Below are positions 1 to 64,000 of a DNA stretch of 64,000 nt, one piece after another. A program made the position numbers and the translations under genes. Within the stretch, counting starts at the first letter, position 1, and each line of letters begins with the position of its first letter. The stretch comes from a virus. Lineage: Duplodnaviria > Caudoviricetes. Where the stretch lies: positions 8,853-72,852 of the IMG/VR virus record IMGVR_UViG_3300037400_003271. The stretch is one strand, 5' to 3'. The notes beneath the pieces were generated by a model. The model was not told where the DNA came from and ran no database searches. It was given only the letters and a program-made list of their open reading frames with translations.

Positions 1-25
1 GCGGGCGTTACTGCCCGCCCTTTTT
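1..25 (+). terminator. intrinsic terminator upstream of tail chaperone gene
   Basis: GCGGGC-GTTACT-GCCCGC hairpin followed by CCTTTTT. Confidence 0.6.
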
Positions 26-38
26 CAAATAAAACCGT

Positions 39-566
39 ATGGAGAAAACCGAAAAGTTTTTGGAGGGCGCGTACAGGACGATCACCGGAGAGAAGACTCT
101 GGTCGTCGTTGGGCGCCGGAAATACAGGGTGCGCCAGGTCGCTCAGGCCGTAAAGGAGAAGATCGTACTGCTTGAGCAGCAGTGCGGGATCCTCGAGGAG
201 AAAGGCAAGGCTGGCGTGCCGCAGAGAGAAGCGAAGAAGATCACCAAGAAGTTGTACTCGCTCCACTCCAAGGAGGCCGCATACTACCTCCTCGGGAACT
301 GGGCGCTGTTTGTGCCCGGGCTCTGGGCAATCCGCTGGAGGCTCCTGCAGTTGGCCGGCAATGAAACGACATTCAAGATCAACGAGGCGGGAGTCGTGAA
401 TGCAGATCTGGGTTTTTCCAAGGCCAACTGGGATATCTCAAGGCAGGTACGCGAGCTTTATATGAGACCGGTTGGCGAAGTCGCCAAGCAGGCGCAAGAG
501 CGAGTGGAGACAGTGTTAAATATGCTGGAGACGGACGCTTTGGGGATAAAGGAGGAAAGCAAGTAG
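39..566 (+). CDS. putative tail assembly chaperone (gpG-like)
   Basis: 175-aa ORF two genes upstream of tape measure; positional inference. Confidence 0.6.
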   Translation: MEKTEKFLEGAYRTITGEKTLVVVGRRKYRVRQVAQAVKEKIVLLEQQCGILEEKGKAGVPQREAKKITKKLYSLHSKEAAYYLLGNWALFVPGLWAIRWRLLQLAGNETTFKINEAGVVNADLGFSKANWDISRQVRELYMRPVGEVAKQAQERVETVLNMLETDALGIKEESK

Positions 567-610
567 GATCTGCTTTCTGGATCTCCGAGCATAACGAGCG
601 AATCAAGTAT

Positions 611-892
611 GTGTACGGCAACTACTGCTGGTGGTCCTGGTTTCGCTACTTCTATTTGGATTCGTGCAATCTTGTCACGATGATGCTGGTTGACAAGGGC
701 TACTACGACTATGACTTCGAAAATACGAAGGCTCCGGTGAGTAAAGTCACATACAACTGGGAGGATACGATAAAATCAGACGAAGAGGTCGACGGCATTT
801 TGGCGATGTTTGGTATGAGCGCAAAAAGGACGAAGCCGAAGACCGACGAGGAGATACAAAGTTACATTCTAAAACAAATGGAGGAACAGTAA
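611..892 (+). CDS. putative tail assembly chaperone C-terminal ORF (gpT-like), probably reached by -1 frameshift
   Basis: -1 frame relative to 39..566, open from 365 to 892, weak GTG start, stops 1 nt before tape measure ATG. Confidence 0.55.
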   Translation: MYGNYCWWSWFRYFYLDSCNLVTMMLVDKGYYDYDFENTKAPVSKVTYNWEDTIKSDEEVDGILAMFGMSAKRTKPKTDEEIQSYILKQMEEQ

Positions 893-893
893 T

Positions 894-3800
894 ATGGCAG
901 TAGAAATTCCGGTAGTTATTGATATAGACAAGGCGTTTGAGGACGCCGCGAAGAGTGTTGATTCTGCTATCAAGCCACTTCAAAGAAAAATTTCGGCGAA
1001 CACGCTTAAGCTCAAAATTCAAATCGGCGTCGATGACGAAGGGCACGCAGTAACGACTACATTCAAAAAGATTAAGGACGGCTCTATTCACGAGCTTTCC
1101 ACTCTCCAGAACGCCATTTCAAGCGTAAAGATGGCGATGATTTCTGCGGCCGAGGCGGGAGACAAGGCGAAATTCACATCTCTTCTCGAGGCAAAGACCT
1201 ATTTGGAAGATATGGTGAGGGCCTCGGAGGTGCTTCGCCTCGATATGGATGGCATCGCGAAGACAATGGCGGGGCTTAATGCCAGGATGTCTGCCGCAAG
1301 AGAGACATTTGCGAACACCAGAATCAACAGCGCGGACTGGCGTGCGGCCGCGAGGGAGATCCAGAAAGTCACGGCCGAGATGGACAAGGCCCAGCGAAAA
1401 GTCGCAGAAATGGGGACGAAGGCGGGCAGCATCGATCGGCTGAATATGAAAATCAGCGAATTGCGTGACAAGTGGAACGCAATGAGCCGCGCGCAGAAGT
1501 TCGATGCGGACGGGAACTTGAAAGCCTCGGCGAGAAGGGTCGTCGAGCAATACAAGAAGGTTTCAGAGGAGGCGGCCAAATTTGGTCAATCGCTGGAGGC
1601 GACCGCGCGCGGCGCGAACAATGAGACGAAGAAACTCGAGAAGAATGTTCGTAATGTCAACAGAGAACTCGAGCAGTCGGAGTCGAAACTGGCGATGTTG
1701 GTAAAGAACTCTCTTCGCCTGCTCGCCATTCATTCCGCAGGCACGTTTGTCAGAAATATCCGAGAGGTAACGTCCGAGTTCGAACTGCAAAGGGTAGCCC
1801 TCGCGTCAATCATTCAGGACACGGAAAAAGCAGAATCTCTGTTCAAGCAAATCAAGGCTGCTGCGGTGGAGTCTCCGTTCCAGATCAAGGAACTTGTGAC
1901 GTATACAAAGCAGCTCTCCGCGTATCAGATAGAAACAGAGAAACTGTTCGACACGACCCAGAAGCTCGCCGACATTTCCGCCGGTCTCGGCGTTGATATG
2001 GGCCGACTCATCCTGGCTTTTGGACAGGTGCGCGCCGCGGCCGTACTCCGCGGCCAGGAGCTCAGGCAGTTCACGGAAGCCGGCATACCGTTGGTGGAAC
2101 GCCTCGCTGACAAATTCACCGAGCTTAACGGGAGGATCGTGTCTACGTCGGAGGTCTTTGAACTCATATCCAAGCGGGCTGTTCCGTTTGCTATGATCGA
2201 GGAGATCTTCAATGACCTCACCAGCGCTGGCGGCGCCTTCTACCAGATGCAGGAGAAGCAGGCAGAGACGTTGCTCGGCCAGTGGAACAACCTTAAGGAC
2301 TCGATCAGCATTATGTATGACGAGATCGGAAATACAAAGGCGGTTCACTCTGCGATGGAGGGCCTTATTTCCGATGCGAAGAAAATAATGCAGAACTGGA
2401 GGAGCGTAGCCACGATTATTAAGTTTGTCGGGACGCAGTATGTCTTTCTGAAAATTGCCTCGGCGTTTCTCCCGACGCTTACATACAATACGAAGATGCT
2501 CGAGAAGGCCGAGCTTGCCGAAGCGAGAGCGAAGCAACTATCGAACGCTGCGCACAGGTCCGGAAACAAGATCCTTGACATGTCAGCAAAGTCTACCAAG
2601 GCATACGCTTTATACACGCTCAAGGCAGCCAGGTCCGCCACGCAGTTTGGCCGCGCCATAAACGGAATAAAGGCTTTTTTGTCTGGCAACTGGGTTGCGA
2701 TACTCATATCCGCGCTTACCCTGTTGGCAGCCAAGTTCGTTGCTGCGAGGAAAGAAGCGAACAGGCTGAACGAAGAGCTCTCGAAGATAGAAGGGGAAGG
2801 CGTTACGAAAATAGAGCAGTCCATCAGGAATTTCTCCCGGCTCGCGGACGCAGCTGTCAAATCAATAGACGGGACAAAAGAACAGCGCGAGGCCGTTGAT
2901 GAACTCGTTAGGACCTACGGCGACCTGCTTCCTCCGGCCGACAAGGTCGTAGACAAACTGCGTGAGATGAACGGCGAATACAAGGACCTGACAGACGCGA
3001 TCCGGCACAAGATTGACCTTCAGATACAGGAGCAGAAGGTTGAGGAGATTCTCTCGGAGTTCGGCACGAAGATTGGCGGTAAACGGGATTCTCTGAAGAA
3101 GATACTCAAAGAGCAGGGGTTCACCAGCGCGGAGGTCTCCGGGATTATGTCGGAAGTAGAGAGCGCGGTGAAAGAAGGACTCGTATCCACCGAGATGGAT
3201 GTAGCCGCTCAGGCTAAAGCCATCGAGGGTATAATTAAGGACTATACCGGGAAATACATCAAGCTGACGGAATCCGCATACGCGTCTGTCGCCGGCACGA
3301 ACCAGAAGGTTTACCAGGGCGAGCGCTCGACGAAACTTTCAAGGACGTTCTCCGATCTCATCAAGCTCTTCGGCGATATGAACGGGAAGATTCAGGAGGT
3401 CGAGGAATCTATGGAAGATGGCGGTGGCGTGCTCGGGAAATATGCAAAAGAGTGGAAAGACCTCAAGGAGGAGATCTCTCAGATGCCGATGACCGGCGAT
3501 ACGCGGTTCGAGCAGAACGAGTCGAAAATTGAGAACTATGTCAGCAAGGCGGTCTCTTTTATGGAAGAGAAGTTCAGGGCTGCCGAGATCGACGTCTCTG
3601 GCGCGTTTGACGCCAACAAGATCGATTTCGATGTTCTCACGCAGCTCGTCGAAAACATCAAGGACAAGGAGGCGCAGGCTTCCATGCGTACGATCATAAA
3701 AGACTTCAAGAAAGAGTACGACAAGTTGGTTCCAGACGATGTGATCGTAGATTTGGTAAAAAGCAAATTCAAGGAGATCTCGGAGAACACGGGAATATCT

Positions 3801-6632
3801 TTGGATAAGTTCACCTCATACGTCAAGAAGGCTGGAGATGACAACAAGGAGTACATTGAGAATCTCGGAGATAGCATAAAGAAGTTCCGCGACGACGCAG
3901 AGTCTCTGCAGGAGGCGATGAAGATATTCCCCGAATCCGACACAGAGCGAAACCGGAAGAAGGTTAAAGAGTACACCGATATGGCGAACTCGCTCCAGAT
4001 TGTGTACGACTTATTGGTCGGGATAATCAATTTGAACACGAGCGGAGGAGGAACATACAAGCAGGATCCGTTTATCAAGAACATGCAGGACCGCATAAAG
4101 TTTATGCAGGACTTCAAGAAGGGGTATGACAGCCTGAATAAGTACATGACAAGTAGCGGCGCGCTGGCTCGGCAGTTTGACATTATGCAGTCCCGCGGCC
4201 TGTCTATTGGCATTGACCCTGCAGAGCAGAAGCGCGCGGCCGGAGAACTTTCCGCCTGGTATGAAGACGCAATCAACGAAGCCTTTGAAGAGGCAAAGAA
4301 ACACGGCGCGTCTGGTAGCATCACGGCGTTTATGAGCAAGCAGATTGAGGACAATACAAACCGCGGGAAGATGTTGAAGAGCTTCCAGGACCTCATTCAC
4401 TCCCTTTGGGACGCGAAGACCGACTTCGATACCAGTCAGCTCAAGAAGGATCTTGAGGATGCGCTGAAGCGCGTCACAGAAGAGGTGAAGCGGTCAGACA
4501 CGGCTCGAAACTTATTCCAGAACATCCTCGACTTAACCGGAGACGAGGAGGTGTCCAGGAGCATCACGCTAAGCGTTTACGGAGAGCCTGGAGTGGATTT
4601 TAAAGGCTCTCTCCAGAAGCAGCTCGACGCCGCATTTATGTCTCTCGACTGGTCTGAGCTTCCGGATGATATCTGGGGGCAGCTTTCTACGGCCATCGCT
4701 TCGCAGGACTTCGATACAATTATCGGGTATATCGGCCTCTTCCCGACCGCGTGGCAAGATGCCATTAAGCAGATGAAGGCGGATAATGAAAAGTTCAACG
4801 CGAGCTGGGTGTCCGACATTCTCAAAACCTATCAGAAGACAAAGTCTTTCGAGGAAAGAATGACCGACGTGCGAAAGCGTGAGGAGCAGAAGCGCAAAGA
4901 AATCGCCGAGAGCAAAACTCTTGGCGACGAGGAGAAGGCGGCTCTTATTGCGGCCTCCAACAGAAAAGAGGCGGAAGACATTGCTTCTATCCAGGTCGAA
5001 GCACTGAAGGCCACATACGAGTGGACGAAGGCATTCGAAGACCTTGACAGGGTCGGCAACAAGACGCTGACTGGTCTTCGTGATAAAATCGTAGCGCTTA
5101 TAGAGGCGGAGAGCGGCAACCTTACTGCAGAGGAACTCAAGACGCTCCGCCAGGAGCTCGAGAAGATCAACGATGTTCTCGCAGAGAGAGACCCGTTCTC
5201 GGCGATTGTGTCCGGCGGGAACAGAATGCTGCTTATCATGCGGGCAATGAAGCAGAGCAAGGGTACCGAAGCATACTCGGAGGCCATCGCGAAGATTAAG
5301 CAGTTTAACGAGACCGCGAAAGATTCAGACAAGATTGACATCGATCACCTCGAAGACTCCTTCCGGGACGCGAACAAGGATCTCGAGAAGGGAATTAGCG
5401 GCGTGGCAGACTATCTATCTGCTTGGAAGAGCGTGGTCGACACGGTGTCTGATGCGTTCAACCTCGACGAGGTTCCCGTCCTGGGCGAGACGCTTGAAGG
5501 CGTCTCGGATGCCCTGTCTTTCGTCGCGTCCATCCTGCCCGTAATCATCACGCTGAACGGCATCCTGAACGGGACCCTGATGATGAACCCGATCATCGCC
5601 GCTGGCGCTGGCATTGTCGCTATTGTCGGGGCGATTGTCGGCCTCGTGAAGGGCCTCGTGAACGCAAAGGTGGAGCGACTGAACAAAAAGATAGAGGAAC
5701 AGGAGAAACTGATTGACAGCCTCGAGCGGTCGTATGACCGCCTCGATTCTGCGATCGAGAAAGCCTTCGGCTCCGACTACATCTACAACTACACGAAGCA
5801 GCTTGAGATCCTCGCCGCGAAGCAGGCCGCCTACGAGGAGCAGGCCCGCCTTGAGAGCGAGAAGGGCAAGAAGGCGGACAAGGACAAGATCGAGGACTAC
5901 ACGAACGCGGCTCGGGACGCTGAAGACGCCATTGCGGATATGAAGGGCCAGCTCGCCGAGTTCTTCACGGATACCGATGTAACGTCGGCGGCAACGGAAT
6001 TCGCGACCGCGTGGATTGACGCGTACAAGGAGTTCGGAAGCACGACTGACGCCATGAAGGAGAAGTTCAACGATATGGTCCAGTCAATGATCACGAAGTC
6101 TCTTGCCGCGAAGATAATGCAGTCCGTACTGCAGCCGCTCTTCGACCAGATCGACGAGATGGCCCAGTCCGGCGGCGAGCTCTCCGCACAGGAGATCGCC
6201 CAGATTGCTAACCTCGCCCCGGAGTACATCAACCAGATCAGCGACGCGATGAACTCGCTAATGGCACAGATGTCTGCAGCTGGGTATAACCTGCGACAGC
6301 GGGTTGGAGGTTTCACCGGCATCAAGCGCGACATCGCCAACGCCAGCGAGGAGTCCATTAACGGGCTGGCTACTGGAATCAACACGCAGAACTTCTATAT
6401 GCAGCTGATCAGCCAGAACGTGGCGGCCATCCTTGCCGTATTGACCGGCAGCGCGGAGGTCTCCGGCCCCGCGGGCGCCGCGGCCGTCACGGACCCGTAC
6501 AAGGACCAGATGCTGCAGTATGTCAGCGCGCTTCCGCAGATGCGCGACGACATAGCCGCGATGCGTTCGATGTGGGAGAAGGTAATCCGGCCTAACGGCA
6601 CGAGCGCTACGCATTATGTGTCTACGAGATAA
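894..6632 (+). CDS. tail tape measure protein
   Basis: 1912 aa, helical Ala/Lys/Glu-rich; tape-measure-like segment (GLGVDMGRLILAFGQVRAAAVLRGQELRQFTEAGIP); hydrophobic stretches. Confidence 0.9.
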   Translation: MAVEIPVVIDIDKAFEDAAKSVDSAIKPLQRKISANTLKLKIQIGVDDEGHAVTTTFKKIKDGSIHELSTLQNAISSVKMAMISAAEAGDKAKFTSLLEAKTYLEDMVRASEVLRLDMDGIAKTMAGLNARMSAARETFANTRINSADWRAAAREIQKVTAEMDKAQRKVAEMGTKAGSIDRLNMKISELRDKWNAMSRAQKFDADGNLKASARRVVEQYKKVSEEAAKFGQSLEATARGANNETKKLEKNVRNVNRELEQSESKLAMLVKNSLRLLAIHSAGTFVRNIREVTSEFELQRVALASIIQDTEKAESLFKQIKAAAVESPFQIKELVTYTKQLSAYQIETEKLFDTTQKLADISAGLGVDMGRLILAFGQVRAAAVLRGQELRQFTEAGIPLVERLADKFTELNGRIVSTSEVFELISKRAVPFAMIEEIFNDLTSAGGAFYQMQEKQAETLLGQWNNLKDSISIMYDEIGNTKAVHSAMEGLISDAKKIMQNWRSVATIIKFVGTQYVFLKIASAFLPTLTYNTKMLEKAELAEARAKQLSNAAHRSGNKILDMSAKSTKAYALYTLKAARSATQFGRAINGIKAFLSGNWVAILISALTLLAAKFVAARKEANRLNEELSKIEGEGVTKIEQSIRNFSRLADAAVKSIDGTKEQREAVDELVRTYGDLLPPADKVVDKLREMNGEYKDLTDAIRHKIDLQIQEQKVEEILSEFGTKIGGKRDSLKKILKEQGFTSAEVSGIMSEVESAVKEGLVSTEMDVAAQAKAIEGIIKDYTGKYIKLTESAYASVAGTNQKVYQGERSTKLSRTFSDLIKLFGDMNGKIQEVEESMEDGGGVLGKYAKEWKDLKEEISQMPMTGDTRFEQNESKIENYVSKAVSFMEEKFRAAEIDVSGAFDANKIDFDVLTQLVENIKDKEAQASMRTIIKDFKKEYDKLVPDDVIVDLVKSKFKEISENTGISLDKFTSYVKKAGDDNKEYIENLGDSIKKFRDDAESLQEAMKIFPESDTERNRKKVKEYTDMANSLQIVYDLLVGIINLNTSGGGTYKQDPFIKNMQDRIKFMQDFKKGYDSLNKYMTSSGALARQFDIMQSRGLSIGIDPAEQKRAAGELSAWYEDAINEAFEEAKKHGASGSITAFMSKQIEDNTNRGKMLKSFQDLIHSLWDAKTDFDTSQLKKDLEDALKRVTEEVKRSDTARNLFQNILDLTGDEEVSRSITLSVYGEPGVDFKGSLQKQLDAAFMSLDWSELPDDIWGQLSTAIASQDFDTIIGYIGLFPTAWQDAIKQMKADNEKFNASWVSDILKTYQKTKSFEERMTDVRKREEQKRKEIAESKTLGDEEKAALIAASNRKEAEDIASIQVEALKATYEWTKAFEDLDRVGNKTLTGLRDKIVALIEAESGNLTAEELKTLRQELEKINDVLAERDPFSAIVSGGNRMLLIMRAMKQSKGTEAYSEAIAKIKQFNETAKDSDKIDIDHLEDSFRDANKDLEKGISGVADYLSAWKSVVDTVSDAFNLDEVPVLGETLEGVSDALSFVASILPVIITLNGILNGTLMMNPIIAAGAGIVAIVGAIVGLVKGLVNAKVERLNKKIEEQEKLIDSLERSYDRLDSAIEKAFGSDYIYNYTKQLEILAAKQAAYEEQARLESEKGKKADKDKIEDYTNAARDAEDAIADMKGQLAEFFTDTDVTSAATEFATAWIDAYKEFGSTTDAMKEKFNDMVQSMITKSLAAKIMQSVLQPLFDQIDEMAQSGGELSAQEIAQIANLAPEYINQISDAMNSLMAQMSAAGYNLRQRVGGFTGIKRDIANASEESINGLATGINTQNFYMQLISQNVAAILAVLTGSAEVSGPAGAAAVTDPYKDQMLQYVSALPQMRDDIAAMRSMWEKVIRPNGTSATHYVSTR

Positions 6633-6699
6633 CAATTTGGCACGAAATTTGGTGTCTTTCGCATAATCTCTCAGGCATTACGTTTTTTTTCTCCGGCAG

Positions 6700-6732
6700 T
6701 TGTGAAATTCCCGGAGAAATTTTTTATATTTG
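6700..6732 (+). promoter_or_regulatory. Bacteroidetes sigma70-type promoter
   Basis: TATATTTG (6725-6732) matches TAnnTTTG; TTG at 6700; ATG at 6742. Confidence 0.6.
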
Positions 6733-6741
6733 CGATGTATC

Positions 6742-7233
6742 ATGGAACAGGACTGGAAAAGACAACTCCGCCGCGAGGCTTCTGCGCACGGTATGTGCCG
6801 AGAAAACAGGGACGCTCTTGACCGCATTGAGGACAAGGGCTCCGCTATCAGCCTCTACAAGAAGACCATTGACTGGGCCCTGGAGGTCGGATACCCGAGT
6901 TTCAGCACGCTCCAACGGTATTTCTCCGACTGCGGTAACTACGGCGTGTTCGTGAACCGCGAGTTCCACGGAGAGATTCTCAACGACCAGAAAGTTTATG
7001 TTTTCCATCACTGCTCCGGATGGGTCCGCGTCGGCTTGAATGTCGCGAAGCGGATCATCCCGATGCTCTATTTCGCGAACGGGTGCGATATGGTCCTGCG
7101 CCCGTCCGGCCCGTCCGACCACGATGTCCGCGTTCCGCTGTATGTCTTCGGCGAGAACCTTATCAAGCCTGACGCTTCCGGCGATGTCGTTTTTAAAACC
7201 TATAAATTTGATGTGAAAAATGGAAGAGACTAA
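6742..7233 (+). CDS. hypothetical phage protein
   Basis: ORF; ATG 6742 chosen downstream of promoter. Confidence 0.7.
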   Translation: MEQDWKRQLRREASAHGMCRENRDALDRIEDKGSAISLYKKTIDWALEVGYPSFSTLQRYFSDCGNYGVFVNREFHGEILNDQKVYVFHHCSGWVRVGLNVAKRIIPMLYFANGCDMVLRPSGPSDHDVRVPLYVFGENLIKPDASGDVVFKTYKFDVKNGRD

Positions 7234-7594
7234 TGTGCTCATAGAGATCCTGGAAAAGGTCGGGATACCGGTTCTCACGCTTATTGGCGGATGGTTTGGT
7301 GGAATTTTCCGCACGAAACAAAAAAAAGAGCAGGACATACTCACCAATGTTACGCAAATTTTGGATATGCAGAAAAGCTACATAGCAGACCAGGACGCGG
7401 AGAACAAGAAGACAAGAGATATGAACATCCGCCTCGAGCGGAAACTGGACGACAAGCGAGAGTCCATCCGCCAGGCGAATAAGTGCAAACACACGGCTGA
7501 AGACGGAGGGTGCCCGGTGCTGAACCACGAGGACTACCTTGACGAGAAGTGTAAGACATGCAGTTACAAGGACAATGTTGCACGCAAGAATTAA
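7220..7594 (+). CDS. single-TM coiled-coil membrane protein (holin-like candidate)
   Basis: N-terminal hydrophobic segment VGIPVLTLIGGWFGG then coiled coil and Cys-containing tail. Confidence 0.5.
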   Translation: MEETNVLIEILEKVGIPVLTLIGGWFGGIFRTKQKKEQDILTNVTQILDMQKSYIADQDAENKKTRDMNIRLERKLDDKRESIRQANKCKHTAEDGGCPVLNHEDYLDEKCKTCSYKDNVARKN

Positions 7595-8075
7595 AATAGT
7601 TGGCACACACACAGACCCTGTCGACACGACGACCTACGGACTGGTTTACCTGGATTCTGACAAGGTTACAGGTGCTCCGTCCAAGGGCTTCGAGTCTACG
7701 TCCTATCCAGAAGAGGAAGGCGAGCACATCATACCGAAGACCGTAGATGCGGCCTTCGACTACAAGGCGAAGTTCTTTATACGCGCCACCTCGCTGAAGG
7801 ACGCGAACGCGCTCATCAAGGAATTCAACGCCGCCCTGTACACGCAGGAGCAGGGGAGCGACGTGAAGACCTACAAGCAGGTGGAGTTCTACAACGACTA
7901 CAAGAGGCATAAGGTGGTCGGATACCCGCAGCCTATCGCAGAGGCCACCGACTTCTGGCGTGACACGAAGAATCAAGTCAACGATGTCGTTGTTGTCGAG
8001 TGGATCATTAGGGTAAACCAGCCGAGCCTCTGCGACTTCGCGCTTAGCGCATCCGCAGGCGCCGGCCAAAGCTAA
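7575..8075 (+). CDS. putative distal tail protein
   Basis: MLHARIKIVG start; between tape measure and large tail protein; beta-rich. Confidence 0.5.
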   Translation: MLHARIKIVGTHTDPVDTTTYGLVYLDSDKVTGAPSKGFESTSYPEEEGEHIIPKTVDAAFDYKAKFFIRATSLKDANALIKEFNAALYTQEQGSDVKTYKQVEFYNDYKRHKVVGYPQPIAEATDFWRDTKNQVNDVVVVEWIIRVNQPSLCDFALSASAGAGQS

Positions 8076-8081
8076 TAGAAA

Positions 8082-11000
8082 ATGATACCGGCCATCACAG
8101 AAGTCAATTTTCCGTCCTACGCGACTTTACATCAGGCAACCGTATCCCTTCAGGATATGGGTGACCGCGTTATTACCACGCAGGTCCGCATTGACGGAGA
8201 CATTGTTCCAGACTTCTCCGGCTGGGAGCTCAGATTCAAGGGCGAGCGTTTCGTCCTCCCGAGCGACAACCCGCAGGCGTCGAAAGACAACACTACAAGG
8301 AATTCTATTGTCGACCTGCAGTTCCAGTCATGGGCTATACAGGAGCTGAAGCGCTATTACTTCTTCGAGGCCGCTTCGGTTTCTGCCGGCGTGGCGATCG
8401 CCGATAAGTATATCGCTCCTGTCCGGTTGAACGTCGAGGACTTTGTCGCGTTGCTGAATCAGGTCCTGCAGTATTACTTCGGCGGGAAGATCGTGGCCGA
8501 CCTGTATCTTTCAGGAACCGGCATCTATTCGCAGGAGCCGAAGGCCATAGACATCAACTACTCTTACCTGTGGGATGTCATCGGGAAGATTTTCGAGATC
8601 TACGGCGTGCGAAACAGGATCGAGTACGACGCGTCCAGCGACGTGTACACGATTAAGATCAACTATCCGGCGCCGGAGATTTCCGACCACGATTTCGAGT
8701 ACGGCTACCAGGGCGGATTGCTGAAGTTTGAGCGTCAGGTCCAGGACGAAAGTTTGTCGAACATCCTGCTTGGCCGCGGAGGTACGAAGAACCTGCCGTA
8801 CAGATATTTCAAGAAGGTCGACCCGCAGAACCAGGAATGGGCCGCAGATCCGGACGCCATCCCTGAACTTGCCAGCATTTACTTCGATCGGCTTCACGAC
8901 ATCAACTTCCGTTGGTATGTTCGCGGCTGGATGCACAACCCGAACCGCGATACGAGCGGTGACGAGGCGTGGGATCCCGGCCACGTGTTCCCGACATACG
9001 AGATCTCCTCCGACTCTCCGCACTACTGGGCCTACCAGAAGGGCCTGACTGACGAAACATTCTCGCCCGTTGAGTATGTCAAGGATGACGACTCGATCGC
9101 GGCATACGGAGAGCACTGGGGCGCGCTTGACGACAACGATGATGTGTACCCTACCATTCAGGGCCGCAGCCGTTCCGGTATCGGACGGATTGACGAGGTT
9201 GTCGCTGTATCTCCGATAATTACCGACGATATTGACGCTATGTCGGAGGCGGCCTCTATAGAAAAGAGTATAGACTCGCTTGTAGTAAGCGTATACGCCA
9301 ACAACAGGACCCAGTTTGAGATAGAGTCCAAACAGTTCACTATTCCGGCCGGGTCTGTCGGGAATATCACATATACTCCGCTGTCGAACGAGACGGTTTT
9401 CCCGAATTTCGTGAAGTACGACACGGAAAACACAAGACTTGTCGCGGTTCCTATAAGCGGCGGCGCCGAGATTCCCGCAACCGGAATCCCCGCTGGGACA
9501 TATCGATTGAAGTTGTATCTCGTCCTTTCGGTCGAAAGCCCCGCGTCTGTCGCGACCGGCGACTTTGGCATAGAGAACATCGTGCTCACGATGACAGCTC
9601 AGGACGAAAACGCCTGGAAGCCTACATTCGACATCTGGGTGAAGGACATCTGGGGGACGTCGCGGCAGCAGGGAGAGACAGACGAGCAATACTCCGAACG
9701 GGTCTGGGGGCCTATTCTCGGCGACCGCGCAGGAAACGAGGCGAAGGTGGCCTTTTCGACCGGCTTCATGGCATCGTCTTCCGACTACGAATTCGTGATT
9801 GCGTCCTATCCGGTTCCTGACACCTCGAAATCGATTGGCGGCGTCCAGTCCGCGTGGCGCATAACGCTTCGCAAATCCGACGCAGAGTTCGATGCTACGG
9901 GTCTGTATATCCCAAACGCGACAACAGGAGGGAAGCCTGTGGCTGGCGACAAATTCTTCTTCACCGGGATCGACATGCCGCACGCGTATGTGGAGATGGG
10001 AGAAGAGGAGCTCAGTACGGTAAAGTCCGGAGAACTGCAGGGCACGGCCACGGTAAACCCGACTTGGATAATATCTCTCGACAAGGTACGAGTCAACACG
10101 CTCGAGGCCGGAGAGTTTGGGCAGACGCTTGCCGACAGACTGGCCGCTGGCGCCAAGCTCCGGGTCACAGACCCGCGGTTCTCTGGCGGAGATGTGCTGA
10201 TTCTGCATGCGCAGTCCATCACATACACCTGGAACGAGCCGACGGACGACAGTCCGTACATCGTCCCGGATATTGAGGTCGTCCTGTCCGACAAGGTCGT
10301 GTCTCGAGAGAGCAGGCAGGACAAGATCGAGTCTTCTGTCGAGCAGATAAAGGCGCAGTACGCCAGGCTTGATGCCGTCGAGTCCGTAGTCAGAATGGTG
10401 GCCGAGCCGCTCTTCCTGAAAAAGACGGGCGAGAGCGATTCTTCGGCATCTCCGACCCAGTTCTCGAGCAAGGTGTCTTCTAAGGGCTTCCGGCAGGGCG
10501 GCGTAGGCGGCTCCGGCTGGGGATTCTATAAAGATAACACGGACGAACTCGCAGAGGGAGAAATCGGCGATGGGGATACCGTTCTCGAGGTTGACAGGAT
10601 GGTCGTCCGCAAGGGCCTTCAGGTGAACAGCCTCGTCGTGAATCAGGTTGAATACCGCGGTGGTATGGAGGTGATCTCTGCGGCAAAGATAGAGATCTCG
10701 AAAGTCATAGAGACCAATACTCGGTATATCTGCTATTTCGACCAGCGCAAGAACAGTATCGCGAACAACTTCCAAGTCGGCGACATTGCTTACGGGCAAG
10801 TCTTCACGCCGCAGAACGCAACGCTTCGCTACTACAAGTGCAAGGTCGAGGCGGTTGACATAGACCGCGTCGAACTCTCGAAGACGGTGAAGGACGGATC
10901 TGGCGTTCCTCAGGCCGGAGACATCATCGTCCAGTACGGCAGTTACACGGACGCCGCCCGCCAGTATGTCATCGTCCGTGATGTTATTGGCGGAGGCTAT

Positions 11001-14000
11001 GAGCGCATGATCTCCGGGCTTAACGCCGTGGATGCGCCGGGCGCCGAGTATTACTTCGCCGGCCGCCAGTCCGGTAACGGGCCGCGCTGGTTTGTCGGTG
11101 GGCACGGAGCAAATGACGACTACGCCGAGTTCGTAAACGGCGTGTTGACAATCAAGGCGAACGTGGTATTTAAGCCCGGCCAGCAGATCCCCGGCCTCGA
11201 GGACTACGAGTACCTCAAGACCGCGCTCCCGCTTGACGAGGACGCAACACTCGTGAGCGGCGGCCTCATCCTCTCCAAGACCATAGCCCTCACTGACGCG
11301 CAGGGCAACATAAAGGCCGGCATCAACGGCCTCGCGACCCTTGGCGACATCGCCGCCTGGTATGGCGGCCCGATGGTCGACCACGAGGCTATCCCGGCCG
11401 CATCCGCTTTCGCGAAGTCGCTCTTCCGTTTCGACGGCTCGGGCTACCTCGCCGGAGGCAACATCCACTGGGGCTCCGACGGCTACGGCGGCATCCCGGG
11501 CGTCACCTGGAGCCGCGAGGACGGGCAGGACGTCGTAACCATCGGTGGTAACGTGAAGCTCGCGTCCGTGTCCGGCGACACCGTCACCGACCTGCTTACC
11601 GCGATCCAGCAGCTCCCGACGACATACGTCGACTTCGTGTCGAACCAGACCATCACGGGCGTGAAGACATTCACGAACGGCATCAAGATCGGCGACGCGA
11701 CCCTCACCTGGGTCCCCGGCGCCGCCGGCGCTCCTGGGCACCTGCACATCGACCAGGCGCTCGTCACCGAAGGCGACCAGATCGTGATAGCTGGCGAGCC
11801 GGGTGGCGGTGGCGGTGGCGGCGTGAGTTGGCTCTCGGAGCTGATGGACGTGAAGAAGAACCTTGCGCCGAGCGTGAATGACATCCTCGTATGGCGTAGC
11901 AACGTGTCCCGCAACGACGGGACGACGGCGCCGGGCTGGACGAACATGACGAAGTCCACTTTCCTCTCCGGCTATGCGACGCAGACGTGGGTGACGGGGC
12001 AGATCAACGACATCCTTTCATCGGTTCTCAAGTTCCAGGGCACGACGACGACGGCCATCGCGGACGGCTCAACGACGAACCCCATCACGATCGACGGGGC
12101 GAGCTACACGGCGCAGAAGGGCGACGTGGTGCTATACGATGGCAAGGAATACCTCTGGCAAGGAAGCTCATGGGAGCAGCTTGGCGACGAGTCCTCGTGG
12201 GCGTTGAAGACCACGAAGATTCAGGCGGGGACGGGCTTGACGGGCGGCGGCACCCTCGCGGCGAACCGCACCATCTCGCTCTCCTCTGCGAGCATCGCTT
12301 CCCTTGCGCTTGCGGACACGGCATACCAGAAGCCTTCCTCCGGCATCCCGGCCACGGACCTCGCAAGCGCCGTGCAGACGAATATCACAAACGGAGCGAC
12401 GGCATACAGCTACTTCACGAACGGCGTGGCGAACTCTGCCGCGCGTCTCTCCGGCAATACGGCCTACTCTGTCTGGGGCGTGGAGTTCTGGGCCAACGGC
12501 GTGCCGAAGTCGGCCACCGCACGGCCGAACCTCTATGTCGGCAACACGAAGGTGGCCACATCCGCGCAGACCGCGATGAGCATCGGCGGATTGGGTACTC
12601 TTACTCTCGCTAACGGAAGTGGGATTAGATTCGCGGACAACCCCGCCGAGGGCGCGACCGCGCAGAACCTCACCGCGCTCCAGTTCGCCACGACCAACAA
12701 ACTTCTTATAGGCTTTGATACTTCCACCGCTGGCGCAGAGACCATCCTCTACGGCAACGAGATAACCCTGCGCTACGGCACGGGGCATACGAATGGAATG
12801 ATTATCAACTCGACCGCCATCACCGCATATCGGGACATCATTCCGAGTTCAAGCGGATCGAGGAATCTCGGCTCATCCACGGCCCTCTGGAAGTACGCAT
12901 ACGCGCAGCGGCTCTACCTGACGAGTTCCATCTACATCGAATATGTGGACAACTCCGGCAACGGCTATGTGCATATCAACGCCCCGCTGGTGACGGACGG
13001 CGACCAGATCGTCGTGAGCGGCACCCCCGGTGGTGGCTCGGGCGGCGTGAACTGGCTCTATGAGCTCCAGGATGTCGACCCGACCCTCTCCTCGCCTACA
13101 GGCGGGATGGTCCTGCAATACGACGCGACCTCTCACTTGTGGAAAGGTGCCGCATCTGACACCATCGGCATCACCACGGCGGGCACCGTCGCGGAACTGA
13201 ACGCCGCGACCCCGACCACCGAGAAGCGCGTGTGGTCTCCTTCCGTGCTGGCCTCGTGGCTCGCTGGGAAGAACTACATCACCGGCGCCGACGCGGTGTC
13301 CAACGTCGCGGTCGGAGGAACCGGCCATACCAACGAGCTGGCCATCACGAAGAACGGCTCCACCTCCTACATCACCGTCCCCTATGCCAACACCGTCAAG
13401 CGGTTCAAGCGTTATGCCGGTACAGACGAGGTTGGCGGCTACGACCTCAATACCCTCCTCTCCGGCGGCGGCATCACGAGCCAGTACAACGGTTCGAGCC
13501 GATGGGCCAACCGCCCGGATTCGATGTCTTTCGGTGGCGTTCTCCAGATCAATCCGAATACTAACAACAACCTCTCTATGCAGCTCGCCTGGGATGTTGT
13601 AGACAACCGGACGCAGGAAATCTATAAGACCGGCAAGATGTGGTGGCGTGACTACAACGCCATCACGGGCTGGGGTTCCTGGCACATCATCTACGACAAC
13701 ACCACCCTCCTGCTCAACGGCGCGGAGGGCACGGATACACCGTTGACATTCTTCGCCCCCACGGGCGCCGGTAACGCTGGACAGGTCCTTCTATCCGGCG
13801 GCGCCGGTGTCGCTCCGGCGTGGTCGTCCGCCGCGCTCGGCGCGGCCAATAAGCCCGTATACATAAACGCATCTGGAGTATTGACCGAGGGAAGCACCTG
13901 CGTCACCCTCGCCGGGGCGCAGACCATCACCGGCGCGAAGACGCACTCCGCGAACATCACGCTCAACAATGCCGTCGGCCTCTACTGCGAGGACACCAAC

Positions 14001-14756
14001 GACGCTTCCGTCGAGGCCGTCAGTATGTCTACCTCGAACACCCTGCGTTTTGGCTACGGCAACCGCCTTGCCGGCACTACCGGCCTCTTCGGAAAGACGT
14101 TCCGGATCGGTACGACCGACACCGCAGCCGGGCCGGACATATATATCGGCGGATTGAGCAGCACGCACAACACAGATGCTGCGAACATCTACTTCCACTC
14201 GACCCTCGCATCGGGCGCTGTCCGTAACGGCGTGAAGGTGGCTGCGGAGCACGTAGCGAGCGCCGACCGGCTCAACCTCTCCGTCTATACATCGAACAAC
14301 GCAACCTCGCCTTACGCTCCATCCTGGAACAAGACGCTGGAGGTGACATACGACGGCAAGGTGAACATCGGAGCGCCGTCCTTCTCGGACGGGGCGCTGA
14401 ACGTGAACGGCGCCATCGTGTCGGCGGGCGACCAGGTCATCGCCTCCGACGAGCGCATCAAGCGCAACTTCAAGCCGATCGAGCTCTCCGTCGAGCAGAT
14501 CGCCTCCTGCCGGGCCGTGTCCTTCGACTGGGCGTCGGGCGGCCACTCCTTTGGCAGCGTTGCGCAGGATTGGGAGCCCATGGTCCCCGAGGCGGTCAAG
14601 CAGGGTGACATCAAGACGCTCGCCTACGGGCAGCTCGCCCTCGTCGCGGCCATCAACATCGCCAAGCACGAGACGGAGCAGGACGAGGAAATCCGCAGGC
14701 TCCGCGAGCGCGTGGCCGACTTGGAGAAAGAAGTGAAACGATTAAGAACGAACTGA
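8082..14756 (+). CDS. large tail protein (hub/fibre fusion) with C-terminal peptidase S74-like intramolecular chaperone
   Basis: 2224 aa; Gly/Thr/Ser-rich fibre half; C-terminal SDERIKRNFKPI...VSFDW...GSVAQDWE...LAYGQL plus coiled coil. Confidence 0.85.
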   Translation: MIPAITEVNFPSYATLHQATVSLQDMGDRVITTQVRIDGDIVPDFSGWELRFKGERFVLPSDNPQASKDNTTRNSIVDLQFQSWAIQELKRYYFFEAASVSAGVAIADKYIAPVRLNVEDFVALLNQVLQYYFGGKIVADLYLSGTGIYSQEPKAIDINYSYLWDVIGKIFEIYGVRNRIEYDASSDVYTIKINYPAPEISDHDFEYGYQGGLLKFERQVQDESLSNILLGRGGTKNLPYRYFKKVDPQNQEWAADPDAIPELASIYFDRLHDINFRWYVRGWMHNPNRDTSGDEAWDPGHVFPTYEISSDSPHYWAYQKGLTDETFSPVEYVKDDDSIAAYGEHWGALDDNDDVYPTIQGRSRSGIGRIDEVVAVSPIITDDIDAMSEAASIEKSIDSLVVSVYANNRTQFEIESKQFTIPAGSVGNITYTPLSNETVFPNFVKYDTENTRLVAVPISGGAEIPATGIPAGTYRLKLYLVLSVESPASVATGDFGIENIVLTMTAQDENAWKPTFDIWVKDIWGTSRQQGETDEQYSERVWGPILGDRAGNEAKVAFSTGFMASSSDYEFVIASYPVPDTSKSIGGVQSAWRITLRKSDAEFDATGLYIPNATTGGKPVAGDKFFFTGIDMPHAYVEMGEEELSTVKSGELQGTATVNPTWIISLDKVRVNTLEAGEFGQTLADRLAAGAKLRVTDPRFSGGDVLILHAQSITYTWNEPTDDSPYIVPDIEVVLSDKVVSRESRQDKIESSVEQIKAQYARLDAVESVVRMVAEPLFLKKTGESDSSASPTQFSSKVSSKGFRQGGVGGSGWGFYKDNTDELAEGEIGDGDTVLEVDRMVVRKGLQVNSLVVNQVEYRGGMEVISAAKIEISKVIETNTRYICYFDQRKNSIANNFQVGDIAYGQVFTPQNATLRYYKCKVEAVDIDRVELSKTVKDGSGVPQAGDIIVQYGSYTDAARQYVIVRDVIGGGYERMISGLNAVDAPGAEYYFAGRQSGNGPRWFVGGHGANDDYAEFVNGVLTIKANVVFKPGQQIPGLEDYEYLKTALPLDEDATLVSGGLILSKTIALTDAQGNIKAGINGLATLGDIAAWYGGPMVDHEAIPAASAFAKSLFRFDGSGYLAGGNIHWGSDGYGGIPGVTWSREDGQDVVTIGGNVKLASVSGDTVTDLLTAIQQLPTTYVDFVSNQTITGVKTFTNGIKIGDATLTWVPGAAGAPGHLHIDQALVTEGDQIVIAGEPGGGGGGGVSWLSELMDVKKNLAPSVNDILVWRSNVSRNDGTTAPGWTNMTKSTFLSGYATQTWVTGQINDILSSVLKFQGTTTTAIADGSTTNPITIDGASYTAQKGDVVLYDGKEYLWQGSSWEQLGDESSWALKTTKIQAGTGLTGGGTLAANRTISLSSASIASLALADTAYQKPSSGIPATDLASAVQTNITNGATAYSYFTNGVANSAARLSGNTAYSVWGVEFWANGVPKSATARPNLYVGNTKVATSAQTAMSIGGLGTLTLANGSGIRFADNPAEGATAQNLTALQFATTNKLLIGFDTSTAGAETILYGNEITLRYGTGHTNGMIINSTAITAYRDIIPSSSGSRNLGSSTALWKYAYAQRLYLTSSIYIEYVDNSGNGYVHINAPLVTDGDQIVVSGTPGGGSGGVNWLYELQDVDPTLSSPTGGMVLQYDATSHLWKGAASDTIGITTAGTVAELNAATPTTEKRVWSPSVLASWLAGKNYITGADAVSNVAVGGTGHTNELAITKNGSTSYITVPYANTVKRFKRYAGTDEVGGYDLNTLLSGGGITSQYNGSSRWANRPDSMSFGGVLQINPNTNNNLSMQLAWDVVDNRTQEIYKTGKMWWRDYNAITGWGSWHIIYDNTTLLLNGAEGTDTPLTFFAPTGAGNAGQVLLSGGAGVAPAWSSAALGAANKPVYINASGVLTEGSTCVTLAGAQTITGAKTHSANITLNNAVGLYCEDTNDASVEAVSMSTSNTLRFGYGNRLAGTTGLFGKTFRIGTTDTAAGPDIYIGGLSSTHNTDAANIYFHSTLASGAVRNGVKVAAEHVASADRLNLSVYTSNNATSPYAPSWNKTLEVTYDGKVNIGAPSFSDGALNVNGAIVSAGDQVIASDERIKRNFKPIELSVEQIASCRAVSFDWASGGHSFGSVAQDWEPMVPEAVKQGDIKTLAYGQLALVAAINIAKHETEQDEEIRRLRERVADLEKEVKRLRTN

Positions 14757-14757
14757 T

Positions 14758-15936
14758 ATGGGGTTCAACGGAGATATACTTACATGGCCATTCACAAAGA
14801 TAGCCGCGAATGGAAACGGGGACTTGCAACGCGCTTTGCGTACTTCAGTGAAGAGTGAAATACAGCTGGTCGCGGACGTAGACAGGAACGGAGATCCTGC
14901 GGACAGAATCAACATCTGGGCGAAAGGAAAACCGTTCCGCGACCAGACGAATGTCTTTGCGTCCGACGCAGCTCGCAATTCAGCAAGGCAACTTGCGAAT
15001 TTTGGGTTGAGCATCCCGGATATGGGTTACAGTTCACTCAACAGCATGATTGCCAATCTGCAAGGAGCTGCGTGGACTTACCTCAAACCGCGTATCGGGA
15101 CAGATCCGCTTCGGCCCCTCGATTTCGATGGGTATGCTCCGTATGCTACCGCGCCAATCTCTCCGCTCCAAGCGACGATCGAAGTAGATTCCGCCGAAGG
15201 TACAATAAACGCCGGAGTCGGTTACTCTCGGAATATGCCGTCGCAGGCGGGCTTCCTTACACTCGACGATTTGCGTATTGATGGTCACAGCATAAACGAT
15301 TCGTTTGGGGAGTATTACTTTGGCGTTTGCCTGTACTACTCCGACACGATAAGGTATGCTTCCACGATGGCCGACAAGTACAAGACGATTCAGGCGGCGT
15401 TGGATGAGATTGGTTTGTCCGTGCGTGGGGTTTCCGTACCCGGCACAGGAACCAGGACATACAGAGCGATTCCTTTCTTTGCAACCGTCCCGTTTGACAC
15501 GATGCCGTCTAACTATCAGGGATCACTCTATGCTCTGCCGTTTGCAGAGTGCGCGGTTTCCGTCACGAGAACGCAGGGTATATCTATCACGATGCTCATG
15601 TACACGCTACTCGGCTCTGATACCATCTACTACCAGTACAAGTACAATAACCCGACACGCGCGGAATCTTCTGGGGAAGTCACTCTCTGGGCGTTACAAT
15701 CCTACAATATCAACGATTTCTATGGCAGCGCACTTTTGAGGGAAACTCGAACTGTCCCAGCTCAATCCGACTACACTTCTCCCATCTATTCGATCACGGA
15801 TGGAATCACTGCCAGAGACATCTTGGCACACTGCTCTTTTGCCGGCGCTGAACTCAAACAAGGAACAATGCGGGTCGCGCAATCGGTCACAAGTATCATC
15901 ATCGACGCCGATCCTACTGACCCGCCAACTATTTAA
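14758..15936 (+). CDS. tail-fibre-associated hypothetical protein
   Basis: 392 aa immediately after fibre gene; N-terminal INIWAKGKP motif. Confidence 0.6.
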   Translation: MGFNGDILTWPFTKIAANGNGDLQRALRTSVKSEIQLVADVDRNGDPADRINIWAKGKPFRDQTNVFASDAARNSARQLANFGLSIPDMGYSSLNSMIANLQGAAWTYLKPRIGTDPLRPLDFDGYAPYATAPISPLQATIEVDSAEGTINAGVGYSRNMPSQAGFLTLDDLRIDGHSINDSFGEYYFGVCLYYSDTIRYASTMADKYKTIQAALDEIGLSVRGVSVPGTGTRTYRAIPFFATVPFDTMPSNYQGSLYALPFAECAVSVTRTQGISITMLMYTLLGSDTIYYQYKYNNPTRAESSGEVTLWALQSYNINDFYGSALLRETRTVPAQSDYTSPIYSITDGITARDILAHCSFAGAELKQGTMRVAQSVTSIIIDADPTDPPTI

Positions 15937-15947
15937 CAACCAATATT

Positions 15948-16157
15948 ATGACAGAACAGAACAAAAAAAACCTGAAGGACGGCATCGTCAAGATTGCCCT
16001 CATCATCTACGCGCTCCTCACGATCATCACGTGCGCGGGCGTCTGGAACTACTGCCCGGAGGACACCGTAAAGGTGCTCGCCGGTGTGCTTTTCGCCTGC
16101 AACGGACTCGTCGTCGTCAGGCTCTGGAAGAAATCCGAGGACAAACCCTCGGCGTAA
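15948..16157 (+). CDS. small two-TM membrane protein (holin candidate)
   Basis: 69 aa, two hydrophobic helices, basic C-terminus, upstream of endolysin. Confidence 0.55.
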   Translation: MTEQNKKNLKDGIVKIALIIYALLTIITCAGVWNYCPEDTVKVLAGVLFACNGLVVVRLWKKSEDKPSA

Positions 16158-16254
16158 TGCTCCTTTGTTTGCCGGGGAGGGGCGACCCTCCCCTCTGCAA
16201 ACGGGAGAAATCACAAAGTCAAACAACAACAATCAAACAAACAAAGGAACAACC

Positions 16255-16710
16255 ATGAACAAAGAAAACATCATCAACCTCGTCAACGCCGGTGTGCCCG
16301 GCATCACGAACCTCACCCTCTCCGGCAAGCACGCCTACAAGGTGCTGAAATTCCGCCGCGCCATCCTCGCCGTCCACGGCCAGATCTGCGACGAGTTCTC
16401 CGCCATCTTCAAGGAGGCGGGCATCGAAGACCCGCAGGCGTTCGACAAGGAGCGCAACGAGCTCCGTACCATCTCCAGCCGCACCGCCGAGCAGGAGGCT
16501 CGCCTGGCAGAGCTCGACAAGACCTTCGTCCGCTACAAGGAGCTCGAAGAAGAGATGCTGAAGGAGGAGGTGAAGCTCGACTGCGTGCCTATGCCCTACG
16601 AGGACTTCCACGCGCTCCAGAAGGAGAACGAGAAGACCTGCCCGGCCCTCGCGCACGGCTACATCGAGGACGTCCTGGAAGGCGTGCTCTGGACGGCGCC
16701 GGAAGAATAG
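16255..16710 (+). CDS. hypothetical protein (possible fibre assembly protein)
   Basis: MNKENIINL start after A-rich leader; helical. Confidence 0.65.
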   Translation: MNKENIINLVNAGVPGITNLTLSGKHAYKVLKFRRAILAVHGQICDEFSAIFKEAGIEDPQAFDKERNELRTISSRTAEQEARLAELDKTFVRYKELEEEMLKEEVKLDCVPMPYEDFHALQKENEKTCPALAHGYIEDVLEGVLWTAPEE

Positions 16711-16713
16711 TTG

Positions 16714-16740
16714 AAAAAGGGCGCCCGCCAACGGGCGCCT
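16714..16740. terminator. GC-rich hairpin with upstream A-tract
   Basis: AAAAAG-GGCGCCCG-CCAA-CGGGCGCC-T. Confidence 0.55.
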
Positions 16741-16757
16741 ATATATATCAAAAAGAA

Positions 16758-16919
16758 ATGAAAGGGTTCATATTGACTTATTCATATATTGGTGATATGG
16801 GGGAACCGATCCACCACAAGGAGGAGTACCCCACGCGAATCTCTGCCATCATCAACTGTTGGTTCGCCAAACATGATCGCCGCAAGACTTTTGTAACACT
16901 CAGAGAAAATAAAAAGTAG
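16758..16919 (+). CDS. small hypothetical protein (53 aa, below ORF-track cut-off)
   Basis: MKGFILTYSY...TLRENKK fills the gap before the endolysin. Confidence 0.5.
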   Translation: MKGFILTYSYIGDMGEPIHHKEEYPTRISAIINCWFAKHDRRKTFVTLRENKK

Positions 16920-16923
16920 CCTT

Positions 16924-17364
16924 ATGGGAAAGTACAAGTATTTTGAACTGTACGAGTTCTTGCGATCCGAGAAAGCGAAAAAGAACGGTATAGACAACAC
17001 TCCAACCTTCGAAATCGTGGAACGGATCTGCCAGCTCGTCTCGTCCATCCTCGATCCGTTGCGCGCCGCGTGGGGGTCTGGAATCAACATCAACTCCGGT
17101 TTCCGCTGCGAGGCCCTCAACAAACTCGTTGGCGGTTCCACTACTTCGGTCCATAAGCTCGGATGGGCTGCGGACCTTACCCCGGCAAACGGAAAGTTCG
17201 ACGAGTTCGTCAAGTTCGTCGGGGACTGGCTCAAGAAGAACAGAATCAAGTTCGACCAACTCATCATCGAGTCCGATAGTAAGGGTAATCGCTGGCTCCA
17301 TATCGGACTTTACAACAACGCCGGCCAGCAGAGGTGTGAGGTCAAAACGATGAACGTGAAATGA
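16924..17364 (+). CDS. endolysin, peptidase M15A-type zinc peptidase
   Basis: SGFRC-x-LN-LVGG-xx-SVH-xx-GWAAD and WLHIG motifs. Confidence 0.85.
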   Translation: MGKYKYFELYEFLRSEKAKKNGIDNTPTFEIVERICQLVSSILDPLRAAWGSGININSGFRCEALNKLVGGSTTSVHKLGWAADLTPANGKFDEFVKFVGDWLKKNRIKFDQLIIESDSKGNRWLHIGLYNNAGQQRCEVKTMNVK

Positions 17365-17972
17365 AATTCGATAGGATTCTTGACGACATTTTGCTTGTCG
17401 TCTGTGTGATTGTCGTCGCCTACTTTTCGTGGGAAATAAGCGGCAACATACACTATTCATCGGGGTATGATGATGCGCTCGCGTCCATCAAGCCCGACAC
17501 GGAGTATGTAGACAAGCCGATCTACATCGACAAGCCCGTCCCGGTCATCGAGTATCGCGATACGGGCAGGGTGGTGTATGTGCCGGTCATCATCAAGGAC
17601 AGCACCGGCCACACGGACACGACCGCAGTGCCGATGCACCCGGATGTGAAGCAATACGAAGACTCCACCTATCGGGCGCAAGTATCTGGTATCAATCCGA
17701 ATCTCGATTGGATAGAGGTCTACCAGCGCACATTCTACATCACGAAGGTCGTGCCGGAGTACAAGTACCCAACCTTCGCACTATCTCCTACCATAGACGC
17801 ATTTGTCTTCCCTGGCCATTTCTCGTTCGGAGGAGGTCTGGAGATAGACTATTGGAAGGGCCGGTGGCAGTTCTCGGCTGAGGGAGGATACGGCGTATTC
17901 TATGACTTCAAGCGCGCAATCGCTGGTCCGTACGGCCAGATAGGCGCAAAGTATAACCTTATCAGAAAATAG
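17361..17972 (+). CDS. membrane-anchored lysis-cassette protein (spanin-like candidate)
   Basis: N-terminal TM, overlaps endolysin stop, C-terminal beta-strand pattern (GPYGQIGAKYNL). Confidence 0.5.
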   Translation: MKFDRILDDILLVVCVIVVAYFSWEISGNIHYSSGYDDALASIKPDTEYVDKPIYIDKPVPVIEYRDTGRVVYVPVIIKDSTGHTDTTAVPMHPDVKQYEDSTYRAQVSGINPNLDWIEVYQRTFYITKVVPEYKYPTFALSPTIDAFVFPGHFSFGGGLEIDYWKGRWQFSAEGGYGVFYDFKRAIAGPYGQIGAKYNLIRK

Positions 17973-17978
17973 TAGGCT

Positions 17979-18158
17979 ATGACAAGATCAAAAGTGAAAG
18001 TATCGACGAAGCCCGGCCGGTCCGGACAGCTTCTCGCAAAGGCGCCAGTGCTGGTTAAGACAACGTCAAACGCGGCCGGATCCCCGATCCACAGCTCGCG
18101 GGCCCATATCGGTGTTCATATCAGGACGACGCACGATGGGAAGCCGCGGCCTAAATGA
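17979..18158 (+). CDS. small basic hypothetical protein (59 aa)
   Basis: MTRSKVKVSTK...GKPRPK fills the intergenic gap. Confidence 0.45.
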   Translation: MTRSKVKVSTKPGRSGQLLAKAPVLVKTTSNAAGSPIHSSRAHIGVHIRTTHDGKPRPK

Positions 18159-18531
18159 CGTGGCGGAGTACATTCGTACGCTGAAACGGGTGACAATTTT
18201 CACACAATTGCTCCCGTTTCTTTATTCGCTATGCTACATCGCGGTTCTTCTGGCATATCAGTTCGTTCCAGAGTGGGCGGTGGACCTTCTTGATTCGCTA
18301 TTCTACATATCTCCAGCGTTTATGGCTGGCGCCGTAATCCTTTCCAGACTGCTGCACCTCTGCAGATGGCATCAGCTGGCATGCGTGATACCTGCAATAT
18401 CTCAGATCCCGGTGCTGTTCGACAGGTTTTTTTCGTCGATGGATCAGGGTGCGGCAATGATTTCGAATATTTCGGTTGCGCTTATGGCCGCACTCTTTAT
18501 CATTTCCGCGTATAAAGTGTTCTTAAGATAA
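18136..18531 (+). CDS. multi-TM membrane protein
   Basis: four hydrophobic segments; start uncertain. Confidence 0.6.
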   Translation: MGSRGLNDVAEYIRTLKRVTIFTQLLPFLYSLCYIAVLLAYQFVPEWAVDLLDSLFYISPAFMAGAVILSRLLHLCRWHQLACVIPAISQIPVLFDRFFSSMDQGAAMISNISVALMAALFIISAYKVFLR

Positions 18532-18815
18532 TGGATGTAAAGAAATATCTGATCGAGATACTTGACTACTACAAATACAAGGTCGAGAATGACCTGTGCA
18601 ACCTTGAAGAGATGAATTCGGTTATCCGCTCGCTGGAAGAGAACGCGAAAGTGACCGGGACGATCTCCGACTTTGCGAGATTCTTCAATGTTCCGGAGAC
18701 GACGGTCAGGACAAACATCTTCCGGAAGATGTTCTCGAAGCCGAAGCGAAAGGTGCTGTACTCGTTCAGCGAGTTTCTGAAGATTGTTCCAGCGAGGTGG
18801 CGAAATAACAAGTAG
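18531..18815 (+). CDS. hypothetical protein with C-terminal HTH-like segment
   Basis: ISDFARFFNVPETTVRTNI pattern; start overlaps upstream stop. Confidence 0.6.
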   Translation: MDVKKYLIEILDYYKYKVENDLCNLEEMNSVIRSLEENAKVTGTISDFARFFNVPETTVRTNIFRKMFSKPKRKVLYSFSEFLKIVPARWRNNK

Positions 18816-18921
18816 TTGCCGGAAGTAAAGAACACTTTTCCTCCACATAGTTTTTCTGCCGAACTTTGTCGTAAAGATGTGGCCCATCTACGACAAAGTT
18901 TAACTTTTAATTCAAACTAAA

Positions 18922-19809
18922 ATGGCAGAGTCCGATAAAACTATCATTCTTCCCGACAACCAGTCTCACGGATACGGCTATCCTATGGGCGGTTTCGGGG
19001 GCTTCGGTTCCTTTAACAGCATCGCCGACCTGTTCGGCCTTGCGATCATCGCCAGCATGTTCGGCTGGGGCGGCAACTGGGGTGGCGGCTTCGGCGGCTG
19101 GGGTGGCAACTCTGGCGCCGGTTTCCTTTCCAACCAACTCAACAACGACAGCGGCCGCGAACTGATTATGAATGCGGTCACCTCCCAGGGTGAGGCATCT
19201 CGTACGGCCATCCAGAGCCTTGCAACTATGCTCGGCCAGGACTTCAACCTCGTGAACGGCGCTGTTCAGAATGTCCAGAACGCCCTCGCTACCATCGCCG
19301 CCAATCAGGGCATGAACACCCTGCAGGTGGTGAACGCGATCCAGAATGGCAACTGTCAGCTCGCGAGCCAGTTCCAGCAGTGCTGCTGCGAGAACAAACT
19401 TCTCGTCACCGAGCAGGGCTATCAGAACCAGCTCCGCACCGTCGCGCAGACCAACGAGATCAACGGCAACATCGCCGACCTCAAGGCGACCGTTATTGAC
19501 CAGTTCTGCGGCCTCGAGAAGCGCGAGATGCAGGCCAAGATCGAGACGCAGGCAGACATTATCGGCCAGCTCCGCGGTCAGATCGACAACGCGAACCAGA
19601 CCGCGGCCATCACCGGTTACGTCAACAGCCTCGTGACCCCTCTCGCGCAGAAGGTGAACGAGATCGCAGCCAAACAGCTCCCTACGGTGCCTGTCGTGTA
19701 TCCCAACATTCAGGCCGTGAACAACACGCCGTTCATGGGAAACTACTACGGCGGTTTCAATGGCTACGGCTACGGACCCGGCTGGGGCAACGGCAGTTAC
19801 TGGGGCTAA
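18922..19809 (+). CDS. Gly-rich coiled-coil protein, first gene of a six-gene cassette
   Basis: GWGG repeats, TM-like segment, FQQCCCENK, Tyr/Gly-rich C-terminus. Confidence 0.8.
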   Translation: MAESDKTIILPDNQSHGYGYPMGGFGGFGSFNSIADLFGLAIIASMFGWGGNWGGGFGGWGGNSGAGFLSNQLNNDSGRELIMNAVTSQGEASRTAIQSLATMLGQDFNLVNGAVQNVQNALATIAANQGMNTLQVVNAIQNGNCQLASQFQQCCCENKLLVTEQGYQNQLRTVAQTNEINGNIADLKATVIDQFCGLEKREMQAKIETQADIIGQLRGQIDNANQTAAITGYVNSLVTPLAQKVNEIAAKQLPTVPVVYPNIQAVNNTPFMGNYYGGFNGYGYGPGWGNGSYWG

Positions 19810-19818
19810 TGTTTACAG

Positions 19819-19848
19819 ATAGGCGGAGCGCAACAACTCTGCCTATTT
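19819..19848 (+). terminator. hairpin/weak terminator
   Basis: ATAGGCGGAG-CGCAACAA-CTCTGCCTAT-TT. Confidence 0.45.
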
Positions 19849-19863
19849 AAAAAAGATTTCAAT

Positions 19864-20202
19864 ATGGCAAAGTGGCCTTTTCAGTATGTAAATATCAACG
19901 GAATCCCGACCATCCAGTCTCGTTCCGTTACGGTGTCCGAGACCTCGGTTGACTTCAAGTTCAACCCGGACTGGGACCGCAGACCGTTCCGTGGGCTGAT
20001 CCTCGTGTATCTCTCCGAGGAGATCCCGGACGGGACCACTACGACGCTTCCGATTCGGTTCTCGATGGGCGGCACGACGAGCAATGTTGCTCTTGCCGGC
20101 GGCGCGAACTGGACGGTGGCCGACATTCCTGGGCCCGGCGTCTACCTCCTGTACTACGACAGGTTGGCAGACACGCTCCAGCTTCTCAATACGACTATAT
20201 AA
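19864..20202 (+). CDS. hypothetical protein
   Basis: 112-aa beta-rich ORF. Confidence 0.75.
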   Translation: MAKWPFQYVNINGIPTIQSRSVTVSETSVDFKFNPDWDRRPFRGLILVYLSEEIPDGTTTTLPIRFSMGGTTSNVALAGGANWTVADIPGPGVYLLYYDRLADTLQLLNTTI

Positions 20203-20222
20203 AAACAAAAACAGTTTAACAA

Positions 20223-20738
20223 ATGCTTTCAGGACTTAGACAAGGTACTCCCGTGTACGTTCTATATAAGAACGAGCCGCGATTCGCGGTAGGAAAAGTC
20301 GCTCAAGTCAGCAATCAATATCCGCCGCAGTTCAATTTCCAGCAGCCAATCAACCCTAACACGATGGGGATGATGGTAGACCTCTCGATCGAGGTGGACG
20401 GGAAAACGGAGACATATCCGAGGATACCGATCAACTCGTCGATAGCGGAATTCCCCGATAAGGGCGTGATCCTCAGCGAGACCCGTGACGGCATCGTGAA
20501 CGAAATCAACGTCATTCGCAATGCCAGCCAGACGGCGATCGATCAGGTGGATCTGCACAAGCGAATCATCGAATCGTGTGACCAGCTCCTGCTTGACCTT
20601 AATCCTCAGCTCAAGCACGACCAGGAGCAGGCGGGGAAGATCGCAAGGCTGGAGGAGCAGATAGCGGGGATGAGCGAGCAGATAGCGGCTATGACGGGGC
20701 TCCTGTCTAAGTCCCTTGGAAAAAAGAAGGAGGAATAA
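20223..20738 (+). CDS. hypothetical protein (SH3-like N-terminus, coiled-coil C-terminus)
   Basis: 171-aa ORF. Confidence 0.75.
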   Translation: MLSGLRQGTPVYVLYKNEPRFAVGKVAQVSNQYPPQFNFQQPINPNTMGMMVDLSIEVDGKTETYPRIPINSSIAEFPDKGVILSETRDGIVNEINVIRNASQTAIDQVDLHKRIIESCDQLLLDLNPQLKHDQEQAGKIARLEEQIAGMSEQIAAMTGLLSKSLGKKKEE

Positions 20739-20741
20739 AAA

Positions 20742-20990
20742 ATGGGATACGCAGTTTACAACCTCAAGGGACGCAAGTCCGACGCCATGGAGTTCGAAGA
20801 GGCCGCAAGAATGGTCGAAGAAGGACTCGAGTGTATGCGCGAACTCGCCGAGGATATGAAGGAGCAGTACGGCATGCGCCGTGGCGGCTACGGAATGCGC
20901 GGCGACTATGGCCGGCGTGACGACTGGGATGAAATGGACGACATGTACGGCATGCGCCGGCGTCGTGACTCCCGCGGCCGCTATATGTAG
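20742..20990 (+). CDS. small Arg/Gly/Met-rich protein
   Basis: YGMR repeats ending RRRRDSRGRYM. Confidence 0.75.
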   Translation: MGYAVYNLKGRKSDAMEFEEAARMVEEGLECMRELAEDMKEQYGMRRGGYGMRGDYGRRDDWDEMDDMYGMRRRRDSRGRYM

Positions 20991-20998
20991 TATGACCG

Positions 20999-21020
20999 GG
21001 GCGGGGAAACCCGCCCTTTT
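20999..21020 (+). terminator. intrinsic terminator
   Basis: GGGCGGG-GAAA-CCCGCCC-TTTT. Confidence 0.7.
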
Positions 21021-21028
21021 AAAAACGA

Positions 21029-21439
21029 ATGATTATGGCAGAACGGATTGACGATTACGAACCTATGCCCAGAGGGCTTCGTGAATACCTGTCCTACAAC
21101 GGGCGCCACTTCAGCAAGCCCCTCTATGAGTGGGCCGTAAAAATGATGGAGACGAGGACTGGGGACAAGGTGCGGCCGGTTGAGAAAAGCGCGTTCGATG
21201 AAAAGATGCGGACGAACAACGTGACACTCAAGAACGACAAGGGATACGACGGCGTGTATGTGTGGTGTATGGCCACCGCGGACTATCTCGGTTCATCCAT
21301 TACGGACGAGGCGCACCTGGCCAAGTTCGTAAAAGACTACCTCGACGATCCGGACGGATCGCAGACAAGGGCGTTTGACGAGTTCTACGCGAAGACGATG
21401 GCGCTCGGGATCCCCGTTATTTGGGACGATATGCTTTAG
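21029..21439 (+). CDS. hypothetical protein
   Basis: 136-aa ORF. Confidence 0.75.
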   Translation: MIMAERIDDYEPMPRGLREYLSYNGRHFSKPLYEWAVKMMETRTGDKVRPVEKSAFDEKMRTNNVTLKNDKGYDGVYVWCMATADYLGSSITDEAHLAKFVKDYLDDPDGSQTRAFDEFYAKTMALGIPVIWDDML

Positions 21440-21442
21440 AAT

Positions 21443-21844
21443 ATGATCTCGCGAAAGGTGCACATACCAGGATGGACGATCTTGTTCCTATTCTCCTTCG
21501 ACAGGCACGATATGGAGAGTATCCGCGATGCCCTGCTCTGGGCCGAGGCTCCCGATTCTATTATAGACGATGTGTCGGAGAATGTTTATTCTGGTAGACT
21601 GAACGAGGGCTTCACGTTCAGCGAGCCCTCGCTCAGGCGTACCGTATTCGCGACGAGCGGGACCACCAGCGGTCCAGAAATGCTGAACACGATAGTTCAC
21701 GAAATAGTGCACATAGCACAGCACATCTCTGAAGAGAACGGAATCGACCCGCTATCGGAGAGGATGGCATACCTGTGCGGAGACATAGCAAGTTCGGTCA
21801 GTGACATAGTCTGCAGGCTTTCGTGCCCGCATTGCAATAAATAG
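21443..21844 (+). CDS. putative zincin-like metalloprotein
   Basis: HEIVH motif followed by Glu (SERMAY); C-terminal CPHC. Confidence 0.6.
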   Translation: MISRKVHIPGWTILFLFSFDRHDMESIRDALLWAEAPDSIIDDVSENVYSGRLNEGFTFSEPSLRRTVFATSGTTSGPEMLNTIVHEIVHIAQHISEENGIDPLSERMAYLCGDIASSVSDIVCRLSCPHCNK

Positions 21845-21873
21845 AGCGGTACCGGCAAGTTGGTTGCTCTATA

Positions 21874-21917
21874 AATCCCCGGCAGGTTTTTGCGGTTACC
21901 TCGCCGGGGATTCTTTT
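21874..21917. terminator. bidirectional terminator at the convergence of the two arms
   Basis: AATCCCCGGC-AGGT...ACCT-C-GCCGGGGATT-CTTTT between convergent genes. Confidence 0.75.
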
Positions 21918-21919
21918 CG

Positions 21920-22144
21920 TTAAATAAGGCCGAAATCGCGTGGCTCAAGCGCAAGGGTGTAGAATCTTGCCAGCGGGACCTTTAATGAGGAGCAAACGCG
22001 CTCTATTGTCTCGGTTTTGGCCTGCGTCTTACCGGCCTCGATTTTCCAAATCGACGCGGGGGTGATTCCTACCCGCTTCGCCAGATCCGGACGGGACAGG
22101 CCGTTCTCTTCCCGGATCGTCTTGATTGCTTTTCCTGTGTTCAT
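21920..22144 (-). CDS. XRE-family HTH regulator
   Basis: IKTIREENGLSRPDLAKRVGITPASIWKIEAG. Confidence 0.8.
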   Translation of the reverse strand: MNTGKAIKTIREENGLSRPDLAKRVGITPASIWKIEAGKTQAKTETIERVCSSLKVPLARFYTLALEPRDFGLI

Positions 22145-22407
22145 TTTTTGTTGGTTTGTATTTGTCCAATAATTTTTCCTTCTTCGCCCCAATGGATTCC
22201 GACAAGCGCTTGGAGAGCGCGGATGAGCCAACACGGGCGTTTGCCAACGATGAAGTACATGCCGACCCGTTCTTCCGGCGGGAGGTGCTTGATGTTCTTC
22301 CCGACGTAGTAGTAGTAGTAATTCGGCTTCGGCTTGGGCGCCGCTGCTTGCTTGGCTTTCTCTTCTTCGTAGAGCTTCGCCCATCTGCCGTTTTGTTGTT
22401 GTGTCAT
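22141..22407 (-). CDS. hypothetical protein
   Basis: ORF coupled by 4-nt overlap to downstream gene. Confidence 0.55.
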   Translation of the reverse strand: MTQQQNGRWAKLYEEEKAKQAAAPKPKPNYYYYYVGKNIKHLPPEERVGMYFIVGKRPCWLIRALQALVGIHWGEEGKIIGQIQTNKK

Positions 22408-22414
22408 TTCTTTT

Positions 22415-22732
22415 TTATTTGAGGGTTACGAATTCGATGAGGTACACGATTCCGGCCACGATGCCGGCAATAAGTCCGACGCGGAGGTCGCGGAGGAGTA
22501 GACGCTTCCGTGGCGTGAGCTTCTTCCGATTGCTGGCGCGCCGCTCCTTTCGGCTTGCGCGCAGGAGGCGATTGGGGTAGTCCTTACCTCGCGGGCAGGC
22601 CGGGAGGGTGGAGATTGGATCACCCCCTCCGAAGGGCTCGGGGAAGGTGCAAATCGGCGTCCCGGATTCATCGGCATCGCGCCAGCAGCAGCCGCAGCCG
22701 GCGCAGTATTTCTTGATGAATTTCTCTTTCAT
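22415..22732 (-). CDS. hypothetical protein, Cys-rich N-terminus, C-terminal TM
   Basis: CAGCGCC...C...C; hydrophobic C-terminus. Confidence 0.6.
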   Translation of the reverse strand: MKEKFIKKYCAGCGCCWRDADESGTPICTFPEPFGGGDPISTLPACPRGKDYPNRLLRASRKERRASNRKKLTPRKRLLLRDLRVGLIAGIVAGIVYLIEFVTLK

Positions 22733-23001
22733 TTCTTGATGGTGTTAAGTTTGTCGATGGATGGAAGCCCGAGGAGGCGGAGGGCCTGGTCGGCCTTGCA
22801 CTTGGTGGTCACTCCCTTTAGAATAAGATAGCTGAAATCGTGGTAAATTTCGAGCGTTTCGGTGTCAGGCCGATATTCCACATAATCGTATCTTCCGTGT
22901 CCGTTGTCGTCCGTGACAACAAACCTAAAGAAAGTGATGGGAGGGATAATCTCGTTCCCTTTCTCGAATCCCCATTTGAGTAGGTCTTTCTCTGTAATCA
23001 T
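22729..23001 (-). CDS. hypothetical protein
   Basis: tightly packed ORF. Confidence 0.6.
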   Translation of the reverse strand: MITEKDLLKWGFEKGNEIIPPITFFRFVVTDDNGHGRYDYVEYRPDTETLEIYHDFSYLILKGVTTKCKADQALRLLGLPSIDKLNTIKK

Positions 23002-23002
23002 A

Positions 23003-23191
23003 CTATTCCTCCACTTTTTCTAATTTAATTCTGCCAACAGGTTTGGTTGCGGCTTCCAACAAGAAATACACTTTGCGTTGCGCATACTTCTTCGCGCCGT
23101 CCTCTCCGGTGTTTAAGTACGCTCTTTCAAGCTGTTCGTCCGTAACTTCGTATGTACGCTTAATGTCAATCGTAACTCTGTACTTTGCCAT
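23003..23191 (-). CDS. hypothetical protein
   Basis: tightly packed ORF. Confidence 0.6.
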   Translation of the reverse strand: MAKYRVTIDIKRTYEVTDEQLERAYLNTGEDGAKKYAQRKVYFLLEAATKPVGRIKLEKVEE

Positions 23192-23193
23192 AG

Positions 23194-23481
23194 CTATTCC
23201 TCCACATTAGGTTCGATGAACTCGATGTCCATATATTCGCACATATCCTCAAAGGAACCGAAGCGCTTTGACCCCGGGAAATAGGCGCAAAATTCAGCGC
23301 CGTAACACCAGAAAGCATATCTGCCGTACTCATTCTTTTCTCCCCTACAAATCTCTCGGTACGGCTCGTTCTTGGCAACGTTCCACCCATTATTAACGAT
23401 GCACACAACTGGGCCTCCCTTATCCAGCAGCTCCTTGAGCCGCTTGTAGTCCTTTGATGTCTTGTAGTTCAGCTTGCTCAT
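23194..23481 (-). CDS. hypothetical protein
   Basis: MSKLNYK start in ATGA overlap with upstream stop. Confidence 0.6.
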   Translation of the reverse strand: MSKLNYKTSKDYKRLKELLDKGGPVVCIVNNGWNVAKNEPYREICRGEKNEYGRYAFWCYGAEFCAYFPGSKRFGSFEDMCEYMDIEFIEPNVEE

Positions 23482-24260
23482 ACTCTCTTGATTTTGAAAA
23501 TGTCGATAGGTGTCTGCGGCGGCATCCCAAGATAGTCCGTAATGCTTTTCTTGAGGTAGTAGGGCTTGTTTCTGCAATAGAGCAAGGACGCAATCCGCTC
23601 AACCTCGTTCCTATTATACTCCGACAGGCTTTTGCCGCTCATAAGGCCGACCTTAATCAAGTCGCAGTAGTCATTGATGAGATGGATGATCTCCGCAGTC
23701 TTCAGAGGATCGACCACCGGCTCCAAGGAGGCGAAAGTTCGATAGCCGTACTGGTGGAGGGTTCTCATCGTCTCGCACCTTTCCGCGTTAGTGGATGCCC
23801 CCGGCTCCAGATCGTCGCGGCCCGTGAGGGTAAACCCGAAAGCCAGATCATCCCGATAGCACCAACAATGGGTGAGCAAGGTGTCGAACACCTTGATGAA
23901 GTCCGCGTTTTTCGTGAGTACCTGGCATTTCACACCTCGCGTAAGAGCAAGGGTGATACACTCCCAGTTCAGCTCGCGCGTTTCCGGAATCATCGGGTCG
24001 CTGGAGAAGGTGAAGAACAGGCTTGACTTCTGCAATTCGGTGAGGTTCTTGTCAAGCTCCTTTACGAACACATTGAAGGCATCCTCCGGATCGCTGAAGC
24101 ACTTCTTCAAGGTGGGCACCGGCCCGCCCATCGCGTGAGAGAGAAGTCCCCTCTTGCAGTAGCAGTAGGAGCAGTTGTTGCTGCACCCGACATAGAGGTT
24201 ACACGCCCATTCTGCGTATTCCCCCGCCTTGCCTTTCGGCTTGTAGATTGCTTTACTCAT
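23478..24260 (-). CDS. radical SAM protein (SplB-like)
   Basis: NLYVGCSNNCSYCYC (CxxxCxxC), FSSDP, LTK, GFTLTG, LEPG/SLEP motifs. Confidence 0.8.
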   Translation of the reverse strand: MSKAIYKPKGKAGEYAEWACNLYVGCSNNCSYCYCKRGLLSHAMGGPVPTLKKCFSDPEDAFNVFVKELDKNLTELQKSSLFFTFSSDPMIPETRELNWECITLALTRGVKCQVLTKNADFIKVFDTLLTHCWCYRDDLAFGFTLTGRDDLEPGASTNAERCETMRTLHQYGYRTFASLEPVVDPLKTAEIIHLINDYCDLIKVGLMSGKSLSEYNRNEVERIASLLYCRNKPYYLKKSITDYLGMPPQTPIDIFKIKRV

Positions 24261-24261
24261 A

Positions 24262-24630
24262 CTATTTATCGTTTGATTCCCAAATATGTGCGACCGGCTT
24301 TTCTACGAATTGCTCGCAGGCATCCGACTCCGGGAAGATGTAGTTGGTCGGAGAGGCGCAACACCCTTTCGGTGCTTTGTAAAAGCGGCAGCCCACACAC
24401 TTCTTGCCTTCGACTTGCTCCCAGCGCTCCATCGCATCGTGCAGATAGATGAGCGCCCGTTTCACGAAGGCCGGGACTTCCTGCCCGCCGGAGTTCCCTA
24501 CCCCAACGCGGACAGATTCGAGGAACACGCCCTTTCCAGGGCAGTCGAAGCCGAGGTGGATGTCACCATCGTTTCCTCGGATGATGCGGAACTTGTTGCC
24601 GTTCCCATCGAGAGAGATAAGCTCTTTCAT
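24262..24630 (-). CDS. hypothetical protein
   Basis: ORF with C-terminal Cys cluster. Confidence 0.6.
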   Translation of the reverse strand: MKELISLDGNGNKFRIIRGNDGDIHLGFDCPGKGVFLESVRVGVGNSGGQEVPAFVKRALIYLHDAMERWEQVEGKKCVGCRFYKAPKGCCASPTNYIFPESDACEQFVEKPVAHIWESNDK

Positions 24631-24953
24631 TTCTTGTCCTCCATTTCTTTAGGTAATCCGCCTTTGCCGGAATATGTGACGTGAGACCTCTCCAACTCGT
24701 CCTCCTTGTATCTTGCATCCCGTTCGTACTTGCAGTCCTCGAACTTCTCGAACTCGGTCGCAAGCTCGTTCAGCAAAGACCAGATGCGCCGGGGAATATC
24801 GTGGCCGGAGCCACAGCCTCCGACGCGAACTCCAAGCAAGTGGTTCTCTCGGTGCGTTTCTCCATCGTGGATGATGGTCACTTGTATATCTCCGTCGGGC
24901 TGACGGAAGATGCTCAACCTGTCTCGGTTGTCATTAAGGCTCCTGATTGTCAT
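24627..24953 (-). CDS. hypothetical protein, related to downstream gene
   Basis: shares DGDI...VRVG..GSG..P motif with 24262..24630. Confidence 0.6.
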   Translation of the reverse strand: MTIRSLNDNRDRLSIFRQPDGDIQVTIIHDGETHRENHLLGVRVGGCGSGHDIPRRIWSLLNELATEFEKFEDCKYERDARYKEDELERSHVTYSGKGGLPKEMEDKK

Positions 24954-25222
24954 TTCTCGTCCTCCTTCGGAAAAACCTTTTCAGCATCAATGTCGAAGTA
25001 TTCGCAGACCTCCTCAAAAGGGCAGAGTGCTACAGAGCCGTCGGGCTGCAGGCGGGTTTCGCACGGAAGTACGCCACAATCGAAAGCAGCATATAGCATA
25101 TCGCAAAACTCTCTTAAATCATAATGCGACACGAAAAGAATTAGGTGAACGCCATCATCCTCAATCCATCGCCACTCACATTCTTTCTCCTTGATAAACT
25201 TGTATAAATCTAATTCGGTCAT
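24950..25222 (-). CDS. hypothetical protein
   Basis: ORF coupled by overlap. Confidence 0.6.
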   Translation of the reverse strand: MTELDLYKFIKEKECEWRWIEDDGVHLILFVSHYDLREFCDMLYAAFDCGVLPCETRLQPDGSVALCPFEEVCEYFDIDAEKVFPKEDEK

Positions 25223-25386
25223 TTCTTGTCCTCCTTATACCCGTCCGGTATGTGAAACAACCCGACGCTAATACCACCATTGAGGTATTCGATAACCTCG
25301 TTCAACTTGTCCCTTAACGTGGCCTCGTGACAAAACGGCGTTTCGGGGATCGGCTTGATGTATTCTTTAATGTACTCTTTTGCCAT
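25219..25386 (-). CDS. small hypothetical protein (55 aa)
   Basis: MAKEYIKEYI...; fills gap with ATGA coupling. Confidence 0.5.
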   Translation of the reverse strand: MAKEYIKEYIKPIPETPFCHEATLRDKLNEVIEYLNGGISVGLFHIPDGYKEDKK

Positions 25387-25387
25387 A

Positions 25388-25720
25388 CTATTCAGCTTTG
25401 TTTCTCCGCCGTGCCGGATTGTAGTTACAATGTTCGATCAGCTCTTTGTAGCGCTCAATCTGGGCGGCTTTGATCTCGTCCCAACATTGTTCGCTGCCGT
25501 CGTACACGAACCACTTCTCTGGATTGTGAGGTTTGTTGCTGTCGAACTTTTCGTTGTAGTACCTCACCGGCTCCTTGAACTCGTTGATGAAGATGGAGTA
25601 ATTATCGTTGTGCGGCAGGGGGCACAGATACTCCAGGATGGTGGGGCTGACGGTGGCTCGGTCAATCGACCAGATCATATCGCCCGGTTTCAGTTCGGAA
25701 ATGCTGTTGATTCTTTTCAT
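25388..25720 (-). CDS. hypothetical protein
   Basis: tightly packed ORF. Confidence 0.6.
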   Translation of the reverse strand: MKRINSISELKPGDMIWSIDRATVSPTILEYLCPLPHNDNYSIFINEFKEPVRYYNEKFDSNKPHNPEKWFVYDGSEQCWDEIKAAQIERYKELIEHCNYNPARRRNKAE

Positions 25721-25721
25721 A

Positions 25722-26186
25722 CTACTTCTCCTTTTTGATGATGATTGCCTTGTACTCTCCCCGAGGTAGATGCTGGATATGCTCGTCCGTGGGGTTGATG
25801 TGGAGGATGTGCTGCTTGGTGTAGCGATTTATTGTGATGTCCGTGTCGATCTCCACCGCATCCTTCATCAGCCGCTCGCGCTCGGCGAGCATTCCTTCTA
25901 TGAAAGACTCTCGTTTTGTTTGATTTCTATCTATCATCAACCGCGGATGATGTACGTCCCCTAACATATCGACAGGATATGCTTTGTGTGCCGCTTCCTG
26001 GACGTCGGAGGGGACAAGGATGGGGTTCTCTTCCGCAGGGAGAGAGTCGATGAATTTTTTGAGGTCGGTAAGCTCTGTGACGCGGCTTTGGCAATCACCC
26101 GCGTCACCCTCGTACTTGATCCCGGCCTGCCACGATTTTATCCGCCGTTCCACCTCGGCGCGTATCTGTTCTACTTGGTTGCTCAT
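25722..26186 (-). CDS. hypothetical protein
   Basis: tightly packed ORF. Confidence 0.6.
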   Translation of the reverse strand: MSNQVEQIRAEVERRIKSWQAGIKYEGDAGDCQSRVTELTDLKKFIDSLPAEENPILVPSDVQEAAHKAYPVDMLGDVHHPRLMIDRNQTKRESFIEGMLAERERLMKDAVEIDTDITINRYTKQHILHINPTDEHIQHLPRGEYKAIIIKKEK

Positions 26187-26214
26187 ATCTTACTACATAT
26201 TTTTTGCATTAACA

Positions 26215-26646
26215 TCAGCCTTCTTTGACAGAAATCCCGTCCAGGGTGATCTCTTTCTCGATTCCGCAGATGGTGAGGAATTGCTGGAGCCGGTGGATAG
26301 AGCTGACATCCGCCGCGATATTCTGGCCGCAGACAATCTTCCCATCACGAATAGTCAGCCCGAATTGCTCCCAGCCGTCGATAAACGGAATATCGTTGTA
26401 TCGCCAGCCGTTCTTCTCTAAAACTTCCGAGGTGGTGGGGATCGGAGACAGGTAGTCACACCAAATTCCGCCAGATGCCGACCTGTCATTCACATCCACG
26501 CAACGCGCGGAGCCGACAAGACCTTTTTCCGGGAATTTGTTGGCAGAATCTACTTCTACTACCCTCACGATAGTCCCCTTCGGGATGCACAGACCACTCT
26601 TGTTTACCATCACAAGGTTTCCGGTCATTAACTCACTTGCTTTCAT
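26215..26646 (-). CDS. hypothetical protein
   Basis: MKASELMTGNLV start overlapping upstream stop. Confidence 0.6.
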   Translation of the reverse strand: MKASELMTGNLVMVNKSGLCIPKGTIVRVVEVDSANKFPEKGLVGSARCVDVNDRSASGGIWCDYLSPIPTTSEVLEKNGWRYNDIPFIDGWEQFGLTIRDGKIVCGQNIAADVSSIHRLQQFLTICGIEKEITLDGISVKEG

Positions 26647-26807
26647 AGCACGATAAACATTACGATTACGATGATAGCGGCCACGCCGCAGACGATCCAC
26701 CGGGTAGTCCTTTCCCGGCTCATATAGACTGGGCAAACTCCGCTGAACAGCGGGCAGAAGCCCTTGTAGCCCGCGCACTTCGCGCACATAGGAGGTAAGT
26801 GTCTCAT
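26643..26807 (-). CDS. small Cys-containing membrane protein
   Basis: CAKC...C...C then hydrophobic C-terminus. Confidence 0.5.
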   Translation of the reverse strand: MRHLPPMCAKCAGYKGFCPLFSGVCPVYMSRERTTRWIVCGVAAIIVIVMFIVL

Positions 26808-27661
26808 TTTCCTTGCAGTTGTTTGATTAACTCGTCGGCATAGAGAACCGCCATACCACATATCTCTTGCGGATCAGGGTAGGCGTCAGTATCGAAATCA
26901 CACATAAGCATTTTGAGCATCGCCTCCTTCGCCGCCTCCCTACGGTATGCGGCCCAATCGGTCTCGCTCTCGTCAAGGACTTCCCAATCCGTTGCAAGGC
27001 CGGAATAGTTGTGAAGCAATCCGTCCGCGCCGATGTAAGAGATCGTCCCGTATTCCTTCGACCATCCGAAGTTGCTCACAACCTCGCCGGTCACTTTGTT
27101 CCTTGCTTTCATAGGCTGCTTGACTAATTCGAACTCATAGACAAACACCCACGGGTTGCTCTCCCAAGTTTTTCTGCCAGAGATCCGGTTGATGAGACCG
27201 ACAAAGGCGGAAAGAGGATTAGTGAAACTGCCATCAATACCGGGCACGGTGCAGTAGTCATTATCGTCAAAAATGGACTCGGCCATAACGCCCTCTCGCA
27301 GACAATCCTCGTCGGAGATGTCTTGCAGCCGCTCGACGCGGACATTGGTGATGCGGATGCGGTATGTCATAAGTTCTGCGAGGACGAACATCTTGTTAGT
27401 CCACCCCGGAGAACGCCGCAGCAGTTCCTTTCTTCTGCGATTGATACGAGGATTCGGGTCTTTCAAGGTTTCCGCATAGCTCCGCGCCACGGCCACCACC
27501 TCGCCGACCTTGTAGCGGGATTCCATCACCGCGATGCCGGGGAGATGCCCTTTGATATACTTCACCAGATTCTCCGGAACGAGCCGCCGCGCCATAGTCT
27601 TGCGGCCCTCCAGGACGGCTTGCGTCAGGCCGAAACGATCCGAAAACATTATCTTCTGCAT
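26804..27661 (-). CDS. ASCH/PUA-like protein with additional C-terminal domain
   Basis: MFSD...AVLEGRKTMARR; RITNVRVERLQDISDEDCLREG; WESNPWVFVYEF. Confidence 0.7.
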   Translation of the reverse strand: MQKIMFSDRFGLTQAVLEGRKTMARRLVPENLVKYIKGHLPGIAVMESRYKVGEVVAVARSYAETLKDPNPRINRRRKELLRRSPGWTNKMFVLAELMTYRIRITNVRVERLQDISDEDCLREGVMAESIFDDNDYCTVPGIDGSFTNPLSAFVGLINRISGRKTWESNPWVFVYEFELVKQPMKARNKVTGEVVSNFGWSKEYGTISYIGADGLLHNYSGLATDWEVLDESETDWAAYRREAAKEAMLKMLMCDFDTDAYPDPQEICGMAVLYADELIKQLQGK

Positions 27662-27670
27662 AGTAAATTT

Positions 27671-28516
27671 TTATTTATTTCTATGATAGTCTTTACGATG
27701 TCCTCCCCATCTGTTCTCGTAGCAGGTTGTTGTGTTAAGCAGCTCCCACGAAATGTCGTGTTTAGCGCTATGGTCTTTGTGGCGAATGTCATTGTTTGTA
27801 ATTCCAAGCTCTTTCGCTGCCTTGTTCACGGATTCAAACATCTTTGTTGATCCGTCTGGAAGGAAAACCTTGACGCGAATCGTCTTTGGAATTTTATTCA
27901 ACTCAACGAGGTGCGGAACTTCACCATCGCCACCTTCATAAGTCCAGATAAAACCATACGCCTGTCGATTCTCTAATCGGCAGCATCCGGTTATTTTGCC
28001 AGACGCGGAGGCCAAGCGTTCTGTATCTTTCATATAAGCACGAGCGGCATCGGAGGCCGATCCCCACCTTGACACAAATTCTCCGTCAAGCGAGAACTGA
28101 AGCACCGGTTTCTTTAAACTTTCACAGCATCCCTTCTCCCACTTCTTCTTCATCTCGATTCTTTGTGCTGCCGCTTGTCTTTGGCGAGAGATTGGATTGT
28201 TCGAGTTCTCTTTATGCGTGCACCATCGAAGATTCTCGACACGATTATTTCGTGGGTTCCCGTCAATGTGGTCTATACATCTCTTTCCCTCCGGGTTCGG
28301 AATAAACGCCTGGGCCACGAGTTGATGGGTGCGCACATATTTTATGGTCTTATTCCTCACAAGAATTAGATCATAATATCCATTCTTGTTTATTCGTTGA
28401 AAGACATTATGGGTCTTGTACCCGCCGCGCCAACGAAGCGAACGAACATTACCAATGTTGCTAACTTCATACAAACCCTCATAACCGACAACCGGCTTCC
28501 AGATTTCGTTCTCCAT
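27671..28516 (-). CDS. NUMOD4-HNH-NUMOD1 homing endonuclease
   Basis: EIWKPVVGYEGLYEVSN; IDHIDGNPRNNRVENLRW; KPVLQFSLDGEFVSRW. Confidence 0.9.
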   Translation of the reverse strand: MENEIWKPVVGYEGLYEVSNIGNVRSLRWRGGYKTHNVFQRINKNGYYDLILVRNKTIKYVRTHQLVAQAFIPNPEGKRCIDHIDGNPRNNRVENLRWCTHKENSNNPISRQRQAAAQRIEMKKKWEKGCCESLKKPVLQFSLDGEFVSRWGSASDAARAYMKDTERLASASGKITGCCRLENRQAYGFIWTYEGGDGEVPHLVELNKIPKTIRVKVFLPDGSTKMFESVNKAAKELGITNNDIRHKDHSAKHDISWELLNTTTCYENRWGGHRKDYHRNK

Positions 28517-29033
28517 ACTCGATCAATAATTTCCTTGCGTTCTCGTATCTACGAATGACCTGCATATTCCGAAGAATCTCCTTCTCATAACCAGCGCCTG
28601 CTCCGGGGTTATGGTGTTTGATCGCTTCGTGAATGTCCTTGTTTTGATTGTATCTCCCCTGGACGATAGCAAACATCTCGATACTCTTTCGGATGTCAAA
28701 AGCATCATCGTGGGTATAGTTGCGCCCAGACAATCGGTTCGCCTCACGCATATACGGAAGGGTGATTTGATACACGCCCCGATCGTTTGCGCTGCCAACC
28801 GCATTTGGGTTAAATCGAGATTCTTTGAACATGATGGCGAGTTGGAGTACATCCCACTCGGTCAGCTCTCCCTTGTGCAGATTGCGCAGGAGCTGGACGG
28901 CTGAATACTTCGGGGCTTCGGTTTTCGGTGTTTCCTCGCGGTGTTTGCTCGCATAGATGATCCCGACGATGCACCCGGCGATGATGGCCAGGGCGATGAT
29001 CACGCCGACGGTGTTGTGTCTCTTGTCTTGCAT
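28479..29033 (-). CDS. membrane-anchored SLT-family lytic transglycosylase
   Basis: N-terminal TM; AIMFKES-RFNPNAVG..DRGVYQI; HHNPG. Confidence 0.75.
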   Translation of the reverse strand: MQDKRHNTVGVIIALAIIAGCIVGIIYASKHREETPKTEAPKYSAVQLLRNLHKGELTEWDVLQLAIMFKESRFNPNAVGSANDRGVYQITLPYMREANRLSGRNYTHDDAFDIRKSIEMFAIVQGRYNQNKDIHEAIKHHNPGAGAGYEKEILRNMQVIRRYENARKLLIEYGERNLEAGCRL

Positions 29034-29058
29034 ATCTCTTTTGGTTTTTAGTTTCTGT

Positions 29059-29247
29059 AAAAAAGGGAGCCGCAGGGCTTTGGGGAAACTTGTTTAACGC
29101 TTTATTCTGTCCGAAATGAAATGTAGTAGTGCATGGGCCTCGCGGCCAACTCCTTACGGCTCCCTATGTTTGATCGGCTGGGTTGCAGAGCAGAGCCAGC
29201 ACCTCCCCGCGTCACCATCCTTAACCACTAAACCCGATGGGCCGGGG
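29059..29247 (-). ncRNA. candidate structured RNA/leader ending in terminator
   Basis: multiple nested hairpins, GCGA tetraloop, 13-bp closing stem and U6 tract on minus strand. Confidence 0.45.
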
Positions 29248-29256
29248 CGTTGCATC

Positions 29257-29391
29257 TTACACCGCGATCTTTGTCAGTCTCGCGCAGAGCGCATCGTTGC
29301 GCTTGTTGCGCCGGTATTCATTCTTGATCTGCCGCCACCAGAGCTTTACCTTGTGAAACCGGGGCATACATCTGGGGTATTTAGCTTTCAT
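29257..29391 (-). CDS. small basic protein (44 aa)
   Basis: MKAKYPRCMP...; starts 1 nt after upstream stop. Confidence 0.45.
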   Translation of the reverse strand: MKAKYPRCMPRFHKVKLWWRQIKNEYRRNKRNDALCARLTKIAV

Positions 29392-29392
29392 A

Positions 29393-29740
29393 TTACTTTC
29401 GGATTATCGGCAGCTCGACCTTTTTCGCATCGTCCTCCCATCGGAGGTCAGGGAAAAAAGATTCGTCCAATTCAAACCAGTTGGCGGTTAGAGGCACCCA
29501 CGATATAAGCCCTCTTTGCGGCACTACGAGGAAAAACCACAATGTGCCATTTTTATTTCTCGCCACCCAGCCCTTGATGGTTGGGAGAGCGGAGATTTCT
29601 TCGGGGGCCTTTGCGTAAGCATCCCGTTTAATCGTCTGGACAAGAACCGCGCTGCCGAACGCATCGTCATCTGCGAAGTCACATCTGTTCAACTTCGGGA
29701 AAGCCTCACACGCTTTCTTGTGGATTTCCTGTGGTGTCAT
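29393..29740 (-). CDS. hypothetical protein
   Basis: GWVARNKNGTLWFF motif; coupled ORF. Confidence 0.6.
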   Translation of the reverse strand: MTPQEIHKKACEAFPKLNRCDFADDDAFGSAVLVQTIKRDAYAKAPEEISALPTIKGWVARNKNGTLWFFLVVPQRGLISWVPLTANWFELDESFFPDLRWEDDAKKVELPIIRK

Positions 29741-29743
29741 AGG

Positions 29744-29977
29744 CTACCTTGCTTTTTCGGAACACACATTGTTGTAGAAATCCAACGCGGCATCACGGAT
29801 CGTGTCACCGAATCCGGCCACGCCTTCTTGAATGTTATCTCCCAAGAGGAAACACCATTGGTTGCCATCTTTGGAGAGTTTCGGGCCGAGTGCTTGAATA
29901 CACGGCCAGATTTCGAGGCTTGACTGCCACGGGGAGTAAGCTCCGTCAAGGACGGATGATAATTCGGAAGGTGTCAT
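29744..29977 (-). CDS. conserved-type phage hypothetical protein
   Basis: DGNQWCFLLGDNIQEGVAGFGDT motif. Confidence 0.65.
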   Translation of the reverse strand: MTPSELSSVLDGAYSPWQSSLEIWPCIQALGPKLSKDGNQWCFLLGDNIQEGVAGFGDTIRDAALDFYNNVCSEKAR

Positions 29978-29980
29978 AGG

Positions 29981-30655
29981 CTAAAATTCTTCTTCAAGGT
30001 CATTTTGGAGTTCGATTATATCGTCATAGGTTCGTCCCATCTTTTGAAGGATGCCATAAGCCTCGGCCATATCGAGAACTTCTTTGAGGGCGTTCTTTTG
30101 GGCCTCGCTGGGCTTCCAATTAGGTAAAGGACGGAGGGATTTGAGCCAGTCGATAGCTTCATCTATTGCACTTTTAAGAGCATATTGCTCCCTCGCTGTT
30201 TCAAGAAAGTAAATAGCATCTGTTCTTCTATGCTCGTCCTCCTCGCTCCACCCTGCCGGCTTCTGAACTTGCCGCTTGCTCTCAATCCAGTTTATAAGTG
30301 CTTGCACTTCTTCGCCGGGCGTATCATCAGAGGTTGCCTCCGCGTAGTTTAAAATAGCAATCAATCTGCTCCACGCTTTTTTGTCCGGCTCACCATCGTG
30401 ATAGTTGAAATCCTGCATAGTTGCCCATTCTACGAGCTTCTGCTCTTTCTGCTTTTCGAGGTAGGCTTCCATCTGGCATCTTTCGTGATTAACAGCGTGT
30501 TTCTTCACAAGTGCAAGGATGTTTTTCCTTGTCCTCTCATCCTCGCTCTCCTGCAGCTCCGGGAAATCCCTCTTGATGGCATCGCAAGCCTCTTGGCTCA
30601 ACGCTCCGCAAGCAAGCAACTCACGAGCTTTCTCTATTGCTTCTTTTCTGTCCAT
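29981..30655 (-). CDS. hypothetical protein with QKP/WSEEDE/WKPSE repeat motifs
   Basis: motifs visible in translation. Confidence 0.7.
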   Translation of the reverse strand: MDRKEAIEKARELLACGALSQEACDAIKRDFPELQESEDERTRKNILALVKKHAVNHERCQMEAYLEKQKEQKLVEWATMQDFNYHDGEPDKKAWSRLIAILNYAEATSDDTPGEEVQALINWIESKRQVQKPAGWSEEDEHRRTDAIYFLETAREQYALKSAIDEAIDWLKSLRPLPNWKPSEAQKNALKEVLDMAEAYGILQKMGRTYDDIIELQNDLEEEF

Positions 30656-30661
30656 ATCGCT

Positions 30662-31432
30662 TTATTCTTCGTATTTCTTGAGTTCGTTCTTGAATTTCTG
30701 AATGTCGGCCTTCGTCTGCTCGATTTTCTGGGGGATAAATCTGTTAACCGCCTCCTTTACCTTCCGGTAATGTTCGTTGTTGTTGAACGCATCGAGGTCG
30801 TCCTTGCTGAAGAAGGCGCGGCTCTCACGAGAATCCATGCGGTAGCCATCCTCGTTGTAGATGTCTTCAATCAGTAAAAGCGACCGGCCGTCGCTTCCGT
30901 TCAGAACCTTGTAACCCTCGGATGTCAAGAGGTATGCGAGGCCATCCTTGCCAAAGACCTTGAGTTCGATGGTGGTCTTTGAGCAGACGGTGCCAACAGG
31001 AAAAACAACAGAATCACCAAAGTTCAAAGCGGAAATATCGTGCGGGCGCTCCTTAATCTCAGACATGCTGGCCAACTCGCTTTCCATCTTAGAAAGTTCG
31101 GATTCGTGCTGCTTCAGATATACCTCATGCTTCCTTATGCGCTTGCTGATCATGTCTCGAAAGGCAGCATTCTTGGTTTCGTGGAATTGAGAATCGAGGT
31201 CTCCAGTGGTGTGAAAGCACTCATACTCCTTCGCAGACTCATTGATGAGTGCTCCGAGCTCCCAATGGTCTCCAACCCTCTTAACGGAAACTCTGCAATG
31301 GTCTCCTTCGTGTTTGCAGGTCGTGTCCTCATAGATATTGCCTTCTATGCGCTTATAGGCTGCAATACCACGCATTCCGCGATACTTATAGAGGGTTTCC
31401 GGCATAATGTCGATTTCTTCTTTCTCTTTCAT
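30662..31432 (-). CDS. hypothetical protein
   Basis: 256-aa ORF. Confidence 0.7.
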   Translation of the reverse strand: MKEKEEIDIMPETLYKYRGMRGIAAYKRIEGNIYEDTTCKHEGDHCRVSVKRVGDHWELGALINESAKEYECFHTTGDLDSQFHETKNAAFRDMISKRIRKHEVYLKQHESELSKMESELASMSEIKERPHDISALNFGDSVVFPVGTVCSKTTIELKVFGKDGLAYLLTSEGYKVLNGSDGRSLLLIEDIYNEDGYRMDSRESRAFFSKDDLDAFNNNEHYRKVKEAVNRFIPQKIEQTKADIQKFKNELKKYEE

Positions 31433-31444
31433 AACCGAATCATC

Positions 31445-32203
31445 TTAATTCTTTATCAACACGTCATTCGCCCATCTGGAGAGGACGCCCTTCGACAGGC
31501 GGCATCCCTCGCGCGTTCCGTAGGCGTCAGGATCCTTTTCGAACAGCTCGTCGGTCATCCGGAGGATCTCGCTCCGCGGAACACCCTTGAGGACGAGCCG
31601 AGTGGCCATCATATACAACGGCGATCGGCGCTTCCACTCTGCGGCATTCTCCATCTTCTTGGCGCACATCGCCAGGCCGGCGTTGGGGTTCTTGTCGCCC
31701 TTCTTCCGGCCGAGATGGTCGCAGAAGTTCCCGGACTTGGACACGAAGCCGCCGTCTTTCTTGATCCGCTCCTTGCGGGCGTCGATGGCCGACTGGGTAC
31801 GCTGCTGGATCATCTCCTTTTCGAGCTGAGCGGCGAAAGAGAACGCGTAGAGAAGCATCTGGTCGACGGCTTTCAGCTCCGAACAGTCCAGGTCGATACC
31901 CATCTTGATCACGATGAGGCGAACACCGCGCTTCTTCAGTTCCTCGTTAACCAGTGTGTTGAGGTCAGACATCGAGCGGCCGAGGCGGGAGATCTCGGTC
32001 ACTATCAGGACATCGCCACGGGACATGCGCTTCACGAGGCCGGCAAGTTTTCTGTCCTTGTAGGACACGCCGCCGGACACGCCCTCGTCTTTCTCGACAA
32101 CATCGATGGTGAGTCCCTTCGATGAGGCGTACTGCTCGATGGCGTATACCTGCTGTACCTCGTCCTGGTGGTCTGTACTGAATCGGATATAAGCGTAGTT
32201 CAT
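31445..32203 (-). CDS. serine recombinase (resolvase/invertase family)
   Basis: YAYIRFSTDHQ catalytic Ser, DEGVSG, VTEISRLGRS, AQLEKEMIQQRT. Confidence 0.9.
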   Translation of the reverse strand: MNYAYIRFSTDHQDEVQQVYAIEQYASSKGLTIDVVEKDEGVSGGVSYKDRKLAGLVKRMSRGDVLIVTEISRLGRSMSDLNTLVNEELKKRGVRLIVIKMGIDLDCSELKAVDQMLLYAFSFAAQLEKEMIQQRTQSAIDARKERIKKDGGFVSKSGNFCDHLGRKKGDKNPNAGLAMCAKKMENAAEWKRRSPLYMMATRLVLKGVPRSEILRMTDELFEKDPDAYGTREGCRLSKGVLSRWANDVLIKN

Positions 32204-32204
32204 G

Positions 32205-32279
32205 TTACCTTTTCTCGTTGAACAGTTCCGGGATGAAGCTGAGGCCGCAGATGATATATGCTATGATGAACGCGATCAT
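32205..32279 (-). CDS. 24-aa hydrophobic peptide
   Basis: MIAFIIAYIICGLSFIPELFNEKR; ATGA-coupled upstream, abuts recombinase. Confidence 0.45.
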   Translation of the reverse strand: MIAFIIAYIICGLSFIPELFNEKR

Positions 32280-32548
32280 GACCGAAGCGTTTTGATATAA
32301 GCGTCGAGAAGATGCACTTTCGCGCGGTTGACCGCCTCCGTGTCGAGGGCGGTGAACTCGAACGACTTGATGAGAGAGTGTCCGGAGTAGATGGCCACAT
32401 CGAAGGTGATGTGCGTGCCCTCCCCCCAGAAGTTGTCGTGGATGCTCGTGTCCAGGTGCATCGAATGCCGGCGCCTCAGACATTCCGTCTGAAGCGGCTG
32501 GACCGCGGCGAGGATCTCGAGCATAATTTCGTCTTTTACTTGCTCCAT
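32276..32548 (-). CDS. hypothetical protein
   Basis: MEQVKDE start after AT-rich leader. Confidence 0.6.
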   Translation of the reverse strand: MEQVKDEIMLEILAAVQPLQTECLRRRHSMHLDTSIHDNFWGEGTHITFDVAIYSGHSLIKSFEFTALDTEAVNRAKVHLLDAYIKTLRS

Positions 32549-32591
32549 AACTTTGATGTTTTGATGTTTACCTGCAAGAAATGTGCCAATA

Positions 32592-32876
32592 TTAGTCTGC
32601 TCCGTATCTGTTGCACCACTCGAGTTTCTGCCGGCAGAACTCGTCGTAGTCTGCCTGCCACTTCGCGTCGTCAATCTTGATCCGGTCGAACCAGTCCGCA
32701 TCCGGCGTAATGATGAGGTTTACGTCACCATAGGCCGCAAGGAGATCCTCCTTCGCTTTGTCGAACTGGCTCTTGTTCTCGAACAGGCGCAGCCCGTCCG
32801 AGCAGTCCGTGTGGATGTGCGCCCTGGACAGCCCGATGGACTGCAGGTGCGCGTAGGTTAGTTCAGAGAGTTTCAT
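32592..32876 (-). CDS. hypothetical protein
   Basis: MKLSELTY start 1 nt after upstream stop. Confidence 0.6.
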   Translation of the reverse strand: MKLSELTYAHLQSIGLSRAHIHTDCSDGLRLFENKSQFDKAKEDLLAAYGDVNLIITPDADWFDRIKIDDAKWQADYDEFCRQKLEWCNRYGAD

Positions 32877-32877
32877 C

Positions 32878-33132
32878 TTACTTGGCTGTTGTTGTGAATT
32901 TGACTTCGATAATGATTTCGCCATTCGGGAGCGCCTTGAAGGACGTCGTGTCAAACAGCGCGTCTCCATAGTCGTCGTATGCGGCGCTAATGGACAGGTC
33001 GATGCAGCGCCGGCCGATCATCTTCTCGGCCTCGGAACGCAGGTTCTTGATCACGAAATCAGCATCCGCGTCGTCTTCGAATGTGCGGCGGAACTCCTTG
33101 TAGTTCGTAATCCAGATTCGCTTCAGTTTCAT
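32878..33132 (-). CDS. hypothetical protein
   Basis: ORF. Confidence 0.6.
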   Translation of the reverse strand: MKLKRIWITNYKEFRRTFEDDADADFVIKNLRSEAEKMIGRRCIDLSISAAYDDYGDALFDTTSFKALPNGEIIIEVKFTTTAK

Positions 33133-33595
33133 TTCTTTCCTTTAAGTATTCTTTGACTTTCTTGAGATCCGGCCACCCGCTCTTCGTGACAATGTCGCCG
33201 ACAAGAGAGTCGTGGCCGATGTGCTGGCCGAGATACTCGCACATTTCGGACAGGGCGCCATCGAGGGTGGGCGCCACAAAGCCCCGGCCGGAGAACCGGC
33301 CGACGAGCCACTCGGTGGTTACGTGCTGCCCGGCGTCATCCATATAGGTGCAGTCCGGGTCGACCCCGCGAATAAGGGTGACGAGTTCTTCATTGTCAAT
33401 CACGATCGGCTTGTAGGCCGACTTGATGTATTCGAGCGTCTTCTCTACGCGTTTCTTCTCGTCCAGGCAGTCCATCTGGGCCACCTTGTTCCCACCATCG
33501 CGATACGCCTCCGAATCGCGGTAAAGGCGGCTAATGCGGTTACGCAGCGAGTCAATAATGATCCCGTGCTGCTCCGGTGTGATTTCGATTGTCAT
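33059..33595 (-). CDS. hypothetical protein
   Basis: ORF; 74-nt overlap with downstream gene. Confidence 0.55.
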   Translation of the reverse strand: MTIEITPEQHGIIIDSLRNRISRLYRDSEAYRDGGNKVAQMDCLDEKKRVEKTLEYIKSAYKPIVIDNEELVTLIRGVDPDCTYMDDAGQHVTTEWLVGRFSGRGFVAPTLDGALSEMCEYLGQHIGHDSLVGDIVTKSGWPDLKKVKEYLKERNETEANLDYELQGVPPHIRRRRGC

Positions 33596-33894
33596 TTCTT
33601 TTCTACGCTAAAGGTTACACTGTCGTCGCGGAGAACCCGCGTCTTGTCTTTCTTGTGGGTGAAGGCATCAATGCCGTATTTGAATCCCCACCTGCAGACG
33701 GCGGCCCAGGATCCGATTCTATAGCCGATCTGCTCGCAGGCGTACCAGAAGATCTCGTCGTTGGCCTCGTCAAGGGAGAGGTTGTCGTCCCAGACCCAGG
33801 CCACCGGCGTCTGGCCGTCGTACTTGAGCACCTCCTGTCCGTTGTAGTGCATCCGCGCATTGTACGGATCGCACCTTGCTACTATTCTGTACAT
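33592..33894 (-). CDS. hypothetical protein
   Basis: coupled ORF. Confidence 0.6.
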   Translation of the reverse strand: MYRIVARCDPYNARMHYNGQEVLKYDGQTPVAWVWDDNLSLDEANDEIFWYACEQIGYRIGSWAAVCRWGFKYGIDAFTHKKDKTRVLRDDSVTFSVEKK

Positions 33895-33895
33895 A

Positions 33896-34090
33896 CTACA
33901 TATATTCGTCAGTTACCACTCGCAGGCCGGCCTGCAGGCCGCCGTAGATTCTGAGGTATCGCTCCGCCTCGGAGCCGTCGCACGCAAGCGCGCCCTCGAG
34001 GAAGAACGCCATCGCTTCCTGGCGCCGCCAGACTTTCGTAGTGCCGCCACAGGTCACTTCGACCTTGTCGTTGATTCTCGCGCGTGCCAT
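33896..34090 (-). CDS. hypothetical protein
   Basis: VEVTCGG...EAMAFFLEG...SEAERY motif. Confidence 0.6.
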   Translation of the reverse strand: MARARINDKVEVTCGGTTKVWRRQEAMAFFLEGALACDGSEAERYLRIYGGLQAGLRVVTDEYM

Positions 34091-34094
34091 ATCC

Positions 34095-34400
34095 CTAAGC
34101 CTTTGCAAGTCCGATAAACTCCGTGCAGATGAACGACCGCCACATACCTTTGACGCAGTCGAAGAACCGGACCTCCGTCTTCGGCTCGGGCACACTTTCG
34201 CCCTTAGGTTCCCAAAGTGTGCCGTCCGGCCGCTTCATCAGGCTCCGGTTGAGCGTGCCCACCGCGTCGCGGATGCTGCCGTCCTTCTTCCTGAACTGGA
34301 ACTTGACGGCCTGCTCCATCATCTTCTCCTGAAGCAGCATGATCTCGTCGGCCTTGAATCCCTCAATGCCGAGGTTAACTAAGTCTTCTCGTGTCTTCAT
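34095..34400 (-). CDS. SH3 beta-barrel (WYL_2/DUF2693-like) protein
   Basis: VKFQFRKKDGSIRDAVGTL...FFDCVKGMWRSF. Confidence 0.7.
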   Translation of the reverse strand: MKTREDLVNLGIEGFKADEIMLLQEKMMEQAVKFQFRKKDGSIRDAVGTLNRSLMKRPDGTLWEPKGESVPEPKTEVRFFDCVKGMWRSFICTEFIGLAKA

Positions 34401-34423
34401 AACTTTGCTTTGATTGTTAGTGT

Positions 34424-34888
34424 TTAACTGATAGGGTGTTCGTACCACTGGTCGATGGCCAGCAGGAACTTCTTACCCTCTACCTCGTCGACCCAGATCT
34501 CGTGCGCTCCGATCTTCGCGCAGAGCCATGAGTTGTCGGTCTTCGGGCAGTGGTCCACCGGACTCCAGCGGGAGCCGTATGCGTTGAGCATTGCGTGTTT
34601 CCTGATGAACTCCTCGACAGCCTTTTTCGCATTGGTGAATTCGTTGACCTCGTTAAAGGTTGCCCATTTAGCGGATACGTGCCCGTCGCTGGAGAAGACC
34701 GTGATCTCCGCCGTAAAGGCGGACATATCCCCGTCGTCGTTTCGCGGCGTGTACTGCGTAATGATGTGGACTGTCAGCTTTTCGAACAGGAGCTGGTTCT
34801 GGATCTTGAGCATCCACTCGTAAGCGGACAGGAAACTTCTTTGCGCTTCTTCGTTCTCGAAGCGTCTCATATCTTCGCTTGTTGCCAT
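34424..34888 (-). CDS. hypothetical protein
   Basis: ORF. Confidence 0.6.
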   Translation of the reverse strand: MATSEDMRRFENEEAQRSFLSAYEWMLKIQNQLLFEKLTVHIITQYTPRNDDGDMSAFTAEITVFSSDGHVSAKWATFNEVNEFTNAKKAVEEFIRKHAMLNAYGSRWSPVDHCPKTDNSWLCAKIGAHEIWVDEVEGKKFLLAIDQWYEHPIS

Positions 34889-34892
34889 ACTT

Positions 34893-35036
34893 CTACTTTC
34901 TTAAGATTTTATCGATGTACCGTTTCCACTGGCCGGCGGAGTCAAACTCCATCCATCGGCCGGAGACTTCTGACTTGTAGCCGCGCCCCCATTCATAGAG
35001 GGCATAGCCTTCGTAGGTGATGAGCGCGTTACACAT
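34893..35036 (-). CDS. small hypothetical protein (47 aa)
   Basis: MCNALITYEG...; fills gap. Confidence 0.45.
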   Translation of the reverse strand: MCNALITYEGYALYEWGRGYKSEVSGRWMEFDSAGQWKRYIDKILRK

Positions 35037-35244
35037 AGTCTTCGATGTAAGTTACTGCGTCACCGATGCTGCTGGCCGCATCCTCGAACGCGCTGATTTT
35101 TTCCTCCAGCGCAGGTGCGGCGTCGCTTTCCAGCCACTTCTCGGAGCGGCTGTCGTAATACTCCTGGGCCTTTTCGGCCATCTCTGTCAGTTCTGCCTGC
35201 AGACCCTCCAGTTTGTCTTTAATCTTTTCGATCTTCTTTGACAT
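35029..35244 (-). CDS. acidic helical hypothetical protein
   Basis: YYDSRSEKWLESD motif. Confidence 0.65.
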   Translation of the reverse strand: MSKKIEKIKDKLEGLQAELTEMAEKAQEYYDSRSEKWLESDAAPALEEKISAFEDAASSIGDAVTYIEDYV

Positions 35245-35290
35245 AGTGAATGTGTTTTATGGTTGTTTCCTTGCAAGAACTACGCCACGA

Positions 35291-35557
35291 TTAGCGGATG
35301 CGTTCTTGAACTACTGAGAGTTTAAACTCGGCGTCCGGGATGAATTTCAAGACACTCTCCTTTGCAAGCCGGAGCGCAGAGTCTTTGCTTGTCCGAGTCC
35401 CGACCTCCTCAAAGAACGGCCAGCCGGCGAAGACAACATACTTGCCTTCCTTCCGGTTGACAACGGCTACCATTTTGCCGCTCTCTTTCAAGGTAAACTT
35501 TGTGCGCTTGCCCTGTCGGCAAAGCACATCGGTTAAGATAATTCTTGTTGTTTCCAT
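35291..35557 (-). CDS. hypothetical protein
   Basis: ORF. Confidence 0.6.
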   Translation of the reverse strand: METTRIILTDVLCRQGKRTKFTLKESGKMVAVVNRKEGKYVVFAGWPFFEEVGTRTSKDSALRLAKESVLKFIPDAEFKLSVVQERIR

Positions 35558-35560
35558 GTT

Positions 35561-36169
35561 TTATTTTTCTTTTCGTTTCCACATATAGCCACCAGATGTT
35601 TTTGATGCTCCTCTGCACGCCTGGGATATGCAATCTGCGCTTATCCCGGTTTTCTTACTAGCCTCATCAATTGAATCATATTCTGCTACAAGAATTCCAG
35701 ATAAGGAGTATTGGGCGCATGCCGTATATTTTTTCTTTAGAATTCCTTCGTCCCACATTTTACGAATGTGTATTTTCGCTGCAGCGCTAAGTCTCGCCCT
35801 ACGATTCTTCTCATTGCAGTTCTCTTTTGCTGTACCCCATGCAAGATTCGCCGAATTATTATTCATTGCGTTTCCATCGAGATGCATGCATTGATAACCT
35901 GCCGGTCTGGGGCCATGAAACGCTTCGCAAACTAGATTGGATACCCTTACGCAACGAATTTTGGAATTTTTACAAAGCATTATGACTGGCGTTCTGTATG
36001 AGTAACCACGCTTCTGGTTAATCTGCGTTTTCATAATCCTTCCCTTCCAGTTCTTCCTGATTCCATTAGCGTAAATTGTGATCCTATCAAGACTCTTCAC
36101 TCTTCCCAGGCTGCTCACTTCGTACAGCCCATCATAGCCGAGAACCGGCTTCCAGATTTCCTCTGTCAT
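35561..36169 (-). CDS. NUMOD4-HNH-NUMOD1 homing endonuclease
   Basis: EIWKPVLGYDGLYEVSS; CMHLDGNAMNNNSANLAW; AQYSLSGILVAEYDSI. Confidence 0.9.
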   Translation of the reverse strand: MTEEIWKPVLGYDGLYEVSSLGRVKSLDRITIYANGIRKNWKGRIMKTQINQKRGYSYRTPVIMLCKNSKIRCVRVSNLVCEAFHGPRPAGYQCMHLDGNAMNNNSANLAWGTAKENCNEKNRRARLSAAAKIHIRKMWDEGILKKKYTACAQYSLSGILVAEYDSIDEASKKTGISADCISQACRGASKTSGGYMWKRKEK

Positions 36170-36272
36170 ACTACTTAAAAATAGCCCAGATGTTCAGTGT
36201 ACGGTGCGAGCATACGCCTACTAATCTGGGCCTTTAAGTGTCTATGTCTCGTTACCTCGCACGTAACTATTG

Positions 36273-36280
36273 CAAAGGTA
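36273..36280 (-). promoter_or_regulatory. Bacteroidetes -7 promoter element
   Basis: TACCTTTG on minus strand in an intergenic gap. Confidence 0.55.
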
Positions 36281-36325
36281 AGAAACATTTTTCAGAAATC
36301 CTAATCAGTGTGCCTCGAAAAAGAT

Positions 36326-36748
36326 TTAGAAAATTACCACCATGCTCGGGAACGGTGCCCCTTGCTTGGACTCATTGAAATGGAGACGGCCACGGATGAA
36401 CCGGATCTCCTTCGCTTTGTGGTAGATGTACTCGTGGAAGTACGATGTGTCGGTTCTGGCCGGGATGAGCATCACGACCAGGGTGTCCGGATTCCTTGAC
36501 TCCTCGTAGCACTTCTTGACCCACTTGTGCAGCTCACGCCCGTATGGAGGGTTGCAGAACACTCTTGCCCCCCCCCATGACCTCGCAAGTCCGTCATCTT
36601 CAATGGTATAGAACCGCTTACATTTAGCGTTACTCTCGGTAGCGCACGGGTCAAGATTGAAATGGAACTCAGCGTCCAACGCCCTGAAGAACTCCTTCGG
36701 GGTGGCCCACTCATTGCTGTTCGATGAGAATAATCCTTGATTGATCAT
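36326..36748 (-). CDS. phage DNA N6-adenine methyltransferase (Dam-type)
   Basis: EWATP, LDPCA, FCNPPYG, VMLIPARTDT, RFIRGRL. Confidence 0.9.
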   Translation of the reverse strand: MINQGLFSSNSNEWATPKEFFRALDAEFHFNLDPCATESNAKCKRFYTIEDDGLARSWGGARVFCNPPYGRELHKWVKKCYEESRNPDTLVVMLIPARTDTSYFHEYIYHKAKEIRFIRGRLHFNESKQGAPFPSMVVIF

Positions 36749-36749
36749 A

Positions 36750-37466
36750 TCAGTGTGCTTCAAATAAGATTCTCTGTCCGGGCTTCAGACTCCAGCAGCC
36801 CTCGTCCTTCACGGCACAGGCCGAGCAGTCGCCACCGCACCAGATGCCGCTCGGAACCATCTCGCCCTTCCACACCGGCCTCGAGGTCGGCAGGTTGTGC
36901 GGGTTGGGCACGGACAGGCCGCGCCACTCGCTGAAGATAATGTGCAGGTTCTCCGGCAGGTTTCCGTTGGCGTCAATCCAGCGGTTGACAATGTCGAACT
37001 GCTTCGTGAACGCCAGCACCTGGCAGTGCGTGTTATTCATGGCCACGACAACCATGCCGGTGAAGAAGTTGTCGTCGAGGATGTCGCCCGAAACGAAAAA
37101 CCTGAACCATTTGTTCTTCTTCATCTCCCCATCTACCTCTCGGAAGAACTTCACGGGATCTCCGTGGGCGATTGCGCTGTTGTTGGCGAATGCCGCCCTG
37201 CTTGCGTCGTAGCAGGCGATGTTCCGCGCTGCATAACAGCCCTTCGCGCAGCAGGCGCAATTTGCCCCGCAATCAGCGATTGGGATGATCGACACGGACG
37301 GGACAAGGTTGCCCGTCTTGCGGTTGCCGTAGGAGAACTTGACATGCGCGTTCTCTACATCAACCTGACCGCGCAGGTCTACCATCTTCTTGACTCTGGT
37401 CGCGATGGCCTCTTCCTTGAATTCGACGTAGTTGTGTACGCCGGTAAGTGCTTTGTGTGTTGCCAT
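36750..37466 (-). CDS. Gp88-like Cys-rich (putative Fe-S) protein
   Basis: GNRKTG, CGANCACCAKGCYA, FRFFVSGDI, AFTK, C-terminal CGGDCSAC...C. Confidence 0.7.
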   Translation of the reverse strand: MATHKALTGVHNYVEFKEEAIATRVKKMVDLRGQVDVENAHVKFSYGNRKTGNLVPSVSIIPIADCGANCACCAKGCYAARNIACYDASRAAFANNSAIAHGDPVKFFREVDGEMKKNKWFRFFVSGDILDDNFFTGMVVVAMNNTHCQVLAFTKQFDIVNRWIDANGNLPENLHIIFSEWRGLSVPNPHNLPTSRPVWKGEMVPSGIWCGGDCSACAVKDEGCWSLKPGQRILFEAH

Positions 37467-37468
37467 AA

Positions 37469-37648
37469 CTATACCCGTTTGATGTTTTCGATTATAATGG
37501 ACACGGAGCTGTCTCCGTCACCCAGAAATTCGCGGTTATCGTAGAAGTAGCCGTCAAGCATATTCTGGATCTCCGACTTCACCTGTTCCTTTGACTTGAA
37601 CGCCGACCCTTCAAATCTTATGGTGCTGGTAACGATATACTTTGCCAT
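37469..37648 (-). CDS. hypothetical protein
   Basis: MAKYIV start. Confidence 0.55.
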   Translation of the reverse strand: MAKYIVTSTIRFEGSAFKSKEQVKSEIQNMLDGYFYDNREFLGDGDSSVSIIIENIKRV

Positions 37649-37650
37649 AG

Positions 37651-37881
37651 TTACTTTATGTTTTTGAGATAGTTTTCCAGCTCCTCCTCCGTCTCGCAGG
37701 TGCACCGGTACTGGCTGCTGATGCCGCTCCAATGCAGGTGCAGCTGATAGATTGTGTCGAACACATAGTGGTAGCCGTTTCCGTACAGGACATACAGCAC
37801 CACGCCGTCAACGAGGCAGGGCTGCACGGTTTCGCTTGCGCAGCCGCAATACTCGGTTGTGAGCCACTGTAACTTTGCCAT
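37651..37881 (-). CDS. hypothetical protein
   Basis: ORF. Confidence 0.55.
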   Translation of the reverse strand: MAKLQWLTTEYCGCASETVQPCLVDGVVLYVLYGNGYHYVFDTIYQLHLHWSGISSQYRCTCETEEELENYLKNIK

Positions 37882-37884
37882 AAC

Positions 37885-38121
37885 TTAGTCTCTTTTGATC
37901 GTATGGTTGAGCTCTAATACTCTGAAATCCCCATTCTCGTATCGGAAAAGCCTGTTGAATCTCGATTTTTTCGACGGGGACAATTCGTGGTCTGCCCAGG
38001 CGAACCACGCAAAATTGTACTTGTCTTGCGGAATCGCCTTGAACTCTTCCAGCGACAGGCGGAACCAATACTTCTCCAAGCCCTGCGCGATCAGAACCCT
38101 GTAGTTGAGAATCTTTGCCAT
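37885..38121 (-). CDS. hypothetical protein
   Basis: MAKILNY start. Confidence 0.55.
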   Translation of the reverse strand: MAKILNYRVLIAQGLEKYWFRLSLEEFKAIPQDKYNFAWFAWADHELSPSKKSRFNRLFRYENGDFRVLELNHTIKRD

Positions 38122-38131
38122 AACCCTTGCT

Positions 38132-38374
38132 TTAGTCCGGGAAGATCCGGAGGTAATACTTCTGCGGGTCGAACGCACCTTCGTCGAGGCTGATGAGGTC
38201 CTCCAGTTCACCCTGCTCGTACCACGCGAGGAACTCGTCGTGTTCGCCCCTATTAAGGAGCGTTTTCCTTTGCCGAAACAGCTCGTCTATAATGGCGCCT
38301 TGGCTCATATCCAGGATAGCCTCGAGGTCCACGCCATCCGGGAGCAGGTCCCGTCTCAAGATGTATGCTTTCAT
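38132..38374 (-). CDS. acidic hypothetical protein
   Basis: ORF with own AT-rich leader. Confidence 0.6.
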   Translation of the reverse strand: MKAYILRRDLLPDGVDLEAILDMSQGAIIDELFRQRKTLLNRGEHDEFLAWYEQGELEDLISLDEGAFDPQKYYLRIFPD

Positions 38375-38433
38375 ATTCTGAATGATTTAAGGTTAAACCC
38401 GCCCGGCGCCGGTCGTGGCGCCCGTGGATATGA

Positions 38434-38895
38434 TTATTCGCAGCTGATTTTGCGGAGGAACTCGTCCTTCCAGTAGTCATTGAGGCCGTCGTAGAACTCG
38501 GCCATCATATCGGTCCTGCTTTCTTGCGAGATCTTGCAGAACAATGCGCGGAGTTGGGCCTCCTTCTCCTCCTGCGTCTCTTCTATCCGGTCGCACTCAA
38601 AGAAGAAGACATTTTCATACCGCTCCGGGCAGAAGAGCGGATAGTCATCATCCATATCTTTGAACTCCCAGCAGCATTGCTCGCCCTGGAAAGTGTACGG
38701 CGCGAGTTGGTAGATATAATCCACCGAGGTTTCGATCTCTCCGCCGCTATCTTTCTTGATAGTGATGATGTCGTCATCTCCTACGATGTATTCTGGGCGC
38801 CCATCTTCTCTGTTTACAAGGACGATTGTTCCCCATCCGTTCATGTGGTCGTCTTCGAACCACACACGCTCGTCAATTCTAATGATTCGTTTCAT
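38434..38895 (-). CDS. acidic hypothetical protein
   Basis: MKRIIRIDE start. Confidence 0.6.
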   Translation of the reverse strand: MKRIIRIDERVWFEDDHMNGWGTIVLVNREDGRPEYIVGDDDIITIKKDSGGEIETSVDYIYQLAPYTFQGEQCCWEFKDMDDDYPLFCPERYENVFFFECDRIEETQEEKEAQLRALFCKISQESRTDMMAEFYDGLNDYWKDEFLRKISCE

Positions 38896-38932
38896 AATGA
38901 TTCGATTTAGTTGGTTAACGGAGGCCAGGCGC

Positions 38933-39166
38933 CTACTCGCTGCGGACGATCTGGTCCAGTTCGTCGATGATTCCTTCTGCATCGAGTAGAACCCCAATTC
39001 CTTCGAGGTCTTCGATGAGCGCGGTGAGTTTCCCGTAAGCGGCTGCGCCAGCCTTCGTGAAATACTCGTAGTCGCCATCGTCGTTGAGCTTCCTCGGATT
39101 CTTGAGGAACGGATTCTTCCCTTTGCAGCCGAAATACTCCTGCAGGATTTCTTCAAGTGATTTCAT
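38933..39166 (-). CDS. hypothetical protein
   Basis: YFGCK..PF...FTKAGAAAYGKL motif. Confidence 0.6.
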   Translation of the reverse strand: MKSLEEILQEYFGCKGKNPFLKNPRKLNDDGDYEYFTKAGAAAYGKLTALIEDLEGIGVLLDAEGIIDELDQIVRSE

Positions 39167-39229
39167 AAACGTGAGATTTTTAAAGGTTAAACTTACCAGA
39201 AGCCGGTAGTCTCCGGCCGGCACCCGCTG

Positions 39230-39499
39230 TCAGAGCTTGTCGAGGTCTATGTCCTTGACCTCTACGTACTGGAGTCTGCCGGTGTATCCGCGTCGCTTGA
39301 GCTCCTCCATCAGCTGACGGGGAGTGAAGTCCTCGAGCGGGTTGGCCTTCGGCTTGTAGTTGACGAAGGCGTTGCCGGCCGTGATGATGAGCTTGAGATA
39401 AGGCAAGGATACGTGGAACTTCTCGACGGCCTCTCGCTTTGAAAGGCCGTTCTTGACCGCGAAGTAGATCTCCGCGAAGTCGTATTTCTTTTTGCCCAT
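39230..39499 (-). CDS. HTH-like hypothetical protein
   Basis: SKREAVEKFHVS; LEDFTPRQLMEELKRRGY. Confidence 0.6.
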   Translation of the reverse strand: MGKKKYDFAEIYFAVKNGLSKREAVEKFHVSLPYLKLIITAGNAFVNYKPKANPLEDFTPRQLMEELKRRGYTGRLQYVEVKDIDLDKL

Positions 39500-39510
39500 A
39501 CTTTGTCTGA

Positions 39511-40179
39511 TTATCTTGAAATCGGATTCTTCGCGTATTCGAAGAGACCTTTCTCTACCTCGTCGAACTTTTCGAGCAAGCGCTCAAGATCTCTGATGTA
39601 AAGTCTCTTGTAGTCGCAACTCGATCGCACCGAGAAGTCGTACCGCTTCACATTCCCGTCACGGTCGACCATAAGATCCTGACTACCGCAGGCGCCTCCG
39701 TTGGCGATCCCGAAGTATCCGGTCATCGAGAAATTTCTCGCCGGAGCGTCGAAATACGGATGGTCACAGAAGAAACCTACGCGGTGTGTGATGTGCTCTG
39801 TGCAGAACAGCGGGCTCTCGCGCGCCTTAGGCCCGAGATAGAACCGATTCCTCGTGAGCGCATCGGCCACATCGAACATCTTCCTAAGCCGCGGGGCCAG
39901 GTCTTTGACTTTCTTTTCGAGCCCGCGCATATGCTCGAGCTGCCGGTATTCGGCCTCCAGTGCAGCATCGTCAAGCGATTTTCTCTTCGCCGCGATTCCG
40001 GCAACGACATCCTCATTCTTCTCCTCCGGCTCCTGGACCTCAACGAACTCGAGCCGTCCGTTTCCGTGCTCGAACTCGTGCTCGTCACCGAAATTGTCCT
40101 CGTATGCGGTCGCAAAGTCCCGCAGGCTGTCCGCAACGAATCCCTCGTCACAGATCATAGTTACCTTTACTTTTCTCAT
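39511..40179 (-). CDS. hypothetical protein
   Basis: 222-aa ORF. Confidence 0.65.
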   Translation of the reverse strand: MRKVKVTMICDEGFVADSLRDFATAYEDNFGDEHEFEHGNGRLEFVEVQEPEEKNEDVVAGIAAKRKSLDDAALEAEYRQLEHMRGLEKKVKDLAPRLRKMFDVADALTRNRFYLGPKARESPLFCTEHITHRVGFFCDHPYFDAPARNFSMTGYFGIANGGACGSQDLMVDRDGNVKRYDFSVRSSCDYKRLYIRDLERLLEKFDEVEKGLFEYAKNPISR

Positions 40180-40181
40180 AT

Positions 40182-40367
40182 CTATTTCTCTATTTCTTCT
40201 ACATCAGGAGCATCGTCCTCGGTCACATTATGTACAATCTGCGCGTCGTACTTCTTGTCTCCAACCTCGATTGATGCCTCGGCGATGGCCTCTTCCTCGT
40301 CTTTTGCGGTTACCACAACGGTTGCACTTGTGTGGTAGTAAAATGTTACTTGGTACTTCTTTTTCAT
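40182..40367 (-). CDS. small hypothetical protein
   Basis: YQVTF...VTAKDEEEA pattern. Confidence 0.55.
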   Translation of the reverse strand: MKKKYQVTFYYHTSATVVVTAKDEEEAIAEASIEVGDKKYDAQIVHNVTEDDAPDVEEIEK

Positions 40368-40369
40368 AT

Positions 40370-40696
40370 CTATTTCTCGTGAATGATTTCCACCTCGCTT
40401 GCGATGATGTCCACGGACTCGCGGTATACACCCTCGCGGTCCGTGTACTTCTGATACCGGATGCGGCCGATCACATGGAGCTTCGTGCCCTTTTCGATCA
40501 TATCCACAGCCTTGATGTTCCGGCCCTCCCACGCGATGACGTTGTGCCACGTTGTCTCGATGACAGGACGCCCGTCTGTGCCCCTGTAGCCGTAGTTGGT
40601 GGCCAGGCTGATCCGGGCCATCTTGTCGTCGCCGTACTGCTGCACGCGCACGATGCCTACGATGCCGCGCAGTTCCACTCTGTTAAGCTGTTCCAT
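40370..40696 (-). CDS. ssb: single-stranded DNA-binding protein (short, no acidic tail)
   Basis: LNRVELRGIVG...ISLATN...TTWHNVIAW...KGTKLHVIGRIRYQKYTDREG. Confidence 0.85.
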   Translation of the reverse strand: MEQLNRVELRGIVGIVRVQQYGDDKMARISLATNYGYRGTDGRPVIETTWHNVIAWEGRNIKAVDMIEKGTKLHVIGRIRYQKYTDREGVYRESVDIIASEVEIIHEK

Positions 40697-40698
40697 AC

Positions 40699-40893
40699 CT
40701 ATTCGAATTTGATCGTTACCTTCAGGCCGAGAGCGCCGGCCCAGATGTTCAGGCGCTTCAGAGACGGGCTCCGCTTGCCGCACTCCAGTTCGGAGAGACG
40801 CGACCGCTCCATCCCCATCTGCTGCGCCAGCTGCGTGATCGTCAGCCCCCGCTCGAGGCGACGCTCCTTGAGTTTGCTTACTATCTGTTCCAT
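40699..40893 (-). CDS. XRE-family HTH regulator
   Basis: LKERRLERGLTITQLAQQMGMERSRLSELECG. Confidence 0.8.
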   Translation of the reverse strand: MEQIVSKLKERRLERGLTITQLAQQMGMERSRLSELECGKRSPSLKRLNIWAGALGLKVTIKFE

Positions 40894-40894
40894 T

Positions 40895-41335
40895 TTATCC
40901 GCGGTTGATTCTGTCGTCCGTAAAACTGAAGAAGCAGTCGTCGGCCATCACGAGGTGGTCGAGCAGGCTGATTCCCAAAGCGTGCAACACATTCCGAAGC
41001 GCATCCGTCTGGCGGATGTCCGCCGGGCCGGGCGTCGGATTGCCGCTGGGGTGGTTGTGGACGAGGATGACCCCGTCCGCAAAGGCGCCGAGCGCTGCGA
41101 CTCCGATTGCCGTGGCGTCAATCGCGCACGATTCTCTCCCGCCGACGCTGACAAGGAAATGGCCGAGGATCGTATTGCTTTTATCCGTAAAGAGCGCCCA
41201 GCAGCACTCGCGCCACATCTGCTCCTTTTTCAGCAGGTGCTTCCTGACATACTCCGCGACCCGTCTTGAATTGGTCGCAACATACCGCTCGTCGTCACCC
41301 TTGATGGCGCGACGGACAATCTTGAATTCGTACAT
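40895..41335 (-). CDS. RadC-like JAB-domain protein
   Basis: ILVHNHPSGNPTPGPADIRQT...LLDHLVM. Confidence 0.9.
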   Translation of the reverse strand: MYEFKIVRRAIKGDDERYVATNSRRVAEYVRKHLLKKEQMWRECCWALFTDKSNTILGHFLVSVGGRESCAIDATAIGVAALGAFADGVILVHNHPSGNPTPGPADIRQTDALRNVLHALGISLLDHLVMADDCFFSFTDDRINRG

Positions 41336-41343
41336 ATGCTTTC

Positions 41344-42171
41344 CTATTGGTTAACTCCAAGTGAAACAACATTCGCCTCGGTCACCCCGACGAACCTGCC
41401 GACGACCCTCTTCGCTGCGTGCTCCGCCCCCTTCCTCGTGGCATACTTGTGCGCGCTGTCGGCCCACCGCGTGAACCACAGGTGGCGGCCGGTAAGCCGG
41501 AACAGATACTTGTCCACGCCGTTCTCCTTCAGCGCGACGATGAAGCACTCCGTATGCTCCCGCTTCACGCGGTTCATCCGGTTGCGGTCCTTCACCTCGC
41601 GCCAGGCACGCTGCGCGGACCCGTCTGTCAGACAGACCCACGGGGTGATGCCTCGCGCGCGCAGCCGATCCCACTTCTCGGCCAGCTCTTCCTCGTTCTG
41701 GACATACTCGTGATGCCCGCCGTTCGTATTGTCGTACCAGAACAGCGATAGACCACCATCGAGCTCGTCCATCGTGATGGCGTTGCGGAACCCGCTCTTG
41801 AAGAAGTTAAGGAACAGCGCCGCCGTCTGCTCACTGGCGCCACTGATCTTTACACAACTGAAGTAGTAGAAATCCTTCAGGACCTGCTCCTTCGTGTGCG
41901 GCTCTCCGCCGAACGCAGGCTCGCGGCCGTCATACTCCTTGACCTTCTGGTCCACGAACGCCTGCGCGCTGGATATGATCTCCTCCTCGGTCAGCGAGAA
42001 CCTCGCCTTCTGCTCCTCGGTCTCGTAATTCCACCGATGCGAGCACCACTCTCGGGAGCGCCTGCGGTTGTCGCAATCCCAGACGTTGTTGTCCCCGCTC
42101 TCAATCGTGGGGATATATGTGCCGTCCTTCATCTTGATGAACATGGCACGGTAAAAGATCGAATAACTCAT
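41344..42171 (-). CDS. hypothetical protein
   Basis: 275-aa ORF. Confidence 0.7.
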   Translation of the reverse strand: MSYSIFYRAMFIKMKDGTYIPTIESGDNNVWDCDNRRRSREWCSHRWNYETEEQKARFSLTEEEIISSAQAFVDQKVKEYDGREPAFGGEPHTKEQVLKDFYYFSCVKISGASEQTAALFLNFFKSGFRNAITMDELDGGLSLFWYDNTNGGHHEYVQNEEELAEKWDRLRARGITPWVCLTDGSAQRAWREVKDRNRMNRVKREHTECFIVALKENGVDKYLFRLTGRHLWFTRWADSAHKYATRKGAEHAAKRVVGRFVGVTEANVVSLGVNQ

Positions 42172-42234
42172 ATTCTGTGTTTTCTATTCTGTTCAACTCT
42201 TCGGCTATCGCCCATCTCAGTACCATTCCCATAC

Positions 42235-42537
42235 CTAATTCAGTTTTGTCCCGTACGGCAGGGCCATACGGATAGTCCTCATATCGGTCGGACCGATGGT
42301 GCGGCCGCTGTCCATCGACTCGTCGAGCCAGACGGTCACGCTGCCCCAGCCGCTATTCTCGGCGGCCCTGTGGTTCCCGTAGAACCCGTCAAGGATCATC
42401 TGCACATCGCAAATGGTCGCCGGCGTCTCCGAGCAGACAAGGAGCTGCCCCTCGTCCGAGCAGTCTTCGAAATCGCAGTTGTGCGCCTTGGCGCACTTCT
42501 GCAGTACCTTCTTCAGGTTCGCTATGTTTGCTATCAT
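42235..42537 (-). CDS. hypothetical protein
   Basis: ORF. Confidence 0.6.
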   Translation of the reverse strand: MIANIANLKKVLQKCAKAHNCDFEDCSDEGQLLVCSETPATICDVQMILDGFYGNHRAAENSGWGSVTVWLDESMDSGRTIGPTDMRTIRMALPYGTKLN

Positions 42538-42539
42538 CG

Positions 42540-42767
42540 TTAAAGAAAATTATAAACCGAGTATCCGTTACCATACCCGACGAAATCGTAAAGGGCCTCG
42601 ATGTACGCCTTCTTCTCCGCCTCGGTCTCGAACTTCTTCTCGACCAACTCGTAGTTGAGGTAATCCTTCTCGTCCACGCGGCGCACCTTGCGCAGGCCGC
42701 CCTCGTTGAAGATTTCCGCGGCGTCATCGTCCATAAAGATGACGCGCAACTTGAATTTCTTTGCCAT
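42540..42767 (-). CDS. hypothetical protein
   Basis: KKFETEAEKKAYIEAL motif. Confidence 0.6.
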   Translation of the reverse strand: MAKKFKLRVIFMDDDAAEIFNEGGLRKVRRVDEKDYLNYELVEKKFETEAEKKAYIEALYDFVGYGNGYSVYNFL

Positions 42768-42771
42768 ATCT

Positions 42772-43095
42772 CTATTCGTTTTCGTATATCGCCTTGATCT
42801 GCTCCGCTATCAGGCGGCAGTCCTCTTCCGAGAGATCACCCTCCGAACACTCGCAGAAATGCGCGTCCTCGTAGAAGTCCTCATTCACTCCCCAATGCCA
42901 CAGGCCGACCTCGACTCGCCCACCTTCGCGGACAGCAGCATATGACACGGATATGTTCTCTCCGTGCTCGTTCCTATACTCCAGCCCGGCATTATTGAAG
43001 AAGTCCGCAACCCTCTCGGCGGACTCCAGGCCGAAGTCCTGCTCGTGAACCTTGTTCCAAGGCTCGCCGAGACGCAGTATCAGTTCGCTCAGCAT
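42772..43095 (-). CDS. hypothetical protein
   Basis: ORF. Confidence 0.6.
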   Translation of the reverse strand: MLSELILRLGEPWNKVHEQDFGLESAERVADFFNNAGLEYRNEHGENISVSYAAVREGGRVEVGLWHWGVNEDFYEDAHFCECSEGDLSEEDCRLIAEQIKAIYENE

Positions 43096-43098
43096 ATC

Positions 43099-43347
43099 CT
43101 AAAGGTTTTGGATGATCAGGTCGCGTACCCTCTCGCCATACTGGCCCATCTTTAGGGCGCTCAACAAGAAGGTCTTCTGCGCGTCAATCTTCATCAGGCT
43201 GAAAAGCGCGATCGCTTGGTCGTTGTGTCCATTGATGTACGATTCGATGATGTAGTCGAAATACTGCATCGGGTGCTCGAACTCGTATCTCTTCAGCAGG
43301 GTCTCCATTCTGGTTCCCCGCCGGCCGTGGTTGATGATCGCTCTCAT
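43099..43347 (-). CDS. hypothetical protein
   Basis: IIESYINGHNDQAIALF motif; ATGA coupling. Confidence 0.6.
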   Translation of the reverse strand: MRAIINHGRRGTRMETLLKRYEFEHPMQYFDYIIESYINGHNDQAIALFSLMKIDAQKTFLLSALKMGQYGERVRDLIIQNL

Positions 43348-43658
43348 TTTATCTCCTCCAGCAGTTGTTTCAGTTCGTCTTCCGTGTCGAAGTGACCGCC
43401 GAACCGCGTCCGTTCGCCGTCTTTGGTCAGGACGGTAAGCCACGCACCGCAGTCGCCCATCACCATCTCAAAGATAGCAAGCGGCGTCTTGTACAGGTCG
43501 CGCTCGACGATCTTCGCAATCTCGCCGCCAGACGCAGAATCGGCCGCCTCACACAGATACCCATTTCGCTCGAAATATGCGTACGGGTGACAGAACACCG
43601 GATTCGGCATTCCGTTAAATGTGCGGTCAAACACCGCCTTGATTTCTTTAGGGTCCAT
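43344..43658 (-). CDS. hypothetical protein
   Basis: ORF. Confidence 0.6.
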   Translation of the reverse strand: MDPKEIKAVFDRTFNGMPNPVFCHPYAYFERNGYLCEAADSASGGEIAKIVERDLYKTPLAIFEMVMGDCGAWLTVLTKDGERTRFGGHFDTEDELKQLLEEIK

Positions 43659-43670
43659 ATTGCTTTGTAG

Positions 43671-43982
43671 TTAATCGATCTTATAAAGCCACACTTCCTG
43701 ATCGTCCGTAGCAACCAGCTCCGGTTCGATCCTCTCGAGGACAACGTCCGGCGCATAGTTCGCGTTGAACGGATAAAAAAAGTTCGAGTCGCACTGCCAC
43801 AGCACAAGGTAGTCGCACTCTTCGACTTCTCCGCTCTTAATGCGGAAGTCCCCGAAGCAGTTACTCAACCACCGCTCGACTGACATATAATCCGCGCCGG
43901 GCCATCTGTGCACCTGCGCGTGCTCGGCGATTGACGCATCCGCCACCATCGCCCGAATCAATTCGATCGCTTTCATTTGCAC
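43671..43982 (-). CDS. hypothetical protein
   Basis: ORF. Confidence 0.55.
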   Translation of the reverse strand: MQMKAIELIRAMVADASIAEHAQVHRWPGADYMSVERWLSNCFGDFRIKSGEVEECDYLVLWQCDSNFFYPFNANYAPDVVLERIEPELVATDDQEVWLYKID

Positions 43983-44200
43983 ATCGCTTTAAGTTCAGCC
44001 TTGATCCGCCTGGCCGTATCGCCCCTCCAGGACGCGGCGTTGCTCAGAAAATACAGCACCACAGACTTGGCGCTGTCAAAGTAGTAGTTGTCCTCGATGC
44101 TGTCCAACTGGCCCATCGCATCAAGGTACGGCTTCGCATAAGGGGAAACATTCTTCCAATCCTTGCGAATCTCGTCCGCAATCTCGCGAATCGCTCTCAT
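43973..44200 (-). CDS. conserved-type phage early protein
   Basis: IADEIRKDWKNVSPYAKPYLDAM...VLYFLSNAASWRG motif recognised from diverse phages. Confidence 0.7.
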   Translation of the reverse strand: MRAIREIADEIRKDWKNVSPYAKPYLDAMGQLDSIEDNYYFDSAKSVVLYFLSNAASWRGDTARRIKAELKAMCK

Positions 44201-44286
44201 ATTCTATTTGCTTTTTTTTGTTGTCCTTGCCCCTCAACCCAATTATTTGCAAGCGGGGCCGGTATCACCCAACCCCGCCCGATTCG

Positions 44287-44727
44287 CTATTCGGCCTTCG
44301 CAATCGGTGCGGCGCCGAACAGGCCGCCCGTCGCGTCGCGCACGAGCTCGTCCAGGTCCACGATCCACAGGCCATCGTCATCGTAGCCGATTCCCACGAC
44401 CAGCGGCTTCCCGACAGCGCACTTCTCCGCGAACTTCTTCTTGTACTCGTCGCCATACGTCTTCATATACACGAGCTGCTGGAGCGTCTTCACCTCGTCG
44501 TCGGTCTTCGGGATCACGACGAACGCCTGGTTTTCCTCGCTGCCCGCGCCCTTGAACAAGGAGCATTCGTCCGTCTGCTTCACGGCCATCTGCACGAGCC
44601 GGAACTTCAGCATCCCGTACGCGCTCTGCTCGAACGCGAGGCACTCGCCCTTGTCGCCGAACTTCGTCCCGTCGAACGCGACATACTCCTCGCGGATACT
44701 CTTCACTTCGATTTTCTCAATCTTCAT
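44287..44727 (-). CDS. hypothetical protein, paralogue A1
   Basis: YVAFDGTKFGDKGECLAFE. Confidence 0.7.
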   Translation of the reverse strand: MKIEKIEVKSIREEYVAFDGTKFGDKGECLAFEQSAYGMLKFRLVQMAVKQTDECSLFKGAGSEENQAFVVIPKTDDEVKTLQQLVYMKTYGDEYKKKFAEKCAVGKPLVVGIGYDDDGLWIVDLDELVRDATGGLFGAAPIAKAE

Positions 44728-44776
44728 AATTCGCTTTGTTCACTATTAAACCCGTGTTCCCGGCTTAAAGATTAAA
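44728..44776 (-). repeat. conserved early-gene leader, copy 1
   Basis: AATTCGCTTTGTTCACTATTAAACCCGTGTTCCCGGCTTAAA (+ strand). Confidence 0.75.
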
Positions 44777-44821
44777 CTGAATTGGCAAGCGGACGGCCTA
44801 TCACAGCCGCCCGCCCATTCT

Positions 44822-45280
44822 CTATTTTGCCTTCTCGGCCGGGACCACCGTGAACTGACCATTCGTCCCTTTCGCGATGATGTCCTTCATGCTGTCGATC
44901 CAGCAATTCTCGTATTCGCTGTCGAAGATGACTGTCATCGGTTCGCCGATACACCCATCCGGCACCATATTCTTCGCGGGCTCCGGCGCGGTGCCGTACG
45001 CCATAACCAACGACCGCAGGAGCTCGACGTCTCCCTTCACCTTCGGAACGAGCACGATCGCCTCGTTGTTCTCAAACCCCTCCCCGTTGTACAACTCGCA
45101 GCCGTTCGTCACCTTGATGGCCATCTGTCTCGCGCGGACACGAAGGACCACCCGCTGCGCATCCTCGTATTCGATGCACTCGTCCTCCTCGTCAAACCGC
45201 GTTCCGTCATATGCGACGAAAACATGCGTCTTGGTCTCGCGCTCAGCCGTGTACTTCTCTACGGTTTCCTCTATCTTCAT
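44822..45280 (-). CDS. hypothetical protein, paralogue A2
   Basis: FVAYDGTRFDEEDECIEYE. Confidence 0.7.
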   Translation of the reverse strand: MKIEETVEKYTAERETKTHVFVAYDGTRFDEEDECIEYEDAQRVVLRVRARQMAIKVTNGCELYNGEGFENNEAIVLVPKVKGDVELLRSLVMAYGTAPEPAKNMVPDGCIGEPMTVIFDSEYENCWIDSMKDIIAKGTNGQFTVVPAEKAK

Positions 45281-45328
45281 AATTCTTTTGTTCGGTATTA
45301 AACCCCCGTCCCCGGCCTAAAGTAAAAA
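45281..45328 (-). repeat. conserved early-gene leader, copy 2
   Basis: AATTCTTTTGTTCGGTATTAAACCCCCGTCCCCGGCCTAAA. Confidence 0.75.
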
Positions 45329-45415
45329 CATTGCATACAACGCGGCGACACACGCCACCGCTCCAAGGACGGCCATCACCAGGTCCGCCCACCACTTGCG
45401 CCCGCTCTTCTCCAT
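45317..45415 (-). CDS. 32-aa membrane peptide
   Basis: MEKSGRKWWADLVMAVLGAVACVAALYAMFLL. Confidence 0.45.
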   Translation of the reverse strand: MEKSGRKWWADLVMAVLGAVACVAALYAMFLL

Positions 45416-45426
45416 ATCCCGTCCGT

Positions 45427-45579
45427 TTAACTCAGCGCCCTAACGCGCCATTCAACTCCAGTCTGGTCCGTCATTCGCCGGCGCACAACCATAGCGCACT
45501 CCATCGTCTTGCAAAATGTCGGCACGAATCCCTTCACATACTGCGTCGGGAATACCTTGTACTTGTAATTCTGTTCCAT
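45427..45579 (-). CDS. small hypothetical protein (50 aa)
   Basis: MEQNYKYKVF... Confidence 0.45.
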   Translation of the reverse strand: MEQNYKYKVFPTQYVKGFVPTFCKTMECAMVVRRRMTDQTGVEWRVRALS

Positions 45580-45594
45580 AATACTCTGTGTGTT

Positions 45595-45897
45595 TTAGTC
45601 CATATAGTCCGCCCAAACTCCTGCGCCATCCCACCGATGAGCATAGATGTGAGTGCTCCGGCTCAGCGGGACCACAATCGCCCCGCCGTCCACACGACAA
45701 GTGTGCATCGGCTCGCTGTCGTCAACCTTATACGGAACGGACGGGAACTCGTAACCCTGCATTCCTGCGCTGTCCTTCTTCAGTTCGCGCACCTTCACGC
45801 GCTTCTCGGTCACCTTGACCACAATGAAAAACGAGGGGATGATCATACTATAACCCCAGGTACCGACGAATACATCGCCAACTTTGATTTCTTCCAT
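45595..45897 (-). CDS. hypothetical protein, paralogue B1
   Basis: GDVFVGTWGY...FFIVVKVTEKRV...RWDG. Confidence 0.7.
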   Translation of the reverse strand: MEEIKVGDVFVGTWGYSMIIPSFFIVVKVTEKRVKVRELKKDSAGMQGYEFPSVPYKVDDSEPMHTCRVDGGAIVVPLSRSTHIYAHRWDGAGVWADYMD

Positions 45898-45912
45898 ACT
45901 TTGCTATTTTGA

Positions 45913-46086
45913 TTACTGATTTAATTCTTTCATCGCTCGTGCAAGCGCAAGCGCCTGCCGTGCGTCCAACCCGGCAAGCGTGTCAAGGACCTCCTGCGCG
46001 TCGCTCGTCAGGTCCATCCGCTCGCTCATTGACTTGCAGATTCCGGCCACCTTGGCCCAATCGTACATCGTGTCCAACTTAAGCAT
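45913..46086 (-). CDS. small hypothetical protein (57 aa)
   Basis: MLKLDTMYDW... Confidence 0.5.
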   Translation of the reverse strand: MLKLDTMYDWAKVAGICKSMSERMDLTSDAQEVLDTLAGLDARQALALARAMKELNQ

Positions 46087-46234
46087 AATTCCTGTGGTTC
46101 TTCTTGTTCAACTTGTTCGTTCGCCTCGTTCGCCCCGTCCTCCGGTCAATGGCGGCCAGGAACTCGTCCTCGTCCCACTGCTCACGGGCCCGCTTGTCGC
46201 TCGCCCGGTCGAATTGTGTGTAGTCCTTGCTCAT
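46079..46234 (-). CDS. small charged protein (51 aa)
   Basis: MSKDYTQFDR...; 1 nt after upstream stop. Confidence 0.5.
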   Translation of the reverse strand: MSKDYTQFDRASDKRAREQWDEDEFLAAIDRRTGRTRRTNKLNKKNHRNYA

Positions 46235-46235
46235 A

Positions 46236-46538
46236 TTAGTGCAGATTGTAGTTCATTCCCCACATTGGATGGTTGTTTTGCAGCGGTTTCCCGTCCCATA
46301 TTTTCGCGCTCGTCCAATCGCCCAGCCTAATCCGTCCGTTATCTACGCGCCTTCTTTGTTCGGGCGATTCATAGTAGCCGCCCTCGGTCAGGAAATCATT
46401 CGGTCGGGGCGTTCCCTCTCGTTTGTTCGAGTTGATTCGTCGCACCGTCACAGTTTTGTCGGTCGCTTTGATTACTTGCAAAAAGTAGTAGTAATTCGAA
46501 TACACATTGCAAGCCAGCAGGATGTCATTTGCTTTCAT
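46236..46538 (-). CDS. hypothetical protein, paralogue B2
   Basis: NDIL...FLQVIKATDKTV...IWDGKP. Confidence 0.65.
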   Translation of the reverse strand: MKANDILLACNVYSNYYYFLQVIKATDKTVTVRRINSNKREGTPRPNDFLTEGGYYESPEQRRRVDNGRIRLGDWTSAKIWDGKPLQNNHPMWGMNYNLH

Positions 46539-46560
46539 TGCTTTGTCCGTTTGTGGTTAT

Positions 46561-46601
46561 AAAATGGCGAGCGGTCGGAGACATTCAACCCCGACCGCCC
46601 G
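46561..46601 (-). terminator. terminator-like hairpin after first leftward gene
   Basis: minus strand GGGCGGTCGG...CCGACCGCTC-GCCATTTT. Confidence 0.55.
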
Positions 46602-46625
46602 AAAAATCTCGCTCTCGTCGCTCGC

Positions 46626-47120
46626 TTACTTGTTCAGTTCCTGCTTGGCGATGATAGCAAGGCGGAAATAACGCCCGACCTTCGCAGGGGTCCACCGCTC
46701 GACCTCTTCCCAAGTTTTCTCGGTCGCGTCCTTGTCCTTCTTCCGCAGTTCGCGCACGAGGCCCTCGCTCACATAGTCCGTCCCAGTCAGGTTCTCGCGG
46801 ATGAAGTCGGCCGTCAGACACCCGAAAGCAAGGCCGTAGTTGTCGTGCAGGTTCGCGATGACATCCTTGACCTCGTCCGTCAGCACCATAGCCTTGACCC
46901 TCGCGCAGACCTGCTCGAGCGCGTACCGCTGGTTCTTCAGCGCTTGATTCTTCGGATCCTCGTGCAGTTCGTCCACGATGCGCTTTAACTCGGCGAGCAT
47001 CTCGGACTTGTACACCTTGCCCCAATAGGCGCGGAACTCGTTCACATTGGTTTCGAACTTTCTGCGGTTCTCGTTAATGTCCTTAGCGATAACACCGATT
47101 TTCATACTCTTGTTAGCCAT
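46626..47120 (-). CDS. hypothetical protein, first gene of leftward operon
   Basis: 164-aa ORF. Confidence 0.7.
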   Translation of the reverse strand: MANKSMKIGVIAKDINENRRKFETNVNEFRAYWGKVYKSEMLAELKRIVDELHEDPKNQALKNQRYALEQVCARVKAMVLTDEVKDVIANLHDNYGLAFGCLTADFIRENLTGTDYVSEGLVRELRKKDKDATEKTWEEVERWTPAKVGRYFRLAIIAKQELNK

Positions 47121-47170
47121 AATTCGATTTATTCAGTATTAAACCCCTGTCTCCGGTCTAAAAGTTAATA
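47121..47170 (-). repeat. conserved early-gene leader, copy 3
   Basis: AATTCGATTTATTCAGTATTAAACCCCTGTCTCCGGTCTAAAA. Confidence 0.75.
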
Positions 47171-48128
47171 TAAAATGATTCGCGGACGCATAAGGGAGTC
47201 GAACCCCTACTCGCCCATAGCCGTTCGCGTTTCTCCTTTCTGCGAATAATCCCATATTCGCGCTTTACTACTTGAAACGCCATCTGCCCTATTCCATCGG
47301 CCTATTTTTTGCCTACAATACTATGTATATATCGCACCGCTACTCGTTTAGCATTGTACGAATTCAGTCTAAATTCGATTCGTACATAGTTAGCCCGCAT
47401 ATCGCGTCGGGACGCCTTTTTTAGTCCTATTTATTTATCCGGCGTTCATCGTTCAATTTTATAATCGGTTTCCCTATATTCGTCTATCCCGCCTATAGTC
47501 CGGCCTTTTTATTTAGACTGCCGTTTCAGTGTTTTTAGTTCCGCTCGGCTTGCAAAACTCACCTACATAGTAGGCCGTAGTCGGCTACAGGGTAAATCGT
47601 CGCTCATTCGTGGGTCATCCGTGGATGTAAGATTGGTAAGCATACAATGCCCCCCTATGAGGATTTCATTCCCTTTTACCTTCTCGCATTCAAACTTATA
47701 AAGAACTTTCAAATCGCTTACGCCTATATATATAACAATTGCCGTGCCAAAATACGGCACGCGTGCCAAAAATTAGCAAAAAAATTTAGGCCGTGCGTAT
47801 CTTATTGATTTCCAGCGGGTTACGGGCGTCAATTTAGAGAAATTCTAAATAGGAGGGCGCGGAGCGCCACTGTACTAGTATACTAAGACACCCCCTGGGT
47901 TTCATAAGCAAAAATTATGGGTTTCATACCTTTGCCGACCGCCAAAGGTTTGTAACTGCTTGATTATCAATAAGTTAGGCCGGCGAAGGGGTACGGGGGT
48001 TTATTGTGGCGGCTTATCGAAGGCCCCGCCTGCGACTCTGAAATTTTTTTTTCTTATAATCCGGGTTGCCTGGATTTCGACCAGCCCGGAGATCCTGAAC
48101 TCGAGGGGGTTGACACAAATTGTCAAAA

Positions 48129-48505
48129 TGTGGCTAAGTTGAGCGCTTGTAAGTCACTGGAATAGAGCAAGTTGATGAAATGTGGTTAACTTTTTACCAC
48201 GAAAATTATATTCTGCTCTGCTGTAAGTAGTTGATTATGAGGGCGGTGGTTAAGTGGAAGAATATAACTTAAATAAATAAGTGGAAGAATTTTATGCAAT
48301 ATATAGCGTTCTACGAGAGGTCTTTAAAAATGGCTTCTCAATTTCAAGCAAATCTGCATTCTACGGCATTCCATTCGATAAAGTATATGTACAACTTAAC
48401 CACAGACTTAACCACAAATTGGCGCAAATCTGCATTCTACGGCATTCTGACAAAGATTTCCGTACAACCATGTTGTAAACCAAATCAGCCTCCTACGACC
48501 CTACG
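48129..48505. repeat. iteron-like repeat array in divergent non-coding region
   Basis: 24-bp direct repeat 48348-48371/48424-48447; TAAGTGGAAGAAT x2; GTGGTTAA/TTAACCAC x5 in both orientations. Confidence 0.7.
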
Positions 48506-48530
48506 ATTTAAAAAAATGTGAACAAATGGG

Positions 48531-48560
48531 TTGCAAAGTTGTTAAAAATGCCTATATTTG
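48531..48560 (+). promoter_or_regulatory. Bacteroidetes sigma70-type promoter of rightward arm
   Basis: TTG-N19-TATATTTG; ATG at 48569. Confidence 0.65.
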
Positions 48561-48568
48561 CCGTCGGT

Positions 48569-48913
48569 ATGAGATACAAAGGAGAACAAGGGGTCCGGGC
48601 CGAGCAGCTCGGAACGGGCCAAATCAGGGTGTTCAAGACCGTACGCGAGGCGTCCGCCGGCCTCGGGGTGACCCAGCAGGCGGTGTCGAGGGCCCTCGCG
48701 AGGGGAGGGCTCTGTCGGGGCTGCTCCCTCTCGCGCGTGCAGCGCTTCTGGATGGTCAAGGACTCCGCCGGCGAATACCTCGTCTGCAGGCGCGACCGAT
48801 ACGGGCGGTTCGAATCCATCGGCCGGTCCGGAGGAGTCATCGACCAGAAGAATGTTGTCGCCGCCAAGGAGATCACCGTGAGCGTCTGGACCGAAGAGGA
48901 GGAGAATCTATGA
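48569..48913 (+). CDS. NUMOD1-like HTH protein, paralogue C1
   Basis: IRVFKTVREASAGLGVTQQAVSRAL. Confidence 0.65.
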   Translation: MRYKGEQGVRAEQLGTGQIRVFKTVREASAGLGVTQQAVSRALARGGLCRGCSLSRVQRFWMVKDSAGEYLVCRRDRYGRFESIGRSGGVIDQKNVVAAKEITVSVWTEEEENL

Positions 48914-49266
48914 TGCGGTTCAGGGAATTCTATGTGGTCGCCACCGACGTGGAAACCGGATTCGAGGAGTGGTTCCGGACCCTCAAGCAGGCCGGCGCTG
49001 CGTGCGGCGCCAGCGACGACGGGATAGAGCGCGCGATCCGCTTCGGCCGGACCATCCTGTACTGGCGCTTCAGGAAAGCGCACGTGCGCTACCTGATCGT
49101 CAGCCGCACCGGACAGGAGGTCGTCTGCAGGTACGATCCGGAAAGGAAGGTGCTCGTCAGCGTCGACGGCGGCATCGAGTTTGGGAAAAGGCAGTACAGG
49201 AGCTGCGAGGAACTGATAGTTGAAAAAGATGGGAGTCTTCAGCGTAGACAGGCCGGAACGGCGTAA
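48910..49266 (+). CDS. NUMOD1-like HTH protein, paralogue C2
   Basis: MMRFREF start in ATGA overlap; DVETG..EWFRTLKQAGAACGASDDGIERAI. Confidence 0.65.
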   Translation: MMRFREFYVVATDVETGFEEWFRTLKQAGAACGASDDGIERAIRFGRTILYWRFRKAHVRYLIVSRTGQEVVCRYDPERKVLVSVDGGIEFGKRQYRSCEELIVEKDGSLQRRQAGTA

Positions 49267-49720
49267 GAAGGTGCCGGGCTACGGCGGCCGCTACGAGGTG
49301 AGCGACCTCGGGCGGGTGTACTCGGGCGGGTTCGAGCTGACGCCCGTGCTCGGTCGGTACGTGTACCTGCACGACAGGGGGCAGGCGGACCGCGCGTCCG
49401 TGTGCTACCTGGTGGCGAGGGCCTTCGTGCCCAACCCGGAAGGGCGGCCCTTCGTGCGGCACCGGAACGGTATGGCCGGGGACAACCGGGCCGAGAACCT
49501 GGAGTGGGTGGAGGCGAAGGAGCGCTGCGGCCAGCCCGTCGGCCGGAAGGGCGTCTGCAGGAGTGTGGTGGCGTACGACCGGGAGACCGGCGAGTTCGTC
49601 GGAAAGTGGGACAGCGTGAAAAATGCGTCCGAGGCGCTGGATGTGGCACGGTGTTTGATACGTAACTGCGCAGAGGGAAGAGCGAGGAGGGCGAAAGGAT
49701 ACGTGTTCAGATATGTATAA
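49229..49720 (+). CDS. NUMOD4-HNH-NUMOD1 protein
   Basis: KVPGYGGRYEVSDLGRV; VRHRNGMAGDNRAENLEW; AYDRETGEFVGKWDSVKNAS. Confidence 0.8.
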   Translation: MGVFSVDRPERRKKVPGYGGRYEVSDLGRVYSGGFELTPVLGRYVYLHDRGQADRASVCYLVARAFVPNPEGRPFVRHRNGMAGDNRAENLEWVEAKERCGQPVGRKGVCRSVVAYDRETGEFVGKWDSVKNASEALDVARCLIRNCAEGRARRAKGYVFRYV

Positions 49721-49892
49721 AGAAAAAGGAACAGGAAGAAGCAAGGAAGAGGCCCGCAGGCGGGCTGAGGAGGCGCTGAAGGAGCGTCTCTGGAGAGAGT
49801 GCTGGAAGGAGGCGATCGAGGTGCCGCGGGATGCTGTCGAGCATGTGGTGGCGATCGAGGGTGGACTTTTCGAAGTAACTATAGAGATATGA
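49713..49892 (+). CDS. small hypothetical protein (59 aa)
   Basis: MYKEKGTGRSKEEA...; ATGA-coupled to MazG gene. Confidence 0.5.
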   Translation: MYKEKGTGRSKEEARRRAEEALKERLWRECWKEAIEVPRDAVEHVVAIEGGLFEVTIEI

Positions 49893-50215
49893 TTTCATTG
49901 GATGATTTTCAGCGGGGCGCTCTGGAGACGGCCGTCTATCCGGAGCAGCATCGGGTGATCTACCCGGCCCTTGGTCTCGCGGGCGAGGCCGGCGAAGTGG
50001 CGGACAAGGTAAAGAAGGTCCTGAGGGGCGACGGCCCGCTGGACGAGGAGCGGAAGAAGGCGATAGCGCAGGAGATCGGCGACGTGCTGTGGTACTGCGC
50101 GGTGCTGGCCAGCGACCTCGGGTTCGGCCTCGAGGAGATCGGGTCGATGAACTACGCGAAGCTGCACAGCCGGAAGGAGCGCGGGATGCTCGGAGGGGAC
50201 GGAGATGATAGATAG
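49889..50215 (+). CDS. mazG: MazG-like nucleoside triphosphate pyrophosphohydrolase
   Basis: LGLAGEAGEVADKVKK...EIGDVLWY...NYAKLHSR. Confidence 0.85.
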   Translation: MISLDDFQRGALETAVYPEQHRVIYPALGLAGEAGEVADKVKKVLRGDGPLDEERKKAIAQEIGDVLWYCAVLASDLGFGLEEIGSMNYAKLHSRKERGMLGGDGDDR

Positions 50216-50242
50216 TATATAGTGTTTAATTCTTAATAGTTA

Positions 50243-50503
50243 ATGACAATGGAAACAAAGTATTCGATTTGCGACAAGGTCGCGTTTTTCAACACGACGG
50301 AGCGTAAGGTGCTGACCGCGGAGGTCAAGGGTATCCAGATTGTTCCGACTGGGATCAGCAAGAACGAGAAGGGTGAGAACGTGCTGGACGGCTACGTCGT
50401 CCTGTACCAGACCTTCGACGGCCCGATCCTCGCGGAGTCCGAGTGTTTCGACAGCGAGGAGGCGTGCAAGGCGTTCTACCGGGACTTCTTCAACAAGGAG
50501 TAG
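50243..50503 (+). CDS. hypothetical protein
   Basis: METKYSICDKVAF motif. Confidence 0.65.
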   Translation: MTMETKYSICDKVAFFNTTERKVLTAEVKGIQIVPTGISKNEKGENVLDGYVVLYQTFDGPILAESECFDSEEACKAFYRDFFNKE

Positions 50504-50670
50504 TAGCATCGGGTTTCCGGCGTTAAGGCGGGGGTGCCCGGCCGCGCACACCGTCAAGGGTAGGTCCGGAATATGGCAGGCGCCAGCCCGAGGATAGTTT
50601 GTGTGGCGTCGGCCGGATCAAAGCGGGCCGGAATAAAGGACATACCGCAATTCCGGGCAGCGGCAGACAG

Positions 50671-50752
50671 AGTGTGGTAGCTCAGTGGACAGAGCGCCGC
50701 CCCAAGCGCATGGGGATCAACGGAGACGCGGGTTCGAATCCCGTCCACGCAC
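50671..50752 (+). tRNA. tRNA-like RNA with expanded (27-nt) anticodon arm; no assignable anticodon
   Basis: acceptor GTGTGG/CCACGC, D arm GCTC/GAGC with GG, T arm GCGGG-TTCGAAT-CCCGT. Confidence 0.75.
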
Positions 50753-50770
50753 AGAGAGATCTTTGAAATT

Positions 50771-51124
50771 GGGGCTGGTTTGGTTTAGACTTGCATGAGG
50801 CAGGTACTGACTTACGCACTGGGCGGTGATCCCAGTTGAATAAAGCACCGAAAACACAAAAGGCAAGAATTTCATCAGCAGGATGGCGGGCAAGGCTCGT
50901 GCTCTGCGCGAAAAGGTCGCCGGGATCTTCGCTCCCCGCGAGATTGAAGAGTTCGCTCTGGCGATTGCCTAATTTCTCGGCTTAGGAAAACCGAGTGGTG
51001 GAGATGGGCAGTGAACTTCTGTCCTGACCGTCCTGGAGCCGGACAAAAATGGCTATCCTAAGCGTATGAACAAAGTCAGTATGGGCACATGTATAGGACG
51101 AGGGTTCGACTCCCTCCAGCTCCA
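50771..51124 (+). ncRNA. ssrA: tmRNA
   Basis: GGGGCTG/CAGCTCC-A acceptor with G3.U70; T arm GAGGG-TTCGACT-CCCTC; helix 2; pk1 (ACTGGG/CCCAGT, CGGTG/CACCG); tag frame 50862-50972 ending FALAIA*. Confidence 0.93.
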
Positions 51125-51329
51125 CAAAGGCAGTGAGGTATGCCCTATAGGGAACAACATTGGACTTGCCGTACAATAGTGCTTAGGAATCAAGTGCTAT
51201 GCCCAATGCCCGAAGAACCTGGTAGCGCAGGTCGCTGCAAACATATCGTCCCGCCGTGAGGCGCGAGCGCAGGCGCGAGTACATAGTGTCTTAGTGTATT
51301 AGTTCCCCGGGCCGCCTGACCGGGATTCT

Positions 51330-51401
51330 GGGAGGGTAGCTCAGAGGTAGAGCGGGCGCCGAGGGGCGCGAAGGCCGGCGGTCCGAATCCGCCCCCTTCC
51401 A
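51330..51401 (+). tRNA. tRNA-like RNA with Ala acceptor identity and mispaired anticodon arm
   Basis: GGGAGGG/CCCTTCC-A; D arm GCTC/GAGC; T arm GGCGG-TCCGAAT-CCGCC. Confidence 0.75.
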
Positions 51402-51499
51402 CACAGGAAGCGCAGTGATGCGCGGTGTAAACGGAGGATTTGCCATATAGTGAACTGGATAGTTATTGCTGATGGCCGTGTTCTTCCGTGCGGCCACAT

Positions 51500-51574
51500 A
51501 GCGGGGTGGTGAACCGGTAACACGCGAAGCCCCATGTACGCATCGAGAAGCAAGTTCGATTCTTGCCCCCGCAA
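51500..51574 (+). tRNA. fMet-like tRNA-shaped RNA with 21-nt anticodon arm
   Basis: GCGGGG/CCCCGC acceptor with 1:72 mismatch; T arm GCAAG-TTCGATT-CTTGC; CAT in a 15-nt loop. Confidence 0.7.
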
Positions 51575-51668
51575 CTCTATGAAACGGACAGCAGCATACG
51601 GCGTCAGCAGGACGCGGGATGCCAGGGGCGTGTCTTCTGGAGATATATCCCGAAGAAACCGGGCAGGA

Positions 51669-51700
51669 TTTGTAAGTTTGGAATAGTTTTTGTATGTTTG
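51669..51700 (+). promoter_or_regulatory. Bacteroidetes sigma70-type promoter of replication genes
   Basis: TTTG-N20-TATGTTTG. Confidence 0.65.
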
Positions 51701-51738
51701 TAATCCGCGTCTATGGGTACGGCGCAGAAGAAAATTCG

Positions 51739-51801
51739 AGCCAGAGTCGTAGGGGAAGTACCCACCTTTCTTCGGAGAGGTCCCCTCGGCCCTGGCTTTT
51801 T
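51739..51801 (+). terminator. long hairpin with cUUCGg loop and U-tract in primase leader
   Basis: AGCCAG/CTGGCT, GTCG/CGGC, AGGGG/CCCCT, ACCTTTC/GAGAGGT, then TTTT. Confidence 0.65.
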
Positions 51802-51819
51802 GTTTAAAAACCGCAAGTT

Positions 51820-53283
51820 TTGAGCAAGAAGAATGATGTCATAGACTACCTCATTTCGGTCCTGGAGCCGGAGATTTCCGGCAAGGGGGCGACTGACGGC
51901 AAATTGGACAAGCTCAAGGAGGCAGAGCTCTGCGACGCCTTCGAGAGTTATGTCTGTGGCAGGCCGGACGATACGGGGTGCGACTTTTTCAAGGTCGCGG
52001 AGGGTGATGTCTTGTTCATGTTCAACGGGAAGTGGTACGAGAAGATTGACGATGTGCGCCTGCGCTTCATCGTGAAGGAGGTGCTTAGGAAATGCCACGT
52101 GGGTTCGATCTATATCCGTAACTCTGCGTCGAAGATCGCCGACGAGTGCAAGGAGACGCTCCTTTCATGCGAATGGTGTTTCTTCGAGCCGGACCGCAGG
52201 TATGTGGTGTTCCGGAACGGTGTTCTGGATATGGAGACGAGGCGCTTTTATGAACACGACATCAAGTACAAGACGGACATAGTCCTGAATTTCAACTACC
52301 TATCGAACGAGAGGAGCGGCCTGTGGGACCGTCTCATCTCGCAGACGGTTCCGGACGAGGGTATGCGCGGCGCGATGCAGCAGTTCTGCGGCGCCATGCT
52401 CGCGGACCGGAAGAAGTTCAAGATCGAGTACATGCTGATGCTGGTCGGTAGCGGCCGGAATGGCAAGTCGGTGGTTACCGACGCCATCGCGAACGTGTTC
52501 GGAGACGATCTGGTGAGTTCGTACAGCCCGGAGCAGCTCTTCGGGAACACGGGCCATAGCCTGTACAACCTCGCGGACATCAACGGAAAGTTGGCGAACA
52601 TCTGCGACGATCTGAAGAACAAGGAATTCTCCGGAGGCGAGTTCAAGCAATTCATCTCCGGGCACAAGTTCCAGGCGCGGCACATCTACGGCCGCCCGTT
52701 CGTGGTCAGCAAGATCCCTCTGATGGTGTGCTGCATGAACGAGATTCCTCCGACCACGGACGATACTATGGGCCACTACCGCCGGCTCCTGCCGATCCTC
52801 TGCCCGAACCAGGTGGCGGAGAAGGACGTGGACTACGAGCTGTCGGACAAGTTGGCGACGGATGACAACAAGGCGGCCATCTTCAACTGGCTCCTCGACG
52901 GCTACAAGGCGTTCGTGGAGAACAAGGGCCGCATCGAAATCAGCGACAGCATCAAGAATATCCGCGAGGACATCAAGGCCGACGCGAACTCCGCCCGGCA
53001 GTGGATCCGAGAGATGGGATACACTCCCGTCGCCGTGCGCGATCCGAACGACCCTCGCTGGAAGCCTATCAACGAGTGGATGCGCGAGTACATCGATTGG
53101 TGCCGCGAGTGCTCCGAGAACGCGAAGACGGCCAAGGCAGTCGGCTCCGTGCTGAAGGACCTCGGGTTTGCCAGCGAGAAGCGCAGGAGCACCACTTGGT
53201 ATTGCATCGGGAGGAAGGCCGAAGAGAATGTTGTGTCTACCGACCTCCCCGGCGAGGATGGTAAGGACGATCTTCCGTTCTGA
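51820..53283 (+). CDS. D5/P4-type SF3 primase-associated helicase
   Basis: YVVFRNGVLD; Walker A GSGRNGKS; LANICDD; FKQFISG; RRLLPILC; TTG start. Confidence 0.85.
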   Translation: MSKKNDVIDYLISVLEPEISGKGATDGKLDKLKEAELCDAFESYVCGRPDDTGCDFFKVAEGDVLFMFNGKWYEKIDDVRLRFIVKEVLRKCHVGSIYIRNSASKIADECKETLLSCEWCFFEPDRRYVVFRNGVLDMETRRFYEHDIKYKTDIVLNFNYLSNERSGLWDRLISQTVPDEGMRGAMQQFCGAMLADRKKFKIEYMLMLVGSGRNGKSVVTDAIANVFGDDLVSSYSPEQLFGNTGHSLYNLADINGKLANICDDLKNKEFSGGEFKQFISGHKFQARHIYGRPFVVSKIPLMVCCMNEIPPTTDDTMGHYRRLLPILCPNQVAEKDVDYELSDKLATDDNKAAIFNWLLDGYKAFVENKGRIEISDSIKNIREDIKADANSARQWIREMGYTPVAVRDPNDPRWKPINEWMREYIDWCRECSENAKTAKAVGSVLKDLGFASEKRRSTTWYCIGRKAEENVVSTDLPGEDGKDDLPF

Positions 53284-53285
53284 TT

Positions 53286-54200
53286 ATGGCAGGATATAGA
53301 GTAGCAAGGGCTTTCGAGCGGATCCCGGAGATCACCGGGCTGGAACTTGTGCGCAACGGCGCCAAGTGGCAGGGCGGCTATTATCTGAACGGCGACAGGC
53401 ATCAGTTCCGCCGCGACAAGCTGAAAGTGGTGGAGTGGAAGAACGGCATCTGGCTGTTCGAGGAGGGGGGCGACAGCATGAGCCTCGAGAACTGGCTGCA
53501 GCAGTATGGCGGCGCCAAGGACTATTGGGACGCAGTGGCGATCATAGAGGGGAGGTCTGAAGGGTTTCGGTATGACCGCGATGTGAGGAAGAAGGAGACG
53601 CGGCAGCAGTATGTCGATCCGAGCGCGCTCGCCGGGGCGAAGCAGTATGATCTGAGGAAGTGCAACCTCTTCAACTGGATGTGCACGATGTTCCCGGAGA
53701 AGAGAGTACGCGAGGTGTGGGATATGTACAACGTGACGACAGATTCGCACGGTAATTGCGTCTTCTGGTACGTTGACCAGGACGGAAAGATATTGTATGA
53801 CAAGAGAATCCTATATAAGGCCGATGGCCACAGAGATCGAGGTTTCTTCCCCGGACGGCAATACAGAGTCGCTGACGGATACGTTGGAAAGTGCTATTTC
53901 GGTGCGCATCTTAAGGACGACGGGAAAAAAGCCTTTATTATGGAGAGCGAAAAGTCAGTGCTGCTCTCGTCGCTCTATTTCGGAAATAGAAGATTTATGG
54001 CTTGCGGTGGGAAGTCGAATCTCCGCGAAATAGAGCCGAACACACTGCTTGTCCCCGATATGGATGCCCGCATTGAATGGGATGAGAAGGGCGAGGTATG
54101 GCCGTGGTGGGAGAAGTGGGGGAAGCCCGTGAGCGAGATCCCGGAGAAGGCCGACATCGGCGATATGATCGAAAGCAGGTTATTGCGTAATTTAGAATAA
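53286..54200 (+). CDS. primase-related Toprim-like protein (DUF6371-like)
   Basis: FWYVDQDGKI; CYFGAHL; IMESEKS; MACGG; LVPDMD; ADIGD. Confidence 0.7.
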   Translation: MAGYRVARAFERIPEITGLELVRNGAKWQGGYYLNGDRHQFRRDKLKVVEWKNGIWLFEEGGDSMSLENWLQQYGGAKDYWDAVAIIEGRSEGFRYDRDVRKKETRQQYVDPSALAGAKQYDLRKCNLFNWMCTMFPEKRVREVWDMYNVTTDSHGNCVFWYVDQDGKILYDKRILYKADGHRDRGFFPGRQYRVADGYVGKCYFGAHLKDDGKKAFIMESEKSVLLSSLYFGNRRFMACGGKSNLREIEPNTLLVPDMDARIEWDEKGEVWPWWEKWGKPVSEIPEKADIGDMIESRLLRNLE

Positions 54201-54213
54201 TTCCAAATTAGAT

Positions 54214-54612
54214 ATGAACAAGAACTGCGTCTGGAAAGTGAAAGAGGAGGACCGCAATTGCGGATATTGCGTCATAAGGAGATGGTGTGGCGTGCGCGTT
54301 CGTCCGTCCGCCAGCCCGCTTGTGACCGGCAAGAAGTATATCGGCGTTGCTTGGGCGGTTACGGGAGAGGACCCGCTGTCCGGGTCCAGACGCCGTGCTG
54401 CCGTGTGGGCGAGGAATATGGTCGCGTACAGGATGTCTCTGGACGGGTACACGCAGGAGGCGATAGCCCCAGTGGTAGGGCGCGACCGTTGTACTGTCAT
54501 GCACTGCATCCAGAGAATGTCAGATGCGCTCGCGTCTCCGAAGCAGTATCCGGACGAGGTGGAGTATTGGAATATGTTTCAGGAAAGGTTATCTTTGAGT
54601 AAAACAAACTGA
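54214..54612 (+). CDS. DnaA C-terminal-like HTH protein
   Basis: VWARNMVAY...TQEAIAPVVGRDRCTVMH. Confidence 0.7.
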   Translation: MNKNCVWKVKEEDRNCGYCVIRRWCGVRVRPSASPLVTGKKYIGVAWAVTGEDPLSGSRRRAAVWARNMVAYRMSLDGYTQEAIAPVVGRDRCTVMHCIQRMSDALASPKQYPDEVEYWNMFQERLSLSKTN

Positions 54613-54613
54613 T

Positions 54614-55090
54614 ATGTGGAAGAAATTTGTAACATGGTGGTATTTCCACCTCGCTAATCCGGTGATCCGGAAGGGCGAAAGCGGCGGATTCCGGTGGTGT
54701 TTTCGCCGATTCTGGCTCGAGATCTCGTCTCTGAGCGGCAACTTCAAGGCGCGGTTCACTGCTTCCGAGCACCCTACCAGCTACCTGCTGGCCGGCAAGA
54801 CTGACGACAATATCGTTGGATTTTGCGAGATCATGTACACGGTCGGCATGCTGCTGACGAGAGACCAGGGCTTCGTCAACGACATCAACAAGGCTATCCA
54901 GAAGTACGACAAGCGCCTGCAGAAGTCCAACGCGCCGAAGGAGGACGAGGCCGAGGAGAGGATTGACCTTGAATATGTGAAGGGCGTCCAGGATTTTGTT
55001 GAGCAGCCGAAGAGCGAGCGTAGCAAGCGCGCAAAGGCGGTGGACAAGAAGTTCAAGGCCGCGGCACGGAATTTGCAGAAAGAGGAGTAA
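54614..55090 (+). CDS. hypothetical protein
   Basis: 158-aa ORF. Confidence 0.7.
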   Translation: MWKKFVTWWYFHLANPVIRKGESGGFRWCFRRFWLEISSLSGNFKARFTASEHPTSYLLAGKTDDNIVGFCEIMYTVGMLLTRDQGFVNDINKAIQKYDKRLQKSNAPKEDEAEERIDLEYVKGVQDFVEQPKSERSKRAKAVDKKFKAAARNLQKEE

Positions 55091-55102
55091 AAACGAGCGA
55101 TT

Positions 55103-55669
55103 ATGGAATCTCAAGAAAACATCCACTACAGGGTCGGCGGCAAGCTGACCCACGCTGGTGTGGAGATGCTTCCCGAGGGGAACGACATCCCGCGCATCAT
55201 CATCGAGCGGATCGAGTACAAGGAGAGCGAGATGATCAACGGCCGCTCCGAGTTCGGTGTGTGGGTCGCGCATTTCGCGCAGAACCCGTACACTACCCTT
55301 CCGCTCATCCTCAACTCAACGAACCGGAAGCGGATTATCAAGCAGTTCCCCGAGTGCGACGGCTATCCGGCCCGCCTGAAGAACATCGCCGTGCGCCTTA
55401 CGAAGGAGCGCTGCAGGGATGTGCAGGATGGTGGCGAGACTTGGGGCCTGCGGATCAGCAAGACCCCGGCCGATCCGGCGCCGGCCGCTCCAGCGCCTGC
55501 GGCTCCGGCCAAGAAGAAGGTCATCACCGAGGACAAGATCGGCGTGATCGTCGACTGGGCCAAGAAAGACCACCTTACGATCGAGCAGGTCGCGGCCACA
55601 TATGACTTCGAGTCGGAAGAGGTGCGCCAGACCATCGCGAACGCAATCACGGACGATTTACCCGAGTAG
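55103..55669 (+). CDS. putative ssDNA-binding/annealing partner of YqaJ exonuclease
   Basis: PLILNSTNRKRI...GLRI motif; adjacent to exonuclease. Confidence 0.55.
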   Translation: MESQENIHYRVGGKLTHAGVEMLPEGNDIPRIIIERIEYKESEMINGRSEFGVWVAHFAQNPYTTLPLILNSTNRKRIIKQFPECDGYPARLKNIAVRLTKERCRDVQDGGETWGLRISKTPADPAPAAPAPAAPAKKKVITEDKIGVIVDWAKKDHLTIEQVAATYDFESEEVRQTIANAITDDLPE

Positions 55670-55672
55670 CGT

Positions 55673-56404
55673 ATGGCAACGAAAGAAGAAAAATGGCTGG
55701 AGCGCCGTGTCGGAATGATTACGGCGAGCGAGCTTGGGCAGATCATGAGCGCGAGCGGAAAGATCATTGACGGCAACCTGTCGTATATCCGCGCGAAGCG
55801 TTTCGAGCGCAAGCACGGGTTTTCTCACCCTGTGACCGCGCGAGCGATGGAGATCGGCAACGAGCAGGAGCCGTACGTGATTGACTGGTGCCGGGCTAAC
55901 CTGCCCGTCGGAGAGATCGTCTACTCCAAGGACCTTCCGGAGATCCCGTTCTGGGTGGCCGCCGGCTGTCCCGTCGGCGCCTCTCCGGACGCGTACACGC
56001 CAGACGAACGCATTGTGATTGAGGCGAAGACCCTTGTCGGGGCCACCGCGATCGAGTTCTTCGACGACGAGTACACCCCCGCAGAGGAGAAGAAGGCCGC
56101 TGTATGGAAAGACCATGGCGACCAGATCCTCGGACAGTTTATCTCGAACAGCAAAATCGAAACCATCCTTCTTGTCAAATACATCTACCAGGATGACGAC
56201 ATTATGAAGGACTTGGACAGCCCGAACGCTCCCTGGCGCGGGCTCGTGTTCAAGTTCGACCGCAAGGATTACCTTGAGAGCATCGAGATGATGCGTGAGC
56301 GCATCATTCTGTTCGACAAGATGATTGACGCGCCCATCAACCCTTCCGAGTTCAAGAAGGGCGAGTGGATCGTATTGGCAAACGGGCAACTGACCAAGGT
56401 ATGA
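55673..56404 (+). CDS. YqaJ/lambda-exonuclease family protein
   Basis: WLERRVGMITASEL; GNEQEP; GASPDA; IEAK. Confidence 0.85.
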   Translation: MATKEEKWLERRVGMITASELGQIMSASGKIIDGNLSYIRAKRFERKHGFSHPVTARAMEIGNEQEPYVIDWCRANLPVGEIVYSKDLPEIPFWVAAGCPVGASPDAYTPDERIVIEAKTLVGATAIEFFDDEYTPAEEKKAAVWKDHGDQILGQFISNSKIETILLVKYIYQDDDIMKDLDSPNAPWRGLVFKFDRKDYLESIEMMRERIILFDKMIDAPINPSEFKKGEWIVLANGQLTKV

Positions 56405-56568
56405 CACAGAAAGGGAACACCATTTTTGACGAGCGTGGCCGCGCCCTCGCGAAGTTCGTGTACTACGGGAAGCGCCGAGACATCGAGCGCACGCCAACCT
56501 GTACTATCGGCGAATATTTCGCGATCCTTTCATGGCTTATGGATCAAGATGAAGAAGCTGCCTCTTAA
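56401..56568 (+). CDS. small hypothetical protein
   Basis: MTQKGN start overlapping upstream stop. Confidence 0.45.
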   Translation: MTQKGNTIFDERGRALAKFVYYGKRRDIERTPTCTIGEYFAILSWLMDQDEEAAS

Positions 56569-57160
56569 CAGAACGACGGCTCCACAGGTGATCCGCCTTT
56601 TCGACTCGTGCTTCAAGCGCGGTGTCCTGGACGCTTGCGCCCAGGATGACGCCTATGCGCTTGTTGACTGGCTCGACCGGCACAAGAAGGCCGGCGACTA
56701 CGGCCTCGTGTATGACGACGATGACTTCGATTTCAAGCGCTGGCGGTTCACCATCGAGCGTTGGTGCCGCGAGGACAGGCTCGGGTCGGTCGGGGACACC
56801 TATATCGGAGCCCCGTGTCTGCGGACATCGCAGAAGACATTTCTGTTTGCGGTGCTTCCGATGACGATGCGCTTCTATATGATGGGCGTCGAGGAGTGGC
56901 TCGAGTACCAGAACCCTCTTTCACTCGAGCGCTTCAAGCACACGAAAAAGATCCACTGGAAGCCAATGTCGAAGCACCTGCAGGTGATAACCACGCAGGA
57001 CTTCCTCAGCTTGCTGCAGGAGTTTATCTACGAGCGTCAGAAGATGAAGCTCGAGGGCGACTTGACGGCGGCCCAGTATGACAGCTTCTCTGTTGCTATG
57101 TATAAGTTCACGAGAAAGTATGAGTTGCCAGACTTTAAAGAGACAGACGAAGATCTTTAG
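56549..57160 (+). CDS. hypothetical protein
   Basis: MKKLPL start. Confidence 0.65.
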   Translation: MKKLPLNRTTAPQVIRLFDSCFKRGVLDACAQDDAYALVDWLDRHKKAGDYGLVYDDDDFDFKRWRFTIERWCREDRLGSVGDTYIGAPCLRTSQKTFLFAVLPMTMRFYMMGVEEWLEYQNPLSLERFKHTKKIHWKPMSKHLQVITTQDFLSLLQEFIYERQKMKLEGDLTAAQYDSFSVAMYKFTRKYELPDFKETDEDL

Positions 57161-57485
57161 GATCGCGCACGACGACCCCGGCCCGTTGCACCTTGACTTC
57201 ATCGTGCTTCCGGTCGGGTATTCGTACAACGCGGACATCAGAGAGGCGAAGAGTGGAGACATAATCCGCCTGGCTGATGGTACGACCGGAGTGATCTACT
57301 CCGTCCGCGTAGTTGATATGAAGAGGCCGGCCGCGGACCTGCTTTGCAGGATCCGGTACGGCATCTCGCTGAAGGGCGCGCTTATGCGCTGGCGAATAAA
57401 TGCAAGGCTGGAAGGGCACGGAGAGAAGGCTGTCAGTGAAGATGAGTGTCTGTGGGTAATCTATTCCAAGGATGAACAAGATTAG
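57120..57485 (+). CDS. hypothetical protein
   Basis: ORF; start uncertain. Confidence 0.6.
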   Translation: MSCQTLKRQTKIFRIAHDDPGPLHLDFIVLPVGYSYNADIREAKSGDIIRLADGTTGVIYSVRVVDMKRPAADLLCRIRYGISLKGALMRWRINARLEGHGEKAVSEDECLWVIYSKDEQD

Positions 57486-57771
57486 TGCGAAATACGCGGA
57501 GTACGTGCTACTCCCGAAGGAGGAGGTCAGCGGTATCGTCGCCGGCCCGTTCCGCACGCTTGACGACAAGGTGTGCGAGGCGACTTTCATTTCCGGATGG
57601 GACAACCGGGACGGGAGGTACGACGAGCAGCTCGACAAGGTGTGCAGGAAGTATTGGGGCGTCGGATTCTCTACCGTCAAGTCCCTCTGGCACGAGAGGC
57701 GGTGGGAGATTGAGGGGTACTGGTACCTGTTCAACCTAAGGCTTTCCACGGCGGCAAAAGGCGCCGCATAG
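57472..57771 (+). CDS. hypothetical protein
   Basis: ORF overlapping upstream gene. Confidence 0.6.
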   Translation: MNKISAKYAEYVLLPKEEVSGIVAGPFRTLDDKVCEATFISGWDNRDGRYDEQLDKVCRKYWGVGFSTVKSLWHERRWEIEGYWYLFNLRLSTAAKGAA

Positions 57772-57779
57772 ATGCTTTT

Positions 57780-57897
57780 GTCGGAGTAGCTCAGATGGTA
57801 AGAGCGGCAGAGGGAGGGTTGCGATATTCCCGAAGTGGAAGCATAAATCCCGATAGGCCCGTTTCTGTAGACGCCGGTTCGAGTCCGGCCTCCGGCT
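57780..57897 (+). tRNA. tRNA-shaped RNA with a 52-nt insert replacing the anticodon loop
   Basis: 7-bp acceptor GTCGGAG/CTCCGGC; D arm; anticodon stem GCAGA/TCTGT; T arm GCCGG-TTCGAGT-CCGGC. Confidence 0.85.
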
Positions 57898-57898
57898 C

Positions 57899-59380
57899 AT
57901 GGAATTACGGAAATACCAACAGACGCTGATTGACGAGGCCAGAACAGCCCTGTCGAGACACAAGCACATCATCGTACAGTCCCCAACCGGAAGTGGGAAA
58001 GGCGTCTTGATCGGTTCAATGGCCTCTATGTCTCGATATAGGGTCCTAATTCTCGCGCACAGCGAGGAGATATTGAGCCAGGACGCCGGCCACGCAAGGA
58101 AGTGGGGGATCGATGCTGCTGAGGTTCTCGCGAAGACGAGGAAGCTGCCCGACGCGAAGTGCTGCGTGATGATGGCGCAGACGCTCCGGCAACGCCTCAA
58201 GAAGGAGGACTGGTCGGCCTGGTTCGACTCCTTCGGTTTCATCATCCTGGACGAGTGCCATCGCGCCGAGATGGATTTCATCTTCGAGCGGCCCGGCGTC
58301 GATAGTACCTTTGTCGTCGGCCTGTCCGCTTCGCCGGCCAGATATGGCCAGATGCGCCAGTTCGGTCTTGACTACGGCGCCGTCGTGATCGGGCCGCAGG
58401 TAAAGGAACTGATTGCCGGCGGATACCTGTGCCGCTGCCGCCTGTTCTCTCTTGACGCGCCGTCCCTCACGGACGTGGAGTGGTCGTACGGCCGCGGAGA
58501 CTACAACCTCTCGCAGATGGCCGCGAAGTTCAAGTCTCGCGCCCGCTATGTCGGCGCCGTCGAGAACTACAAGAGGATCTGCCCTGGCGAGAAATGCCTC
58601 GTTTTTTGCTGCTCGAGCGAGCAGACGATAGAAGTTACCAAGGCGTTCTGCGAGGCCGGAATTGACGCGCGCTATTGCCTCTCTGGAGACTTTGACGAGG
58701 ACGAGGAATACAGCGGCGACCGCAAGGACGTCGTCGACGCGTTCGCGCGCGGAGATTTTCAGGTTCTGGTGAATTTTGGCCTGTTCACGACGGGCGTGGA
58801 TATACCAGACATTAAGGTCGTGATGCTGATGTTCTCGACTATGTCTCTTGTGAAGTATCTGCAGTGTCTCGGCCGCGCCAGTCGGCCGGCGCCAGGGAAA
58901 AATGGCGAGTTCATATGTCTGGACTTCGGCCGCAACTACGAGCGGCTGGGCCGGTACGAGGATGATCGCGAGTGGTCTGTCTGGCATAACACCGGCGCCG
59001 GCGGTGGTCCGGCACCCGTGAAGGAATGCCCGCAGTGCCACAAGCTGGTGCCTGTATCCTGGACCGATTGCCAGTTCTGCGGGTATCATTGGCCCAGCAA
59101 GCAGGAGACATATGTTGCGGACCTGCAGGAGATAGCGGCCAAAAACGAGTTTGAAACCGTCGAGGGATATGTGTCCAGAATGAAACTGCTCGGAAAGAAC
59201 ACGAACTGGATCCTCGTGAACGTGTGCCTCAGGAACGATACCGATATGAAGGGGGCGTTTATGAAGGCCGCAAAGGTCCTTGGGTTGAAGCCTACGTATT
59301 GGAAATTTTTTAAAATGAACATTCTCGACAAGGCCAAGGTTAAGCAAAAAGACGGTACTTGCGGGCCAGGCCTCTTCTGA
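57899..59380 (+). CDS. SF2 (DEAD/DEAH-like) helicase with C-terminal zinc finger
   Basis: QSPTGSGKG, ILDECHRA, GLSASP, TGVDIP, QCLGRASR, CPQC...CQFC. Confidence 0.9.
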   Translation: MELRKYQQTLIDEARTALSRHKHIIVQSPTGSGKGVLIGSMASMSRYRVLILAHSEEILSQDAGHARKWGIDAAEVLAKTRKLPDAKCCVMMAQTLRQRLKKEDWSAWFDSFGFIILDECHRAEMDFIFERPGVDSTFVVGLSASPARYGQMRQFGLDYGAVVIGPQVKELIAGGYLCRCRLFSLDAPSLTDVEWSYGRGDYNLSQMAAKFKSRARYVGAVENYKRICPGEKCLVFCCSSEQTIEVTKAFCEAGIDARYCLSGDFDEDEEYSGDRKDVVDAFARGDFQVLVNFGLFTTGVDIPDIKVVMLMFSTMSLVKYLQCLGRASRPAPGKNGEFICLDFGRNYERLGRYEDDREWSVWHNTGAGGGPAPVKECPQCHKLVPVSWTDCQFCGYHWPSKQETYVADLQEIAAKNEFETVEGYVSRMKLLGKNTNWILVNVCLRNDTDMKGAFMKAAKVLGLKPTYWKFFKMNILDKAKVKQKDGTCGPGLF

Positions 59381-59408
59381 CGGCACGATATTTGCACGGG
59401 AAGCGGGT

Positions 59409-59696
59409 ATGACAGAACAAGAACAGAAAAGATTAGTACATGCCAAGCGGCAGTATCTTCTTAGGATAAACGATACGCCGGTTGCTATTTTGGTTGACGA
59501 CGATGACGAGACCATCGTAGCCGGATGTTTTGAGGCGTCGTCGAATGGGACCCCGGTAATATCAGCGAAAGAAACGATCGTACCTGTTTCGCTGAAGCCG
59601 ATCGAGGACGACACAGTTCTCGGCTATGCGCATTTTATGCTGGCGGGGATAATTGAGAAGATAAAGTTAGAGAAGAAAAGCGGATACGAGAAATGA
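59409..59696 (+). CDS. hypothetical protein
   Basis: ORF. Confidence 0.55.
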   Translation: MTEQEQKRLVHAKRQYLLRINDTPVAILVDDDDETIVAGCFEASSNGTPVISAKETIVPVSLKPIEDDTVLGYAHFMLAGIIEKIKLEKKSGYEK

Positions 59697-59938
59697 TACA
59701 CAAATGTTTGCAATACTGGATGCAGTCCGCAGACGAGATTGGTGGCGTACACGTCCATCCGCAGATACAGATGGATCGGCTCGGTTTGGGCAACTACTAC
59801 AAGGCCGTTCCAGAAACAATATGCGGCTGCTGGTTTTTCCTTTTTAAGGAATGGCCAGATATAGAATTGCCGAGTTACATTGAGAAGAAGGAGCTGGATG
59901 ACGATATGTTCCCAGAATTAAAACTGAAGTTTATTTGA
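59693..59938 (+). CDS. hypothetical protein
   Basis: HPQIQM..LG...YKAVPETICGCWFF. Confidence 0.6.
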   Translation: MIHKCLQYWMQSADEIGGVHVHPQIQMDRLGLGNYYKAVPETICGCWFFLFKEWPDIELPSYIEKKELDDDMFPELKLKFI

Positions 59939-59939
59939 T

Positions 59940-61133
59940 ATGATTGAGATTAAGAGAAATATCGGCTCTCCGGTGAAGGTTTTCGCCGAGACTTTCGAGT
60001 ACGAGGCTTACGACCAGGTGAAGGCGCTGGCCAACTATTCTCCCTATGCTGATTCGACCATCCGGATTATGCCGGACGCACATGCCGGCAAGGGCTGCAC
60101 TATCGGCACCACGATGACTCTGCACGGAAAGGTCACGCCGAATCTTGTGGGCGTGGACATCGGATGCGGTATGCTCGTGGCGGAACTCGGTTCAAGGATT
60201 CGCCCGGACTTCGCCAAGCTGGATGCGGCTATCAAGGCTGGCATCCCGTCCGGCTTCGGAATCCACGAGTCTCCGGTCGTCAAGTTCCCGATGCTTGACC
60301 TGCTCCGCTGTGGTCATGCCGTCGATCTGTCCCGTGCCGCCTGCTCCATTGGCTCGCTCGGTGGCGGGAATCACTTCATCGAGCTGGACGTGAACGAGGA
60401 GACCGGCGGGTATTACCTTGTCATCCACTCCGGCTCCAGGAACCTCGGCGTGCAGGTCTGCAAGTATTATCAGGACCTCGCCTACAAGAAACTGAATGAG
60501 ACCGGAGCGGCCAAGAATGAAATCGTCAAGAGACTGAAGGCTGAGGGCCGTGAGAAAGATATTCAGACTGAGCTGAAAAAGTTCCAGAAGCCACCGTGCA
60601 ATAAGGAGCTGGCCCATCTCGATGGCGCTGACTTCGATGACTACATCGCCGACATGAGGATCGTGCAGCGGTATGCTTCCGTGAATCGCTCTACGATGGC
60701 CGGGTTTATCCTGACCGCTATGGGGTGGAATCCGAAGGGCTACTTCGAGACCATCCACAACTACATCGACACCGACGCGATGATACTTCGCAAGGGGGCG
60801 GTCCGCGCTAATGCCGGCGAGAAGCTCATTATCCCGATGAATATGCGTGACGGCTCGCTGATCTGCGTCGGCAAGGGTAATCCGGACTGGAACTACTCGG
60901 CCCCGCACGGCGCCGGCCGACTGATGTCCCGTGCTAAGGCGAAGGAGACGCTTTCGCTGGATGAGTTCAAGAGCACGATGTCCGGTATCTATTCGACCAC
61001 CGTCGGCAAAGGGACCATCGACGAGTCGCCGATGGCTTACAAGCCGATGGATGAGATTATCCGGTGCATCGAGCCTACGGCCAAGGTGTCGGAGATTATC
61101 AAGCCTGTTTATAATTTTAAGGCCGGAGAGTAG
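59940..61133 (+). CDS. rtcB: RtcB-family RNA 2',3'-cyclic phosphate/3'-phosphate-5'-OH ligase
   Basis: MPDAHAGKG, VGVDIGCG, GSLGGGNHFIE, HSGSR, HNY, RKGA, PHGAGR, ESPMAYK. Confidence 0.95.
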   Translation: MIEIKRNIGSPVKVFAETFEYEAYDQVKALANYSPYADSTIRIMPDAHAGKGCTIGTTMTLHGKVTPNLVGVDIGCGMLVAELGSRIRPDFAKLDAAIKAGIPSGFGIHESPVVKFPMLDLLRCGHAVDLSRAACSIGSLGGGNHFIELDVNEETGGYYLVIHSGSRNLGVQVCKYYQDLAYKKLNETGAAKNEIVKRLKAEGREKDIQTELKKFQKPPCNKELAHLDGADFDDYIADMRIVQRYASVNRSTMAGFILTAMGWNPKGYFETIHNYIDTDAMILRKGAVRANAGEKLIIPMNMRDGSLICVGKGNPDWNYSAPHGAGRLMSRAKAKETLSLDEFKSTMSGIYSTTVGKGTIDESPMAYKPMDEIIRCIEPTAKVSEIIKPVYNFKAGE

Positions 61134-61134
61134 C

Positions 61135-61380
61135 ATGGAAAAAAAAGAGTTAAAACCAGGAGACAAGGTGTGGTTTATTGTCTGCAATAGGCACGATGTT
61201 GTGAGGGTCGTATCTGGCGAGGTCTCTTACATTCAATCCGAATATATCATAATACCGGGTGAGCCTCGTTTCGTCACGGTTAGAGACGAATACGGAAGAC
61301 CTTTTTGGAAAGTACCATACGATTTGGTTTTCCCTACCCGCAAGGCGCTGTGCGAACATTACAGGAAGATATTTGAATAG
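61135..61380 (+). CDS. hypothetical protein
   Basis: LKPGDKVWFI...VFPTRKAL. Confidence 0.6.
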   Translation: MEKKELKPGDKVWFIVCNRHDVVRVVSGEVSYIQSEYIIIPGEPRFVTVRDEYGRPFWKVPYDLVFPTRKALCEHYRKIFE

Positions 61381-61382
61381 AT

Positions 61383-61643
61383 ATGGGATCATTTATAGCG
61401 AGACAACCTAACGGCCTTCTTTGCCGCCATTCATCCGTGGTAGATTGTATCACGGAATACAATATGACCGAGGAAGATTACATCGAAATGTGTGCAGAGA
61501 GAGCAAGGGAGGAAGCGAGAATAAATCTTCGCCGAAAGTCATTTGTTAAACCTTACGAATGGGTTATTGAGAATTTTCTTCCAAATAATATGTCGGAGGA
61601 AGCGTTTCTTCGGATCAGAAAACAAATGGGGGAGGAGATATGA
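61383..61643 (+). CDS. hypothetical protein
   Basis: FIARQPNGLLCRHSSVVD motif. Confidence 0.65.
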   Translation: MGSFIARQPNGLLCRHSSVVDCITEYNMTEEDYIEMCAERAREEARINLRRKSFVKPYEWVIENFLPNNMSEEAFLRIRKQMGEEI

Positions 61644-62008
61644 AAGTATTTGGGCTTGTAAAATTCACGGAATTTGACGACGGCTTCGGGCGAACGGAAT
61701 GGGTTCCGAACTTCGATTATGTTGAGTTGTATCTGGACGAAAAAGACCGGGACAAAAGGCTTGTCGAACTCAACGGCGAACAACTGACAAACATCGTTAT
61801 GAACCCGACCGAAGAGTCGCACCCTGGGTGCATATCCCTTGATTACGAACTCGACAAGTATCGGTGGGAGCAGTATCGTCCGGAGCAGCCGCCGTGCTCG
61901 TTTAAAAACTTGAGCGGAGAGCCAGTTAAAGGCGGCCCTTATGTACCATTCTGCCAGGACATTGGCCGCGAACCAAATTTCAAGTGGCAGACAAACGCTG
62001 GTTTATAA
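61640..62008 (+). CDS. hypothetical protein
   Basis: coupled ORF. Confidence 0.55.
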   Translation: MKVFGLVKFTEFDDGFGRTEWVPNFDYVELYLDEKDRDKRLVELNGEQLTNIVMNPTEESHPGCISLDYELDKYRWEQYRPEQPPCSFKNLSGEPVKGGPYVPFCQDIGREPNFKWQTNAGL

Positions 62009-62019
62009 TTTTATGCATT

Positions 62020-62451
62020 ATGAAAAAGATTTTTGTTATCCTGCTGGCGGCCGCGATGTCCGCCGCCTGCTGCAAGACTCCGCAGCCGACGCCTTGGGAG
62101 TTTGATTTCTCGAAGTCGCTTCTTTGCGACGGTACGTGGTCGACGGCCTACTACATTCTCCCTTCCGGCAGTTATGCCTTGTGCTCCAGCCCGGAGCACG
62201 TGTACGGCGAGTACAGGTTTACGATCAAGTTCAACGAGGACGGGACGTATCGGTCTACGGGTTATCTCGGGGACGATTCCGGCACATACGTGGCGCGCGG
62301 GAAGACCGTCGAGGCCCGCGTGAACTCTCGATCATCTCTGAATATCGTGTTCAGCGGCGCATCGGAAACGGATGCGACCATCACGATCGTGATGTCTCCG
62401 GGCGGCCGTGTCGGGTCCTGGTATATTGTGAAGCAGAAAACTGTTGAATAA
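62020..62451 (+). CDS. lipoprotein with lipocalin-like pattern
   Basis: MKKIFVILLAAAMSAAC signal/lipobox; GTW...FNEDGTY...SGTY. Confidence 0.75.
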   Translation: MKKIFVILLAAAMSAACCKTPQPTPWEFDFSKSLLCDGTWSTAYYILPSGSYALCSSPEHVYGEYRFTIKFNEDGTYRSTGYLGDDSGTYVARGKTVEARVNSRSSLNIVFSGASETDATITIVMSPGGRVGSWYIVKQKTVE

Positions 62452-62465
62452 TAGCAAATTATCGC

Positions 62466-62473
62466 TATATTTG
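62466..62473 (+). promoter_or_regulatory. Bacteroidetes -7 promoter element
   Basis: TATATTTG in intergenic gap; ATG at 62491. Confidence 0.6.
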
Positions 62474-62490
62474 CAGAAAACAACACAATT

Positions 62491-62691
62491 ATGAGACCTG
62501 AATTCGAAGGATCGCCGCTTGAGTACGCGAAGAGCCTCAAGCCGCAGGAACTGAAGAAAGCCATCGCCTCATGCAAGAAGGGCGCCTACGACGAGTTTGC
62601 TGACCGATGCCGCGTCTGCTTTGAGCAGTTTGCCGCAGGTAATGTCGAGCAGGCGGAATGGTGGAGCAATCACGCCGAACTCGTAAGATGA
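62491..62691 (+). CDS. hypothetical protein
   Basis: ORF after promoter. Confidence 0.6.
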   Translation: MRPEFEGSPLEYAKSLKPQELKKAIASCKKGAYDEFADRCRVCFEQFAAGNVEQAEWWSNHAELVR

Positions 62692-63083
62692 TTCAGGACA
62701 CCCAGCCGCGGCCGATCAAGAGGCAGCACAAGCAGCCGGAAGCCATTATTCAGGCTGCATGCGTGAAGTGGCTGTGGAACGAGCGGCCGGAGACCCGCGG
62801 TCTGTTCATACACATCCCGAACGAGGGGAATCGGGCAGACAGCCGGGACGGCGCGCTTCGCAAGGCGCTCGGCCTCGTGGCCGGCGCCCCGGATACCTTC
62901 CTGTTCATCCCGCGCGGCCGCTATGCCGGTCTTGCGGTGGAGTTCAAGACGGAGGTGGGCACACAGAGCCTGGAGCAGAAGGCTTTCCAAGCGAGACTCG
63001 AGAAGAACCACTACCGATACGAGATCTGCAGGTCTCTTGACCAGTTTCAGAAAATAATTACAGAGTATTTATGCCAGGATTGA
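62688..63083 (+). CDS. VRR-NUC domain nuclease
   Basis: EAIIQAACVKW; HIPNEG; GLVAGAPD; AVEFKT...Q...Q. Confidence 0.85.
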   Translation: MIQDTQPRPIKRQHKQPEAIIQAACVKWLWNERPETRGLFIHIPNEGNRADSRDGALRKALGLVAGAPDTFLFIPRGRYAGLAVEFKTEVGTQSLEQKAFQARLEKNHYRYEICRSLDQFQKIITEYLCQD

Positions 63084-63607
63084 TACCACAGCGGCCGAAT
63101 GGCCGAGTATTCCCTCTGAAACAGGAGGAAATGGACGGTCTGTCCTACTATGTCCTTTCCGGATGCAAGCGAGAGGAGGCGTTCCTTAAGTTCATCAGGC
63201 CGGATTTCATTGGGACGAAGGCCACAGCGGCCGTAAAGGGTGCGGTGTCGCAGTTCTTCGCGATGAAGGAGGTCAAGGACTACATCGAAGCATACAGCGA
63301 GACCGTAAAGGGACTTCTCGAGCGCAAACCGGAGCCAGTGGATCACAGCGGTACGCTCGAGGAGCGAAAGGCCAGGGCAAAGGCTAAGGCTACCGAGTTT
63401 GCTATCAGCATGGCGAACGACATCGACAAGGCCGCTGATCCCGAGTTTGTCCTCAAGCTGATGGACAAGGTTGGGCTTCTGGACCAAGACGAGCACGTTG
63501 AGGCTGAACCAGGGCGCTTTTTGCCCGTGCGATGTTCCGAGTGCGAATACAGGAAATTCTGCGAAGAAAACTGCGATCGCGTCGAGGATGGCACGGAAAT
63601 TGAATGA
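63071..63607 (+). CDS. possible terminase small subunit-like protein
   Basis: EEAF...A...SQFF...EVKDYI helical pattern; follows VRR-NUC gene. Confidence 0.4.
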   Translation: MPGLIPQRPNGRVFPLKQEEMDGLSYYVLSGCKREEAFLKFIRPDFIGTKATAAVKGAVSQFFAMKEVKDYIEAYSETVKGLLERKPEPVDHSGTLEERKARAKAKATEFAISMANDIDKAADPEFVLKLMDKVGLLDQDEHVEAEPGRFLPVRCSECEYRKFCEENCDRVEDGTEIE

Positions 63608-63639
63608 CATTCTAACCGACTAACACCATAACTTTGCTG

Positions 63640-63679
63640 AGGGCTGGTCCGTCTCCGTGTCCAACGGCCAGCCCTTTTT
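63640..63679 (+). terminator. intrinsic terminator
   Basis: AGGGCTGG-T-CCGT...ACGG-CCAGCCCT-TTTT. Confidence 0.7.
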
Positions 63680-63702
63680 ATTTGAAACAATCACTACAGC
63701 AT

Positions 63703-64000
63703 ATGGAGATTCAAGGAAAAGTTATCGCAAAGCCGGCCTCGAAGACCGGCATCTCACAGAAAGGCCCGTGGAAAAAGGCTTTTCTGGTTATCCGTTACGA
63801 AGAGGGCCAGTACCCGAAGGACATCCTTCTGTCCTGTATGAAGAAGGCGGAAGACTTCGAGCGCGTGCCGATCGGCGCCGTCGGCACATTCCGGTATGAC
63901 AGCCGCGTCGGCAACAAGGACGGGAATTACTTTCAGGACCTCGAGTGCTGGTCCTGGACAACCGGTGCCCAGCAGCCGGCGTACCAGCCGGCGCCCACGC
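63703..64000 (+). CDS. DUF3127-like OB-fold protein (partial, runs off window)
   Basis: MEIQGKVI...GISQKGPWKK...EEGQYPKDI...YFQDLECW. Confidence 0.8.
   Translation, partial: MEIQGKVIAKPASKTGISQKGPWKKAFLVIRYEEGQYPKDILLSCMKKAEDFERVPIGAVGTFRYDSRVGNKDGNYFQDLECWSWTTGAQQPAYQPAPT

What the first reader, a model, noticed from the sequence alone, without database searches (positions are those of the whole stretch)
50671..57897. Four tRNA-shaped RNAs with intact elbow and acceptor arm but no canonical anticodon arm
Seen: 50671-50752, 51330-51401, 51500-51574 and 57780-57897 each keep a paired acceptor stem, U8, a D arm with the GG dinucleotide, a short variable region (AGAC/AGGCC/AGAA/AGAC) and a 5-bp T arm. 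In all four the anticodon arm is broken: it spans 27, 17 (mispaired), 21 and 62 nt against the normal 17, and none has a U33-type 7-nt loop. No ordinary tRNA was found in the window. Random decay would not be expected to spare the rest of the cloverleaf four times while always hitting the same arm, which suggests selection for tRNA shape without decoding. Inferred roles: decoys that titrate host anticodon nucleases or tRNA-sensing defences (PrrC/RloC, PARIS AriB, retron effectors); RNase P/RNase Z processing signals that cut polycistronic RNA; or natural scaffolds displaying cargo hairpins.
Basis: partly seen in the sequence, partly recalled or inferred. Interest (0 to 1): 0.88.

Follow-up and report, generated by a model that had tools for sequence, protein, structure and literature searches.

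The report
Anticodon-less tRNA-shaped phage RNA genes
A complete 73-kb phage, probably of Bacteroidales, carries four genes that fold like transfer RNAs but lack a usable anticodon loop; sister phages show the tRNA "shell" is kept by selection while the decoding arm is scrambled, deleted or replaced, so these look like working non-decoding tRNA look-alikes whose job is untested.

Summary
A shell-only filter (acceptor, U8, D arm with GG, T arm) finds exactly these four elements in the window, against 0.005 expected from shuffles. Rfam scores three of them above the tRNA threshold. No tool finds a normal anticodon loop. The complete phage genome has no ordinary tRNA.

Sister phages show the origin. 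Element 1 sits where a relative has a tRNA-Met(CAU). Element 2 sits where relatives have a normal tRNA-Thr(UGU).

Among six near-identical phages the shells vary less than fourfold-degenerate sites (0.11 against 0.33). Every shell stem stays paired, several through changes on both sides.

The anticodon arms behave differently:
- Element 2 has three unrelated hairpin alleles.
- Element 3 loses the whole arm in three of six phages.
- Element 4 carries an invariant 52-nt insert.

These are therefore tRNA-derived, non-decoding RNAs kept for their shape. I think RNase P/RNase Z processing modules in polycistronic RNA are the most likely role, at moderate confidence and with no expression data. Decoys for anticodon nucleases are unlikely. 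Introns are essentially excluded.

This scan has noted similar anticodon-less tRNA mimics in other phages. I found no paper describing them.

The parts
50671..50752 (+). Element 1. tRNA-shaped RNA with acceptor 50671-50677/50745-50751 (A:A at 1:72), D arm and T arm. The anticodon region 50697-50723 (27 nt) is a 3-bp outer stem, an inner 5-bp hairpin with a 6-nt loop and a 5-nt bulge. It ends 18 nt before the tmRNA.
   Evidence: Rfam tRNA 41.1 bits. ARAGORN tRNA-???. Cloverleaf is the minimum-energy fold. Six orthologues have 98.6% of cells paired and two pairs changed on both sides. Positional orthologue of a tRNA-Met(CAU) in L027.
51330..51401 (+). Element 2. tRNA-shaped RNA of canonical length, with G3:U70 and A73. 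The anticodon region is replaced by a 5-bp hairpin with a 4-nt loop at 51356-51369, out of the canonical register. The T loop has C at position 55.
   Evidence: Rfam tRNA 43.6 bits. Fold. Three unrelated arm alleles in six sister phages with invariant flanks. Shell 100% paired. Aligns with tRNA-Thr(UGU) of L027 and L028 behind the same upstream hairpin.
51500..51574 (+). Element 3. Degenerate tRNA-shaped RNA with an initiator-like acceptor (A:A at 1:72), a 3-bp D stem and a perfect T arm. The anticodon region 51525-51545 is a mismatched stem with a 9-nt loop.
   Evidence: Not found by Rfam or ARAGORN. Passes the shell filter. Cloverleaf is the minimum-energy fold. The shell shows no substitutions in six phages, while a 16-nt deletion removes the whole arm in L003, L024 and L025.
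57780..57897 (+). Element 4. tRNA scaffold with a fully paired 7-bp acceptor, D arm, 5-bp anticodon stem (57807-57811/57864-57868) and T arm. It ends 1 nt before the helicase ATG at 57899.
   Evidence: Rfam tRNA 48.4 bits. Identical in L015 and L024. L025 has a compensatory T-stem pair. With L002 and L029 homologues, 100% of 61 shell cells are paired, 5 pairs changed on both sides, and 0 of 500 shuffles reach the observed score.
57812..57863 (+). The 52-nt insert that replaces the anticodon loop of element 4.
   Evidence: Invariant in four sister phages. The 5' part (a GGGAGG..GCGA.ATT motif) is shared with the 28-nt insert (loop) of L002 and L029. No other Rfam family matches it.
50771..51127 (+). 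Phage tmRNA lying between elements 1 and 2. It is context, being part of the same RNA island.
   Evidence: Rfam RF00023, 67.9 bits, E 2.6e-24. Present in L004, L015, L018, L021 and L027, always 15-20 nt behind a tRNA or tRNA-like gene.

Best explanation
The four elements are former phage tRNA genes that have lost decoding. Element 1 comes from a Met/initiator-type tRNA. Element 2 occupies the tRNA-Thr(UGU) slot. All four are kept as tRNA-shaped RNAs. Selection maintains the parts that tRNA-processing enzymes grip: the acceptor/T-arm stack and the D/T elbow. The anticodon arm is free to be resealed as a hairpin, deleted, or used to carry an insert.

Most likely mechanism (inferred, not shown): the elements act in cis as RNase P and RNase Z cleavage modules.
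- Elements 1-3 lie in the promoter-less 1.1-kb RNA island behind the early rightward genes. There they would cut the transcript into the tmRNA and the other structured RNAs.
- Element 4 would separate the upstream message from the helicase message. RNase Z cleavage after position 57897 would leave the helicase AUG one nucleotide from the new 5' end.
- The released tRNA-shaped pieces would be stable, CCA-tailed by-products or scaffolds.
For: Shown:
- The shapes are real. No canonical anticodon loop exists.
- They descend from tRNAs. The same flanks hold tRNA-Met(CAU) and tRNA-Thr(UGU) in L027, L028 and L018.
- In five sister phages, shells have 17 variable columns of 159. Fourfold primase sites have 61 of 183 (p=6e-7), spacers 101 of 419 (p=3e-4), and the anticodon arms 39 of 75.
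- Shell stems are 98.6-100% paired, with double-sided changes in the element 1 D stem, the element 2 T stem, and the element 4 T stem and acceptor.
- The element 3 arm is deleted in three of six phages without any change to its shell.
- No + strand terminator-like site lies between the elements, and the only Bacteroidetes-type TAnnTTTG box near the island's end (51673/51693) lies downstream of element 3; one weak sigma-70-like match sits at 50763-50791. The nearest upstream TAnnTTTG boxes are at 47927 and 48553.
- No element, and not the tmRNA, encodes CCA.
- The helicase N-terminus starts at 57899, directly after the G+C-rich acceptor strand.

Established knowledge: RNase P, RNase Z and the CCA-adding enzyme read the acceptor/T stack and elbow, not the anticodon. 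An anticodon-less tRNA mimic (M. smegmatis YrlA) is cut by RNase P and CCA-tailed (PMC4201824).
Against: - There is no expression or end-mapping data.
- A bare minihelix is enough for RNase P and RNase Z. Conservation of the D arm and of a helix in the anticodon position therefore hints at something more than a cleavage signal.
- The 52-nt insert of element 4 is invariant, which a pure processing signal does not explain.
- Element 4 is absent from L003 and many relatives, so it is not essential for helicase expression.
- In L002 an endonuclease gene separates element 4 from the helicase.
- The tmRNA has its own tRNA-like end for RNase P.
- The three alleles of the element 2 arm differ more than neutral drift predicts (0.74 against 0.33).
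- Hairpins just upstream of each element are no more stable than shuffled sequence.
Confidence: 0.42

Rival explanations
1. Trans-acting decoys or sponges. The processed tRNA-shaped RNAs bind and occupy a host or phage protein that recognises the tRNA elbow or acceptor end. Candidates are a defence toxin that modifies the 3' end of tRNAs, a tRNA-modifying enzyme, or an elongation or processing factor. The variable arm would evolve in an arms race.
For: The whole L-shape is conserved, not just a minihelix. The element 2 arm diverges faster than fourfold sites, yet each allele is a perfect 5-bp hairpin. The phage and L024 encode RtcB, which points to RNA cleavage and repair conflicts in this system. 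In a mouse herpesvirus, one non-aminoacylated viral tRNA-like RNA alone restores virulence (PMC4337559).
Against: Anticodon nucleases read the loop that is missing here. The element 3 arm is dispensable. Stoichiometric decoys are a weak answer to enzymes that turn over. No candidate partner gene is linked: no Ro60, splicing endonuclease or CCA enzyme is present. RtcB is not co-inherited with the elements.
Confidence: 0.18
2. Mostly non-functional relics. These are tRNA genes inactivated recently by hits in the anticodon arm, and the shells look conserved only because the island is young or was recently exchanged among these phages.
For: Relatives carry plain decay-type deletions, such as the 17-nt loss in the tRNA-Ser of L021. 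The element 3 arm deletion is polymorphic. The island is mosaic, so its divergence time may differ from that of the primase. The shells vary less than the tmRNA (0.11 against 0.23), so this comparison does not suggest decay. Element 4 is dispensable in L003.
Against: There are no unpaired cells in any shell stem of elements 2-4. At least five pairs changed on both sides, including between lineages with 82% primase identity. Each element 2 allele forms a perfect hairpin. The 52-nt insert is invariant. Strict shell hits across 31 related loci are 17 non-canonical against 4 canonical distinct sequences.
Confidence: 0.15
3. Element 4, and perhaps element 1, is a natural tRNA scaffold. The functional part is the conserved insert (an aptamer, a protein-binding site or a regulator), and the tRNA body provides folding, processing and stability.
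For: The insert is invariant in four phages whose fourfold sites differ by 8-18%. Its 5' motif survives in L002 and L029 although five of seven acceptor pairs changed, four of them on both sides. The inner hairpin of element 1 shows a compensatory change.
Against: The insert has no significant predicted structure (whole-element z = -0.9) and no Rfam match. Only two insert types are available, which is too few for covariation. Elements 2 and 3 carry no cargo.
Confidence: 0.12
4. Aminoacylated but non-decoding carriers. Element 2 has G3:U70 and A73, so AlaRS would charge it, and it would donate or sequester alanine or AlaRS.
For: The G3:U70 and A73 identity set is present in the window, L003 and L025. 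It is established that AlaRS ignores the anticodon.
Against: L015, L024 and L026 have A3-U70 and G4:U69 instead, so the identity pair is not conserved. Five of six copies lack U8. Elements 1, 3 and 4 carry no anticodon-independent identity set that I could recognise.
Confidence: 0.05
5. Intron-bearing tRNAs. The extra nucleotides would be removed and the halves joined, for example by the phage RtcB, to give decoding tRNAs.
For: An RtcB gene lies 2 kb downstream. ARAGORN can force a Gly(CCC) reading of element 4 with a 43-nt intron.
Against: Element 2 has no extra nucleotides and still no anticodon loop. Element 3 loses the whole arm in three phages. The forced element 4 loop lacks U33 and the intron is at a non-standard site. 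The inserts of 0-52 nt are far too short for group I introns. The genome has no splicing endonuclease. L015 and L025 keep the elements without RtcB in the same stretch. No ribozyme model matches.
Confidence: 0.03

Closest known systems
Canonical phage-encoded tRNAs (Rfam RF00005), such as the tRNA-Thr(UGU) and tRNA-Met(CAU) of the sister phages
   Same: Same ancestry and genomic slots. Same acceptor, D and T arms. No encoded CCA. Three of the four pass the Rfam threshold.
   Different: No 5-bp stem with a 7-nt loop and U33, so there is no anticodon to read. The arm is hypervariable, deleted or carries an insert.
tRNA-like parts (vtRNAs) of the murine gammaherpesvirus 68 TMER RNAs
   Same: Virus-encoded, tRNA-shaped and not aminoacylated. 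They are processed by RNase Z, which releases the neighbouring RNA modules (PMC4337559).
   Different: Those are eukaryotic Pol III units with internal promoters followed by miRNA hairpins. Here a bacterial phage has, apparently, a polycistronic transcript with a tmRNA and mRNAs as neighbours. Processing is not shown here.
YrlA, the bacterial and phage Y RNAs with a tRNA-like domain
   Same: A non-decoding mimic of the acceptor, D and T arms. One member is cut by RNase P and CCA-tailed, and YrlA RNAs are also found in phages (PMC4201824).
   Different: YrlA is defined by a neighbouring Ro60/Rsr gene and a Ro-binding helix carrying the RNA ends. This genome has no TROVE protein and no YrlA hit in Rfam. 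The elements here keep normal tRNA topology.
Phage T4 RNAC and RNAD, small stable RNAs of the tRNA gene region
   Same: Small RNAs of unknown role, made from a phage tRNA cluster (PMC3014915).
   Different: I did not compare sequence or fold. T4 also keeps eight decoding tRNAs, whereas this phage keeps none.
mascRNA of MALAT1 and mitochondrial tRNA punctuation (from my own knowledge, not checked here)
   Same: tRNA-shaped elements used as RNase P and RNase Z cut sites to define the ends of neighbouring RNAs.
   Different: Those are eukaryotic nuclear or organellar systems, with no phage context.

Membership tests
Canonical tRNA (RF00005) | Cloverleaf with 7-bp acceptor, D arm, T arm and conserved elbow nucleotides | tested here: met
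   Rfam 41.1, 43.6 and 48.4 bits against a gathering score of 29 for elements 1, 2 and 4. Element 3 is not reported by Rfam but passes the shell filter.
Canonical tRNA (RF00005) | 5-bp anticodon stem closing a 7-nt loop with U33, a 3-nt anticodon and a purine at 37 | tested here: not met
   ARAGORN gives 6-nt loops or a forced intron. Rfam treats the region as 17-52-nt insertions. Folds show loops of 4, 6 and 9 nt or a 52-nt insert.
Canonical tRNA (RF00005) | Aminoacylation and decoding on the ribosome | not testable with these tools
   Needs charging and translation assays.
Intron-containing tRNA (archaeal bulge-helix-bulge or bacterial group I) | Removal of the insert restores a canonical loop, and the splicing machinery is available | tested here: not met
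   No canonical loop can be restored. No tRNA_int_endo gene is present. Inserts are 0-52 nt. RtcB is not co-inherited.
YrlA / bacterial Y RNA | Encoded next to a Ro60/Rsr (TROVE) gene | tested here: not met
   No TROVE match in the complete genome, and the controls were positive.
YrlA / bacterial Y RNA | Ro-binding helix formed by the RNA ends, with the tRNA-like domain closed at the acceptor | tested here: not met
   The elements have open acceptor stems in normal tRNA topology. No YrlA model hit at the gathering score.
tRNA pseudogene (neutral decay) | Substitutions and unpaired positions spread over all arms at the neutral rate | tested here: not met
   Shell 0.107 against fourfold 0.333 variable columns. 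Shell cells are 98.6-100% paired, with compensatory changes. The sample is small, at 4-6 distinct sequences per element.
Processed tRNA-like punctuation element (TMER vtRNA or mascRNA type) | Cleavage by RNase P at +1 and RNase Z after position 73, followed by CCA addition | not testable with these tools
Only the substrate features are seen: a 12-bp acceptor/T stack, the elbow, and no encoded CCA.

The most novel reading that the evidence does not exclude
Phages maintain a so far undescribed class of 'tRNA-shell' RNAs. These are tRNA genes deliberately stripped of their anticodon, and they act in trans. The conserved elbow and acceptor would occupy a host tRNA-binding factor, such as a defence toxin acting on tRNA 3' ends, or a processing or translation factor. 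The anticodon position would serve as an evolvable display site. That would explain both the three hairpin alleles of element 2 in near-identical phages and the fixed 52-nt module of element 4.
Probability: 0.18. Interest if true: 0.85.

Novelty: new variant of a known kind. Interest (0 to 1): 0.6.

Why it matters
If confirmed, this shows step by step how a phage lineage turns decoding tRNA genes into non-decoding structural RNAs. Within one clade there are intact genes (Thr-UGU, Met-CAU), altered loops, resealed hairpins, arm-less minimal forms and insert-bearing scaffolds.

It would give bacteriophages a counterpart to herpesvirus vtRNAs and mascRNA. It would also be a natural version of the tRNA scaffolds and tRNA-spaced arrays used in RNA engineering.

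There is a practical consequence. Annotation tools label these genes tRNA-Ala(AGC), tRNA-Gly with an intron, or 'undetermined'. Such labels distort phage tRNA counts, codon-usage arguments and host predictions.

This scan has noted similar elements in several unrelated phages, so the class may be common.

Tried and rejected
Searches that found nothing useful:
- BLASTN of 50400-58100 against the phage collection gave no match.
- An exact tmRNA motif in IMG/VR gave no match.
- A motif search for the element 4 insert outside a tRNA context gave six matches, all apparently chance hits in coding or rRNA-like sequence.
- Rfam at relaxed thresholds found nothing in the element 4 insert and nothing for element 3.

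No read evidence exists.

Ideas tested and dropped:
- Intron reading: ARAGORN in intron mode gives only a forced, non-canonical Gly(CCC) for element 4. No splicing endonuclease is present.
- Y RNA reading: no Ro60 gene.
- Phage CCA-adding enzyme: none found.
- Conserved alanine identity for element 2: half of the sister copies lack G3:U70.
- A protective hairpin 4-12 nt upstream of every element as support for processing: such hairpins exist but are no more stable than shuffled sequence (z = -0.02 to -1.8).
- A fixed link between element 4 and the helicase start: not conserved in L002, where an endonuclease gene intervenes.

Literature:
- Eight full-text searches found no description of anticodon-less tRNA-shaped genes in bacteriophages. 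Subscription journals are not covered.

Full report
WHAT THE DNA IS. The window is bases 8853-72852 of a 72,852-bp virus record with direct terminal repeats, rated 100% complete. The region around the finding is a replication module:
- primase/helicase-type protein at 51820-53283;
- DUF6371 protein;
- YqaJ-like exonuclease;
- superfamily-2 helicase at 57899-59380;
- an RtcB RNA ligase at 59940-61133.
MazG and an HNH/NUMOD4 endonuclease lie upstream. Promoter-like boxes of the Bacteroidetes type (TAnnTTTG) occur at 47927, 48553 and 51673/51693. The one relative found in a named genome collection sits in a Candidatus Cryptobacteroides MAG.

CHECK OF THE OBSERVATION. Rfam's tRNA model scores elements 1, 2 and 4 above its gathering score (41.1, 43.6 and 48.4 bits against 29). 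It does so only by skipping 21, 17 and 52 nt in the anticodon region. ARAGORN calls elements 1 and 2 'tRNA-???' with 6-nt loops. It accepts element 4 only with a 43-nt intron at a non-standard place and a loop without U33. Element 3 is found by neither tool.

All four fold into a cloverleaf as the minimum-energy structure. A filter that ignores the anticodon arm finds exactly these four in both strands of the window. The filter asks for a T arm, acceptor pairs 2-7, U8, A14 and GG in the D loop. Two hundred dinucleotide shuffles give 0.005 hits on average. The filter was designed after seeing the elements, so the number shows 'not chance' rather than giving a formal probability.

The whole phage genome has no ordinary tRNA. 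The text of this finding did not mention a tmRNA at 50771-51127 (67.9 bits), which lies between elements 1 and 2. I consider the observation confirmed.

RELATIVES. Homologues of the adjacent primase gave 31 loci from viromes, metagenomes and assemblies. Five of them (L003, L015, L024, L025, L026) have a primase at least 95% identical and carry the same RNA island.

More distant members show what stood there before:
- In L027 the slot of element 1 holds a tRNA-Met(CAU) with an initiator-like acceptor. The slot has the same upstream and downstream flanks and the same T arm, and lies 15-20 nt before the tmRNA. In L004 the same gene has an altered loop.
- Element 2 aligns with the normal tRNA-Thr(UGU) of L027 and L028 (one gap column), directly behind the same small hairpin; L018's tRNA-Thr aligns over the body.
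- Other relatives carry a normal tRNA-Ser(GCU) (L018), a 17-nt deletion derivative of it (L021), and further aberrant tRNA shapes.

So the elements derive from tRNAs.

HOW THEY EVOLVE. The second half of that test is not met. Among the window and four sisters, 33% of fourfold-degenerate primase sites vary (61 of 183). Other regions compare as follows:

| Region | Variable columns | Fraction | Test |
|---|---|---|---|
| Shells of elements 1-3 | 17 of 159 | 0.11 | p=6e-7 against fourfold sites |
| Island spacers | 101 of 419 | 0.24 | p=3e-4 against shells |
| Anticodon arms | 39 of 75 | 0.52 | p=3e-11 against shells |

Shell stems stay paired:
- Element 1: 98.6% of cells paired, with the D-stem pair 11-24 and an inner-hairpin pair changed on both sides.
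- Element 2: 100% paired, with T-stem pair 54-68 seen as G-C, C-G and U:G.
- Element 4 with its L002 and L029 homologues: 100% of 61 cells paired and five pairs changed on both sides. None of 500 shuffles reaches the observed score, and slid controls are 35-51% paired.

The arms behave otherwise:
- Element 2 has three unrelated alleles in six phages. Two are 5-bp hairpins with 4-nt loops, and one is a 5-bp stem with a 13-nt loop. The flanks are invariant.
- Element 3 loses its entire arm through a 16-nt deletion in three of six phages, with no other change.
- Element 4 carries a 52-nt insert that is identical in four phages. Part of it is recognisable in the 28-nt insert (loop) of L002 and L029.
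- Element 4 itself is an accessory. L003 has an unrelated spacer in its place, and many relatives have no gap there at all.

Across all loci the strict shell filter returns 21 distinct sequences, of which only 4 have a canonical anticodon arm. The filter misses some normal tRNAs, so the ratio is rough. L012 even has a 62-nt form with no arm at all.

Caveats. The sample is small. The island is mosaic, so its history may differ from that of the primase.

MECHANISM. Shown: these are tRNA-derived RNAs that cannot decode, and their acceptor, D and T parts are under constraint. Inferred: what that constraint is for.

The conserved parts are the ones read by RNase P, RNase Z and the CCA-adding enzyme. 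None of the elements, nor the tmRNA, encodes CCA. Elements 1-3 alternate with the tmRNA and other conserved structured segments. No terminator-like site on the + strand separates the elements, and the TAnnTTTG boxes lie outside the island; a weak sigma-70-like match lies at 50763-50791. The stretch lies behind the early rightward genes. Element 4 fills the gap between an upstream gene and the helicase and ends one base before its AUG.

I therefore favour cis-acting processing modules that cut a polycistronic RNA and leave stable tRNA-shaped products (confidence about 0.4). Points against are listed in the Best explanation section. The main ones are:
- there are no RNA data;
- a minihelix would be enough for cleavage;
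- the invariant insert of element 4 and the faster-than-neutral turnover of the element 2 arm need something more.

One possible cause of that turnover is conflict with the homing endonucleases that sit beside tRNA(-like) genes in L002, L027 and L028. This idea is untested.

RIVALS.
- Trans-acting decoys for elbow- or acceptor-binding proteins remain possible (0.18). Decoys for anticodon nucleases do not fit, because the loop is missing, variable or dispensable.
- Neutral relics (0.15) are contradicted by the pairing data.
- A cargo scaffold (0.12) fits element 4 only.
- Alanine charging of element 2 (0.05) is weakened because half of the sister copies lack G3:U70.
- Introns joined by RtcB (0.03) are essentially excluded. 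Element 2 has no surplus bases. No splicing endonuclease is present. L015 and L025 keep the elements without RtcB in the same stretch.

COMPARISON WITH WHAT IS KNOWN.
- These are not canonical tRNAs, because the anticodon loop test fails.
- They are not YrlA RNAs, because there is no Ro60 gene and the topology is normal (PMC4201824).
- The nearest working analogues are the non-aminoacylated, RNase Z-processed vtRNAs of murine gammaherpesvirus 68 (PMC4337559), and, from my own knowledge, mascRNA and mitochondrial tRNA punctuation.
- T4 makes two small RNAs of unknown role from its tRNA region (PMC3014915).
- Eight full-text searches found no paper on anticodon-less tRNA-shaped genes in bacteriophages.
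- Earlier notes of this scan describe similar elements in other, unrelated phages. The general phenomenon is therefore not unique to this window. I did not test those claims.

I rate this a new variant of a known kind, with interest 0.6. The evolutionary series and the selection pattern are clear and would surprise many tRNA and phage specialists. The function is still inferred.

Noticed in passing
window 50771-51127 (+): Phage tmRNA (Rfam 67.9 bits) with a long tag reading frame. In L025 and L027 the tag region is strongly diverged while the tRNA-like end and pseudoknots are conserved.
   Followed up: partly
window 51306-51324 (+): Small hairpin (5-bp stem, 9-nt loop) 5 nt upstream of element 2. 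The identical hairpin precedes the normal tRNA-Thr(UGU) in L027 and L028.
   Followed up: partly
window 51673-51800 (+): Two Bacteroidetes-type -7 boxes (TAnnTTTG) followed by a long hairpin with a T-run, just before the primase start at 51820. Conserved in all relatives. It may be a regulated leader.
   Followed up: no
window 47185-47338 (-): Conserved non-coding RNA candidate in the leftward early leader. It ends in a T-arm-like hairpin plus an acceptor-like strand. Homologues lie at L004:2591-2691(-), L023:1568-1675(-) and L025:3639-3707(-). No Rfam match.
   Followed up: partly
L003:3321-3397(-), L015:4907-4983(-), L016:5624-5699(-): Self-cleaving ribozymes in sister phages: Twister-P5 at 43.9 bits and Pistol at 58.9 bits. 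None was found in the window. Their cleavage products would be RtcB substrates.
   Followed up: no
window 59940-61133 (+): RtcB RNA ligase gene (Pfam 6e-62). It is also in L024 but absent from the same stretch of L015 and L025, so it is an accessory gene not tied to the tRNA-like elements.
   Followed up: partly
L028:2694-3284: The tmRNA is replaced by an HNH endonuclease gene followed directly by a tRNA with an alanine-type acceptor (G3:U70, A73) and anticodon UGA. This may be a mischarging or altered tRNA.
   Followed up: no
L012:1174-1235 (-): 62-nt tRNA-like gene (Rfam 42.2 bits) with no anticodon arm at all, in a phage whose primase is only 50% identical.
   Followed up: no
L002:17365-17955, L027:9451-9831, L028:2694-3209: HNH/NUMOD4 homing endonuclease genes lie immediately beside tRNA or tRNA-like genes. 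This may be a source of the mosaic and hypervariable alleles.
   Followed up: no
L003:15917-16015: Where the window has element 4, this 95%-identical sister phage has an unrelated spacer rich in GTAGTG repeats.
   Followed up: partly

Follow-up and report, generated by a model that had tools for sequence, protein, structure and literature searches.

A phage tmRNA family with tag frames of 29 to 36 codons that run through a helix-5-like hairpin

The 64,000-nucleotide stretch of phage DNA analysed here (the window) contains a complete, one-piece tmRNA gene with a tag frame of 36 codons, and relatives of this gene with frames of 29 to 36 codons form a family that has been found on phage contigs only. 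It is probable, in our judgement, that this is a working phage tmRNA that uses the SmpB of its host, and that its tag consists of an ordinary start, a linker in which a hairpin is read through to give a helical peptide, and a degron. The tags of tmRNAs are usually regarded as degradation signals of about ten residues, and a family with tags of 29 to 36 codons, found in ruminant-gut metagenomes of many studies, goes undetected by the program that is most often used to annotate tmRNA.

The gene matches the full length of the Rfam tmRNA model RF00023 (model positions 1-374, + strand) with a score of 67.9 bits against a gathering score of 47. This bears out the first-pass annotation, which had recognised a phage tmRNA from the letters alone and had put forward Rfam and ARAGORN scans as checks. 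The parts of the gene are as follows.

50771-51127, + strand: whole one-piece tmRNA gene, 357 nt (Rfam RF00023, full model)
50771-50777, + strand: 5' strand of the acceptor stem, pairing with 51117-51123 and carrying G3 of G3:U70
50792-50797, 50804-50811 and 50813-50817, + strand: 5' strands of helix 2, with partners at 51088-51093, 51075-51082 and 51062-51066
50819-50850, + strand: pseudoknot 1 (PK1, H-type), stems 50819-50823/50831-50835 and 50824-50828/50846-50850
50851-50861, + strand: single-stranded spacer of 11 nt, with A at -4 from the resume codon
50862-50972, + strand: tag frame of 36 codons plus TAA, resume codon GGC, stop at 50970-50972
50878-50907, + strand: helix-5-like hairpin within the tag frame, codons 6-16, with the loop AAG as codon 11
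50946-50969, + strand: last 8 tag codons, a nonpolar, alanine-rich, degron-like end
50976-50995, + strand: hairpin 4 nt past the stop, 100% paired, with two doubly changed pairs
51006-51054, + strand: hairpin 51006-51024 and small H-type pseudoknot 51030-51054, 91-100% paired, both stems of the pseudoknot having doubly changed pairs
51100-51124, + strand: T arm 51100-51116, 3' strand of the acceptor stem 51117-51123, discriminator A at 51124

An explicit structure made up of the acceptor stem, the T arm, three helix-2 segments, PK1, two hairpins and the small pseudoknot was imposed on an alignment of six tmRNAs (alignment A2). In this structure 96.9% of the cells are paired and 15 pairs have changed on both sides; none of 500 shuffles reaches these values and slid controls pair at 30-46%. 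The tmRNA is under structural selection at the RNA level. The third acceptor pair is G:U in all six aligned rows, and together with the A at 51124 this confirms the G3.U70 and A73 described at first sight. Compensatory changes are found at acceptor pairs 5 and 7 in the relatives and four of the five pairs of the T stem have double changes, with five compensatory pairs in the acceptor stem and T arm together, and three pairs in the middle segment of helix 2 have likewise changed on both sides. Both stems of PK1 are 100% paired in six sequences, two of the stem-1 pairs being doubly changed; the pseudoknot itself was rightly seen in the first-pass annotation, its start needing correction from 50818 to 50819.

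Two features of the gene depart from a standard SsrA. The CCA is not encoded, as A-C-A-A comes after the acceptor stem, and in place of PK2-PK4 the stretch from the tag to helix 2 has just two hairpins and a single small pseudoknot. The downstream region had been called compact from the sequence, and it is, with all three of its elements covarying. The missing PK2-PK4 does not exclude the gene from the tmRNAs because the downstream pseudoknots are dispensable in E. coli (PMC2481249). In two of the relatives (L059 and L061) the counterpart of the hairpin at 50976-50995 is one stem of a full pseudoknot, insertions of 19 nt and 10 nt adding the second stem. ARAGORN missed the tmRNA of every family member; in the window it called none and reported only two odd tRNA-like genes beside the gene, so that this second check came out negative. 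Tag length as the cause of the miss was considered and rejected, since the gene was still undetected with its tag cut in silico to as few as 21 codons.

Six further sequences were obtained by probing collections with non-tag blocks and with a codon-degenerate version of the tag end. Identity to the window tmRNA is 96% for L055, 83% for L060, 77% for L064 (a complete 49-kb phage; RF00023 73.5 bits), and 75% for L071 (72.2 bits) and for L059 and L061, which are nearly the same as each other; in L003/L054/L063 the copy is cut off by the contig end. The relatives score between 54.8 and 73.5 bits against RF00023. Family members come from ruminant-gut phage contigs and all seven adjoin phage replication genes. 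The gene order of the window (endonuclease, small ORF, tmRNA, primase) is common to L055, L059 and L071, the tmRNA of L064 lies between a Gp2.5-like SSB and a DNA polymerase, and that of L061 is next to tRNAs, RecT and a DnaD-like loader. Because these neighbourhoods differ, the family is present in at least three phage backbones. The tag-core pattern gave no further members in IMG/VR and the 5'-end probe had no matches, and four metagenome matches to a 20-nt probe (L056, L057, L058 and L062) were discarded as chance, as they fall within protein genes.

Two comparisons between contigs touch on the mobility of the gene. Positions 1-372 of L059 and 6590-6962 of L061 have 2 differences within the tag frame, yet their neighbours are different: L059 has the upstream genes of the window, and in L061 the gene leads on to two tRNAs, RecT and the DnaD-like loader, which suggests that the tmRNA may have been exchanged recently between phage backbones. 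Furthermore, a 67-kb contig (L004, IMGVR_UViG_2061766007_000968) with the same gene order and a primase 82% identical is without a tmRNA between the small ORF and the primase (3583-4001), only a tRNA-shaped element standing in its place. Given this contig, the tmRNA would seem to be dispensable, or to have been gained or lost recently.

Resumption of translation at GGC 50862 is supported by the signals around that codon. In all seven members a GGC follows PK1 by 10-12 nt, and the spacing in the window is exactly the 11 nt from which the first-pass annotation had placed the resume codon. The base at -4 is A and the base before it a pyrimidine, both invariant; in E. coli the resume frame is set mainly by A86, which lies at -4 (PMC2481249). 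The Rfam consensus resume codon also falls on GGC 50862 with high posterior probability, for the window as for L071.

The frame that begins at this codon was described at the outset as 36 codons with a stop at 50970-50972, and the translation agrees. It is open in seven of seven members (36, 36, 36, 36, 36, 34 and 29 codons), even in relatives with only 75% nucleotide identity. Within the frame the indels are limited to 6 nt (L064) and 21 nt (L071), both multiples of three; those in the flanks are single bases in the spacer, and 19, 10, 14, 3 and 2 nt directly past the stop. Taken over its full length the frame has a dN/dS of 0.26-0.45 in five of six pairs, compared with 0.5-1.1 and 1.3-2.3 in the other two frames, and the variable columns by codon position are 15, 12 and 22 of 34. 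The stop alternates between TAA and TAG among near-identical relatives and RNA-library variants, and these variants otherwise have synonymous or single conservative changes. The +1 frame, whose end (NFSA) had been read correctly and which had been named as the frame that could overturn this reading, is open, but it is rejected because its end is unconserved and its dN/dS lies at about 1 or above. Nowhere else in the window is there a reading frame that imitates the tag or has a tag-like tail end.

The two ends of the tag are under unequal constraint. Over the last 8 codons dN/dS is 0.22 in the tag frame, against 2.14 and 1.13 in the other frames, Phe31, Ala32, Ala34 and Ala36 are invariant, and where L003, L059 and L061 differ, the change is at the third codon position and synonymous. 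Strong selection on the peptide is clear for these 8 codons only. A selected C-terminal tail of this kind argues for a working degron, so that tagged proteins would still be degraded, rather than for escape from degradation. Over the first 21 codons dN/dS is 0.68 in the tag frame against 0.60 in the next frame and 0.98 in the third, and the frame of this part is not distinguishable by dN/dS; it rests on the open frame, the in-frame indels and the position of the resume signals. A frame-specific signal is missing here because an RNA hairpin lies inside the frame.

The hairpin (50878-50907) pairs frame bases 17-21 with 42-46 and 25-30 with 34-39. In the alignment used for it (A6) 97% of the cells are paired, with 100% in the inner helix, three pairs are doubly changed and the covariation score is reached by none of 500 shuffles. 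RNAalifold run over the whole tag gave a weak covariation term, and the hairpin surfaced only when tested explicitly. Helix 5 of the Rfam model aligns to it at moderate posterior probability in the window, the alignment of L071 being unreliable at this point, and with moderate confidence the hairpin may be regarded as the equivalent of helix 5. Its loop is the invariant AAG that encodes Lys11, the invariant codons of Leu15 and Arg16 form its 3' strand, and the joint replacement of Gly10 by Asp and Ala12 by Val in L059 and L071 reflects a compensatory change of both bases in a single pair. Most of the "conserved residues" of the insert are thus explained by the RNA, because they coincide with the loop and stem of the hairpin, and it should be borne in mind for other tmRNAs that residues which seem conserved in a tag may be conserved for RNA structure and not for the peptide.

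In a canonical tmRNA the 5' strand of helix 5 is made up of the final codons of the tag, whose stop codon lies in the loop of this helix. The loop of the Rfam consensus helix 5 contains UAA; in the family the hairpin at this position begins five codons past the resume codon and has a sense codon, codon 11, in its loop, the stop of the window tag coming 25 codons beyond it. The most frequent tag length is ten residues (PMC11915505). By analogy with the standard architecture the extra length most likely arose by loss of a stop: an ancestral tag of 10 codons would have ended in the hairpin loop, at a stop that then changed to AAG, and this single change in the loop would have extended reading into the former PK2 region and on to a second degron. 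Such an origin fits a whole RNA that does not exceed the usual length (357 nt) and has little pseudoknot structure left downstream. Among the family members obtained there was no relative with a stop in the hairpin loop.

From these data the following course of events may be proposed for the preferred reading. The tmRNA would be excised from an island of RNA genes and receive its CCA from the CCA-adding enzyme of the host, host AlaRS would charge it with alanine by way of G3:U70 and A73, and host SmpB would deliver it to stalled ribosomes, where translation would resume at GGC 50862 and continue for 36 codons to TAA 50970. The tag would begin with an ordinary Gly-Lys-Asn, continue with about 20 codons that serve in the RNA as the helix-5-like hairpin and give a loosely constrained peptide, predicted to be helical and basic, and finish with an ordinary nonpolar, alanine-rich end as degradation signal. 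The benefit to the phage would be added ribosome-rescue capacity during infection, with the extension acting mainly as a linker. Of this scheme, the charging, the reliance on host SmpB, the origin by stop loss and the role as a linker are steps that we infer. The first-pass annotation saw no smpB in the window, and the same holds for the complete 72,852-bp phage record, in which the SmpB domain (PF01668) has no match.

On present evidence the extension would be a tolerated, loosely constrained helical linker, although the keeping of the long form in at least three backbones could mean that it is useful in itself. It had been proposed at the outset that a basic, amphipathic-helix-like segment of about 25 residues is inserted to reroute rescued proteins or to spare them degradation. 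The insert is indeed basic (net charge +3) and AlphaFold models the tag peptide as a single helix at moderate confidence (mean pLDDT 72), but in hydrophobic moment the insert does not exceed shuffled sequence, so that the amphipathic part of the description is not borne out. A purpose-built insert is not supported, since selection is seen on the degron end, the insert shows none that is specific to its frame and its invariant residues belong to the RNA hairpin.

The broad form of that proposal, in which the helical insert of 20-27 residues would be a phage-specific module altering the fate of proteins rescued in infection through a phage or host factor or another protease or compartment, is an unlikely one, but it deserves attention because, were it true, the module would be one case of a wider, undescribed phage habit of long tmRNA tags, overlooked as ARAGORN-based annotation misses them. 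We are doubtful too of the more specific form, a functional peptide module with a basic helix that docks tagged proteins to an adaptor, to a protease (as with the Mycoplasma tag and Lon) or to the membrane. In its favour the long form has been kept in at least three backbones across more than 25% nucleotide divergence with its length held at 29-36 codons, positions 4, 8, 15, 19 and 22 stay hydrophobic in the relatives, the predicted fold is one helix, and Asn3 is retained through synonymous codons. Against it, the hairpin accounts for Lys11, Leu15 and Arg16 and for the paired changes at residues 10 and 12, as described above, codons 1-21 are without frame-specific purifying selection, and codons 17-23 are the most variable of the tag, with 7 codons (alignment columns 22-28) absent from L071 in the stretch that separates the hairpin from the C-terminal end. 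The analysis identified no partner protein, and the ESM Atlas returned only sub-threshold hypothetical clusters.

It is quite improbable that the real tag is short, which would require translation to resume inside the frame, at a codon close to the degron, and would leave the initial two thirds as a spacer that contains a hairpin and is not translated. In favour of a short tag, strong coding selection is confined to the 3' end, the 5' part has a conserved RNA hairpin, and the last nine residues of L071 alone resemble a complete Bacteroidales-type tag starting with Gly. However, no internal codon has a conserved A at -4 in all members, and GGC 50862 is the codon to which the resume signals, the distance of 10-12 nt from PK1 in the family and the alignment to the Rfam model all point. 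The indels between hairpin and degron are all multiples of three, there is no stop in the seven sequences, and codons 2-5 change mostly at third positions.

That the gene is a recently captured host ssrA, the host having the same long tag, is very unlikely indeed. The gene agrees with Bacteroidales-type tmRNAs over its first 20 nt and last 30 nt and in its GGC resume codon, but the middle 300 nt cannot be aligned with the Bacteroidales-type genes, which have 9-residue tags, and seven of seven family members adjoin phage replication genes. In exact-pattern scans of 185,579 species (one bacterial or archaeal genome each) there were no matches to the codon-degenerate tag end, nor were there any in the same 185,579 genomes to two non-tag blocks that are invariant in A2. 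A long tag in the host had been named beforehand as a finding that would make this a captured host gene, and these scans speak against it. An untranslated decoy that titrates host SmpB or blocks host trans-translation, for which there is a precedent in the tRNA-like-domain-only gene of mycobacteriophage DS6A and its proposed role as a decoy against host trans-translation (PMC4131195) and which would suit the absence of a phage smpB, is just as improbable in view of the full mRNA-like domain, the conserved frame and resume signals, and the mostly synonymous substitutions in the last 8 codons.

The preferred reading, a working tmRNA with an extended tag, places the family beside several known systems. 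With the Bacteroidales-type SsrA (RF00023) it shares the G3:U70/A73 tRNA-like domain, helix 2, PK1, a GGC resume codon that lies about 11 nt beyond PK1 and has an A at -4, a tag that starts with Gly and has a nonpolar, alanine-rich tail, and identical first 20 nt and last 30 nt. It differs in having tags of 29-36 codons, compared with 9 among the Bacteroidales-type genes obtained, in the sense codon in place of a stop in the loop of the hairpin at the helix-5 position, and in being found only on phage contigs and missed by ARAGORN.

Phage tmRNAs are already known (PMC4131195), and about 2.3% of phage genomes have one by ARAGORN detection (PMC9004378, the Methylophage paper). Those of the mycobacteriophage Bxz1 group, of Bacillus phage G and of the marine phage Melnitz, a two-piece form, are like the present gene in being complete tmRNAs in an early or replication region without smpB, and the role proposed for them is to keep the hijacked translation machinery running (PMC4131195, PMC9004378). 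The phage tags called by ARAGORN on 39 contigs in this work are 9-15 residues long, against 29-36 in the family. A tag range of 8-35 residues has been quoted (PMC11431127) and the 36 codons of the window tag are one above it.

A long tag is also known in Mycoplasma, an organism without ClpXP in which the tag belongs to the cell, and this extended tag is said, on the strength of work by Ge and Karzai in 2009 that PMC11986505 cites, to have co-evolved with Lon. Both tags are far longer than ten residues and in both extra determinants may lie upstream of the C-terminal end; here, however, the tag is that of a phage whose probable hosts have ordinary short tags, and there is no evidence linking the family tag to Lon. 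What is new in the variant is a length at or just above the quoted maximum, the read-through of a helix-5-like hairpin, its presence on phage DNA only and its being unseen by ARAGORN. The family offers a natural test case for the ways in which a tag frame can lengthen, as by loss of the helix-5 loop stop, for the extent to which an mRNA-like domain can take the place of the pseudoknot region, and for the question whether phages change what becomes of rescued proteins.

The window covers bases 8853-72852 of a 72,852-bp IMG/VR record that has direct terminal repeats and is rated complete (~72.9 kb). The tmRNA gene sits at the beginning of the rightward replication arm, which is laid out as follows.

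49220-49720, same arm as the tmRNA: HNH/NUMOD homing-type endonuclease
49799-50215, same arm as the tmRNA: MazG pyrophosphohydrolase, followed by a small ORF and then by a ~1.3-kb RNA island with the tmRNA and tRNA-shaped elements
50671-50752, + strand: tRNA-shaped element (Rfam tRNA 41.1 bits; anticodon undetermined in ARAGORN), 18 nt upstream of the tmRNA
51820-53283: P4-type primase, followed by DUF6371 and a YqaJ-like exonuclease
57899-59380: helicase, rightward replication arm
59940-61133: RtcB RNA ligase (PHROG 1075, E 6e-133), followed by VRR-NUC

The element just upstream of the tmRNA is a probable processing signal for it. Altogether there are three tRNA-shaped elements (50671-50752, 51330-51401 and 57780-57897), all of which score as Rfam tRNA; for two ARAGORN gives an undetermined or two-base "anticodon", and in one the anticodon region contains an insert of 52 nt. 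The tmRNA has one of these elements on either side, and one runs up to the start of the helicase gene. Together with RtcB and MazG nearby, the tRNA look-alikes would fit a phage that anticipates damage to host RNA; for the rescue on toxin-cleaved mRNA suggested at first sight they provide context only. The scan for sigma-70 promoters and terminators gave nothing usable.

The primase of the window has 260 homologues. The nearest cultured phages are at 28% identity by primase and at 55% by RtcB, their hosts being Parabacteroides, Bacteroides and Phocaeicola, and the sequence of the window is contained in bovine, goat and sheep gut metagenomes from many studies. Because the cultured primase and RtcB relatives infect Bacteroidales genera and the sequence occurs in ruminant-gut metagenomes, a Bacteroidales host in the rumen is likely.

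Four RNA libraries from four studies have contigs that extend over the body of the tmRNA (50788-51086 in one example) and differ from it at few positions; this is a weak hint that the tmRNA is expressed, as these are assembled contigs into which DNA may have been carried over. The high depth at 51096-51126 comes from other tmRNAs with the same 3' end, and the absence of RNA-contig cover downstream of 51130 was not counted as evidence. Contigs of two of the RNA runs (X14 and X19), one at a depth of 211, match only helix 2 and the start of PK1 (window 50784-50821 and 51047-51093) and have 217-237 other letters between them, so that they represent related tmRNAs of similar size with a different middle.

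Finally, some observations were made outside the family's own tmRNA genes. Positions 4441-4517 of L055 match the type-P5 twister ribozyme at 43.9 bits against a gathering score of 37.6. The 39 viral IMG/VR contigs mentioned above (among L005-L052) have tmRNA genes with an identical 30-nt 3' end; according to ARAGORN 36 of them have the circularly permuted, two-piece form, their tags being 10-15 residues long and falling into a few recurring types, and the other three are of the standard Bacteroidales type with 9-residue tags. This set may be a large group of phage-borne permuted tmRNAs. The annotated SsrA of the crAss-like phage cr10_1 (MT774382.1, 1442-1827; L065) fits the standard Rfam model partially, at 18.7 bits, has the same 3' end over 32 nt and is probably of the permuted kind.

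Follow-up and report, generated by a model that had tools for sequence, protein, structure and literature searches.

What is an RNA that is folded like a tRNA, has no usable anticodon and ends a single base before a start codon doing in a phage genome? The case arises in a 64,000-nt stretch of DNA from a tailed phage (the whole of which we call the window), where such an element stands directly before a helicase gene. An earlier note on this DNA had described the fold and proposed that cleavage at its 3' end would create an almost leaderless helicase message, or that the insert replacing the anticodon loop could be a cargo of its own. The sequence bears out the observation from which that note started, a tRNA-like structure ending one base before the helicase ATG, and all of the coordinates that it gave for the element are correct (Table 1).

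Architecture of the element

The element is recognized as a tRNA by Rfam (RF00005; 48.4 bits against a gathering score of 29, with an E value of 2.8e-7 for the whole window), it reaches 97.3 bits against our own covariance model R1, and tRNA was the sole Rfam match around it (57700-57980, E<=1). The cloverleaf of a decoding tRNA is present, with a 7-bp acceptor, a D arm, a T arm and the tertiary bases, but the anticodon part is not: there is no 7-nt loop with U33, no purine 37 and no conserved anticodon, and the Rfam alignment carries '[52]' where the 7-nt loop belongs. ARAGORN misses the element under default settings and detects it in intron mode only, with an arbitrary placement of the intron. 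CCA is not encoded, the trailer reading T-C-A-T-G. The fold of the whole element is no better than that of shuffles (z -0.91), and a search of phage GenBank with positions 57400-59400 returned no match. The tRNA-like domain of a tmRNA, which would have G3:U70, no D stem and an mRNA-like frame, is ruled out by the acceptor (G1-C72, U2.G71, C3-G70) together with the full D arm.

In structure, the element instead resembles tRNA-like processing elements of the t-element and mascRNA type, having no working anticodon arm and apparently lying within a longer transcript without a promoter or terminator of its own. Specifically, no sigma-70-type promoter-like or terminator-like site was found between the upstream ORF and the helicase gene, Bacteroidota-type promoters being outside the scan. 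The upstream ORF ends at a stop codon at 57769-57771, the element begins 8 nt on, and the small hairpin in 57741-57779 has a predicted energy of -14.2 kcal/mol (z -1.2).

Table 1. Coordinates of the element, its parts and the features discussed with it, numbered on the window
Feature	Position	Strand	Basis
tmRNA	50771-51127		Rfam
Inserted module, left part: last 31 nt of upstream 99-aa ORF, small hairpin, U-rich leader (CTTTT)	57741..57779	+	
Anticodon-less tRNA-like RNA, 118 nt, acceptor stem to discriminator	57780..57897	+	Rfam RF00005 and own covariance model R1
Acceptor stem, 7 bp, one U.G	57780-57786 / 57890-57896	+	Sequence
U8 A9, then D arm	57789-57805	+	Sequence
Replaced anticodon arm (stem and insert)	57807..57868	+	Sequence and orthologue comparison
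Anticodon-type stem, 5 bp, GCAGA/TCTGT	57807-57811 / 57864-57868	+	Sequence
Insert, 52 nt, 'type A'	57812-57863	+	Sequence
Variable region AGAC, then T arm	57873-57889 (T arm)	+	Sequence
Discriminator T	57897	+	Sequence
C74-equivalent, the sole base separating discriminator from start codon	57898	+	Sequence
SF2 helicase gene, 493 aa	57899..59380	+	Pfam ResIII 2.9e-18, Helicase_C, DEAD
RtcB RNA ligase gene	59940-61133	+	Pfam RtcB 6.2e-62

Conservation of the scaffold and replacement of the anticodon arm

Across 14 orthologues from related rumen phages, 97.7% of the scaffold cells are paired and 7 of 16 pairs show changes on both sides, a covariation that none of 500 shuffles matched. U8, A14 and T54-T55-C56-R57-A58 are invariant over the set, the D-loop GG is present in 13 of the 14, and the 15:48 tertiary pair covaries (G-C in 10, A-U in 2 and G-U in 2). 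Given these compensatory pair changes, the invariant tertiary core and the covariation at 15:48, the comparison indicates that the scaffold is under RNA-level selection. An exact pattern for the full scaffold had no match across 185,579 species genomes; a looser one hit tRNAs for Lys, Arg, Val and Phe only, all of them with discriminator A and scattered over several phyla, and thus neither a donor tRNA nor a host emerged.

As judged from the same alignment, the family as a whole shows no constraint on the anticodon arm. It extends from a 3-bp tetraloop hairpin up to irregular hairpins of ~60 nt, and its loops comprise AAAA and GCGA tetraloops, an AAA triloop, 6- and 10-nt loops and hairpins of 32-60 nt. 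None of the 14 orthologues has a 7-nt loop with U33, none shares a conserved anticodon, and the ARAGORN anticodon calls differ from one to the next (Gly, Thr, Ala, Leu, Phe). The expectation that the insert would be conserved among homologues holds in one subgroup only, in which the type A insert recurs at 85-96% identity (L006, L025, L057/L063 and L060) on scaffolds whose identity, at 68-88%, is below that of the insert itself; elsewhere, unrelated hairpins of 10-60 nt occupy the insert position. The irregular hairpin that the earlier note drew for the insert (GGGTT/AATCC, GC/GC, TTCC-CGAAGT-GGAA) can indeed be drawn, but it does not stand as an established fold, its helices being almost invariant and free of compensatory change: among five type A sequences, we found one U-A to U.G change and one pair broken in four of the five, and RNAalifold run on these five yielded neither a defined insert fold nor covariation within the insert. 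A strict gapped pattern for the type A insert off the tRNA scaffold returned known members only, and the matches to a 16-base insert pattern were mostly chance ones in coding DNA.

Distribution of an accessory module

The closest relative (L066), at 95.9% nucleotide identity upstream, is missing the element. Its homology to the window ends at 57740 and sets in again precisely at 57899, with a single base between that point and the element, and the same slot holds a long hairpin (-30.8 kcal/mol, closed by a 13-bp stem) and, after it, an A-rich leader of 11 nt. Among helicase relatives, only about 7 of 21 have a tRNA look-alike within ~1 kb upstream. Because the closest relative and most helicase relatives are without one, the element is, by this comparison, accessory and dispensable. 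A conserved position before the helicase, as envisaged in the earlier note, is right for the slot (0-730 nt upstream) and wrong for the abutment.

In relatives, the element heads cassettes placed before the helicase, which contain DNA methyltransferases and other genes. A contig from run X4 carries a window-type element and diverges after 57901 into a flank of the type seen in L003, leading to an HNH gene, and a relic of the 3' end of the upstream ORF lies downstream of the element in two relatives (L005 and L028). Near-identical copies of the element occur on DNA contigs from several independent metagenomes, and the type A insert is ~97-98% identical on contigs from independent bovine and goat metagenomes.

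The element also keeps company with other structured RNAs, which in relatives often precede it. In L006, it is preceded by two closed structured RNA domains (3255-3451, z -2.5), which had no match in an Rfam search of the upstream RNA modules that returned tRNA only. In the window, three further anticodon-less tRNA-likes flank the tmRNA in an ORF-free island. The phage also encodes MazG.

A candidate signal for transcript processing

The helicase start appears well placed, its N-terminus (MELRKYQQ) aligning with the first residues of its homologues, and the 20 nt upstream of it fall entirely within the 3' half of the tRNA-like RNA. With 15 G+C and a single A, this leader is the most GC-rich among 62 genes, the set of non-overlapping ORFs used for the leader statistics. 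Leaders in this phage are A-rich (37% A) and show no Shine-Dalgarno enrichment, a Shine-Dalgarno-like 4-mer occurring upstream of 13% of the 62 ORFs against 15.6% of random 16-mers; the host is presumed, from leader composition alone, to be Bacteroidota-like. In the window and its relatives, moreover, the next ORF begins 1, 4, 5 or 6 nt past the discriminator in front of four different genes, namely the helicase, a 342-aa ORF and two Dam-type methylases that differ from each other. Leaders are A/U-rich in those cases in which discriminator and ORF are 15-17 nt apart. The earlier proposal that 3' processing would leave an almost leaderless helicase mRNA gains support from this comparison, through the four abutting genes and the extreme GC content of the leader.

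The element retains the features on which tRNA end processing acts, including a 7-bp acceptor stacked on a 5-bp T arm and a D-loop/T-loop elbow. A U-rich leader lies immediately 5' of base 1 in 13 family members, and a C follows the discriminator in 13 family members, as it does in the tmRNA of this phage and in genuine tRNAs encoded by a related one (G004). Those of G004, tRNA-Met and tRNA-Leu, share with the element and the tmRNA a CCA-less 'N73-C-A' trailer, and hence the host must process such ends.

These observations are consistent with a mechanism in which the element, a non-decoding tRNA-shaped module, would be transcribed within the rightward early/replication operon. Host RNase P would cut at 57779/57780 and release the upstream message, and RNase Z or equivalent host 3'-end machinery would cut at or beside the discriminator (57897/57898). 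The helicase mRNA would then begin C-AUG or AUG and, provided that the presumed Bacteroidota-like host can translate such messages, be read as a leaderless or near-leaderless one; left uncut, its start codon would be buried by a GC-rich structured leader, as opposed to the A-rich unstructured leaders found elsewhere in the phage. The module is portable as well as accessory, and its RNase P cut would define the 3' ends of the structured non-coding RNAs that precede it. The anticodon arm would presumably vary freely because it is not needed for this role. Precedents exist for the individual steps: in M. smegmatis, the tRNA mimic YrlA, whose acceptor stem has 7 bp, is cleaved in vivo by RNase P and has CCA added to it (PMC4201824), and t-elements set the ends of plant mitochondrial mRNAs (PMC1920247).

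We give an even chance to the reading that the element is a signal for RNase P and for tRNA 3'-end processing, by which the helicase mRNA becomes near-leaderless. The slot of the closest relative, with another structured RNA followed by an A-rich leader, speaks for it. Three observations speak against it, namely that the element is dispensable, that the insert in the type A subgroup is better conserved than the scaffold, where a pure cutting signal predicts otherwise, and that a complete D arm and tertiary core are conserved, beyond the needs of RNase P and RNase Z. The released RNA, with its fairly well conserved 52-nt insert, may also act in trans.

Alternative explanations

If the element were a true intron-bearing tRNA, the 52 nt (or 45 of them) would be excised and the halves ligated by the phage RtcB, making a decoding tRNA. 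The Rfam alignment, that of a tRNA with an anticodon-loop insertion, is in keeping with this, as is the RtcB gene, which does lie about 2 kb downstream on the same strand, as the earlier note had pointed out. The link to splicing that the note hinted at is nevertheless not supported. No choice of cut sites in the 52 nt gives a 7-nt loop with U33, and no bulge-helix-bulge is present in 57807-57868, where the sole 3-nt bulge, GTT (57861-57863), lies opposite GGG/CCC with no staggered partner. Orthologues carry tetraloops or unrelated inserts, with no common anticodon. The EndA splicing endonuclease (PF01974) is missing from the complete phage, a search of eight other phage records found no RtcB, and the element carriers without RtcB include G001 (100% complete), G002 (93%) and G005 (100%), the last with the same 52-nt insert. 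We regard splicing as close to untenable. A group I intron (more than ~200 nt, P1-P9) is likewise ruled out by the 52-nt length of the insert and by the lack of any non-tRNA Rfam match at E<=1. Only slightly more credible, and still very improbable, is a functionless tRNA pseudogene decaying from an ancestrally acquired tRNA gene. The element cannot decode, it is present in part of the relatives only, the D stem is weak in L057 and L060, and one base of the acceptor 3' strand is lost in L006 and L025, all of which favour decay. However, decay would strike all arms equally, whereas the scaffold has kept its pairs through compensatory changes and the anticodon arm alone has been rebuilt, always as a closed hairpin; the near-identical copies in independent metagenomes also argue against it.

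The exchange of flanking sequence raises the question of whether the feature operates mainly in DNA, as a recombination hotspot or boundary for the exchange of cassettes (methylases, HNH endonucleases), much as tRNA genes serve integrating elements. The exact restart of homology at 57899 in the closest relative, the switch of flank after 57901 in the X4 contig, the variable cargo behind the element and the relics of the upstream ORF beyond it all point that way. We nonetheless think this improbable: compensatory changes and tertiary covariation denote selection on an RNA fold, which a DNA site does not need, a search of the complete phage found no tyrosine integrase, and the left junction is not at the edge of the element but 40 nt upstream. 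A possible, if somewhat unlikely, reading is that the released RNA is a stable tRNA mimic acting in trans, in which the tRNA body would confer processing and stability, the variable arm would be the working part and any effect on the helicase mRNA would be secondary. This would account for an insert that is better conserved than its scaffold and is kept between bovine and goat metagenomes, for a fully conserved L-shape core, for an accessory location beside anti-restriction-type methylase cassettes, and for the several paralogous anticodon-less tRNA-likes that the phage carries along with tmRNA, MazG and RtcB. The arm might, for instance, be an aptamer that binds a protein, or serve as a decoy or sponge for a tRNA-directed enzyme or a defence nuclease of the host, with a cargo that differs by phage. 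Against it, the supposed cargo of several orthologues is just a stem of 3-5 bp capped by a tri- or tetraloop, covariation gives no sign of a defined insert fold, and the longest exact antisense match of the insert in the phage genome is 11 nt, the same as for shuffles. The partner genes Ro60, EndA, PTH2 and CCA-adding enzyme were not found in the complete phage, RtcB is not conserved, and the start codons that abut the 3' end would be left unexplained. We also consider it conceivable, though unlikely, that both roles are joined, such that rumen phages would use a portable tRNA chassis, processed by RNase P and RNase Z, that holds swappable cargo and also launches the next gene leaderless. The type A insert would then be one cargo, perhaps a decoy or aptamer against host tRNA-directed defence.

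Relation to known tRNA-like RNAs

In processing of the mascRNA type, a cut by RNase P forms the 3' end of the upstream RNA and frees a small tRNA-like RNA. The phage element shares with mascRNA/MALAT1 and MEN-beta a tRNA-like fold whose anticodon arm does not function and which is preceded by a structured non-coding RNA (bioRxiv 10.1101/2024.10.22.619594). These are, however, mammalian nuclear lncRNAs without downstream translation, whereas the phage element has an ORF 1-6 nt after it. tRNA bodies that carry other RNAs are a further parallel: engineered tRNA scaffolds for recombinant RNA were reportedly described by Ponchon and Dardel in 2007, and the tRNA-miRNA units of the gammaherpesvirus MHV68 consist of a tRNA followed directly by another RNA. 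In both, a tRNA body with a replaced arm or an appended RNA is processed and stabilized by the tRNA machinery, but the former are artificial and the latter belong to a eukaryotic virus, and in the phage the insert is a putative cargo that many family members do not carry. A swappable chassis, if such it is, would be the natural counterpart of engineered scaffolds and of tRNA-gRNA arrays.

A likeness in mechanism may be seen in the mitochondrial 'tRNA punctuation' model and in the t-elements of plant mitochondria, non-decoding tRNA shapes inside polycistronic transcripts, where cuts by RNase P and RNase Z make mRNA 5' and 3' ends and the released mRNAs are often leaderless (PMC1920247). Those elements are organellar and many are degenerate, whereas the phage element is accessory and portable, has a perfect tRNA core and is a candidate for cleavage. 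YrlA and other Y RNAs, which occur in bacteria and phages, also mimic a tRNA, T and D arms included, without decoding, and they sometimes lie near rtcB, but YrlA is circularly permuted, its ends forming the Ro60-binding stem and a loop closing its acceptor, and it is defined by Ro60 binding and an adjoining Ro60 gene (PMC4201824). We rejected a YrlA or bacterial Y RNA, since the ends of the element form the acceptor stem, the phage has no TROVE/Ro60 gene and there is no Rfam Y RNA match. The tRNA-Other of Bacillus cereus, a pseudo-tRNA that is inactive in translation, has a phenotype and is tied to a mobile island; it differs in being a single chromosomal gene with a retained anticodon arm and no abutting ORF (PMC3399842). 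Archaeal and eukaryal intron-containing tRNAs likewise have extra anticodon-loop sequence in a cloverleaf (PMC4090602), and here an RtcB-type ligase gene lies nearby, but the phage element differs in having no bulge-helix-bulge, canonical post-excision loop, conserved anticodon or endonuclease, and RtcB is missing in same-insert relatives.

Implications for phage gene expression

In the literature that we searched, the punctuation mechanism was found for organelles and mammalian lncRNAs only, and not for phages; survey papers go no further than listing 'tRNA-like' candidates, unclassified, from phage metagenomes (PMC10690425). ARAGORN and Rfam miss such elements or mistake them for odd or intron-bearing tRNAs, so that phage tRNA counts are inflated. 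The family is also a natural experiment on which parts of a tRNA processing requires, as opposed to decoding. If the cuts proposed under the processing reading are true, they would represent tRNA-style punctuation in a bacteriophage, with a module that separates messages and defines the ends of neighbouring non-coding RNAs, and by which accessory or replication genes would be launched as leaderless messages, in a host whose translation does without Shine-Dalgarno sites.

Results

The virus record enclosing the window is complete (72,852 bp, direct terminal repeats), and sequence, Rfam and Pfam bear out every coordinate in the earlier note's description of a tRNA-like element, a helicase start directly behind it and an RtcB gene downstream. 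Specifically, a 7-bp acceptor stem is followed by U8, A9 and a GG-bearing D arm, and further 3' come a variable region of 4 nt and a T arm that contains TTCGAGT. Against the Rfam tRNA model the element reaches 48.4 bits (gathering score 29), with 52 bases left unaligned in place of the 7-nt anticodon loop; no family besides tRNA was matched around it at E<=1, and ARAGORN in default mode did not detect it. The thermodynamic stability of the whole RNA does not exceed that of shuffles. The full scaffold (acceptor, D and T arms), compared with 185,579 species genomes, had no exact cellular counterpart, and the nearest tRNAs sharing its acceptor 5' strand (Lys, Arg, Val, Phe; discriminator A) come from scattered phyla.

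Features of the window and of related phage genomes (G001-G004), with their basis or character
Feature	Position	Strand	Basis or remark
tRNA-like element body	57780-57897	+	sequence; textbook tRNA body
5-bp stem in the place of the anticodon stem	57807-57811 / 57864-57868	+	sequence
Discriminator T	57897	+	sequence
Helicase ORF	start 57899	+	Pfam ResIII, Helicase_C, DEAD
RtcB gene	59940-61133	+	Pfam
tmRNA, full-length	50771-51127		Rfam 67.9 bits; G3:U70; CCA not encoded
Further anticodon-less tRNA-likes flanking tmRNA	50671-50752, 51330-51401, 51500-51574		Rfam, covariance model R1
HNH/NUMOD homing-endonuclease and MazG pyrophosphohydrolase genes	49220-49720, 49799-50215		upstream of the RNA island
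VRR-NUC nuclease gene	62658-63083
G003 tRNA-shaped RNA	C1:22486-22604 (L045:2486-2604)		70-nt rebuilt anticodon region
G001 tRNA-shaped RNAs	C1:22886-22968, 23237-23315		17- and 13-nt loops
G002 tRNA-shaped RNA	C1:46719-46824 (L042:6719-6824)		106-nt form, rebuilt anticodon arm
G004 tRNA-shaped RNAs	C1:49386-49936		adjoin genuine tRNA-Met(CAU) and tRNA-Leu genes

Helicase relatives in IMG/VR (59-77% amino-acid identity), together with pattern scans, yielded 14 distinct orthologous elements. In their alignment, 97.7% of scaffold cells are paired, both sides have changed in 7 of the 16 pairs, and no shuffle among 500, nor any slid register, came near the observed pairing. U8, A14 and T54-T55-C56-R57-A58 are invariant, the D-loop GG is kept in 13/14, and the tertiary 15:48 pair covaries (G-C 10, A-U 2, G-U 2). 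This is a clear sequence signature of selection on the scaffold at the RNA level. Positions 26-44, on the other hand, carry a different sequence in each lineage. The anticodon arm is replaced by GGC-AAAA-GCC at locus L002, a GCGA tetraloop on a 5-bp stem (L032), an AAA triloop (L035), a 6-nt loop (L034), a 10-nt loop (L029), a hairpin with a 32-nt insert common to L003 and L007, hairpins of ~50-60 nt unrelated to each other (L005, L028), or the type A insert of 52-53 nt (window, L006, L025, L057/L063, L060). ARAGORN in intron mode called these orthologues Gly, Thr, Ala, Leu or Phe, with arbitrary intron placement. The comparison of homologues settles the question of the anticodon: there is none. 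By this comparison, the element is real, non-decoding and conserved as a family, one of tRNA-shaped RNAs in which the anticodon arm alone varies freely. In two type A members (L006:3452-3569, L025:2345-2462), a one-base loss from the acceptor 3' strand shortens the acceptor/T stack from 12 to 11 bp, and the D stem is weakened in L057 and L060 (ACTA/GAGC).

Among the type A members, identity is higher in the insert (85-96%) than in the surrounding scaffold (68-88%), which shows several compensatory changes. The hairpin that the earlier note drew in the insert holds as a set of compatible helices, but these are near-invariant, with no compensatory change, and four of the five type A sequences break one pair.

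The content of the site upstream of the helicase is variable. L066, the closest relative, shares 95.9% identity with the window over 2.3 kb upstream and 89% over the helicase; its homology ends at 57740 and restarts exactly at the ATG at 57899. The gap (L066:2404-2500) holds 97 unrelated nt that form a long hairpin (13-bp closing stem, -30.8 kcal/mol, z -2.35), with an A-rich 11-nt leader between hairpin and ATG; the slot thus hosts alternative structured RNAs. Counting by hand from locus tables, we found 21 distinct helicase relatives, about 7 of which have a tRNA-like element within ~1 kb upstream of the helicase (R1 and motif scan). The cargo between element and helicase, named from N-terminal motifs, differs: Dam-type methylases of two kinds, a likely C5-methylase, an HNH endonuclease, and ORFs of 64 and 342 aa. 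Independent metagenomes, bovine and goat, contain the window-type element in DNA contigs at ~97-98% identity, and one of these contigs diverges directly after 57901 into an L003-type flank toward an HNH gene. Hence, of the position given in the earlier note, the slot upstream of the helicase is conserved but abutment to the helicase is not, even in this lineage. On these alignments, the element is accessory and located in a hotspot. A 21-nt sequence, AAGGCTTAGTGTAACAGGGTA, forms the 3' end of a conserved upstream ORF in L003 (3080-3105), but L005 (794-893) and L028 carry it downstream of their tRNA-like elements; this relic suggests that cassettes were shuffled through recombination between short homologies at the 'CAAG' trailer.

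Wherever genes abut the element, their starts lie 1, 4, 5 or 6 nt past the discriminator, leaving no room for a leader, and all are ATG. These are four different genes: the helicase (window), Dam type 1 (L006, L025, L029, L031), Dam type 2 (L035) and the 342-aa ORF (L034, L060). The gap is 15-17 nt in L002 and L007, with an A/U-rich leader. Across 62 non-overlapping ORFs, an SD-like 4-mer occurs upstream of 13%, compared with 15.6% of random 16-mers; by this count, the phage is one without Shine-Dalgarno use. The 20 nt upstream of its ORFs are 37% A (23% genome-wide). Bacteroidota typically have A-rich leaders that lack SD sites, and the leader composition suggests a Bacteroidota-like host. 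The phage DNA is present in bovine, goat and sheep gut metagenomes. The helicase's upstream 20-mer is the most GC-rich among the 62 genes (15 G+C, one A), because it is made up of the tRNA-like RNA's 3' half.

The ends of the element also resemble those of tRNAs. The window and 12 other members have a U run, which suits RNase P, just ahead of base 1, and the first trailer base after the discriminator is C in 13 members. The trailers of the phage tmRNA and of the G004 tRNA-Met and tRNA-Leu likewise begin with C and encode no CCA, so the host must mature such ends. A sigma-70-type scan, whose scope does not extend to Bacteroidota-type promoters, found no promoter- or terminator-like sites between element and neighbours.

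Further, the element often belongs to an RNA array. A conserved structured RNA precedes it in L002, L006, L007, L029, L034, L035, L057 and L060. Its first domain (~80 nt) has the closing stem GCCGCCG/CGGCGGC with GGAGTGCACTAACGGCGGCG inside; in the second, which L007 and L057 lack, AUCGGUGCG/CGCACCGAU encloses a variable 80-100-nt core. Both domains together (L006:3255-3451) fold with z -2.5, and neither matched Rfam; the window lacks them. In the window, the tmRNA and three tRNA-likes share an ORF-free island (50500-51600), where the 51330 element has the alanine identity elements G3:U70 and A73 and a GAGG tetraloop in place of the anticodon loop. In the genome bin of an uncultured bacterium, contig CAZKPI010000036.1 contains a tRNA-shaped sequence (L115:6800-6871) that matches the tRNA-like element in acceptor 5' strand and D arm but whose anticodon region is long and non-canonical; it may be a related element carried by a prophage.

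Discussion

The earlier note had hinted at a link to RtcB, by which the insert would be spliced out. We consider this disfavoured reading barely credible. The phage has an RtcB gene, but no splicing endonuclease gene was found in it, and RtcB was absent from the eight other phage records searched. It was not found in G001 (100% complete) or G002 (93%), which carry an element at the same site, nor in G005 (complete, terminal repeats), despite the same type A insert. No cut within the 52 nt yields a 7-nt loop with U33, and no bulge-helix-bulge motif was found at the insert junctions. For a group I intron the insert is much too short, and Rfam at E<=1 returned only tRNA matches. Searches of the phage also found no Ro60, PTH2, CCA-adding enzyme or tyrosine integrase. 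Neutral decay of a former tRNA is disfavoured and very improbable, given the RNA-level selection on the scaffold, and a site acting purely in DNA-level recombination, likewise disfavoured, is improbable. The main rival is that the functional product is the released RNA itself, its arm serving as cargo. An insert conserved above its scaffold is not predicted for a pure cutting signal, and the released RNA may therefore act in trans; but the insert fold is unproven, with no compensatory change, and a search of the phage genome for antisense targets gave nothing above chance. On balance, we regard this rival as rather unlikely.

The best-supported mechanism, which we hold to be an evenly balanced proposition, is a portable, tRNA-like module for processing: cleavage at its 3' end would give a helicase mRNA with little or no leader. 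The earlier note's proposal to this effect fits the comparison in both the abutting starts and the GC-rich outlier leader. Together with the tRNA-like flanks and the RNA arrays, these form the arrangement expected of tRNA-like punctuation. There are documented precedents in plant mitochondrial t-elements (PMC1920247) and in YrlA of M. smegmatis, which mimics a tRNA, has an acceptor stem of 7 bp, and in vivo is cut by RNase P and receives CCA (PMC4201824). A phage metagenome survey mentions unclassified tRNA-like candidates in general terms (PMC10690425), and our literature searches found no description of this arrangement. A processing module and a function of the released RNA are not mutually exclusive. 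As processing modules, the tRNA-shaped units would punctuate the phage transcript: an RNase P cut at each unit would set the 3' end of the upstream RNA, and a 3' cut would release the RNA downstream.
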